This document shows positions 1 to 11,461 of a stretch of 11,461 bases of DNA, one piece after another (the first letter of the stretch is position 1; every line of letters starts with the position of its first letter). The position numbers and the translations under genes are program-made. Where the stretch lies: the UHGV virus genome UHGV-1556960, one strand, 5' to 3'. The notes beneath the pieces were generated by a model. That model did no database searches and had not been told where the DNA came from. It saw nothing but the letters and a program-made list of their open reading frames with translations. Source of the DNA: a virus.

Positions 1-41
1 GAAGCCACTGGAGCACCTCAAAAACACCATCATACACTAAA

Positions 42-638
42 TCAGTAAGTTGGCAACATCACCTTCTTGATGATGTTTATATATGACGCTATCAGCGATG
101 AGTCATCACGACTATCCACTTCACAAGCCATTGCCCTGATGTAGTCGGCGCTGGCAACGTTGTTGTATTCCGTCGCAAAGCAACATAGTAACGTCAGAAC
201 ATGCTCTGTCGTTATTTCGCTCCAGTTGATGTTGAAAAATTCATCGCCTTTTTTATCGTGTTCGGAATCGAAGATGCTTTGGTGGAGGATGTATTTGCCG
301 GATTCCTTGCGCGGTAACTTGATTGCTTTCTGGCGTTCTAGCTCCTTATAAATCTGCATTGCCTCAATTAGTACCGGCCTGCCGTTCATGAAGGGATCGC
401 GCAACCTTACACGCTGGCCAACTCGACCAGTAATAAAGCTGTTTTCCTCTTCCACCAGCACGATAAAACCCTTTTCCTCTTTTTCTCGCAATTCGCGCAG
501 CAGCTGGAGTTCCATATCGCGGCGGCGTTCAGGGTAGCTGGTCCGCTCAGCCATTATCAGCTCGTTATTGATCCATGCCGCAGTCATTGACGCCGGTTTG
601 CCGACGCTCATCGAAACAACGCATATTTTCTTATCCAT
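42..638 (-). CDS. mat: Mat-position protein (P1 maturation control gene location); start at the ATG at 636-638 preferred over the longer track ORF
   Basis: Minus-strand ORF directly downstream of ref, as in P1 gene order cre-cra-hxr-ref-mat. ATG at 636-638 is preceded by an AGGGGG Shine-Dalgarno. The track ORF 42..785 starts at a GTG and would read through a terminator-like hairpin. Identity inferred from position, not from recognised sequence. Confidence 0.55.
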   Translation of the reverse strand: MDKKICVVSMSVGKPASMTAAWINNELIMAERTSYPERRRDMELQLLRELREKEEKGFIVLVEEENSFITGRVGQRVRLRDPFMNGRPVLIEAMQIYKELERQKAIKLPRKESGKYILHQSIFDSEHDKKGDEFFNINWSEITTEHVLTLLCCFATEYNNVASADYIRAMACEVDSRDDSSLIASYINIIKKVMLPTY

Positions 639-650
639 AGCGCCCCCTAC

Positions 651-676
651 AAAAAAGAAAAGCCACCAGCGGCGGC
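651..676 (-). terminator. Intrinsic terminator-like hairpin plus U-run downstream of ref, immediately before the mat start
   Basis: Minus-strand RNA reads GCCGCC-GCU-GGUGGC (one G-U pair) followed by UUUUCUUUUUU; mat SD and ATG follow within about 12 nt. Confidence 0.45.
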
Positions 677-827
677 TTAGCAATACAACTGAAGGTAGCG
701 CCCGGTACTCAGACTGTGCCGTCCATGGAATATTTGAAAAGGGATCCATCCGTACCGGGCATGTGATGATTCTGACTGAAGTCACTTGTCAGTTGTCAAT
801 CATTTATCATTAAAAATAATATATTTA

Positions 828-1388
828 TTAGTGCATGATGTTTGCCATCTCATAGGCGTCAGCCAGTAACTCCATCTCTGACTTGTTCAGCAGGGTGAAT
901 TCTTTCTTGCCTCCAACCACACCATCGGCATGAACAGGGACCAGCCAGGGGTATTTTGCTCTAACTTCAGCCGGTGCTGCATGCTGGTGGTGCCATCTAC
1001 AAAGTGGCAATTGCTTTTTATGACAACCCGGCGCGGTACGACCGGCGATATGGTGCAGAGACACCTCATTAGATATTACTCCATGCATATAGCAGGCAAT
1101 GCAGGGGAGAGTGCCAAGAGCATTGGCGATGCGCCGTTCCTCCGCCGTTGGTGTTCTCCCCTTCAAGCCACGAGATTTTATTTTTACCGCGCTTTTCCGC
1201 GTTTTGCTGGCTGGTGGGCGCTCTTTCTGTTTAGCGATACGGCGGTCGATAGTATCCCGCATTTTCTGATATTGAGATTCTCGCCAGACCGGATCAGCCA
1301 ACTTCTCCCGTTGCCGAGCGATCGCTCGTTCTCTGGCTGCCTTCTGCCACTTGCGGCACTGTTCAATTTTTTGTTCGATTGTTTTCAT
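828..1388 (-). CDS. ref: Ref, RecA-dependent HNH-type nuclease (recombination enhancement function), 186 aa
   Basis: 186-aa ORF at the position ref occupies in P1, with an HNH-like Cys/His cluster (CIACYMHG...HHIAG...CHKK...CRWHHQH) in the C-terminal half. Length matches my recollection of P1 Ref. No obvious SD upstream of the ATG. Confidence 0.85.
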   Translation of the reverse strand: MKTIEQKIEQCRKWQKAARERAIARQREKLADPVWRESQYQKMRDTIDRRIAKQKERPPASKTRKSAVKIKSRGLKGRTPTAEERRIANALGTLPCIACYMHGVISNEVSLHHIAGRTAPGCHKKQLPLCRWHHQHAAPAEVRAKYPWLVPVHADGVVGGKKEFTLLNKSEMELLADAYEMANIMH

Positions 1389-1394
1389 ATGGTC

Positions 1395-1420
1395 AAAAAA
1401 AAGGCGGCCTAATGGCCGCC
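1395..1420 (-). terminator. Strong intrinsic terminator in the ref leader, ending 6 nt before the ref ATG
   Basis: Minus-strand RNA GGCGGCC-AUUA-GGCCGCC (7-bp GC stem) followed by U8, then GACCAU and the ref AUG. Confidence 0.6.
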
Positions 1421-1476
1421 TATGATGTCAAGGAGTGAAGTAATGGCAACGTCTTCGTAGTTGACAAAAACTGCGG

Positions 1477-1510
1477 CTCAATTATAGCAACCAATTAGAG
1501 CAATTAAAGT
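1477..1510 (-). promoter_or_regulatory. Candidate ref promoter with overlapping C1 operator-like sites (Op2a/Op2b position)
   Basis: Minus-strand reads ...ACTTTAATTGCTCTAATTGGTTGCTATAATTGAG. ATTGCTCTAAT matches the C1 operator core; a consensus TATAAT -10 lies at plus coordinates 1481-1486 with a second partial operator (TTGCTATAAT) overlapping it. Confidence 0.5.
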
Positions 1511-1610
1511 TGTTTATTTATCGCGAATCACATTTTTTCACTTCAGTACCTGTGTGCTATACTCCTTCTTGATTGATTGGATGCGGAATACAAACCCGCT
1601 CTTTTGTGCA

Positions 1611-1640
1611 GCCTGGCTCCTTGCCAGGCTTTTTTTTATT
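1611..1640 (+). terminator. Plus-strand intrinsic terminator-like hairpin (antisense to the cre operon), abutting the stop of the 103-aa ORF
   Basis: GCCTGGC-TCCTT-GCCAGGC followed by T8 on the plus strand. A smaller hairpin (GCGG-N9-CCGC then TCTTTTGT) sits just upstream at about 1583-1606. Confidence 0.4.
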
Positions 1641-1947
1641 TCATCATGGAAGCTGTTAACGCTTTGGACCTTGCTGAACTGATTGAGAGGGCTTTGTCAA
1701 CGTGCCCCAAAAATTCGCCAAACTCAGACATCACTTTAGCAAAACCGCGCCGTGCTTCTTCCTCGGTGGCATTCATCACGAAATGTTCAGCACCACGCAT
1801 ACTTTTGACAGGGAACGCAACGGATATTGAATCAATATCAGGCATTCTATCGCTCAGCTTTACAGTGACAATGACGGCTGGCGACTGAATATTAGTGCTT
1901 ACAGACAGCACTACATATTTTCCGTCGATGTTGAAATCCTTTCTCAT
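1636..1947 (-). CDS. Hypothetical 103-aa protein downstream of cre (position of P1 hxr); function not recognisable from sequence
   Basis: Minus-strand ORF with a GGTGA SD 3 nt before the ATG and a C1 operator-like site directly upstream. No helix-turn-helix motif is obvious to me, so the hxr assignment is positional only. Confidence 0.5.
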   Translation of the reverse strand: MRKDFNIDGKYVVLSVSTNIQSPAVIVTVKLSDRMPDIDSISVAFPVKSMRGAEHFVMNATEEEARRGFAKVMSEFGEFLGHVDKALSISSARSKALTASMMK

Positions 1948-1963
1948 ATGTCACCATAAATAT

Positions 1964-1980
1964 CAAAGAATTAGAGCAAT
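1964..1980 (-). promoter_or_regulatory. C1 operator-like site between the cre stop and the 103-aa ORF
   Basis: Minus-strand ATTGCTCTAATTCTTTG matches the 11-nt operator core exactly (13/17 against ATTGCTCTAATAAATTT). Confidence 0.45.
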
Positions 1981-1997
1981 CATTTACGCGTTAATGG

Positions 1998-3029
1998 CTA
2001 ATCGCCATCTTCCAGCAGGCGCACCATTGCCCCTGTTTCACTATCCAGGTTACGGATATAGTTCATGACAATATTTACGTTGGTCCAGCCACCAGCTTGC
2101 ATGATCTCCGGTATTGAAACTCCGGCACGGGCCATATCTCGCGCGGCTCCGACACGGGCACTGTGTCCAGACCAGGCCAGGTACCTCTGGCCAGAGTCAT
2201 CCTTAGCCCCGTAAATCAATCGGTGAGTTGCTTCAAAAATCCCTTCCAGGGCGCGAGTTGATAGCTGGCTGGTGGGTGATGGCGAGGCAACACCATTTTT
2301 TCTGACCCGGCAAAACAAGTAGTTATTCGGATCATCAGCCACACCAGAGACAGAAATCCATCGCTCGACCAGTTTAGTTACCCCTAGGCTAAGTGCCTTC
2401 TCTACACCTGCGGTGCTAACCAGCGTTTTCGTTCTGCCAATATGGATTAACATTCTCCCACCGTCAGTACGTGAGATATCTTTAACCCTGATCCTGGCAA
2501 TTTCGGCTATACGTAACAGGGTGTTATAAGCAATCCCCAGAAATGCCAGATTACGTATATCCTGGCAGCGATCGCTATTTTCCATGAGTGAACGAACCTG
2601 GTCGAAATCAGTGCGTTCGAACGCTAGTGCCTGTTTTGCACGTTCACCGGCATCAACGTTTTCTTTTCGGATCCGCCGCATAACCAGTGAAACAGCATTG
2701 CTGTCACTTGGTCGCGGCAGCCCGGACCGACGATGAAGCATGTTTAGCTGGCCCAAATGTTGCTGGATAGTTTTTACTGCCAGACCGCGCGCCTGAAGAT
2801 ATAGAAGATAATCGCGAACATCTTCAGGTTCTGCGGGAAACCATTTCCGGTTATTCAACTTGCACCATGCCGCCCATGACCGGCAAACGGACAGAAGCAT
2901 TTTCCAGGTATGCTCAGAAAACGCCTGGCGATCCCTGAACATGTCCATCAGGTTCTTGCGAACCTCATCACTCGTTGCATCGACCGGCAATGCAGGCAAA
3001 TTTTGGTGTACGGTCAGTAAATTGGACAT
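1998..3029 (-). CDS. cre: Cre tyrosine site-specific recombinase, 343 aa
   Basis: Translation matches the Cre sequence I know essentially end to end (MSNLLTVHQNLPALPVDATSDEVRKNLMDMFRDRQAF ... MVRLLEDGD). Catalytic residues R173, K201, H289, R292, W315 and Y324 are at their expected positions. loxP lies about 420 bp upstream. Confidence 0.97.
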   Translation of the reverse strand: MSNLLTVHQNLPALPVDATSDEVRKNLMDMFRDRQAFSEHTWKMLLSVCRSWAAWCKLNNRKWFPAEPEDVRDYLLYLQARGLAVKTIQQHLGQLNMLHRRSGLPRPSDSNAVSLVMRRIRKENVDAGERAKQALAFERTDFDQVRSLMENSDRCQDIRNLAFLGIAYNTLLRIAEIARIRVKDISRTDGGRMLIHIGRTKTLVSTAGVEKALSLGVTKLVERWISVSGVADDPNNYLFCRVRKNGVASPSPTSQLSTRALEGIFEATHRLIYGAKDDSGQRYLAWSGHSARVGAARDMARAGVSIPEIMQAGGWTNVNIVMNYIRNLDSETGAMVRLLEDGD

Positions 3030-3036
3030 TTGACAC

Positions 3037-3258
3037 TCAGATAATGGTTTTAAGTAAAGTGTACAGGATCGGCTCTGCCTTTACCTGTTTATGGTTCTCG
3101 TCATAGAAACGCCAACGACCGCGACTGCGTTCTATCTTTTCTTCACCGCGCGATAATGACAGTTGACAACTATCACGATCAAACCCTTTTGCCCGCCAGT
3201 AACCACGATTTTTCTCAAGCTCAAGATGAGTGGACACTTTAGCAGCTGAATATCCCAT
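3037..3258 (-). CDS. cra: Small 73-aa ORF between loxP and cre, 7 nt upstream of the cre start (cra position)
   Basis: Minus-strand 73-aa ORF (MGYSAAKVSTHLELEKNRGYWRAKGF...) ending 7 nt before the cre ATG. Assigned from its position relative to loxP and cre. Confidence 0.55.
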   Translation of the reverse strand: MGYSAAKVSTHLELEKNRGYWRAKGFDRDSCQLSLSRGEEKIERSRGRWRFYDENHKQVKAEPILYTLLKTII

Positions 3259-3354
3259 TTTTCACCTCTGATTGATTGGTGGAGCTAAGTGCGCTACGCG
3301 AAATCTGGAGCACTAACACTGCCAACATTTCGCAGATTTTACGTAGCGCAACCT

Positions 3355-3429
3355 TGATCAAATGATCAAGTGATCACTATTTGACCCGACAAGGTATTGA
3401 ACTGTATGGATTTACAGGTAAATTGATCA
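3355..3429. promoter_or_regulatory. cre/cra upstream regulatory region with four TGATCA hexamers (each carrying a Dam GATC site)
   Basis: TGATCA at 3355-3360, 3363-3368, 3371-3376 (8-bp register) and 3424-3429. The P1 cre promoter region is known to be Dam-methylation sensitive. Confidence 0.5.
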
Positions 3430-3447
3430 TGTTCAATAACCCTTAAG

Positions 3448-3481
3448 ATAACTTCGTATAATGTATGCTATACGAAGTTAT
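3448..3481 (-). other. loxP: loxP recombination site (34 bp: two 13-bp inverted arms and an 8-bp spacer)
   Basis: Exact ATAACTTCGTATA-ATGTATGC-TATACGAAGTTAT. The spacer is the reverse complement of the canonical GCATACAT, so the site (and the window) is inverted relative to the conventional P1 orientation. Confidence 0.98.
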
Positions 3482-3524
3482 CAGGTCCGAAGAGGAGTTT
3501 ACGTCCAGCTGCGCACAAAAATCA

Positions 3525-3541
3525 AGAATTATTAGAGCAAT
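3525..3541 (-). promoter_or_regulatory. C1 operator (Op99-type, distal, reverse orientation)
   Basis: Plus strand AGAATTATTAGAGCAAT is 15/17 against the reverse complement of ATTGCTCTAATAAATTT. Confidence 0.6.
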
Positions 3542-3601
3542 AAATTTTGAAAGAAAAATCCCACTCCACCAGCTAAAAACTGGATTGTTTTTCATAGTTG
3601 T

Positions 3602-3630
3602 TTGACAATTGCTCTAATAAATTATAGTTT
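3602..3630 (+). promoter_or_regulatory. Promoter with embedded C1 operator upstream of coi-c1
   Basis: TTGACA (3602-3607) is followed directly by ATTGCTCTAATAAATTA (3608-3624, 16/17 to consensus), with a TATAGT/ATAGTT -10-like element overlapping the operator's 3' end. Confidence 0.6.
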
Positions 3631-3862
3631 TGCCGCCGTTACGTAATACGACTTTGGATTCACTATTTAATGTGTCTTCAGCGTTGTAGAGCGGCTCAGA
3701 AGGAAATGAGCAAACAGGGAAACCTTATATAACGGCATTACAGCTATGCATTGCTCATCTTACACACAGCGCAATGTTGTTAGATTACCCCAGCATGGAT
3801 CATGGGTGAAACAGTAGGTCAGAGCTTCAGGCTCTGTGTTGTCAATACAGTGAGGCATAATT

Positions 3863-4072
3863 ATGGCTTTCATTCAACCAACCATCGACGACGTTAGACA
3901 TTGCTCTAACGCTTTATCTGTAGACCCTGCCGAAACCGACGCTGCCCGCGCCATTGCTGAACACTACTCAAAGATATCCAATCAGGAGTACCGCATCACC
4001 CAAGACGACCTGGATGACCTCACTGACACAATCGAATATCTCATGGCAACTAACCAGTTAGACTCACAATAA
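3863..4072 (+). CDS. coi: Coi, C1 inactivator, 69 aa
   Basis: 69-aa ORF immediately upstream of c1 on the same strand, with a GTGAGG SD. Size and position match P1 coi. Confidence 0.85.
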   Translation: MAFIQPTIDDVRHCSNALSVDPAETDAARAIAEHYSKISNQEYRITQDDLDDLTDTIEYLMATNQLDSQ

Positions 4073-4115
4073 ATGCACTAATAAATCTATTATTTTTGTT
4101 TGATCCCTCTATAAT
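4072..4115 (+). promoter_or_regulatory. c1-proximal C1 operator variant plus TATAAT -10 (autoregulatory promoter region)
   Basis: AAATGCACTAATAAATCT (4072-4088; 14/17 to consensus, GCAC core variant) overlaps the coi stop codon. A consensus TATAAT lies at 4110-4115, and GGAGGAGG precedes the c1 ATG. Confidence 0.5.
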
Positions 4116-4182
4116 ATAGGTCAGTAATGACCGGTTTTCTCAGCCGGGCGTTATTGACCATGTCAATTCTGGAGGAGGATCA

Positions 4183-5034
4183 ATGATAAATTATGTCTAC
4201 GGCGAACAACTGTACCAGGAGTTCGTCAGCTTCAGGGATCTCTTTCTAAAAAAAGCTGTTGCACGCGCCCAACACGTTGATACAGCCAGCGACGGTCGTC
4301 CTGTACGCCCGGTTGTCGTTCTACCGTTCAAAGAAACTGACAGCATTCAGGCTGAAATTGATAAATGGACTTTAATGGCGCGGGAACTGGAACAGTACCC
4401 AGACCTCAATATCCCAAAGACTATTTTATATCCAGTGCCTAACATCCTTCGCGGTGTGCGTAAGGTTACAACTTATCAGACAGAAGCTGTGAACAGCGTC
4501 AACATGACCGCTGGCCGCATTATTCATCTGATTGATAAGGACATTCGCATCCAAAAAAGCGCGGGGATCAATGAGCACAGTGCGAAATACATAGAGAACC
4601 TGGAAGCAACAAAAGAGCTAATGAAGCAGTACCCGGAGGATGAAAAATTCCGTATGCGCGTACACGGCTTTAGCGAAACAATGCTGCGCGTCCACTACAT
4701 TTCCAGTAGCCCTAACTACAATGATGGTAAATCAGTTAGTTACCATGTGCCACTGTGTGGCGTGTTTATCTGCGATGAAACTCTCCGTGATGGAATTATC
4801 ATCAACGGTGAATTCGAAAAAGCAAAATTTAGCCTTTATGACTCCATAGAACCGATCATCTGCGACCGCTGGCCGCAAGCAAAAATATATCGCCTGGCAG
4901 ATATTGAAAATGTAAAAAAACAAATTGCCATCACTCGCGAAGAGAAAAAGGTTAAGTCAGCCGCATCAGTTACGCGCAGCCGTAAAACCAAGAAGGGGCA
5001 GCCAGTAAACGACAACCCCGAAAGCGCGCAATAA
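4183..5034 (+). CDS. c1: C1 repressor of lysis (primary immunity repressor), 283 aa
   Basis: 283-aa ORF downstream of coi; size and N-terminus (MINYVYGEQLYQEF...) match P1 C1 as I recall it. Its cognate operator 17-mers are scattered through the window. Confidence 0.93.
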   Translation: MINYVYGEQLYQEFVSFRDLFLKKAVARAQHVDTASDGRPVRPVVVLPFKETDSIQAEIDKWTLMARELEQYPDLNIPKTILYPVPNILRGVRKVTTYQTEAVNSVNMTAGRIIHLIDKDIRIQKSAGINEHSAKYIENLEATKELMKQYPEDEKFRMRVHGFSETMLRVHYISSSPNYNDGKSVSYHVPLCGVFICDETLRDGIIINGEFEKAKFSLYDSIEPIICDRWPQAKIYRLADIENVKKQIAITREEKKVKSAASVTRSRKTKKGQPVNDNPESAQ

Positions 5035-5039
5035 ATTAT

Positions 5040-5057
5040 GCCCGGCATCAACCGGGC
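5040..5057. terminator. Hairpin between the convergent c1 and ant genes (candidate bidirectional terminator)
   Basis: GCCCGG-CATCAA-CCGGGC, flanked by A/T-rich sequence on both sides, between the c1 stop (5034) and the ant stop (5067). Confidence 0.45.
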
Positions 5058-5066
5058 ATTCTTCCA

Positions 5067-6182
5067 TTATTCAGCCGCCACCGGTTTTAACAAGCCAGCA
5101 TCGAGCAGTTTACGCGTCAACCACTGTTGGCCTTTCCCCGTTAATTGGGGCGTCAGCCGTATCTGGTAGCCCTCTTCATCATCCAGCACCACTTCTTTCA
5201 CTGTGAAATATCCGGCGTTTATGTACTGCTGGAACGGCACATTTTTACGTCCACCGGACGCAATCAGAATGCCGTTCTCCCGTAACCAGGCAAACAGCGC
5301 ATTTTGTTTAAGTCCAACGACCTTTGCAAAATTCCCAATCAGGATCCCCTTAGCCACTGATACCCGGTCGGCAAAATCGACTTTGGGGGCTGCGGCCACC
5401 AGCTGCTGATTTAGCTGATGGGCTTTCTGTTCCAGAAGTTGCTTTTGTTCAGCCAGTTCGGCAGCAAGGCGCAGAGCTTCTGGAAGCGTCTGGGGGATTG
5501 CGATCGGTTGCTGTTCTTTTTGTCGGAAGTAGCTGTCTTCCAGTTTTTCAAAGAATGCCCATGCCTGATCGGTTTCGATCATTTTAGCGTGGCGGGCTGC
5601 GCCGCGTTCCGTCCAGAGGATGAGTGAGCGGGCTTTAGGAGAGATAGGATTTTGTGAGTTACTTAAAGTCACCCGCAAATTGTTCAAATCATCTCCAATA
5701 ACTTTATAGAAATGCTTGCCTTCACAAAAACGTTCAGCATTACGGGAAAAGTTCTTCTTGATGTTATCCGCATCTGTCCCATACCCCTTAGCAAGGATCT
5801 TAGTTGTCACTACACGCACTCCCAGCCATTCCAGAACGGGAATTTCATCAGACTGATTCTGAACAACCACCAGCTCCGATTCCTGAACTGAAGGTGCATG
5901 AGTTTTTTCTGATTTAACGTTAGTTGCTTTCATTCTGTGTGCCTCCTTGCGTGTTTCGGCTGCGACGGTTGCGTAATTCAGATGCCCCTGTTCGAGCAGG
6001 TATTCGCGGATATCAGACAACAGAATGCGGTGAACAGCGTTCTTGTCCTTTCTCCGGTAAAGTTGTTTGGTGATCATGAAGTAGTTGGCAATAACGCCCG
6101 GTATATCCCTGGTACTGATACAGGATGTGTGCTGTTCAATTGCCTCAATCATTTCTTCACGGGTGACTAATGACGTTCTCAT
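5067..6182 (-). CDS. ant1: Antirepressor (Ant1/Ant2-type), 371 aa, with an in-frame internal start giving a nested 288-aa product
   Basis: The C-terminal region (...FADRVSVAKGILIGNFAKVVGLKQNALFAWLRENGILIASGGRKNVPFQQYINAGYF...) looks like a phage antirepressor KilAC/ANT domain, and the middle resembles a Bro-N/ORF6N-type domain. The start overlaps the icd stop (ATGA), with AGGAGGG in the icd 3' end. An in-frame ATG at 5931-5933 is preceded by AAGGAGG; the two products would be about 41 and 32 kDa, as described for P1 Ant1/Ant2. Confidence 0.8.
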   Translation of the reverse strand: MRTSLVTREEMIEAIEQHTSCISTRDIPGVIANYFMITKQLYRRKDKNAVHRILLSDIREYLLEQGHLNYATVAAETRKEAHRMKATNVKSEKTHAPSVQESELVVVQNQSDEIPVLEWLGVRVVTTKILAKGYGTDADNIKKNFSRNAERFCEGKHFYKVIGDDLNNLRVTLSNSQNPISPKARSLILWTERGAARHAKMIETDQAWAFFEKLEDSYFRQKEQQPIAIPQTLPEALRLAAELAEQKQLLEQKAHQLNQQLVAAAPKVDFADRVSVAKGILIGNFAKVVGLKQNALFAWLRENGILIASGGRKNVPFQQYINAGYFTVKEVVLDDEEGYQIRLTPQLTGKGQQWLTRKLLDAGLLKPVAAE

Positions 6183-6400
6183 AGTCCCTCCTGAGCAGAA
6201 GCGTTAACAGGGAGGCACCAGTAACTGAGAGAGTTGCGCGAATCAGTGGAAAAGCGGGCAGAGAAAATGCAGGGAGCGTCAGGAAGCTGAGAACGGGCCT
6301 CATCTTCTGTCGGTGCAATAACGAAGTGATAGTGACGTTTCTGGCAGGAATAGAAGCGCCAAATGAATTCAGGATGAGTTGGGGTAGGGACAGTAGCCAT
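6179..6400 (-). CDS. icd: Icd-like small protein (cell division inhibitor family), 73 aa, translationally coupled to ant
   Basis: 73-aa ORF with an AGGAGG SD 8 nt upstream; its stop overlaps the ant start by 4 nt. Architecture matches the P1 immI icd-ant pair. Confidence 0.65.
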   Translation of the reverse strand: MATVPTPTHPEFIWRFYSCQKRHYHFVIAPTEDEARSQLPDAPCIFSARFSTDSRNSLSYWCLPVNASAQEGL

Positions 6401-6430
6401 AATGGCAGCCTCCTTTGACTAAGTTAAGGA

Positions 6431-6720
6431 GCTACCGCGTGAGGTCTCAATCTCAATGGCGGTAGCACTGACTGGGTTGAGACTACCGGCGTCAAAGGGA
6501 ACCGGCCTGCCTTTCGGCAGCCCAGCCAGCACTACCATTGATTTCGGAGCTAAACGCTACGTATGGCTGTGCGATGGCATGACACAAAAAAAGACGCTTT
6601 CGGCGTCTGTGTCGCCTTTGACATTATCCGGGGTCTCAATCCCGGCACCCGTTTTACTGAGGTGCCTGATAAGCATAAACCGAAAATGCCTCAAGGCGCA
6701 AGAGGTCAGGCTCAATGTAA
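6431..6720 (-). ncRNA. Leader/small-RNA region of the icd-ant operon with c4-like antisense features; exact RNA ends not determinable
   Basis: On the minus-strand transcript: a hairpin with UUGAGAC in its loop (plus 6628-6645), an intrinsic terminator (plus 6585-6608), the complementary GUCUCAA (plus 6477-6483), and an 8-bp-stem hairpin with AUUGAGAUUGAGACC in its loop (plus 6431-6466) about 30 nt before the icd SD. Confidence 0.4.
6585..6608 (-). terminator. Intrinsic terminator inside the icd-ant leader
   Basis: Minus-strand RNA AGACGC-CGAAA-GCGUCU followed by U7. Confidence 0.55.
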
Positions 6721-6739
6721 CATCGGTAGTTAAAAAACA

Positions 6740-6756
6740 CAATTTATTAGAGCAAA
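6740..6756 (-). promoter_or_regulatory. C1 operator at the head of the icd-ant operon (Op51-like function), just after the pacB stop
   Basis: Plus strand CAATTTATTAGAGCAAA is 15/17 against the reverse complement of the operator consensus. Confidence 0.6.
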
Positions 6757-6759
6757 TAT

Positions 6760-8244
6760 TCATTCATTAAGCCATGCCAGAGCTTCATCAACCTGCGCTT
6801 CGTCTTCGACGCTAAGCACTTCATCCTGGGGAACATAATCCGCCAGCATAGCGAAACAATATGTATCCCAATGGTCTGGTGAGTGCAGGTTGAGTTTTTT
6901 CTTCATATCCTCCTTACTCATCACCTTCCATTGACCTGCGGAGTTAATCCCTACAGGGATTTTCGACGCTTCCTCAATAGTTTCATTACCCTTATCCAGT
7001 CTCATACGACCAGATTTTACGGCCTCTGCGGCTTGAACGTTGGCATAAGCACGTTTATCAAAGTACAGGCTCTTATCTTCACGGCTATGCATCTTTTTAC
7101 CCCAGCGTATACGCTGTACGGTAATACCATAATACTCGTACATCAGATCCGCCGTTGCTTTACCCAGGCCATCGCCGTCTATCGCTATGGTGATATTGGG
7201 GAATCGCTCAGGATTACATTCTGCGAAAATTTTGGCGGCAAGCTGCGTTTCTGTAACGTCTGTGTATTCCAGCATTCGATAGTTGATTACACGGCGTTTA
7301 TTTCGCTGGCCGGACACCATCATGATATTGATAACGGACTTATCCCGTCCTGTACCACCAGCAACGTCCACACATGCAAGCCAGCCCCATCCTTTGGCAA
7401 TCTTGACTTTCCGCCGCGTCGCACGTTCAACCTCATCACGTCCAAGAAGGAATCCGTCCTGTGATTTAGGGAATAGGCCGCGTACCTTAATCATGTACAT
7501 AGGGTTATCACGCCCGCCGTACTCCGCCAGCTTCATTTTGATAAATTCTGGCGTTACCAGCGGTGATTCCTCACTATTAAGCGTGATCGCCGTATAAACG
7601 CCATCTGGGTTACCAGGACGCTTGGCCAGTTTATGGTGAGTATCGTAGAAATAGCCGCTTGGGCGTGTAGGCTGTGACAGTAATAAGATGCGGTTATCCT
7701 GTCCGGTAAGAGCACCGGTGATGATACCGAAAGCTCTATCACTGACACCGGAGGCTTCATCGATAATATACAGAAGATGATCTGCGTGTTCACCGGCGAG
7801 AGCTTCTTCACTTCCCAGACGAAAGCCCTTCGGTACTACAGTCCATACACCTTTACCAGTAACCTCATAGAAAGCGGTTTCTGTCAGAACAAAATAATCA
7901 GCAAGCCATGGAAAACGGCTGGTGGCAGTAGCCCAGTTTATCTTGATGTACTTGAATATACCGGTCATTACCTGCTGAATTTTGTTCGCAACGATAATGG
8001 CTCGGGCACCGGGATACATGATTATGAACAACATGATCATGATAGAAGTCATGTCTGATTTCCCGGTACCGTGGCCAGACGAAACAGATGTCTTGCTACC
8101 CTGTTCCTGCACAGACTCAATAATCAGATCCTGCTGCCAGGTAGGTGTTTTGCCGAACAAAACATCAGCGGCCGCAATCCAGTCATAACGATATAGCGCC
8201 ACCAGCTCGCGCCAACGTGGATCCGTTACGCAACTTCTGGCCAT
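6760..8244 (-). CDS. pacB: PacB, terminase large (ATPase/nuclease) subunit, 494 aa
   Basis: 494-aa ORF directly downstream of pacA with a 1-nt stop/start overlap. Walker A-like GHGTGKS and Walker B-like [10 protein letters not shown] motifs are present. Size matches P1 PacB. Confidence 0.9.
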
Positions 8245-9437
8245 TAATCATCATCCCCGTATAGCTTGCGGGTAACTTCTTCGTCTTCCTCCTCGTCTTC
8301 GTCCAGGTCTTGTTCCAGCCATGGGTCGTTTGATACACCTTCAGTATCAACATCTCCATAACCGCCTGTATCAACGATATCGGCGATTTCTTCCCTACGC
8401 TGCTCAATCCACAATGCGGCATCGGCGCGGCGGTTGGCGGCCCGTTCTCGTGCGATTTTATCCAGATCTTCAAGTGATGGAGCGCCAGATGCTGTTTGGT
8501 TTTCCTCATCATCGGTATTGGTCTTAGGAGCACGCAGATCGGCTTTGATTTGCTCCAGCATCAGGGGCGGCACTTTCCCGCCATGCGCCTCGATGAATTC
8601 AGCTGCTTCCAGCACTGACCAGTTATTTTCACGCTTTCGTTCGTATGCCAGCTTAACAATGCCAGCTTGCCCCATAGACAAAGCGTGCTTTTCCGCCTCC
8701 CGGCTTTCTTTTCGATAGTTATTCCGGATGCTGTAAATGGTGTTGATCAGGCTGCTTATCTGCGCGGAACAGCTGTTTAGCATGCTCGCGATACGGTATT
8801 CAGGCGGAGTACCTTCATCATCGTCTTTTTGCTGATCGCGCATTTCCTGCACCAGGCGAATACACGTATCCCTGGCGTTCTCCAGCATAAGGAGATGAGA
8901 AAGAGACTTTTCCAGAAGAGTGGTTTCCAGAACATCGGCCCCGGACCGACGCAACATAGCGCGCGCGGCCTTCCGCGCTTCAACGTTATCTATCAGGTAA
9001 TCGCCAGCTTCGAATTCAAAGCGTTCACCATCATCATCCAGGGTGTCGCGTTCCAGGCGATCACGTAAGGTCCGGTGGGCGCGGGTGATCACGTCATGAT
9101 CATCTGAACGATCATTTATGCGCTTATTTTGGCGCTTCGCATTCTCGACTGCGGCACTGACAACGGCATTAACTCTCTGTTTTTCCGCTATTTCAGCCGC
9201 AATATGATCACCTGCATGTTGATCATTAGAGTGATCAATGATCATGCTTTTTAGTGGCTTCCTGACTGGCTTATTTGGCTTGCGGCTGTCCGCAGTCCTG
9301 GTGTCTTCTTTGAAGGCACGGAGATAACGACGTGCGGTATTAGGGTTAAGATTAAACTCGGCGGCATACTGTGCGATGGTGTAACCACCATCTCGCGCCA
9401 GGCGAGCAAAATTCTTCTTGTGATCGTCCCAGGTCAC
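8244..9437 (-). CDS. pacA: PacA, terminase small / pac-recognition subunit, 397 aa, GTG start
   Basis: 397-aa ORF containing the pac hexamer cluster in its 5' part. Acidic C-terminal tail. GTG start at 9435-9437 preceded by AAGGAAG and an in-frame TAA. Confidence 0.9.
9086..9244. other. pac: pac packaging site: 3 + 4 TGATCA/G hexamers flanking a roughly 90-bp core
   Basis: Hexamers at 9086-9091, 9097-9102 and 9109-9114 (reverse orientation), then 9205-9210, 9220-9225, 9232-9237 and 9239-9244. Each contains a Dam GATC. The 7-hexamer, roughly 160-bp layout inside pacA matches the described P1 pac site. Confidence 0.85.
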
Positions 9438-9522
9438 TTATGCTTCCTTTCGTAAAAACTCTTTTTGACGCGAGGGTAACGAAAGTCACATGTCAAAAGG
9501 CCCGGAACGGGCAAGCAATCAA

Positions 9523-9975
9523 TCAGATACGTGCGGATGTGGCATTACCGTAATGACGGTGCTGACGGGCCACCTTATTGAAAAGTTGACGCGCCATTAC
9601 CCAAGGCTGGTGCTCCCGGCGTTCCTTTTCGTCCTGCGTCATATAGAGTTCGTTCTGGAGTTTTTCATCAAACCGGCGCGGAGCGCGGCTGCGGCGAAAG
9701 AATTCAGGATTCAGAGAGTGGATCTGAAATCTACGTGGGCGTGTACTGTCATCAATCAAAACAGACGAATACTTAGACACAGCGATAGCCTTTAAGCGCA
9801 GATAAACATCGCGCTTATCGACATCCAGATGCGGGTATTCCTTTTCAAGGATTGCTGCGAGTTCTTTCGCTGATAGAAGAGATTTAGTGCGGATCATGTA
9901 ATCCGCAATCTCATACGATGTAATTCGTGAGTGATTTATTTCCATGAAGTGGCGTCCCTGCCAGTTAAGTAACAT
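9523..9975 (-). CDS. lpa: Lpa-position protein (late promoter activator), 150 aa
   Basis: 150-aa basic ORF immediately upstream of pacA with a GGTGA SD, preceded by a promoter carrying a C1 operator. Assigned by position and size. Confidence 0.65.
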   Translation of the reverse strand: MLLNWQGRHFMEINHSRITSYEIADYMIRTKSLLSAKELAAILEKEYPHLDVDKRDVYLRLKAIAVSKYSSVLIDDSTRPRRFQIHSLNPEFFRRSRAPRRFDEKLQNELYMTQDEKERREHQPWVMARQLFNKVARQHRHYGNATSARI

Positions 9976-10012
9976 CCTGTCACCTACTGATTAGCCCATG
10001 TCAACTAATCAA

Positions 10013-10062
10013 CGACGAATATAATACCCTCGATTAAATAAATGGCAATACATTAGAGCAAT
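10013..10062 (-). promoter_or_regulatory. lpa promoter with overlapping C1 operator
   Basis: Minus strand ATTGCTCTAATGTATTG (plus 10046-10062; 14/17) overlaps a TTGCCA -35, with TATTAT as -10 after a 16-nt spacer. Lies between the stop of the 347-aa ORF and lpa. Confidence 0.5.
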
Positions 10063-10063
10063 T

Positions 10064-11107
10064 TTATCTAACGCTCGACGAGTGACTTGTGATAACGCCG
10101 ACTCCAAGCGCGTAATCAAAGAACAATCGTTGATGCATCGCCAGCCTACCGTGCGTCTTCTCCCAATTATCGCGGTCACGCTCAATATCACGCTGGCATG
10201 ACTGGCACAGAGGAATTGCGTAAATGTCATGCGCGCATAATCGACTATGACGAACGATATAAGGCGTAATGCGAGCGCCAGCTCCCGCAGCTCCACATCC
10301 ACAGCACGGACGGGAAGCAACAAAGTCCATGTACTCGGGTAATTTTAGCGATTGCAGTTTTGGTATTTTGAAATGCGCCGTGCCAGGGTCGGAGTCAACA
10401 TCCACAGGGCATACTTTTGCACGCATCGGCGCGGCGCGTTCTTCCATCATCTGAACATATGCTGTAGCGCGATCGTCATACGGGCGAATATCCGCCTCTT
10501 TCAAAGGTCCGCTATCCTGCGGAGCAGCCTTCATCTTATTTATTGATATGCGGCAGACTTCTTCCGGCATCAGGTGCATCATGTTGCGCATGAAAGCCCA
10601 CCAGCACAGCTCCTGAATACTTAAATCATGGCTATTTGAAAGGCCCATTTCCTGACGGGCGACATCCAGTATCCAGTTAACGCGATTATTATGCAGCGTT
10701 TCTTTCAGCTCATTAAAACCACGCATCCGGTAATGGTTATCGTGATGCCAGCACAACAACACCGCGCTATTGTCTCGTTCTGCGTGGACAATATGGTTGT
10801 CACACCAGCTACGATCTGCGGCCTGGCATTGCCCCTCTTTCCTGCGCAACCACGCCACCAGCGAGTCAATTCCACCAATACGGCGAAACAGTTCATCGCT
10901 GTTAAAAAACGGCTGCAACGCCTCATTTGTTGCCATGGTTTGCTCGGTAACAACGAGGCCGTCTTCCATGTGCTCGATTAACTCACGCGGCACCGGCTCC
11001 ATAATAAATTTACGGCCAGCCTCCACCAGCTTTCTGACCTCCTGATCCACTTTGAACGTGGCGAGGCCAAGCTCTTTCTGTACAAAGGGAGTAATTACGG
11101 CTTTCAC
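10064..11107 (-). CDS. 347-aa Cys/His-rich protein at the P1 PdcB position; possible HNH/DUF968-type nuclease-like protein
   Basis: Long minus-strand ORF with an AAAGGTG SD. Contains [23 protein letters not shown] and a C-terminal CCGCG...C..H..C..C cluster. Family assignment is tentative. Confidence 0.65.
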
Positions 11108-11134
11108 ATTACACCTTTCATCACTGATTGGGCT

Positions 11135-11314
11135 TTATCTGCTGCCCGGCATTCTCTGTTTAAGCACAACCATTTCCTGACGGCATAACACAGCAATAGC
11201 TGTCCTGGCACCAATTTGCTTACCAGCCAGGTATTGCTTTACCTCGCGGCGACTCACGCCATCAAGAAGCATCTTTAACGCTTCACGGGACAATTTGTTG
11301 TATTTGCGTGCCAT
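11135..11314 (-). CDS. Small basic protein (59 aa from the ATG at 11312-11314) between doc and the 347-aa ORF, PdcA position; possible HTH
   Basis: The track ORF 11135..11335 overlaps the doc stop; the internal ATG at 11314 lies just past it. Sequence MARKYNKLSREALKMLLDGVSRREVKQYLAGKQIGARTAIAVL has a helix-turn-helix-like character. Confidence 0.45.
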   Translation of the reverse strand: MARKYNKLSREALKMLLDGVSRREVKQYLAGKQIGARTAIAVLCRQEMVVLKQRMPGSR

Positions 11315-11318
11315 TAAT

Positions 11319-11461
11319 CTACTCCGCAGAACCATACAATCTACGTAACGTGTCGGCGACAGAAGATACAGATATCTCGCCAGTCGCAGCGCCTACAGTA
11401 AGGTCTGCCAGTTCAGGTGAATCAAATACCTGCACCCCGTTGCGGCGTAGAAATAGCAGCG
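11319..11461 (-). CDS. doc: Doc toxin (Fic-fold kinase of the phd-doc addiction module), C-terminal 47 codons only; the gene continues beyond the window
   Basis: The reverse-complement of the window's right end translates to LLFLRRNGVQVFDSPELADLTVGAATGEISVSSVADTLRRLYGSAE-stop, matching the Doc C-terminus I know. Stop codon at 11319-11321. Confidence 0.85.
   Translation of the reverse strand, partial: LLFLRRNGVQVFDSPELADLTVGAATGEISVSSVADTLRRLYGSAE

Follow-up and report, generated by a model that had tools for sequence, protein, structure and literature searches.

A predicted intrinsic terminator separating the C1-controlled promoter of the nuclease gene ref from its start codon in a P1/P7-like phage

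How does the message for the phage nuclease Ref come to be made, if a strong-looking terminator stands between the repressor-controlled promoter of the gene and its start codon? We addressed this question in a stretch of 11,461 nucleotides from the virus genome UHGV-1556960 (the whole of this stretch is referred to as the window). The window is that of a P1/P7-like phage (by sequence comparison over 401 nt around the ref leader, P7 is 97.3% and P1 96.8% identical to it), and its genes are arranged in the order cra-cre-c8-ref-mat, all on the minus strand; the Ref product (PF16786) has hundreds of homologues. The ref locus of P1 (Windle 1988; AF234172, Lobocka et al. 2004) is orthologous to the window locus. 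The features on which the argument turns are as follows.

3258-3037, minus strand: cra
3029-1998, minus strand: cre
1947-1636, minus strand: c8
1610-1638, plus strand: hairpin just after the c8 stop, with a U8 tail on the plus strand only
1517-1523, minus strand: H-NS nucleation motif CGATAAA, reported for the ref 5' region (PMC4713147)
1481-1509, minus strand: promoter P2ref, with a weak -35 (CTTTAA, 1509-1504) and an extended -10 (TGCTATAAT, 1489-1481)
1488-1504, minus strand: C1 repressor operator Oref, the 17-mer ATTGCTCTAATTGGTTG, homologous to the annotated Oref of P1
1422-1474, minus strand: ref leader upstream of the terminator, 53 nt, including the conserved GTCAACTACGAAGAC
1422-1449, minus strand: predicted promoter P1ref (TTGCCA at 1449-1444, 16-nt spacer, TG-n-CATCAT at 1430-1422)
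1395-1421, minus strand: predicted intrinsic terminator (attenuator), stem 1421-1414 with 1409-1402, loop ATTA 1413-1410, U8 1402-1395
1386-1394, minus strand: spacer GACCAT without a Shine-Dalgarno (SD) sequence (1394-1389) and ref ATG (1388-1386)
1388-828, minus strand: ref, 186 aa, Ref-family RecA-dependent HNH nuclease (PF16786)
mat, minus strand, last in the gene order

The original prediction, made from this DNA alone, had placed a C1-controlled promoter at TATAAT 1481-1486, overlapped by operator-like sequence; this arrangement is present, with the refinement that the operator covers the TG of the extended -10 and stops 2 nt before the hexamer. The hexamer (1486-1481) is preceded by TGC, which makes the extended -10 (TGCTATAAT) a perfect one, and Oref spans the weak -35, the spacer and the TG of this element. 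At 1504-1494 Oref contains a perfect copy of the 11-nt operator core ATTGCTCTAAT (seven matches to the core in the window, against 0.29 expected), and the 17-mer, which overlaps the sigma-70 promoter, agrees at 13 of 17 positions with the established asymmetric 17-bp C1 operator consensus of P1, ATTGCTCTAATAAATTT; because of its four mismatches it lay outside a scan that allowed three. Among ref-carrying relatives TATAAT is invariant throughout, and so is the operator core in every leader except L031, from which an insertion has removed it. Bof/Lxc is reportedly also implicated in ref repression, according to the title of one paper. The P1 GenBank record AF234172 annotates P2ref (-35 at 1957-1962 and -10 at 1980-1985, in P1 coordinates), an overlapping "monovalent C1 controlled operator Oref", and P1ref as a second, predicted promoter, and all of these features map base for base onto the window; from the spacing, we infer a P2ref start site at about 1474. 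In P1, ref RNA rises 73-fold once C1.100 is heat-inactivated, a rise that is lower and slightly later than those of ssb, dmt and kilA, and H-NS binds the ref 5' regulatory region (CGATAAA motif; PMC4713147, Ronayne et al. 2016).

A second perfect C1-operator core, ATTGCTCTAATTCTTTG, lies on the minus strand at 1964-1980, between the cre stop and the c8 start and 17-33 nt upstream of the c8 ATG. P1 reads ATTGCTATAATTATTTG at this position, an extended -10 (TGCTATAAT) and not a clean operator core, and AF234172 annotates neither an operator nor a -10 there. From these sequences, c8 of the window phage may be under direct C1 control, or may be expressed from a promoter other than the annotated Pc8.

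Every part of the strong intrinsic terminator that had been claimed between the C1-controlled promoter and the ref ATG is found in place, and the 7-bp GC hairpin with U8 ending 6 nt before the ATG has gained one A-U pair. The hairpin, AGGCGGCC-ATTA-GGCCGCCT (1421-1402), thus has 8 bp (seven G-C and one A-U, the latter specific to the window variant); folded alone it reaches -17.1 kcal/mol (z = -5.6), a stability equalled in none of 200 shuffles. When a terminator was defined strictly, by seven or more Watson-Crick pairs, six or more of them G-C, and seven or more T in 8, the two strands of the 11.4-kb window together gave two matches and 200 dinucleotide shuffles gave none. The terminator is unidirectional, with U8 on the minus strand and no T-run in the plus-strand reading, and it combines the features by which intrinsic terminators are recognized: a G+C-rich stem of 5-14 bp, a loop of 3-8 nt and an adjoining U-tract of at least 6 nt. 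Its hairpin follows the P2ref -10 at a distance of 60-79 nt and precedes the ref ATG by 14 nt, which is the position of an attenuator, between a promoter annotated in P1 and the start codon of the gene. The title of a 1988 paper by Windle, Laufer and Hays (J Bacteriol 170:4881) names the P1 ref promoter-operator and attenuator, exactly the two elements of the original prediction. The reading of the locus as one of transcription attenuation is supported accordingly, as being that of the published P1 ref "attenuator", so far as the 1988 title describes it, and the hairpin and U8 very probably form a functional Rho-independent terminator in the ref 5' leader, the element published under that name. 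We found no P1 transcript-end, start-site or Term-seq data in the literature searched.

P1 and the window align base for base over operator, -10, P1ref hexamers, hairpin, U8 and ATG. The differences are an A at 1421 where P1 has T (creating the eighth, A-U, stem pair), a spacer that is one base longer (GACCAT versus GCCAT in P1), and four substitutions in the operator and immediately before it; AF234172 has no terminator feature annotated at the ref-leader position.

Conservation was evaluated on about 160 locus instances: 85 anchored on Ref, with 54 distinct leaders among them, and 80 anchored on c8. The stem GGCGGCC/GGCCGCC is unbroken in all loci (over 14 distinct variants, pairing at the seven G-C positions is retained in 100% of cells), and the only changes in it are one-sided C-to-U substitutions giving G.U or U.G (five rows, three pairs), which pair on the minus-strand RNA only, since the plus strand would read A.C at these places. 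Outside the stem the sequence varies more: the loop differs at three of its four positions (ATTA, ATCA, TAAA, GAAA, GCAA), the U-run is 6-10 nt long, and the spacer before the ref ATG reads GCCAT, GACCAT or ACCTT, none of them SD-like. No compensatory double substitutions occur in the stem among the 14 variants, because the divergence among these relatives is low, and common descent may account in part for the invariance of the stem. Distant Ref homologues (44-67% identity; Pantoea, Citrobacter, Buttiauxella, Klebsiella and Leclercia prophages, Vibrio) have no G+C-rich hairpin and U-run before the ATG; the terminator is therefore not intrinsic to Ref biology, and, on the loci compared, it is specific to the P1/P7 clade. 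Two plasmids in which homology ends upstream of the hairpin, pPK5074 and pSF10EC-2, were set aside as uninformative transposon insertions.

Relatives that have no ref bear on what the terminator is for. Among the 80 c8-anchored relatives, 63 carry ref, four are disrupted by insertions and 13 are without it; these 13, and two E. albertii plasmids, still have the operator-promoter, leader and hairpin as well as a T6 run, and in them the terminator adjoins the 3' end of a convergent icd-antirepressor operon. In some ref-less lineages decay has reached both the -10 (CATAAT, TACAAT) and the operator core but not the stem, a pattern that fits relaxed selection on the promoter. On the other side of the intergenic region, the c8-proximal hairpin (1610-1630) is followed on the minus strand by UGCACAAAAG and has no U-run there; judged by this, it is a poor terminator for cre-c8 transcripts, which probably run on to the ref-proximal terminator. 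Because ref-less relatives keep the latter at the end of the cre-c8 module, it would also insulate against upstream transcription, serving that module with or without ref, and if so then read-through from cre would provide no bypass. The suggestion that ref is expressed "mainly by read-through from the cre operon" is not supported: cre/c8 transcripts would meet the ref terminator too, its retention in ref-less relatives argues for a stop of read-through, and ref RNA responds 73-fold to C1 inactivation (PMC4713147).

When ref-carrying and ref-less P1-like elements are compared, their homology breaks off within 2-3 nt of the U-run end (seen in the two E. albertii plasmids, L002 and L003, and in 13 viral contigs, for example L106, L145 and L161), which suggests module exchange exactly at the terminator. 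The same intergenic region holds a further candidate element.

1535-1638, plus strand: candidate small RNA antisense to the c8-ref intergenic region

Its promoter-like site (TTTTCA, 17-nt spacer, TG-n-TATACT, 1535-1563) would give an RNA of about 70 nt with two hairpins (-23.2 kcal/mol, z = -3.0), ending in a perfect terminator, AGCCTGGC-TCCTT-GCCAGGCT followed by U8 (1610-1638). From its -10 through its terminator it is the best-conserved non-coding part of the region, with substitutions mostly in loops and one that is G.U on the plus strand and A.C on the minus strand; it is unannotated in P1 AF234172, and no Rfam family matches it.

A 73-fold rise of ref RNA below a strong-looking terminator implies that the terminator is leaky, bypassed or antiterminated. 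The most likely reading of the sequence is, in our judgment, that it attenuates P2ref transcripts, being either leaky or relieved by a factor, and that P1ref may offer a minor way round it. On this model, transcripts from P2ref (controlled by C1 at Oref) would start near 1474 and would mostly stop at 1395-1400, giving RNAs of about 75-80 nt, and most of the cre-c8 read-through transcripts that arrive from upstream would stop at the same positions; the terminator would add to repression by C1, Bof/Lxc and H-NS (PMC4713147), and the nuclease would be silent in lysogens. After C1 inactivation, ref mRNA would come from the fraction of P2ref transcripts that reads through, perhaps assisted by an antitermination factor of phage or host origin (an involvement that the 1988 title implies), and possibly also from the predicted P1ref, whose start inside the 5' arm of the hairpin would leave its transcripts unterminated. 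Layered silencing of this kind (C1 operator, H-NS, leader terminator and SD-less translation) makes biological sense because Ref, a RecA-dependent nuclease, is toxic to lysogeny (PMC4713147): ref cuts lysogenization 40-fold, and Ref is linked to an enhanced SOS response and to ciprofloxacin synergy (PMC4713147).

An unlikely alternative gives P1ref the leading part: the terminator would be mainly a cre-c8 insulator, ref would be expressed chiefly from P1ref inside the hairpin, and the productive ref transcript would not be attenuated at all. P1ref was found in our consensus scan and is listed in AF234172 as a "predicted sigma 70 promoter P1ref"; its -10 (1427-1422) ends one base before the terminator stem, so that its transcripts would begin within the 5' arm and would not be terminated. 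Indeed, RNAs predicted to begin at 1417-1413 (5-9 nt below the -10) form a stem of at most 4 bp, detached from the U-run (at most -7.6 kcal/mol), and cannot form the terminator. This predicted start, which the original prediction missed, comes close to what had been named there as its refutation, namely transcripts initiating downstream of the hairpin. The TG-n-(C/A)ATCAT motif is conserved, and retention of the terminator without ref in 13 of the 80 relatives is what an insulator would lead one to expect. However, P1ref is a prediction with weak hexamers (CATCAT matches at four of six positions, and the -35 varies among TTGCCA, GTGCCA, TGGCCA and TTGCTA), it lies outside the operator although ref is strongly C1-dependent (PMC4713147), and its motif is equally conserved in ref-less relatives, so that its conservation may be due to something else. 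The deletion study of 1988, moreover, presents itself in its title as evidence for attenuator control.

It is improbable that the leader is a regulated RNA switch of the trp type, in which an antiterminator fold or the translation of a leader peptide would set whether the terminator forms. The elements for such a switch can be drawn: pairing is possible between GUUGCC (1450-1445) and GGCGGC (1420-1415), a 5' hairpin (GCAGUUUUUGU with ACGAAGAC..UGC) is a possible anti-antiterminator that would complete a 1:2, 2:3, 3:4 layout, and the window has a mini-ORF, UUG-CCA-...-UAG, whose stop codon overlaps the stem base. Forbidding the terminator, however, costs 8.3-12.7 kcal/mol over five 5' ends (8.3 from the earliest, 10.5-12.7 otherwise), and we rejected a self-contained riboswitch-like or antiterminator fold on this ground, the best terminator-free fold (GUUGCC-GGCGGC) being worse by that amount. 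The register of the 5' hairpin differs between variants, the two sequence types pairing differently, and covariation in this hairpin, likewise rejected, is not cleanly seen. The mini-ORF is without an SD; in P1-type sequences its stop codon is missing, in others indels throw it out of frame, and no conserved upstream ORF was found in the ref leader among the relatives aligned; indels in the U-run (T6-T10) and spacer shift the frame across the terminator in close relatives, which disposes of a leader peptide as well as of an N-terminal Ref extension. A search of Rfam with 1300-1750 returned nothing at threshold, the sub-threshold matches being generic terminator-containing sRNA models. Folds, ORFs and Rfam thus yielded no antiterminator, leader peptide or ligand/factor site of the sort that defines an attenuator, and a trans-acting factor is possibly what relieves termination. 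The trp, his and pheST attenuators likewise place a terminator in the 5' leader, between promoter and first codon, whereas the window has neither a conserved leader ORF nor an energetically competitive antiterminator.

Equally doubtful is the proposal that P2ref, leader and terminator together make up a gene in their own right, its product an RNA of about 80 nt that is repressed by C1 and has its own function, Ref being made only from P1ref transcripts; such a function is suggested by the persistence of the cassette in P1-like plasmids from which ref has been lost, and a related possibility is that it works together with the plus-strand small-RNA candidate 150 nt upstream. Slightly less probable still is that the transcript of about 80 nt from P2ref to the terminator is a functional C1-controlled small RNA and regulation of ref secondary: promoter, leader and terminator do persist in several diverged ref-less lineages, the conservation profile is nearly invariant over GTCAACTACGAAGAC in the leader, and the short PR'-tR' transcript of Stx phage is a regulatory sRNA (PMC7547250), but the -10 and operator core decay in some ref-less variants where the hairpin does not, no Rfam family matches, and the leader pairs with none of the 13 initiation regions in the window better than shuffled controls. 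Duplex predictions for the plus-strand candidate against the same 13 regions likewise gave nothing above the shuffled controls.

With termination in a leaky or factor-relieved attenuator as the preferred reading, there remains the step of translation. The original prediction found no recognizable SD for ref, and we agree: its anti-SD pairing (-1.5 kcal/mol) is the weakest among the 11 ORFs with a trusted start codon, pairing also being weak for cre (-2.5 kcal/mol) and c8 (-2.8 kcal/mol); mat, at +0.6 kcal/mol, is outside these 11, its listed GTG start being probably wrong. The ATG at 1388 is taken as the true start of ref because the in-frame stretch upstream holds no other start codon and because distant Ref homologues also begin MKT.... 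The further claim, that initiation at ref is weak, is not established, because no structure at all is predicted between the U-run and +30, a region that is A/U-rich and has AAA as the second codon. An unstructured A/U-rich region and an AAA second codon favour SD-independent, S1-dependent initiation. Translation of ref would then begin at ATG 1388 without an SD in this unstructured, A/U-rich region, where U8 may serve S1 as a binding site as well.

Lambda PR'-tR' with Q and the StxS short transcript of Stx phage (PMC7547250) offer a likeness: a strong terminator likewise stands shortly below a phage promoter, the default product is a short RNA, and the downstream gene needs read-through. The window promoter is repressor-controlled, whereas that of the lambdoid PR'-tR' is constitutive, and, unlike there, only one small gene lies downstream of the terminator. 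No factor resembling Q or N is known for P1, nor is a nut or qut site; none was identified in the window either, and Rfam gave no match in 1300-1750. The arrangement itself, going by the title of the 1988 paper, is already known for P1 ref, and because this layer of control was published that long ago, its confirmation adds little; what is modestly new here is that the terminator travels with the cre-c8 module even without ref, which points to an insulator role, and that the question of how ref RNA passes the terminator can be put more sharply, as one of leakiness, a factor, or the hairpin-internal P1ref.

Elsewhere in the window, between pacB and c1, there is an immI-like module with the following parts.

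5067-6770, minus strand: immI-like module
6587-6665, minus strand: isrK-like RNA (RF01394)
6455-6542, minus strand: C4 antisense RNA (Rfam RF01695, 75 bits)
6179-6400, minus strand: icd of the immI-like module
5067-6182, minus strand: antirepressor of the immI-like module

The phages RCS47, JL22 and vB_EcoM-673R5 have this module arranged as in the window, and phiW39, vB_EcoM-813R1 and SJ46 match 65-66% of the 5-kb immI-like stretch (among the eight matches listed, from which P1 and P7 are absent); the icd-antirepressor operon that converges on the ref-leader terminator in ref-less relatives is similar to that of the module. Within the mat ORF, at 660-678 on the minus strand, there is a terminator-like hairpin, AAGCCGCCGCTGGTGGCTT, followed by TTCTTTTTTG.

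Follow-up and report, generated by a model that had tools for sequence, protein, structure and literature searches.

A probable second immI-type antirepressor cassette, with its own C4 specificity, between pacB and c1 of P1-like phage-plasmids

Introduction

The immunity of phage P1 is commonly presented as a contest between a single repressor, C1, and a single antirepressor circuit, immI. In P1 the C4 antisense RNA is excised from a precursor RNA, the Ant1 and Ant2 proteins bind and inactivate C1, and it is the antisense specificity of immI that explains the heteroimmunity of P1 and P7. The reference P1 genome has its immI at 48.1-49.7 kb, beside kilA-repL, and the spacer between its pacB and c1 genes is just 24 bp long and contains no icd or ant. 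A homologous module is present in the lambdoid prophage Gifsy-1, where translation of the antirepressor rises about 140-fold when the short IsrK RNA is provided in trans; in the published model IsrK induces a switch in the structure of the mRNA (Hershko-Shalev et al., 2016; PMC4825925).

A first-pass annotation of one 11.5 kb stretch of viral DNA from genome UHGV-1556960 (the window) had given the P1 map correctly and claimed that positions 5035-6759, between pacB and c1, hold a relocated or second immI. We consider it likely, with a probability of about 0.8, that this segment is a second, intact immI-type cassette, additional to the canonical immI at kilA-repL and replacing the 24-bp spacer of P1. 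Judged by its sequence, this extra copy is real and complete and looks functional.

Results

Organization of the module

A C1 operator, an isrK-type leader, a C4 RNA, a2/b2 targets, icd and ant were all found on the minus strand of 5035-6759 (Table 1), and all reading frames of the module are intact. The comparison of flanks that had been suggested gave precise junctions: homology with P1 breaks off at the c1 stop codon (5034) and starts again exactly at the pacB stop codon (6762-6760). As had been stated, the module begins 3 nt after the pacB stop, at the operator, and ant converges on c1, with 32 bp between the two stop codons (5067 and 5034). Neither direct repeats nor a target-site duplication were seen at the module junctions. 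Nor does any transposase or integrase adjoin the module, which makes replacement by recombination likelier than transposition. Late transcription of pacA-pacB enters from upstream with no terminator ahead of the operator, so the module may be regulated differently from the canonical immI. The module does not share the map position of the canonical locus at the sim genes and kilA-repL; that position is a trait of the canonical locus and not of the immI mechanism.

Table 1. Features of the pacB-c1 module and its flanking genes, in the direction of module transcription
Feature	Position	Strand	Remarks
pacB	6760..8244	-	Upstream flank, same strand as module; RCS47 annotates pacB here
C1 operator (predicted) TTTGCTCTAATAAATTG	6740..6756 (read 6756-6740)	-	15/17 match to consensus ATTGCTCTAATAAATTT, 2 mismatches
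Putative promoter overlapping operator	6714..6742	-	-35 TTGTGT 6742-6737, 17-nt spacer, -10 TACATT 6719-6714
Putative second promoter	6672..6701	-	-35 TTGCGC 6701-6696, 18-nt spacer, -10 TATGCT 6677-6672
isrK-type leader RNA	6587..6665 (6665-6587)	-	Rfam RF01394, 59.5 bits (gathering score 50)
Target a1 UUGAGAC	6639-6633	-	In isrK-type leader
Target b1 GUCAAAGG	6622-6615	-	In isrK-type leader
C4 antisense RNA gene	6455..6542 (6542-6455)	-	Rfam RF01695, 75.4 bits (gathering score 45), E 1.2e-13, full-length
C4 recognition elements	b' CCUUUGAC 6498-6491; a' GUCUCAA 6483-6477	-	Complementary to a1/b1 and a2/b2
Target region of icd-ant mRNA	6409..6450	-	a2 UUGAGAC 6450-6444; b2 GUCAAAGG 6419-6412; read from sequence
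icd homologue, 73 aa	6179..6400 (6400-6179)	-	80% identical to P1 Icd; NF033153 49.8 bits
ant1-like antirepressor gene, 371 aa	5067..6182 (6182-5067)	-	BLASTP P1 Ant1: 54% identity, E 3e-128
Nested ant2-like frame, 288 aa	5067..5933	-	M84 start (ATG 5933-5931), AAGGAGG 8 nt upstream
GC-rich hairpin between convergent ant and c1, probable terminator	5038..5059	.	Terminator-like, 9 pairs, 6 G-C
c1 repressor gene	4183..5034	+	Convergent downstream flank; NF041318 (phage_rep_C1) 611.6 bits

The operator proposed for the head of the segment was found as a predicted site at the putative operon promoter, where it is the positional counterpart of P1 Oc4/Op51. With up to three mismatches allowed, the operator pattern has five matches in the window against 0.03 expected; the other four, around coi/c1/cra and immediately upstream of lpa, agree with Oc1 and Olpa of the P1 record. 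About 70 of 74 related modules have an operator at the same threshold, and its distance to the icd downstream of it is nearly constant, 333-358 nt. The putative promoter that overlaps the operator would be analogous to P1 P2c4/P51a, whose annotated -35 overlaps Oc4; its hexamers are invariant among relatives, which says little since the head region is highly conserved throughout. The second putative promoter would be analogous to P1 P1c4/P51b and would start RNA at about 6665; this is the first position of the Rfam isrK match and lies 7 nt beyond the putative -10. A generic sigma-70 consensus scan of 4950-6850 called no promoter at the module head, so that both promoters are placed by positional analogy with P1 only.

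Rfam resolved the structured leader that had been noted into an isrK-type RNA and a C4 RNA. The individual parts listed as hallmarks of a P1-type immI stood, with the correction that the leader is of isrK type, as in lambdoid prophages, and not of P1 type. The Rfam c4-a1b1 model (RF03163) stayed below threshold in the window and the isrK model recognized the leader instead; as the two models overlap on the P1 leader and on Gifsy-1, both describe the same element. The leader ends in an intrinsic terminator (stem 6608-6592, then a T run, from a terminator scan), and the module is arranged as isrK modules are: an IsrK-like RNA that has two 5' hairpins and is terminated in this way precedes a small ORF and the antirepressor gene coupled to it. 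The C4 match lies in the leader of the same predicted transcript, with a1/b1 upstream of it. The layout of a2/b2 equals that annotated for P1, with b2 running into the Shine-Dalgarno sequence of icd, GGAGG (6413-6409). PGAP places an ORF for an 'ash family protein' at 6420-6539.

The icd-like ORF and the antirepressor gene had been described as translationally coupled, and the icd stop and ant start do overlap as ATGA, an overlap that is kept in 74/76 related modules and predicts such coupling. The homology of the 371-aa protein to P1 Ant1, on which the first reading depended, is uneven, with about 85 N-terminal and about 145 C-terminal residues conserved and the middle not; the Ant1-specific N-terminus comprises 83 residues, and the C-terminal KilAC part is about 90% identical to P1 Ant. 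Pfam recognized ORF6N (66 bits) and ANT/KilAC (PF03374; 107.7 bits, residues 259-360), the C-terminal domain that places the protein in the phage antirepressor KilAC/ANT family, whereas P1 Ant1 matches Pfam ANT only. The central third of Ant is thus taken up by ORF6N, a domain for which P1 Ant has no equivalent, and binding to C1 is for that reason not guaranteed. The internal in-frame start with a strong Shine-Dalgarno sequence, also noted earlier, is M84 (AAGGAGG-N8-ATG); it aligns with the ant2 start of P1 (AAAGGAGGCACATAGAATG in P1) and is conserved in 75/76 related modules, so that two nested products, Ant1 and Ant2, are predicted. The Pfam search gave no match for Icd, C1 or PacB; NCBIfam recognized Icd and C1.

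C4 specificity

The C4 loops and all four of their targets covary in each of the 55 isrK-type modules examined, that of the window included. These modules fall into five a/b types, every member having all four sites, and P1-type leaders add nine further types; at least 14 a/b types occur among about 80 modules, in diverse combinations of a and b. The a/b elements are UUGAGAC/GUCAAAGG in the window, UUGACAG/GUUAGUG in P1 and UUAGCAG/GAUUGUG in P7. Different types can reside in one genome, as in RCS47, whose canonical module is P7-type and whose pacB-c1 module is window-type, and the pacB-c1 modules of JL22 and 673R5 have different b or a/b specificities. Since the a/b elements of the window differ from those of P1, P7 and the other canonical types, the two circuits should not cross-regulate in vivo: the C4 of a resident canonical locus should not silence the pacB-c1 module, nor the reverse. 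The consequence for immunity specificity that had been foreseen fits these differences in C4 loops and targets, and we infer that the element carries two independent antirepressor circuits against one repressor.

Relatives and prevalence

The same pacB-c1 insertion is present in RCS47, JL22, vB_EcoM-673R5, pTZ20_1P and many P1-like plasmids. That of RCS47 is 98% identical across the full 1725 bp, has the same flanks and is structurally the same element with essentially no difference; its record (NC_042128) annotates only an ant CDS here ('ant', FDJ53_gp039), and no icd, C4 or leader RNA. RCS47, JL22, 673R5 and pPEC145_2 carry both this module and a canonical c4-icd-ant1/2-kilA-repL locus. The closest whole relative is pPEC145_2, 98% identical over the window, and from such relatives the replicon to which the window (only 11.5 kb) belongs probably also has a canonical immI. 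A query spanning the junctions is covered to at least 80% by 284 PLSDB plasmids, and the order pacB-module-c1 was found in 48 of 77 IMG/VR loci. At least 80% of the whole window is covered by 456 E. coli genomes, a count that gives no prevalence figure for the module and does not show presence of the insert, since 85% of the window is backbone.

The insertion has been mentioned, with RCS47, by Venturini et al. (2019; PMC6906374). The module is therefore common, not rare, and already on record, and our contribution is an interpretation of a known element and not a discovery. In the literature searched, with the D6 genome paper and the original RCS47 paper outside its scope, we found no account that recognizes the pacB/c1 element as an entire immI with a C4 specificity of its own, that places cassettes at three or more further sites in P1-like genomes, or that reports the many a/b recognition combinations.

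Discussion

We propose that the module would work much as immI does. Transcription would start from one or two promoters at its head, of which the upstream one, overlapping the C1 operator, would be shut in a lysogen by analogy with Op51/P51a of P1. The transcript would first form the isrK-type leader bearing a1/b1, and the terminator of this leader would yield a short RNA together with some read-through, as in the homologous Gifsy-1 IsrK (PMC4825925). The read-through RNA would contain C4 antisense RNA, whose loops would pair with a2/b2 just upstream of icd. As b2 covers the Shine-Dalgarno sequence of icd, icd would go untranslated once C4 had paired, and as ant starts inside the icd stop, ant1 and ant2 would be silent along with it. 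Where C4 is absent, as just after infection, or is titrated by a1/b1 leader RNA, Icd and the nested Ant1 and Ant2 would be made, and Ant would then inactivate C1, a step suggested by homology with P1 Ant.

It is this last step that admits another explanation, namely that Ant acts through its ORF6N domain on the repressor of a co-resident lambdoid prophage or directly on DNA, as a Roi- or Rha-like protein, and not on C1. That domain is missing from P1 Ant, the records of JL22 and 673R5 label the protein 'Roi DNA-binding protein', and the same isrK-C4 leader recurs in D6, where it drives Rha-type regulators, and in lambdoid Stx phages, where it adjoins genes annotated as Rha-family or regulatory; the homologous module of Gifsy-1 controls the antirepressor of that prophage itself (PMC4825925). 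If so, the module would mediate cross-talk among mobile elements or an Icd-driven inhibition of cell division. We regard a target other than C1 as unlikely, as Ant shares with P1 Ant both the Ant1-specific 83 N-terminal residues and the C-terminal stretch of about 145, the signals for nested Ant1/Ant2 expression are retained, and the module has a C1 operator at its head and adjoins c1 itself.

The proposal that a single canonical immI has moved to a place between pacB and c1 did not stand, and of the two alternatives offered by the first-pass annotation only a second immI is borne out by the relatives. A second locus is not visible from the window alone, and two of 40 plasmids among the matches listed (H63 and H64) match at a single place only, so the pacB-c1 copy may be the sole one in some relatives. 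Against this, all four of the relatives with both loci named above keep c4-icd-ant-kilA-repL at the canonical site, the isrK-type leader of the module and the P1-type leader are only distant relatives, and the middle domain of Ant differs; the last two differences mark a different cassette and not a transposed copy of the canonical immI. Relocation thus seems quite improbable. It is hardly credible that the segment now has no function, whether carried as inert cargo or decaying after a recombination event: P1 does without it, so the module is dispensable for the P1 life cycle, but its reading frames are all intact, the same architecture recurs in the PLSDB plasmids and IMG/VR loci counted above, and compensatory changes preserve the complementarity of the C4 loops and four targets over five specificity types, a pattern expected under selection for function and not under decay.

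With a second immI-type cassette as the preferred reading, a large share of natural P1-like plasmids, many of them vehicles for resistance genes, would carry a second circuit of other antisense specificity. Should C1 be the target of both circuits, it is a combination of C4 types, and not one type, that would govern exclusion and induction among co-circulating P1-like elements. This would bear on how stable these plasmids are and how they spread, and on P1-derived delivery vectors used in wild E. coli that may already carry such elements. A tentative extension, about which we have more doubt than confidence, is that two or three immI cassettes, orthogonal to one another and with combinatorially reshuffled C4 elements, are stacked in P1-like phage-plasmids, giving each genome an 'immunity barcode'; the sites would be sim/kilA, pacB/c1, a place in which the cassette replaces ref and, possibly, one beside position 115 of the window. 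Such a barcode would decide which superinfecting relatives derepress a genome and which resident relatives that genome overcomes, the isrK-type leader would be a decoy for its own C4 that sets the threshold for switching, and IsrK/orf45 of Gifsy-1 would be recast as an a1b1-C4 pair.

Among known systems, the immI of P1 and P7 has the same order of parts as the module: operator-promoter, a1/b1 leader, C4, a2/b2, icd, ATGA-coupled ant and nested Ant2. The two differ in location, sim/kilA-repL as against pacB/c1, in the leader, which in P1 scores 51 bits with c4-a1b1 and 35 bits with isrK compared with 59.5 bits with isrK in the module, and in the central ORF6N domain of Ant, which P1 Ant does not have. 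The Gifsy-1 and Stx phage cassettes share an IsrK-type RNA with terminator, followed by a C4-family RNA and then by a short ORF or regulator with its ribosome-binding site under b, and in many Stx phages the DNA of leader and C4 is about 69% identical to that of the module. In the isrK-orf45-anrP locus of Gifsy-1 an ATGA overlap couples the short ORF with the antirepressor gene, as with icd and ant here; neither 'phage P1' nor 'icd' occurs in the text of the Gifsy-1 paper (PMC4825925). The lambdoid versions are without icd and drive a shorter antirepressor (AnrP of Gifsy-1) or another regulator (F039 and other Stx phages). Phage D6 has two c4-icd-antirepressor modules, and a second c4/icd region has been recorded in pYU39_89 (PMC6799933). 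The D6 module at 75 kb matches the window at 91-94% identity from the isrK-type leader through C4 into the 5' part of icd, and differs in lying between pmgF and ref, in driving a Rha-type protein of 313 aa and in its b element, GCAAAAGG.

A second immI-type module between pacB and c1

By its ORF map and its matches to annotated genomes, the window is a P1-like (Punavirus) segment, reversed relative to the P1 map. We put at about 0.8 the probability that the segment between pacB and c1 is a working second immI-type switch, in which C1 would control the promoter, the module's own C4 RNA would control the icd ribosome-binding site, and Ant1 and Ant2 would be expressed in a coupled manner, the whole circuit being independent of the canonical immI. 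The parts named in the first-pass annotation were all recovered (operator, structured leader, icd, coupled ant and an internal ant2-like start), as was its arrangement, with ant converging on c1 and the operon headed by a C1 operator three bases past the pacB stop codon.

In P1 (NC_005856) a spacer of 24 bp separates the end of pacB (93206) from the start of c1 (93231, complement). The canonical immI (Oc4, c4, icd, ant1/2) is found at 48.1-49.7 kb, with kilA and repL after it, in agreement with the map given in that annotation. On the c1 side, homology between the window and P1 ends exactly at the stop codon of that gene, and on the other side it restarts exactly at that of pacB; thus 1725 bp take the place of the 24-bp spacer. 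Neither a target duplication at the junctions nor an adjoining mobility gene was found in this comparison. It had been left undecided whether this was a relocated or a second immI. RCS47 has the same 1725 bp between pacB and c1 (98% identity), and JL22 and vB_EcoM-673R5 have diverged versions there; all three keep a canonical c4-icd-ant1/2-kilA locus, 94-97% identical to that of P1. Plasmid pPEC145_2, the best match over the window as a whole (98.0% identity over 99% of the window), also carries icd-ant-kilA-repL, at 28.6-31.7 kb. As these four relatives retain the canonical locus, the module is a second immI and not a relocated one.

The 17-mer C1 operator consensus, with up to three mismatches, has five matches in the window against 0.03 expected. 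The placement of the four outside the module agrees with the Oc1 and Olpa operators in the P1 record, and so immC and lpa each have an intact control region. Alignments of most close relatives start only at about 113-129, so the left end (1-117) belongs to a part of the P1-like backbone that varies.

Features of the window and of the pacB-c1 module
Feature	Position	Strand	Remarks
cre	1998-3029	-	
cra	3037-3258	-	
C1 operator match	3525-3541	-	around coi/c1/cra
C1 operator match	3608-3624	+	around coi/c1/cra
coi	3863-4072	+	
C1 operator match	4072-4088	+	around coi/c1/cra
c1	4183-5034	+	NCBIfam equivalog match, 611.6 bits
immI-type segment under study	5035-6759	-	
GC-rich hairpin	5038-5059		between converging ant and c1, 32 bp apart
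C4 antisense RNA, full-length match	6542-6455	-	Rfam, 75.4 bits
isrK-family RNA	6665-6587	-	Rfam, 59.5 bits
C1 operator of module	6756-6740	-	TTTGCTCTAATAAATTG
pacB	6760-8244	-	
pacA	8244-9437	-	
lpa	9523-9975	-	
C1 operator match	10046-10062	-	just upstream of lpa
pdcB	10064-11107	-	

The RNA switch and its specificity

On the minus strand the parts follow 5' to 3' as operator, two candidate promoters, leader, C4, a2 and b2. The -35 of the first candidate promoter (TTGTGT-17-TACATT) overlaps the operator, like P1 P51a, and the second (TTGCGC-18-TATGCT) has a putative start at about 6665, like P51b. In the leader, a1 (UUGAGAC) occupies the loop of a hairpin and b1 (GUCAAAGG) is single-stranded; the leader ends in a terminator hairpin with a run of U. 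The second loop of C4 contains b' (CCUUUGAC), and a' (GUCUCAA) comes just after this loop; downstream lies a2, identical to a1, and then b2, with the sequence of b1, which overlaps the icd Shine-Dalgarno GGAGG 8 nt 5' of the icd ATG. This layout is the same as that of P1 immI with its annotated a/b sites. Since the Rfam c4-a1b1 (51 bits) and isrK (35 bits) matches overlap on the P1 leader, the 'isrK-like RNA' of the module is the a1/b1 leader. We propose that a1/b1 RNA would compete with a2/b2 for C4, with which data from Gifsy-1 (see below) fit. Late transcription from pacA-pacB is predicted to enter the module directly, the terminator of the leader being the only one in its path.

RefSeq/PGAP places a 39-amino-acid 'ash family protein' CDS almost wholly within the C4 gene (about 6420-6539, minus strand; 6303-6422 in L006, a compared locus), a name repeated in dozens of the plasmids discussed below; this is probably a protein call over a non-coding RNA gene. 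At the head of several IMG/VR cassettes whose leader is P1-type lies a C1 operator that is bivalent and palindromic (ATTGCTCTAATAAATTTGATTTATTAGAGCAAAT), with a perfect consensus left half, versus the single 15/17 operator of the pacB-c1 module.

The best evidence for a functional module is persistent compensatory change: a change in the C4 loops is always matched in all four targets, first across nine modules and then across about 80 (loci L001-L089 and the window). Five a/b types are seen among modules with an isrK-type leader, and every member of each has all four sites; the type of the window has eight members, the window included. Those with a P1-type leader combine two a variants (UUGACAG, UUAGCAG) with five b variants in nine combinations, P1 and P7 being two of these. 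Over all modules at least 14 a/b combinations occur. Between P1 and P7 there are two base differences in each of a and b, which explains their heteroimmunity; compared with P1, the window type has two in a and at least three in b, and it is further still from P7. In RCS47 the canonical module is P7-type and the pacB-c1 module window-type, and we infer that there is no cross-regulation between the two circuits of one genome. It appears that a and b are reassorted independently of each other, as in the canonical module of pPEC145_2, which joins the a of P7 to the b carried by the 20-kb module of D6.

Icd and Ant

The 73-amino-acid ORF is 80% identical to P1 Icd and overlaps ant by ATGA. The 371-amino-acid ORF is homologous to P1 Ant, as had been proposed (54% identity to Ant1, E 3e-128); an in-frame ATG at codon 84, preceded by AAGGAGG at 8 nt, corresponds in the alignment to the start of P1 ant2 and is kept in 75 of 76 related modules. 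The N-terminal 83 residues, present in Ant1 only, are about 60% identical to P1, and the C-terminal KilAC/ANT domain about 90%. The centre is an ORF6N domain (66 bits) without counterpart in P1 Ant, whose corresponding region matches no Pfam domain. Since both ends and the Ant1/Ant2 arrangement are conserved and the module has a C1 operator, C1 is probably the target of this Ant; the novel middle domain would allow a different or additional target, which we regard as unlikely.

Distribution and prior record

The insertion is widespread: 284 PLSDB plasmids, mostly from Escherichia with some from other enterobacterial genera, cover at least 80% of a 2401-bp query spanning both junctions, and the order pacB-module-c1 occurs in 48 of 77 IMG/VR loci encoding proteins closely related to the module Ant. 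It was already known, as the RCS47 record annotates 'ant' at this site and Venturini et al. (PMC6906374) mention the insertion, naming RCS47. In the literature covered, no account was found that treats it as a full immI with an antisense RNA of its own. The module is a known kind of system, present in many public genomes and sparsely annotated, and its orthogonal specificity and the combinatorial diversity of cassettes at multiple sites are of moderate interest to P1 specialists rather than a surprising discovery.

Cassettes also occur elsewhere. Four IMG/VR loci (L027, L035, L081, L089) have one in place of the ref region, between window positions of about 836 and 1397, each with icd, a leader of P1 type and an Ant of ORF6N type that shares 86-89% identity with that of the window; in L038 and L048 a cassette adjoins position 115 or so, and in L069 the canonical site beside kilA is occupied by an isrK-type cassette. 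Several contigs carry two or three, e.g. UViG_2698536372_000019 (L066, L073, L089), on which L073 (1-5247) matches window 9203-5215 and then directly 6803-5505, a tandem module after pacB that is either a real duplication or an assembly artefact.

Comparison with known systems

Outside P1, the second module of phage D6, between pmgF and ref, has a leader and C4 91-94% identical to those of the window and drives a Rha-type protein. More than 100 lambdoid Stx phages carry cassettes about 69% identical to the leader and C4; some of their records already carry adjacent 'isrK' and 'C4' annotations, and in Stx phage F039 loops and targets are again complementary, in a further, different sequence. 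In Gifsy-1 (NC_010392, 34131-34329) isrK (79 bits), overlapped by a c4-a1b1 match (48 bits), is followed by a C4-family match (69 bits) upstream of the antirepressor gene anrP, within the stretch named orf45 by Hershko-Shalev et al. On these matches the IsrK system looks like an immI-type module of a1b1, C4 and antirepressor; the terms 'phage P1' and 'icd' are absent from the 2016 IsrK paper (PMC4825925). In that work the IsrK terminator showed partial read-through, orf45 was ATGA-coupled to anrP and yielded a processed RNA of about 80 nt, and IsrK in trans activated anrP translation about 140-fold (PMC4825925). Of the experimental evidence available, these Gifsy-1 results come closest to showing how the leader of the module may work.

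Follow-up and report, generated by a model that had tools for sequence, protein, structure and literature searches.

Does the ant gene that lies between pacB and c1 in the virus genome UHGV-1556960 give rise to one antirepressor or to two, and is its translation tied to that of icd, the short cistron located immediately upstream? The original prediction, based on the letters of this DNA, proposed both a translational coupling of ant to icd and a second, nested start within the ant frame. To address these points, we examined the window, i.e. the whole stretch of 11,461 nucleotides analysed, by gene and RNA family assignment, scoring of start signals and comparison with homologous loci. All together, the data indicate that the locus is probably an intact, C1-controlled antirepressor operon of the P1 immI type, in which a C4 RNA would block icd translation, ant1 would be coupled to icd, and Ant2 would be produced from within the ant1 frame.

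An immI-type module inserted between pacB and c1

The window derives from a P1-like phage-plasmid and, across positions 4900-6800, shows 98% identity to Escherichia phage RCS47. On the minus strand, pdcA, a gene for a DUF968 protein, lpa, pacA and pacB are followed by the module described here (Table 1); on the plus strand, coi precedes c1, and cra, cre, ref and mat are found further along. The c1 product matches the NCBIfam phage_rep_C1 equivalog (611 bits), shows 99% identity to P1 C1 in a comparison of 222 residues and, by analogy with P1, is the presumed target of Ant.

Table 1. Positions of the features of the immI-like module and of its flanking genes in the window
Feature	Position	Strand	Description
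c1 repressor gene	4183..5034	+	Convergent on ant
Whole immI-like module	5035..6759	-	About 1.7 kb, between the pacB and c1 stop codons
GC-rich hairpin	5038..5059	.	Lies between the stop codons of the convergent genes ant and c1; terminator scan
ant1	5067..6182	-	371 aa, 42.0 kDa; ATG start; BLASTP against P1 Ant1
KilAC ('ANT') domain	5408-5103	-	aa 259-360; Pfam PF03374
ORF6N domain	5834-5580	-	aa 117-201; Pfam PF10543
ant2	5067..5933	-	288 aa, 32.3 kDa; candidate in-frame product from Met84
ant2 SD AAGGAGG	5942..5948	-	Encoded by ant1 codons K79-E80-A81
ATGA overlap	6179..6182	-	ant ATG 6182-6180 and icd TGA 6181-6179
Predicted pairing at the ant1 SD	6186..6215	-	CCUCC tract 6215-6211 inside icd with ant1 SD GGAGG 6191-6187; MFE fold
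icd	6179..6400	-	73 aa, 222 nt; ATG start; upstream cistron
icd leader	6409..6450	-	C4 targets a2 TTGAGAC (6450-6444) and b2 GTCAAAGG (6419-6412)
C4 antisense RNA	6455..6542	-	Rfam RF01695, full-length; 75.4 bits (gathering score 45), E 1e-13
C4 recognition loops	6498-6491; 6483-6477	-	b' CCTTTGAC; a' GTCTCAA
isrK-like leader RNA	6587..6665	-	Rfam isrK, 59.5 bits (gathering score 50)
Terminator-like hairpin and U-run	6608-6592	-	Inside the isrK-like leader; terminator scan
C4 target copies	6639-6633; 6622-6615	-	a1; b1; in the isrK-like leader
Putative sigma-70 promoter	6666..6694	-	TTGAGG, 17-nt spacer, TATCAG; ends at the 5' end of the isrK-like RNA
C1 operator-like site TTTGCTCTAATAAATTG	6740..6756	-	Positional analog of P1 Oc4/Op51
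pacB	8244-6760	-	Followed by the module

In P1, pacB and c1 are separated by 24 bp, as opposed to the 1,725 bp found between the two stop codons in the window, and the homology to P1 ends exactly at the pacB stop, to restart at the c1 stop. The short P1 spacer and the homology breaks at both stops identify the module as a 1.7-kb insertion, and we conclude that it is a second P1 immI-type copy (c4-icd-ant1/ant2), inserted between pacB and c1 rather than occupying the canonical map position between sim and kilA/repL. This position is non-canonical but common. Specifically, in a homologue sample of 91 places in 86 loci, collected by scanning viral and genome contigs, 57 places share the pacB-c1 site, and at least 80% of the module is carried by 302 plasmid records. 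An insertion at this site consisting of 'ant plus two short orfs' is mentioned for pTZ20_1P and RCS47 in a passage of Venturini et al. (PMC6906374). At the opposite end of the module, the GC-rich hairpin between the convergent stop codons is likely a bidirectional terminator.

Overlap and predicted coupling of icd and ant1

The product of the upstream cistron is 80% identical to P1 Icd and matches NCBIfam phage_ICD_like, scoring 49.8 bits (cut-off 25); the omega of icd relative to P1 is 0.07. As originally proposed, the icd stop and the ant start share an ATGA (6182-6179), belonging to the minus-strand open reading frames 6400-6179 and 6182-5067, and the AGGAGGG predicted in the 3' end of icd is indeed embedded there, at 6192-6186. 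The TGA of icd overlaps the ATG of ant1 in 90 of the 91 homologous places, and the overlap (TATGA) is conserved in the DNA alignment with P1.

In the predicted fold of the icd 3' end, the helix formed by CCUCC and the GGAGG of the ant1 Shine–Dalgarno sequence (SD) extends over the ant1 AUG. A consensus helix at the ant1 SD/AUG is common to the window and P1 lineages, with one compensatory pair and several wobble changes; compared with shuffled sequences, this SD-sequestering helix was not significant (z = 0.4).

By analogy with two related systems, we infer that ant1 expression depends on icd translation. In the P1 GenBank record, icd is noted as 'apparently required for expression of ant', and in the isrK-orf45-anrP region of Gifsy-1 it was proved by mutation that the upstream ORF, overlapping the next gene through AUGA, is needed for antirepressor translation (PMC4825925). 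In addition, as C4 targets the ribosome-binding site of icd and not that of ant1, the control of Ant requires either coupling or polarity. The ant1 gene has a strong SD of its own (-10.8 kcal/mol), so that the coupling need not be obligatory. The same SD strength, together with the z value given above and with the fact that one compensatory pair alone supports the helix, fits the alternative that the ATGA overlap reflects genome compaction, ant1 being initiated alone on its own SD with no requirement for icd translation. However, this explanation has to face the retention of the overlap in all but one of the homologous places, the P1 annotation, the Gifsy-1 mutations and the exclusive targeting of the icd ribosome-binding site by C4, and we consider it unlikely, in favour of a coupling of ant1 to icd.

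A nested start at codon 84 of ant1

The ant1 frame encodes an N-terminal extension (residues 1-83), followed by a linker, an ORF6N domain and a KilAC domain. Within this frame, an in-frame ATG at 5931-5933, located 8 nt after AAGGAGG, had been proposed to start a 288-aa product; this arrangement was borne out, the ATG lying 249 nt into ant1, at codon 84. Of the approximate masses put forward for the two products, that of the shorter one (32 kDa) agrees with the computed 32.3 kDa, and that of the longer one (41 kDa) proved too low, the computed value being 42.0 kDa.

The pairing with the 16S anti-SD was scored upstream of every ATG, GTG and TTG on both strands of the window (n=1134), giving a background with a mean of -1.5 and a standard deviation of 2.5 kcal/mol. 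The duplex energies obtained for icd, ant1 and ant2 were -11.6, -10.8 and -11.4 kcal/mol, which rank these starts in the top 0.18%, 0.44% and 0.26%, respectively, of the 1134 start-like codons. In the ant ORF, which contains 21 in-frame ATG, GTG or TTG codons, a strong SD is found at codons 1 and 84 only, the next value being -6.8 kcal/mol. This pattern of three starts is beyond chance. Moreover, 190 of 200 shuffled sequences are more structured than the region of the ant2 start, and the mRNA around it is predicted to lack structure, as would be anticipated for a site at which initiation is independent.

The same geometry is found in P1, a comparison that rests on the P1 GenBank annotation and on secondary citations. 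In the curated P1 record, icd (48470-48691, 222 nt) overlaps ant1 (48688-49731) by 4 nt, and ant2 (48937-49731) begins 249 nt, i.e. 83 codons, into ant1, exactly as in the window. The homology to P1 immI, the shared 83-codon offset of ant2 and the conserved start signals support the original assignment to the P1 Ant1/Ant2 pattern and, by analogy, two proteins, Ant1 and Ant2, would be synthesised from one frame.

Conservation of the ant2 start signals

The original prediction would have been refuted by a lack of conservation of the internal ATG and SD among homologues, and it withstood this check: neither ATG84 nor AAGGAGG varies among the 61-62 distinct sequences obtained for the N-terminal coding part. 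As one of the two scan patterns contained RKEAHRM, the sample is biased with respect to amino acids, though not with respect to codons. It consists essentially of two lineages, differing at 35% of nucleotides, and of their recombinants. An exhaustive HMMER search of 1.84 billion representatives with the N-terminal 100 residues returned 16 relatives only, at the 50% clustering level; the family being so narrow, the conservation rests on essentially two lineages.

Among 61 distinct sequences, the codons of the ant2 SD show no synonymous variation, compared to 49 of 69 comparable codons that vary (P ~0.03-0.07), a marginal result that is only suggestive of a synonymous-site constraint. When the first 270 nt of ant are compared with P1, the best-conserved 21-nt segment is the stretch from the ant2 SD to its ATG, with 19 identities out of 21 against 65% overall. 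The window and P1 have the sequence AAGGAGGCACAYAGAATGA in common, and their DNA alignment likewise shows conservation of the ant2 initiation region, AAGGAGGCACA[C/T]AGAATGA.

The 83-codon extension is clearly protein-coding and under purifying selection: the comparison of the window with P1 gave a pN of 0.22 and a (saturated) pS of 0.78, and two control frames over the same extension gave an omega of 1.1-1.7. The omega of ant is likewise well below 1. Chromosomal proteins carrying the Ant1 N-terminal segment (P0029 and its relatives) were also considered and set aside as uninformative for the nested start, being located in an unrelated mobile-element context with neither c4 nor icd.

Mosaic structure of Ant and module boundary at Met84

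Compared to P1 Ant1, the N-terminal 100 residues of Ant are 57% identical and the C-terminal KilAC region (the last ~140 residues) is ~95% identical. The homology does not span the full length, as residues ~110-225, which comprise the ORF6N domain, are unrelated to the centre of the P1 protein, and no ORF6N domain was found in P1 Ant1. Judging from these alignments, Ant is a mosaic relative of P1 Ant1. An AlphaFold2 model built on a 13-sequence alignment had a mean pLDDT of 47, with residues 1-112 below 50 and the ORF6N domain as the only confident part.

In the homologue sample, the window-type extension is joined to an ORF6N-type body in 75 places and to a P1-type body in 15, and the divergence between the two types of body begins immediately after Met84-Lys-Ala. 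From the alignments, the Ant2 start coincides with a recombination and module boundary, the extension recombining as a unit, and such a boundary fits a self-contained Ant2 to which the extension is an add-on. One relative, of 467 aa, has the two central regions together.

These observations bear on the possibility that full-length Ant1 is the sole product, Met84 being an ordinary residue, AAGGAGG being kept for the residues R-K-E-A-H-R-M that it helps to encode, and the SD-like motif at most pausing translation. RKEAHRM is in fact conserved at the protein level, the synonymous-site test was marginal, and a variant (P0050) that lost Met84 through a deletion persists in databases. Against this, a top-0.3% SD, an ideal 8-nt spacing, an ATG and an open structure are combined nowhere else in the ORF, the recombination junction falls exactly at Met84, and the annotation of the P1 homolog lists two products, an Ant1-Ant2 dimer being reported in the literature (PMC8198154, PMC8546580). 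A single Ant1 product is, all considered, quite improbable, and the production of both Ant1 and Ant2 remains the preferred reading.

C4 RNA, isrK-like leader and C1 operator upstream of icd

The region upstream of icd contains a full-length C4 RNA, C4 having been described as a repressor of ant synthesis (PMC12197685). The two recognition loops are exactly complementary to their targets in the icd leader, over 7 nt and 8 nt, and the b2 target overlaps the icd SD AAGGAGG (6415-6409). The layout of a2 and b2 is the same as that annotated in P1, and their specificity differs, the window having TTGAGAC/GTCAAAGG and P1 TTGACAG/GTTAGTGA. The loops of P1 and of the canonical copy of RCS47 differ from those of the window, each being accompanied by matching targets, so that across these three elements every change in the C4 loops is mirrored in both pairs of targets. 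The pairing of different loops with matching different targets constitutes strong co-variation evidence that C4 control would be functional in the module, with a specificity of its own. An apparent group of 24 loci devoid of C4 control was rejected, since c4 is present there, with G·U wobble pairs.

Further upstream, copies of the C4 targets (a1 and b1) lie within an RNA matching the isrK family, which also contains a terminator-like hairpin followed by a U-run. The equivalent leader region of P1 matches Rfam c4-a1b1, and isrK at a sub-threshold level only. At the 5' end of the isrK-like RNA we propose a sigma-70 promoter, read from the sequence and from its alignment with P1 P1c4/P51b only; a promoter scan made no call above threshold upstream of this RNA. 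The operator-like site TTTGCTCTAATAAATTG, which matches the operator consensus at 15 of 17 positions and is unchanged in the homologous loci L085 and L031, is predicted to place the module promoter under C1 control. In the whole window, 5 C1 operator-like sites were observed versus 0.03 expected by chance.

That the module could be a decaying immI duplicate, a non-functional passenger with inherited start signals, as the canonical immI already present in RCS47 and the patchy public annotation of the insertion ('ant' only in RCS47) might suggest, is hardly credible in view of the intact state of all its ORFs, omega values of ~0.07 (icd) and well under 1 (ant), the co-variation of the C4 loops and four target sites to a new specificity, the retained C1 operator and the 302 plasmid records holding at least 80% of it.

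Comparison with known antirepressor systems

The closest known counterpart is the immI operon of P1/P7, with which the module shares an upstream C1 operator, a two-loop C4 RNA, a1/b1 upstream and a2/b2 covering the icd ribosome-binding site, a 73-aa icd, the ATGA stop/start overlap, an ant2 at codon 84 behind AAGGAGG, a homologous N-terminal extension and a KilAC C-terminus. It differs in being located in the pacB-c1 spacer, whereas the P1 operon lies between sim and kilA, in the ORF6N domain at the centre of Ant, which P1 Ant1 lacks, in the C4 specificity, and in the a1/b1 leader, which in the window, unlike in P1, amounts to a complete isrK-like element including a terminator hairpin. In P1, a complex of Ant1 and Ant2 antagonises C1 (PMC8198154, PMC8546580). 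The coupling to icd and the Ant1/Ant2 design are already known from P1, and no new mechanism is involved.

A second likeness is to isrK-orf45-anrP of the Salmonella prophage Gifsy-1. There, a short ORF overlaps an antirepressor-like gene through AUGA and is preceded by a terminator-bearing RNA of the isrK family; the corresponding layout is present in the window (isrK-family score, terminator and ATGA overlap). [quoted passage not shown] Unlike the window, that region has no described nested Ant1/Ant2 products, and the window contains, in contrast to Gifsy-1, a distinct C4 RNA that scores strongly and follows the P1-type loop/target logic. Since the isrK-like element of the window carries C4 target copies, its role may possibly differ from that of Gifsy-1 IsrK.

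Duplicated regions have been reported before: the relevant part of one study describes a second c4/icd region in D6-like elements (pYU39_89) (PMC6799933). In the sections of this work and of PMC6906374 that deal with the duplicates, these are presented without reference to C4 specificity, the icd overlap, a nested ant2 start or a domain swap.

Proposed mechanism of Ant1 and Ant2 synthesis

On the basis of these comparisons, the following scheme can be proposed. Transcription would start downstream of the C1 operator and proceed through the isrK-like leader and the C4 RNA gene. The two loops of the processed C4 RNA would pair with a2 and b2 in the icd leader and, as b2 covers the icd SD, C4 would block icd translation. 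When icd is translated, ribosomes would arrive at the ATGA overlap, where they would either unfold the helix masking the ant1 SD/AUG or re-initiate, turning ant1 on. In addition, the strong and structurally open SD at ant1 codons 79-81 would drive independent initiation at Met84, so that one frame would yield two proteins, Ant1 (42 kDa) and Ant2 (32 kDa). By analogy with P1, the two would jointly inactivate the C1 repressor; as the central domain differs from that of P1 Ant, an Ant1/Ant2/C1 complex with an ORF6N-type body is an extrapolation.

Significance for P1-like phage-plasmids

The locus re-identifies the textbook P1 solution, made of antisense RNA control, a coupled cistron upstream and a single frame giving two antirepressor chains. 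The nested start is less interesting than three side observations: the second module has a C4 specificity of its own, its leader is isrK-like and includes a terminator, and the domains are swapped where Ant2 starts. Resistance genes are often found on P1-like phage-plasmids, and these elements frequently contain two or more immI-type modules that differ in C4 specificity; the multiplicity of these modules, along with the recombination boundary at the Ant2 start, bears on the evolution of immunity and heteroimmunity in these elements.

Taken jointly, these features tentatively suggest that the module works as a second antirepressor circuit, independent of the first and equipped with a C4 'lock and key' of its own, in combination with a C4-sponging leader, a portable adaptor and diversifying immI modules, a possibility to which we give limited credit. 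In such an arrangement, a short isrK-like RNA carrying a1/b1 and ending at the terminator could sponge C4 and tune derepression, and the 83-residue Ant1 extension would act as an adaptor swapped at Met84, partnering either ORF6N-type or P1-type Ant2 bodies. If this were true, immI modules, with their combinatorial a/b specificities across P1-like elements, would represent a diversifying system of inter-phage recognition and anti-immunity.

The practical value of these data lies in annotation, the module being under-labelled in RCS47. In that record, the canonical immI is fully annotated (c4, icd, ant1 and ant2, with a 249-nt ant2 offset), and the additional pacB-c1 module is labelled 'ant' only, with no icd, c4 or ant2 label. 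The gene tables of the matching plasmid records name only Icd-like, Ant/KilAC and ash-family proteins; these tables omit RNA genes and are hence uninformative on c4. Two ORFs from the RNA region of the module gave no NCBIfam match, and it is over this region that the 'ash family protein' label of the plasmid gene tables falls.

A c4-icd-ant module between pacB and c1

In P1, pacB and c1 are separated by a spacer of 24 bp, which in the window is filled by a 1.7-kb c4-icd-ant insertion. In the Escherichia phage RCS47 (homologous loci L001 and L003), the pacB–c1 module is present besides the canonical immI, and therefore such elements hold two antirepressor operons. The RCS47 record annotates the insertion as 'ant' only, without c4, icd or ant2. 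In addition, the 42-kb viral contig IMGVR_UViG_2698536372_000019 (L015, L041 and L081) carries at least three Ant1-type modules, with two isrK+C4 pairs found at L041 at a spacing of 1.5 kb; the multiplicity of modules on this contig suggests either tandem amplification or an assembly artefact.

Across P1-like elements (the window and loci L004–L089), the recognition elements of the C4 antisense RNA are combinatorial. Specifically, the loci display at least five variants of the 'a' element (TTGAGAC, TTGGAAC, TTGACAG, TTAGCAG and TTGGYC) and at least eight of the 'b' element, and every variant is accompanied by its own matching c4 loops, G·U wobble being used in some cases. On two-module contigs the copies were found to be unlike in at least one recognition element (7 of the 7 parseable contigs).

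Leader, icd start codon and C1 operator-like sites

The Rfam isrK match in the window is a homolog of the P1 a1/b1 leader region (Rfam c4-a1b1) and includes one copy each of both C4 targets. Unlike the P1 leader, it is closed at the 3' end by a terminator-like hairpin followed by a U-run, so that it could give rise to a short RNA capable of titrating C4. In the gene tables of plasmid record matches (H28–H43), an 'ash family protein' lies over or adjoining the isrK/C4 RNA region. Two window ORFs tested in this region gave no NCBIfam or Pfam match, and the 'ash' call may represent a spurious ORF over RNA genes.

A subset of pacB–c1 modules (L019, L020, L024, L037, L048 and others) starts icd with GTG rather than ATG (cattGTGgct), the Shine-Dalgarno sequence being unchanged. 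It is possible that the GTG start tunes the translation of icd and, hence, that of ant.

As for C1 operator-like sites, five are present in the whole window, compared to 0.03 expected by chance.

Coordinates of the features discussed, in window numbering
Feature	Position	Strand	Location
c4-icd-ant insertion	5035-6759		pacB–c1 spacer
C4 recognition elements	6412-6498, 6615-6639		
isrK-like leader	6587-6665		
Terminator-like hairpin and U-run	6608-6592		3' end of isrK-like leader
isrK/C4 RNA region	6456-6770		
ORF	6557-6763	minus	isrK/C4 region
ORF	6456-6770	plus	isrK/C4 region
Further C1 operator-like site	3525-3541		between cra and c1
Further C1 operator-like site	3608-3624		between cra and c1
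Further C1 operator-like site	4072-4088		between cra and c1
Further C1 operator-like site	10046-10062		just downstream of lpa, adjoining DUF968 gene start

Mosaic structure of Ant and its N-terminal extension

Comparison of the window with L075, L079, L082 and other loci, and with the proteins P0046, P0048 and P0050, depicts Ant as a mosaic, in which one N-terminal extension is joined to a body of either the ORF6N type or the P1 type. The junction falls directly after Met84-Lys-Ala. Both central regions are present together in P0048 (467 aa), and P0050 has lost Met84 by a deletion joining RKEA to RKLC.

In P0029, a 138-aa chromosomal protein with 112 member sequences (L090 4001-4417, E. coli chromosome JBTLQA010000001.1), the match to the Ant1 extension is limited to its initial ~70 residues (72% identity), preceded by a different N-terminus. 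Its gene is adjacent to ProQ-like, SSB and DUF927 genes, c4 and icd being absent. The extension may be an independent domain. Finally, P0033 and P0034 are hybrids, whose N-terminus matches Pfam BPP1_LPA (late promoter activator Lpa) and is fused at 'DIREYL' to the last part of the Ant1 extension together with the start of Ant2; these proteins may have arisen by a deletion that removed pacA, pacB, c4 and icd.

Follow-up and report, generated by a model that had tools for sequence, protein, structure and literature searches.

A probable second immI-type c4 control unit, with its own recognition code, upstream of icd and ant in an RCS47-like P1 phage-plasmid

The closest described relatives of the locus studied here are the c4 systems of phages P1 and P7. 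In the P1 record, the immI operon has the order operator Oc4, promoters P2c4 and P1c4, a1, b1, c4, a2, b2, icd and ant1/2. The site b2 is annotated in this record as 'repression of icd ant translation', a1 and b1 are labelled 'putative', and c4 is annotated as a 77-mer (3344-3420 of locus L003, included in our alignment A1). P1 c4 was reportedly shown to be an RNA by Citron and Schuster in 1990 and 1992, and Biere, Citron and Schuster are said to have found in 1992 that the reduced transcription of P1 ant is secondary to a translational block. Immunity of the satellite phage P4 is based on antisense-dependent transcription termination and controls replication genes, not an antirepressor. For the anti-immunity locus (immA) of phage-plasmid N15, Ravin et al. 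reportedly described in 1999 a small RNA, CA RNA, which is processed from the leader of an icd-antirepressor operon and represses that operon.

A further system, IsrK/'orf45'/anrP of the Salmonella prophage Gifsy-1, has been described separately. Its terminator yields a short and a read-through IsrK isoform, and the region that corresponds to c4 was modelled as a coding ORF by Hershko-Shalev et al. (2016; PMC4825925), who likened a processed RNA from it, STnc1160, to the P4 CI RNA and also discussed the termination mode of the latter. The phrase 'phage P1' is absent from that paper and P1 c4 is not invoked there. Two 2025 reviews likewise treat IsrK apart from c4.

The window analysed here, i.e., the whole stretch of 11,461 nt (UHGV virus genome UHGV-1556960), is an RCS47-like P1 phage-plasmid, which shares 99.2% identity with Escherichia phage RCS47 over 6380-6770. 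The gene order on the minus strand is pdcB, lpa, pacA, pacB, the region studied, a 73-aa Icd and a 371-aa antirepressor; c1 is next, on the plus strand, and cre and ref are further on. On the minus strand, the interval between pacB and c1 holds an inserted leader-c4-icd-ant module. In the RCS47 record only 'ant' is annotated between these two genes, and the RCS47 copy of the module is unannotated there. Venturini et al. (2019; PMC6906374) described the pacB-c1 insertion, as in RCS47, as 'two short hypothetical orfs and an antirepressor', with no mention of an RNA. The features recognized in the module are listed below in the direction of transcription.

6740-6756, minus strand: C1 operator-like site TTTGCTCTAATAAATTG, with 2 mismatches to the P1 operator consensus
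6714-6742, minus strand: candidate upstream promoter, TTGTGT, 17-nt spacer, (TGt)TACATT, read by eye (compare P1 P2c4/P51a)
6672-6701, minus strand: candidate second promoter, TTGCGC, 18-nt spacer, TATGCT, with a predicted start at about 6665
6587-6665, minus strand: leader RNA, IsrK-like and equivalent to c4-a1b1, with hairpin 1, hairpin 2 carrying a1, then b1 and a terminator
6633-6639, minus strand: target site a1, UUGAGAC, displayed by the second leader hairpin in its loop; co-varies with a'
6615-6623, minus strand: b1 target site (U)GUCAAAGG; co-varies with b'
6586-6608, minus strand: intrinsic terminator AGACGC-CGAAA-GCGUCU plus U run, stem 6608-6592, found by terminator scan
6455-6542, minus strand: c4 antisense RNA, Rfam RF01695, 75.4 bits (gathering score 45)
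6419-6538, minus strand: 39-codon ORF on the c4 RNA, RefSeq name 'ash family protein'
6490-6498, minus strand: recognition block b', CCUUUGAC(G), displayed by the hairpin-2 loop of c4
6477-6483, minus strand: recognition block a', GUCUCAA, unpaired in the c4 junction
6431-6466, minus strand: alternative hairpin, 8-bp stem GCUACCGC:GCGGUAGC with a2 in the loop, z = -4.55
6444-6450, minus strand: a2 target site UUGAGAC; co-varies with a'
6412-6419, minus strand: b2 target site GUCAAAGG, overlapping the icd Shine-Dalgarno; co-varies with b'
6179-6400, minus strand: icd, cell-division inhibitor homologue, 73 aa, 80% identical to P1 Icd
5067-6182, minus strand: ant, antirepressor, 371 aa, with Pfam ORF6N and KilAC/ANT domains

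The first-pass annotation of this region had noted UUGAGAC in two hairpin loops of the minus-strand transcript, with the exact complement GUCUCAA between them. Motif search and folding confirmed both loop copies, and the motif search also recovered the complement in its place. In the 11.4-kb window there are exactly three occurrences of TTGAGAC: those at 6444-6450 and 6633-6639 are on the minus strand, and the one at 6477-6483 reads as the complement on the transcript. On its own, this number has no significance, since three or more window-wide occurrences were seen in 30 of 200 shuffles. The complementarity had also been put at only 7 nt, which proved too low. A second triad is interleaved with the first, with GUCAAAGG at 6615-6622 and 6412-6419 (minus strand) and its complement CCUUUGAC at 6491-6498 on the transcript (2 of 200 shuffles), so that the complementarity amounts to 7 nt (a) plus 8-9 nt (b), and the b2 copy overlaps the icd Shine-Dalgarno. 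Within the window, a2 is complementary to a' at 7/7 positions and b2 to b' at 8/8. Among 5000 dinucleotide-preserving shuffles of the 323-nt leader, any 7-mer sense/antisense/sense triad (layout within 200 nt) appeared in 1.6%, any 8-mer triad in 0.1% and two separate triads in 0.04% (p about 4e-4). An accidental motif triad, or a remnant that has lost its function, would agree with the unremarkable number of TTGAGAC copies in the whole window. However, it would have to produce two interleaved triads, matches above threshold to both the C4 and the isrK models of Rfam, covariation across 11 recognition types with 96-97% of cells paired, and a module present in 421 of 5426 complete E. coli genomes (nearly all copies being plasmid-borne), and we regard its probability as negligible.

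The Rfam C4 match is full-length (1-87/87, at 6542-6455 on the minus strand) and lies between both UUGAGAC copies. When this RNA was folded alone, the minimum-energy and centroid structures were the same (-46.5 kcal/mol, z = -5.26) and consisted of a long closing stem around two inner hairpins, which is the family structure. In this fold AGUCUCAA is unpaired in the junction, and CCUUUGAC is located at the second hairpin, in its loop or close to it. Alignment with the P1 77-mer predicts a mature c4 that extends from G6536 to C6458 (79 nt). It had been held earlier that regulator and target could not be told apart from the sequence, a question that the comparison settles. Since GUCUCAA is located in the single-stranded junction of c4 and CCUUUGAC in a loop, the middle element, c4, is the predicted regulator, with both UUGAGAC copies as its putative targets, a1 and a2. 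Judged by sequence, c4 carries two recognition blocks, a' (GUCUCAA) and b' (CCUUUGAC). The proposal of a c4-type antisense layout was thus upheld, both by the C4 score and by an element-for-element match to P1 immI; in alignment with P1 and P7 c4 and their a1/b1 and a2/b2 sites, the order, fold and pairings are the same and the codes differ.

The same RNA is overlapped by the 39-codon ORF, and a protein reading of the locus would make this small 'Ash family' product the regulator and the RNA complementarities incidental. Its 39 residues match Pfam PF10554 (Phage_ASH) with 28.3 bits at a cutoff of 26, and RefSeq annotates c4-overlapping 'ash family' ORFs in hundreds of plasmids. However, the ORFs at the c4 position of P1 and Gifsy-1 show no PF10554 match and use other frames or lengths. 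More generally, the c4-overlapping ORF varies in frame, length and end point among lineages: in several of them the ORF from the conserved c4 AUG is open to near the downstream start, and in P1 the first-AUG frame on c4 is closed by the b' loop itself. Changes of specificity alter the peptide and always keep the RNA pairing with four distant sites. Because the frame of the ORF is not conserved and because the P4 member of PF10554, the 'cI protein' ORF, overlaps the CI RNA, the PF10554 match may reflect the RNA gene, and the 39-codon ORF is probably a shadow of that gene. It was rejected as a protein gene, its reading frame being inconsistent across the RNA family. With P1 c4 itself reportedly an RNA, a regulatory role of this small protein appears very improbable.

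Upstream of c4, the first-pass annotation had described a first hairpin followed by an intrinsic terminator as a feature of the leader. Both are present: a hairpin with a CGGG/CCCG stem (6644-6629) has the first UUGAGAC in its loop of 8 nt, and the terminator scan found the stem 6608-6592 and the U run after it. The description fell short in that these elements belong to a homologue of the IsrK sRNA and of c4-a1b1. The leader matched Rfam isrK (RF01394) over its full length (1-77/77, at 6665-6587 on the minus strand) with 59.5 bits (gathering score 50), and the terminator is part of this match. With c4-a1b1 (RF03163) it scored 22.3 bits, below 46.7 (E = 0.0018, at 6678-6625). Both hairpins and the a1 loop of c4-a1b1 are present in the window leader, which is simply closer to the isrK seed. 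The P1 leader scored 51.0 bits with c4-a1b1 and, in the same place, 35 bits with isrK, which is below threshold. In Gifsy-1, matches to isrK (79 bits) and c4-a1b1 (48.1 bits) overlap in the leader, and a C4 RNA (69 bits) is located 26 nt downstream. In P4, with scores of 60.8 bits for isrK, 44.1 for c4-a1b1 and 74.9 for C4 (the CI RNA), the matches are arranged as in the window and in Gifsy-1. Because isrK and c4-a1b1 are co-located in P1, Gifsy-1, P4 and the window, both Rfam families describe one element, which consists of a pair of hairpins, the second displaying a1 in its loop, followed by b1 and by an intrinsic terminator. Compensatory changes preserve the stem of this terminator in P1, Gifsy-1, P4 and the group of locus L004 (GACGC/GCGUC, CACGC/GCGUG and CCGCA/UGCGG).

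The C1 operator-like site upstream of the leader is one of five in the window, compared with 0.03 expected. At the position that Oc4/Op51 has in P1, it overlaps both the region of the pacB stop and the -35 of the upstream candidate promoter (6714-6742), which would be under C1 control. A sigma-70 consensus scan of 6100-7000 found no site; therefore, promoters were read by eye against P1 and Gifsy-1. The start predicted for the second candidate, 6665, coincides with base 1 of the leader RNA. In alignment A1, its -10 (TATGCT) is in register with TATATT of the Gifsy-1 isrK promoter, and the -10 column of P1 P1c4/P51b is a few bases downstream. Judging from the mutant numbering in PMC4825925, the Gifsy-1 isrK start would be base 1 of the Rfam isrK match. 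That two promoters are located upstream of the leader is only what we infer from these resemblances.

Downstream of c4, the last UUGAGAC had been placed in a hairpin with an 8-bp stem about 30 nt before the icd Shine-Dalgarno. The stem is exact (6466-6459 with 6438-6431), has a 20-nt loop and is found 31 nt before the icd GGAGG; in the folding of the leader region this hairpin reached z = -4.55, next to the z = -5.26 of c4. Six nucleotides of its 5' arm (6466-6461) also belong to the c4 closing stem, as part of the 3' arm there, and formation of one structure thus excludes the other. Compensatory conservation of the a2 hairpin was observed in five lineages. The icd Shine-Dalgarno AAGGAGG is at 6415-6409, overlapped by b2, and the icd AUG is at 6400. 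The icd and ant reading frames overlap at their stop and start codons (ATGA). Identity between Ant and P1 Ant1 is 54%; both terminal thirds of the protein are conserved, and its middle is replaced (ORF6N domain).

To compare related leaders, IMG/VR was scanned with the Icd protein, which yielded 80 loci and 78 usable leaders, all of which were parsed. Because the P1 group was shifted by 1-2 columns at a'/b' in the MAFFT alignment A1, and because Ns are present in one leader (L076), the six sites were taken by position-only flanking anchors, and complementarity was not used. Pairs were counted on equal-length concatenations of sites (alignment A2), arranged by recognition type. The 78 leaders represented 11 recognition types; with P7 (together with the canonical c4 of RCS47), Gifsy-1 and P4 added, there were at least 14 codes. 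In every type, a1 and a2 complement a' at 7/7 positions (with one G-U wobble in one type) and b1 and b2 complement b' at 8-9 of 9. For a1:a' and b1:b', 96.0% of cells were paired and 11 of 16 pairs had changed on both sides, with a covariation of 0.69 (0.22 in shuffles). For a':a2 and b':b2, the corresponding values were 97.2% and 12 of 16, with a covariation of 0.77 (0.26 in shuffles). In controls, in which the partner was slid by 1-3 columns, 22-45% of cells were paired, and non-cognate combinations gave helices clearly shorter or weaker than the cognate ones. The window code UUGAGAC/GUCAAAGG is common to 8 IMG/VR loci and RCS47, and the code of D6 is UUGAGAC/GCAAAAGG. For Gifsy-1, two compensatory pairs of mutations have been published, G28A/C162U and G31A/C159U (PMC4825925). 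We found that they map exactly onto a1 (U26-U32, UUGGCGU) and a' (A158-A164, ACGCCAA), and thus the a1:a' pairing has been experimentally validated there. The covariation is strong evidence that c4 pairs in vivo with both target pairs, a1/b1 and a2/b2, and that the a and b sequences act as a private recognition code. It also gives a1 and b1, the 'putative' sites of the P1 record, strong support.

Two additional sequences resembling 'a' sites were considered. UUGAGGC in the 5' extension, a candidate third 'a' site, was rejected, since the L004 group keeps UUGAGGC though its 'a' is UUGGCCU. UUGAGA located 5' of a2 (tandem UUGAGA-UUGAGAC, 6456-6444) does not co-vary; loci of the L032 type keep UUGAGA, and their a2 is UUGGAAC.

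With the family membership, anatomy, complementarity and covariation of the module in hand, we consider it highly probable that this region serves as the RNA control unit for a second, paralogous immI-type immunity operon (leader-c4-icd-ant), including the repression mechanism. By homology, processing of c4, a translational block, coupling of icd and ant and a sponge action of the leader would operate as follows. Transcription would start from the C1-operated promoter and probably also from a second promoter at leader base 1. Part of the transcripts would go no further than the leader terminator and form a short leader RNA (~75-80 nt) with a1 and b1, and the remaining ones would read through into c4-icd-ant. 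From the read-through transcript c4 (about 79 nt) would be cut, with RNase P forming the 5' end as in the P1/P7 family, and would fold and expose a' and b'. Acting in trans, it would pair with a2 (UUGAGAC) and with b2 (GUCAAAGG, fused to the icd Shine-Dalgarno), and this pairing would occlude the icd ribosome-binding site and block icd translation. Because ant is coupled to icd through the ATGA overlap, the antirepressor would remain unmade too. The a1 and b1 sites in the leader could pair with the same two blocks of c4, and the most likely consequence of this pairing is that the leader RNA, in cis or in its short form, competes for c4 and sets the threshold of repression, as suggested for IsrK RNA in Gifsy-1. 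The private a/b code would keep the window module orthogonal to the P7-type c4 module of the same phage.

The effect of c4 could also be exerted at another step: pairing with a1/b1 and a2/b2 on the nascent transcript might cause premature termination, at the leader terminator and/or within icd, and not a ribosome block. P4, whose immunity is termination-based, shares with the window an isrK-like leader, a C4-family CI RNA, the a2 hairpin and the b2/Shine-Dalgarno layout, and a1/b1 are located immediately 5' of an intrinsic terminator. When a1/b1 were blocked in silico, as a thermodynamic proxy, the pair probability of the window terminator rose from 0.85 to about 1.0, and the probability of the terminator hairpin increased in 4 of 4 lineages, from 0.65-0.9 to about 1.0. 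However, this thermodynamic effect is small, and the terminator hairpin is already formed in the unconstrained fold. Besides, both the backbone and the proteins are closest to those of P1 and P7, whose b2 carries the annotation of a translation-repression site, and the drop in P1 ant transcription is, as mentioned above, said to be secondary to the translational block. We consider it quite unlikely that termination replaces the ribosome block at this locus. Since the P4 homologue acts by termination, the mechanism is not readable from family membership alone. With regard to a1/b1, the Gifsy-1 data favour a sponge and the P4 literature favours antisense-promoted termination, roles that would be compatible.

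The Gifsy-1 work suggests a different division of roles, in which the short terminated leader is the primary trans-acting activator and the c4 region is mainly its target, an orf45-like uORF (here 39 codons) that is coupled to icd/ant and whose translation the leader would unlock. The window leader does score above the Rfam isrK threshold, and, as noted, several lineages have an ORF that runs uninterrupted from the c4 AUG almost to the downstream start. In Gifsy-1, short IsrK provided in trans increases translation of the antirepressor anrP >100-fold, and start-codon mutants of orf45 reduce the IsrK activation (PMC4825925). However, we found that Gifsy-1 'orf45' (with AUGs at nt 107 and nt 119 and a stop codon that overlaps the AUG of anrP) coincides exactly with the C4 RNA plus a2 plus b2. 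STnc1160, the stable processed species of ~80 nt that accumulates from 'orf45' (PMC4825925), fits c4. The inconsistency of the ORF in frame, length and end among lineages, with the P1 frame closed by the b' loop, also argues against a conserved uORF, and a pure activator would have no need for a b2 site that overlaps the icd Shine-Dalgarno and changes in step with the c4 loop. We therefore regard primary activation by the leader as possible but unlikely, and retain c4 as the probable repressor of icd-ant.

With c4 in this role, we tentatively put forward a generalization, which we find attractive but would not yet call probable: every c4/CI-type module, that of the window among them, may be a three-RNA switch, in which the terminator-released a1/b1 leader is an IsrK-type anti-antisense RNA that titrates c4 and thereby derepresses the antirepressor. 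If this is true, Gifsy-1 'orf45' would be a c4 RNA and activation by IsrK would be relief of c4 repression. P1-like phage-plasmids would then run two or three switches side by side, which combinatorial a/b codes would keep orthogonal, with six interleaved sites changing together.

RCS47 additionally carries a canonical immI with an annotated P7-type c4 (a = UUAGCAG, b = GAUUGUG). Two modules were also found in JL22, vB_EcoM-673R5 and D6, and some IMG/VR contigs contain three, with a different code in each. Because a canonical immI with another code is also present in RCS47-type phages, the window module is, as far as sequence can tell, a second, paralogous immI-type copy, predicted to be orthogonal to the phage's own P7-type c4 module. 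The window copy is new in specificity and in location and is unannotated in public records; the system itself has been known since 1990. A stretch that is blank or holds spurious small ORFs in these records can now be read, in full, as a regulatory unit. Two independent antirepressors guarded by antisense RNAs would be present in RCS47-type phage-plasmids, which are carriers of resistance genes, and this bears on prophage induction and mutual exclusion.

Compared with P1 and P7 c4, the window module shows the same C1 operator, promoter(s), a1, b1, terminator-like hairpin, c4, a2, b2/Shine-Dalgarno, icd and ant; the same fold, with b' in the hairpin-2 loop and a' in the junction; the same lengths of 'a' (7 nt) and 'b' (8-9 nt); and the same icd/ant ATGA overlap, with homologous Icd (80%) and Ant (54%). 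The code is different (UUGACAG/GUUAGUG in P1, UUAGCAG/GAUUGUG in P7 and UUGAGAC/GUCAAAGG in the window), and so is the place, as the canonical immI is located between sim and kilA whereas the window module is found between pacB and c1, as a second copy beside the canonical immI. In addition, identity in the leader reaches about 70% at most, the Rfam assignment of the window leader is isrK, not c4-a1b1, and the middle of the window Ant is replaced by an ORF6N domain.

With Gifsy-1 IsrK/'orf45' (STnc1160)/anrP, the window module shares an isrK-family leader with an intrinsic terminator, a C4-family RNA, a2, b2/Shine-Dalgarno and an antirepressor, as well as pairing of the leader with the a' region of the downstream RNA. 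In contrast to the window, Gifsy-1 is without icd, the antirepressor being directly downstream, and uses another code (a = UUGGCGU, b = UCACCG). With the P4 CI RNA (seqA/seqB/seqC), the window module shares an isrK-like leader, a hairpin displaying a2, b2 fused to the Shine-Dalgarno and an icd-like ORF downstream, whereas P4 has no C1 operator and a different code (a = GUGAGAA, b = UUCACAGG). The N15 CA RNA is said to act through termination, and the window module is likened to it by description only. While the basic picture of c4 regulation, known since 1990, is unchanged, the main value added here is comparative, namely covariation support for a1/b1 and the link to IsrK, and the comparison joins four separate literatures, those of P1/P7 c4, P4 CI, Gifsy-1 IsrK and Rfam c4-a1b1.

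In the leader regions compared, about 330 nt upstream of icd at the IMG/VR loci found by an Icd protein scan (L004-L083), the recognition codes of the antisense system were combinatorial. For the a codes UUGAGAC and UUGGAAC (a1 and a2, complementary to a' of c4 RNA) and the b codes GUCAAAGG and GCAAAAGG (b1 and b2, complementary to b'), all four combinations were found. The six sites are interleaved, in the order a1 b1 ... b' a' a2 ... b2. Despite the combinatorial codes, none of the 78 usable leaders was an intermediate with a mismatched code. In P1-like phage-plasmids it is common to find two or three c4-icd-ant modules whose a/b codes differ, and the following loci come from such IMG/VR contigs:

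L006, L076 and L082, multi-module contigs
L052 and L079, multi-module contigs
L061 and L080, multi-module contigs
L068 and L078, multi-module contigs
L018 and L072, multi-module contigs

RCS47 combines a module of the window type, located between pacB and c1, with a P7-type c4 at its canonical immI position (L085, RCS47 52621-53393). One locus, L060 (IMGVR_UViG_2609459791_000005), had an internal stretch of a terminase gene resembling pacB fused directly to b2/SD-icd, with both leader and c4 absent. It is probably a deletion remnant, whose icd-ant would evade antisense control.

As an alternative to the c4 closing stem, the 3' arm of that stem can pair with a segment lying downstream; the resulting hairpin carries a2 in its loop. 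This alternative hairpin was located as follows:

window 6431-6466, minus strand, alternative a2 hairpin
homologous places in L004, P1 (L003), Gifsy-1 (L084) and P4 (L088), alternative a2 hairpin

Five lineages keep the alternative stem through compensatory changes (GCUACCGC:GCGGUAGC, CCACCGC:GCGGUGG, UCACCACC:GGUGGUGA, GCUAUCGCC:GGCGAUAGC and CCUGC:GCAGG), and this retention suggests that the precursor contains a conserved switch.

At the IsrK locus of Gifsy-1, the Rfam C4 RNA together with a2/b2 coincides with the published 'orf45' (L084, 34073-34316, minus strand), and STnc1160, the ~80-nt processed RNA of that locus, is compatible with a processed c4. The compensatory mutants G28A/C162U and G31A/C159U (Hershko-Shalev et al. 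2016, PMC4825925) map to a1 and a' of Gifsy-1. The text of PMC4825925 does not contain the phrase 'phage P1', and two reviews from 2025 handle IsrK and c4 separately.

The RefSeq entries for hundreds of E. coli plasmids place a 39-aa 'ash family protein' exactly over c4 RNA. ORFs of this type (RefSeq/Pfam) are:

window 6419-6538, minus strand, ash-type ORF on c4 RNA
L087 1683-1802, ash-type ORF on c4 RNA
L088 (P4) 8168-8584, minus strand, ash-type ORF overlapping CI RNA

The 39-aa ORF matched Pfam PF10554 (Phage_ASH) at 28.3 bits (cutoff 26), as did, at 59.7 bits, an obsolete CDS of P4 ('cI protein') overlapping CI RNA; the ORFs at the equivalent place in P1 and Gifsy-1 had no PF10554 match in Pfam. 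As a protein family, PF10554 appears to be a shadow of the gene for c4/CI RNA. Public records also fill the leader/c4 region with 'hypothetical protein' ORFs, partly on the opposite strand (D6 orf84 and two in JL22), which are most likely spurious:

L002 (D6) 2954-3253, minus strand, 'hypothetical protein' ORF D6_84 of the public record
window 6456-6770, plus strand, mechanical ORF of 104 aa matching those records
window 6557-6763, minus strand, mechanical ORF of 68 aa matching those records

In P4 (L088, about 8300-8420, minus strand), an icd-like ORF (MATTLTPSHPEF...) lies immediately 3' of CI RNA and b2/SD. An ORF starting at the c4 AUG reads in frame into this icd-like ORF in P4, or into icd in L004-type loci (L004 1201 onward).

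Four additional C1 operator-like 17-mers, each with 1-3 mismatches, were present in the window, against a chance expectation of 0.03:

3525-3541, minus strand, C1 operator-like site
3608-3624, plus strand, C1 operator-like site
4072-4088, plus strand, C1 operator-like site
10046-10062, minus strand, C1 operator-like site

As in P1, these further sites occur close to the coi/imc region as well as upstream of both c1 and lpa. The antirepressor (5067-6182, minus strand) is a mosaic: homology to P1 Ant1 covers residues 1-100 and 228-371, with ~90% identity in the C-terminal part, and an ORF6N domain takes the place of the middle.

Follow-up and report, generated by a model that had tools for sequence, protein, structure and literature searches.

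Single-stranded 5' termini are required by RppH and RNase E, and this requirement is the accepted reason why the 5' stem-loops of ompA and papA stabilise their mRNAs (PMC3997798). The 5' UTR hairpins of ompA and papA are described as stabilisers by Emory, Bouvet, and Belasco 1992 and in related work, as cited in that article. Another described use of leader hairpins is control by CsrA. The glgC leader has an upstream hairpin site and a site over the Shine-Dalgarno (SD) sequence, the CsrB repeat reads CAGGA(U/A/C)G, high-affinity RsmE/CsrA sites present an ANGGAN hexaloop, and the bridging range is 10-63 nt (PMC7652899).

The window (the whole stretch of DNA analysed, 11,461 nucleotides) comes from a P1-like phage/plasmid, and over the 700 bases around the inverted repeat studied here, identity was 98.0% to P1 and 99.0% to the closest phage record. 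The repeat lies upstream of lpa, whose product is the single activator that switches on all P1 late genes, i.e. those for morphogenesis, packaging, and lysis. To our knowledge, control of lpa has so far been described only at its C1/Bof-repressed promoter. The locus contains the following features.

11107..10064, minus strand: pdcB (DUF968), first in the order that continues with Olpa, Plpa, lpa, pacA, and pacB.
10046..10062, minus strand: the C1 repressor operator Olpa (former Op94), ATTGCTCTAATGTATTG, annotated in AF234172 and M95666 and mapped by alignment.
10021..10048, minus strand: the sigma-70 promoter Plpa, with -35 TTGCCA (10048..10043), a 16-nt spacer, and -10 TATTAT (10026..10021).
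10013, minus strand: the transcription start of the lpa mRNA, a G (M95666, 'Transcriptional initiation site of Pr94, G at 4030').
9523..9975, minus strand: lpa (gene 10, late promoter activator), annotated in P1 as 150 aa plus stop.
9943..9945, minus strand: the conserved ATG (Met11 of annotated Lpa), present in every relative.

The start at 10013 is the M95666 position carried over by alignment. Plpa showed 10/12 matches in the promoter scan, the P1 records annotate identical hexamers, and Olpa controls the promoter of the hairpin-bearing transcript described below. The P1 records AF234172 and M95666 annotate operator, promoter, start site, RBS, and CDS at this locus, and no hairpin; a literature search, whose scope did not extend to the original papers (Lehnherr 1992, Lobocka 2004), returned no mention of an lpa leader hairpin.

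The original prediction was that TGATTAG-N10-CTAATCA forms a 7-bp inverted repeat next to the ribosome-binding site of lpa. The perfect repeat was found on the minus strand at 10011..10005 / 9994..9988, within 9983-10013, and it does adjoin the SD of lpa. The distance had been given as 1 nt before GGTGA, however, and this figure needs correction: between the 3' arm and the SD lie 3 nt if the latter is read as GGTGA (9984..9980), or 2 nt if it is read as AGGTGA (9985..9980). A gap of 1 nt to AGGUGA is reached solely by the stem in RNA, which G·U pairs extend to 9987. Matched exactly, the 24-nt pattern occurred once in the window and in 0/200 shuffles, which is a trivial test. When perfect 7-bp repeats of any sequence were counted, with loops of 3-12 nt, the window contained 26, compared with 7.6 +/- 3.3 in first-order Markov resamples; thus, a 7-bp repeat is not by itself exceptional here.

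We folded the RNA from the mapped start and from an alignment of relatives. Three hairpins were predicted.

9987..10012, minus strand: hairpin 1, 5' arm 10012..10003, loop GACAUG 10002..9997, 3' arm 9996..9987.
9966..9986, minus strand: hairpin 2, arms 9986..9978 / 9974..9966, loop GGA 9977..9975.
9950..9963, minus strand: hairpin 3, UGGC 9963..9960 with GCCA 9953..9950, hexaloop AGGGAC 9959..9954.

The perfect DNA repeat is the core of hairpin 1. The RNA from the mapped start reads G-UUGAUUAGUU-GACAUG-GGCUAAUCAG, with a 10-bp stem, a 6-nt loop, and one unpaired 5' nucleotide; the AU-rich stem contains three G·U pairs and 2 G-C pairs. Hairpin 1 was both the MFE and the centroid structure, and its helix begins at +2. 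The 28-nt RNA folded with -9.3 kcal/mol (z = -4.05), and 1/200 shuffles folded equally well. The terminator scan showed no intrinsic terminator at 9987-10012, where the stem with its 2 G-C pairs is followed by UAGGUGAC; hairpin 1 is not an intrinsic (Rho-independent) terminator, which has a G+C-rich stem and a U run. Over the lpa leader, Rfam covariance models gave no match at the gathering threshold, and a permissive Rfam scan gave chance-level matches only (E = 3 and E = 9). A long-range, imperfect 24-nt pairing of 9923-9946 with 9997-10020 was also considered and rejected; it was absent from the MFE and centroid folds, and its arms, read by eye, do not look complementary in relatives.

Two promoter-like sequences that involve the hairpin 1 loop were rejected as well. 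TTGACA in the P1 loop has no -10 partner to act as a -35 element, and relatives do not keep it. On the plus strand, ATGTCA-16-TATAAT (9998..10025, antisense to Plpa) takes the hairpin 1 loop, which is not conserved in relatives, as its -35; the number of such sites equalled the chance expectation.

Conservation across P1-like phages had been named as a check on the repeat. The comparison comprised 13 distinct leader types from P1, phage JK004, Salmonella and Klebsiella plasmids, and metagenomes, with Lpa proteins 67-100% identical. Close relatives were nearly identical to the P1 leader and hence uninformative for covariation. The divergent Lpa proteins (67-82% identity) were drawn from a protein collection and from phage and plasmid records, and their loci were aligned; protein-guided viral and metagenome scans returned mostly 99-100% identical P1-type loci, which were useful for the population test only. 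All 13 types share the C1 operator core, the -35, the 16-nt spacer, and a -10 of TATTAT or TATCAT, and the distance from the -10 to the conserved ATG is almost constant (76-82 nt). Hairpin 1 is present at the same place in 13/13 leader types, with different arm sequences. The arms include TTGATTAGTT/GGCTAATCAG and those listed here.

TTGGTTGAG/CTCAACCAA: Klebsiella type.
TTGGTTGGG/CTCAACCAA: phage JK004.
ATTGGCTGA/TCAGCCAAT: L098.
TTGGTTGACC/GGTTAACCAA and TTGGTTAACC/GGTTAACCAA: L094, L227.
TGGTTAGTC/GACTAACCA: Salmonella arizonae plasmid (L308).
ATTAGCTGAG/CTCGACTAAT: Salmonella Newport plasmids.
GCAGCTTAAGC/GCTTCAGCTGC: L100.

RNAalifold, run unguided on the MAFFT alignment, predicted exactly hairpins 1, 2, and 3. 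In hairpin 1, changes had occurred on both sides in 9/10 pairs, and 93.8% of the cells were paired. For the three-hairpin structure as a whole, 0/500 shuffles reached the paired fraction, the number of compensatory pairs, the number of compensatory cells, or the covariation score, and 1/500 reached the count of further pair types; pairing fell from 96.9% to 17-50% when partners were shifted by 1-3 columns. The 13 leaders are kin, and some of the compensatory changes are shared by descent. Ten hairpin 1 arm variants each folded alone (z between -3.3 and -5.5) and left 0-2 unpaired 5' nucleotides, the starts of the relatives being predicted from the -10 spacing; the P1-type hairpin was the weakest of the set. 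The hairpin 1 region was at the same time the least conserved primary sequence of the locus, with a pairwise identity of 0.55-0.68 (arms 0.62-0.68), compared with 0.65-0.95 for coding sequence and 0.90 for the operator, and its loops (5-10 nt) were not conserved. This comparative evidence places hairpin 1 far above chance level. Since pairing is kept while the sequences of the relatives change, it is very likely that hairpin 1 has been selected for its structure and not its sequence, i.e. that the repeat is a selected RNA hairpin.

As judged by alignment, only leaders from the clade whose Lpa is at least about 67% identical have the element. The lpa loci of the D6 type (~31% Lpa identity) and the Pantoea type (~23%) have unrelated leaders that could not be aligned. 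A scan of contigs (596 Gb) with the pattern TGGCAGGGACGCCN{3,6}ATG was too unspecific to be of use, as it returned 120 chance matches (L104-L223) in unrelated bacteria.

Variation within the P1-type population was counted in 71 haplotypes from 210 loci.

Hairpin 1 stem arms: 0/22 sites variable.
Hairpin 1 loop: 1/6 sites variable, the sole hairpin 1 variant.
Promoter spacer, -10, and discriminator: 16/29 sites variable.
Whole leader, hairpin 1 to hairpin 3: 2/63 sites variable.
Coding sequence after the leader: 18/125 sites variable.

The stem arms of hairpin 1 differed from the promoter region (Fisher p = 1e-5) and the leader from the coding sequence (p = 0.02); the loci are related and overlap between scans, and these p-values are indicative. 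In the same 71 haplotypes, the Plpa spacer (10027-10042) was hypervariable, with 10/16 variable sites, and 4/7 sites varied in the 7-nt discriminator (10014-10020), while operator and leader were nearly fixed. The window carries ATTCGTC, the rarer form of the discriminator among P1-type haplotypes.

Hairpin 2, UAGGUGACA-GGA-UGUUACUUA, was predicted both by the single-sequence fold of the first 120 nt and by RNAalifold. It encloses the annotated SD AGGTGA (9985..9980) and the annotated lpa ATG (9975..9973), its loop region in the window is CAGGAUG, and 15/19 of its columns were invariant in the 13 leader types. G·U pairs account for 25/91 of its cells; therefore, hairpin 2 pairs only on the sense strand (100% paired, compared with 72.5% antisense). 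Hairpin 3 was likewise predicted by both methods, with 11/12 columns invariant. The sole variant of its loop, AAGGAC, still contains GGA, and within the loop is an SD-like AGGGA, which precedes the conserved ATG at 9945 by 9 nt.

The leader types differ in the annotated start codon. ATG 9975 is missing in 8/13 types (ACG in three, AAG in one, and a 1-nt deletion in four), and in one more, that of the S. arizonae plasmid L308, it is out of frame owing to insertions. The loci that lack an in-frame upstream ATG are L088, L094, L097-L100, L226, L227, and L308, whereas P1-type, JK004-type, and Salmonella Newport-type leaders possess one. The stretch from 9975 to 9945 is conserved at the nucleotide level and non-coding in most relatives. 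Gene calls in the relatives begin at the downstream ATG and give proteins of 139-142 aa, and the Pfam BPP1_LPA domain starts at residue 15 of the 150-aa P1 Lpa. Since ATG 9975 is absent in 8/13 leader types and ATG 9945 is universal, the family-wide start of lpa is probably ATG 9945, and the first 10 residues of the 150-aa Lpa annotated in P1-type records may not be ancestral. In P1, the AGGUGA in front of ATG 9975 is a good SD, yet hairpin 2 encloses this SD as well as the ATG. An 11-codon uORF, MLLKLARTPNT, begins at the upstream ATG of L308 (Salmonella arizonae plasmid CP053320.1), and its TGA overlaps the lpa ATG as ATGA; this arrangement looks like translational coupling.

Two roles had been proposed for the repeat: a site bound by a protein, or an RNA hairpin with an effect on lpa translation. 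Compensatory changes in the relatives, together with a stem that lies within the transcript from +2, support an RNA hairpin. Covariation alone cannot separate an RNA stem from a DNA palindrome, since hairpin 1 pairs nearly as well on the antisense strand (89.1%, as a palindrome would give) as on the sense strand, and the dyad symmetry in the DNA is perfect. A palindrome bound by a dimeric protein at +3 to +26, acting as a roadblock or as a second lpa operator, is nevertheless highly improbable: the arms have turned over almost completely, at nearly every position, among phages with a common C1 operator and promoter layout, the half-site distance varies with the 5-10 nt loops, the helix runs on through G·U pairs that are possible in RNA only, and the P1 records annotate no such site. 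The repeat is also unlike the 17-bp asymmetric C1 operator; it contains no ATTGCTCTAATAAATTT-like sequence, and the operator lies separately at 10062..10046. A DNA site could also be sought in the adjoining hairpin 2, as a recognition site for Lpa itself in autoregulation. P1 late promoters have a palindromic -22 box, which reads AAGTGACTT, AAATGACTA, AAGTTACTT, and ATGTGACTT (the late promoters compared, in L103, were LPhot, LP23, and LPpac), and the hairpin 2 arms AAGTGAC and GTTACTT (9967-9986) look like it. The leaders of relatives carry AAGTGACAG and P1 carries ATGTTACTT; measured against a AAGTGACTT-like 9-bp box followed by 4 nt and a -10, the relatives are box-like at 7/9 positions and ATGTTACTT fits the degenerate consensus, and the L226 leader AAGTTACTTTACTGG is identical to LPhot AAGTTACTTTGCTGG at 14/15 positions. 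However, a 7/9 match in the 36-nt block is expected by chance at ~7% (our own estimate), and at the 4-nt (or 9-nt) late-promoter spacing the leaders have GGCAGG or GGACGC and no -10. Because no -10 element follows the box-like sequence, the lpa leader is, on sequence grounds, not a P1 late promoter. The likeness, moreover, concerns hairpin 2 and not hairpin 1, and we consider an Lpa site here most unlikely.

Among RNA functions, an effect of hairpin 1 on initiation at the annotated start, by occlusion or positioning of the AGGTGA SD, would be in line with an extended stem that ends 1 nt before AGGUGA, with the complementarity of AGGUGA to the 3' end of 16S rRNA, and with the in-frame upstream ATG of P1-type, JK004-type, and Salmonella Newport-type leaders. 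Hairpin 1, however, does not contain the SD and pairs with itself, hairpin 2 being the structure that sequesters SD and ATG, and all the leader types in which ATG 9975 is lost or out of frame keep hairpin 1. Modulation of translation through the adjacent SD is thus unsupported in the form proposed, and we regard it as unlikely; hairpin 1, standing as it does at the very start of the transcript, is more suggestive of a part in mRNA stability than of SD occlusion. Hairpin 1 adjoins hairpin 2 with 0-2 nt between them, and it might instead serve mainly as a structural partner that keeps the 5' leader clear of hairpins 2 and 3, with lpa controlled by CsrA or another protein that binds GGA loops. 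A CsrA dimer would then bridge hairpins 2 and 3, cover the SD of the conserved ATG, and repress translation of lpa, and hairpin 1 would keep the untranslated, repressed mRNA alive, in which respect this possibility overlaps with mRNA stabilisation. Several findings agree with it: (i) hairpins 2 and 3 are nearly invariant although the stretch is non-coding in most relatives; (ii) the hairpin 2 loop region reads CAGGAUG, CAGGACG, or CAGGAAG, as does the CsrB repeat, and its only hypervariable column is the degenerate position of that repeat (the 1-nt deletion leaders read CAGGAG); (iii) AGGGAC or AAGGAC on the 3-4 bp stem of hairpin 3 corresponds to the ANGGAN hexaloop; and (iv) 19-21 nt separate the two GGA motifs, a spacing inside the bridging range, and the layout resembles the glgC leader (motif definitions, range, and layout from PMC7652899). 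Both hairpins thus carry the loop motif of CsrA sites. On the other hand, GGA is also simply SD-like, and an SD displayed in a loop needs no CsrA; hairpin 2 (7-9 bp) is more stable than typical CsrA hairpins, its loop in P1's own fold is only a GGA triloop, and the motif match was found post hoc. The second GGA lies within AGGGA, 9 nt before ATG 9945, and would overlap the SD of lpa should P1 use that start. A literature search for CsrA binding to the lpa leader, or for its csrA-dependent expression, found none. That hairpin 1 is mainly a structural partner in such a control element is, in our opinion, doubtful. That the leader may be a control module of the CsrA type (or for another reader of GGA loops), with Lpa starting at Met11 and the annotated start misplaced, is slightly easier to accept, and we put it forward tentatively, with the odds against it. 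Such a leader, in which a covarying, protective 5' hairpin precedes two GGA-loop hairpins of invariant sequence, would couple Lpa synthesis to the physiological state of the host and help to time the P1 early-to-late switch, and the annotated SD and ATG would be part of a regulatory hairpin and not a normal initiation site.

The reading we prefer is that hairpin 1 acts as a stabiliser at the 5' end of the message. The lpa mRNA made from C1-repressed Plpa begins with a stem-loop whose core is the inverted repeat. Because the stem starts at +1 or +2, protection of the lpa mRNA from 5'-end-dependent decay is proposed: with 0-2 unpaired 5' nucleotides, hairpin 1 would deny RppH and the 5'-end sensor of RNase E a single-stranded end, so that the message for the P1 late-gene master activator would live longer. 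Hairpin 1 also forms the first module of a three-hairpin leader in which hairpins 2 and 3, conserved in sequence and not only in structure, probably carry regulatory information. From the position of hairpin 1 alone, we infer a stabilising role with a probability of roughly 0.5. Because RNase E is also able to attack mRNAs internally, a hairpin at the 5' end may be of no consequence to the lpa message. Published reports describe altered lpa transcript levels in hfq and dksA hosts; this evidence is circumstantial, as it shows only that the abundance of the transcript responds to host factors.

A conserved, structured leader would add a second, post-transcriptional layer to lpa control, so far undissected. 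It also bears on annotation, since Lpa is given as 150 aa in hundreds of records for P1-like plasmids and prophages whereas relatives start 10 codons later, and P1-derived tools and phagemids that depend on lpa expression could be tuned through the leader element.

The window also contains a C4-family RNA. Rfam matched a C4 antisense RNA at 6455-6542 (75 bits) and an isrK RNA at 6587-6665 (59.5 bits), both on the minus strand just downstream of pacB, followed by a 73-aa ORF and a 371-aa ORF6N + KilAC antirepressor (ORFs 6179..6400 and 5067..6182). An immI-like antirepressor module thus lies between pacB and c1 here, while P1 annotates c4 RNA in immI, far from pacB. Antisense pairing of C4 or isrK with the lpa leader was rejected, as the complementarity extends over only 7-8 nt, about chance level. 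The 3' strand of P1 C4, CCCUGUCACGUCCUGCCACC (L103 3344-3420), has an 8-nt complementarity to GUGACAGG in the leader (9950-9985) and is nearly complementary to UGGCAGGGACG also, in swapped order; since that strand is normally paired within C4, this is probably chance.

Compared with known systems, the lpa leader resembles the C4 antisense RNA that controls icd-ant translation in the P1 immI region, in being a post-transcriptional element of a P1 regulatory gene made of short structured RNA near a ribosome-binding site. The C4 loops, in contrast, base-pair with a and b target sites, and neither target site, TTGACAG or GTTAGTGA, occurs in the lpa leader. The likeness to glgC is confined to hairpins 2 and 3 and does not include hairpin 1; these two show GGA in the loop, with the downstream site over the SD-like AGGGA. 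Unlike glgC and CsrB, P1 itself has an ATG in the hairpin 2 loop, and compared with CsrA SELEX ligands the hairpin 2 stem is longer and the loop shorter, CsrA binding being putative. The closest likeness of hairpin 1 is to the 5' stem-loops of ompA and papA. It lies at the very 5' end of the primary transcript with at most 1-2 unpaired nucleotides (one in P1; members of this class have their stem within about 2 nt of the end), its sequence is free to vary provided that pairing is kept, as the compensatory changes and low arm identity indicate, and lpa meets the same RppH/RNase E machinery in the same host. It differs from ompA and papA in being followed directly by two more conserved hairpins, and in that the P1-type stem is AU-rich and only moderately stable, its stabilising role being one that we infer. 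Hairpin 1 is thus best filed as a 5'-terminal mRNA stem-loop, a known class, within an undescribed three-hairpin leader of a classic regulatory gene.
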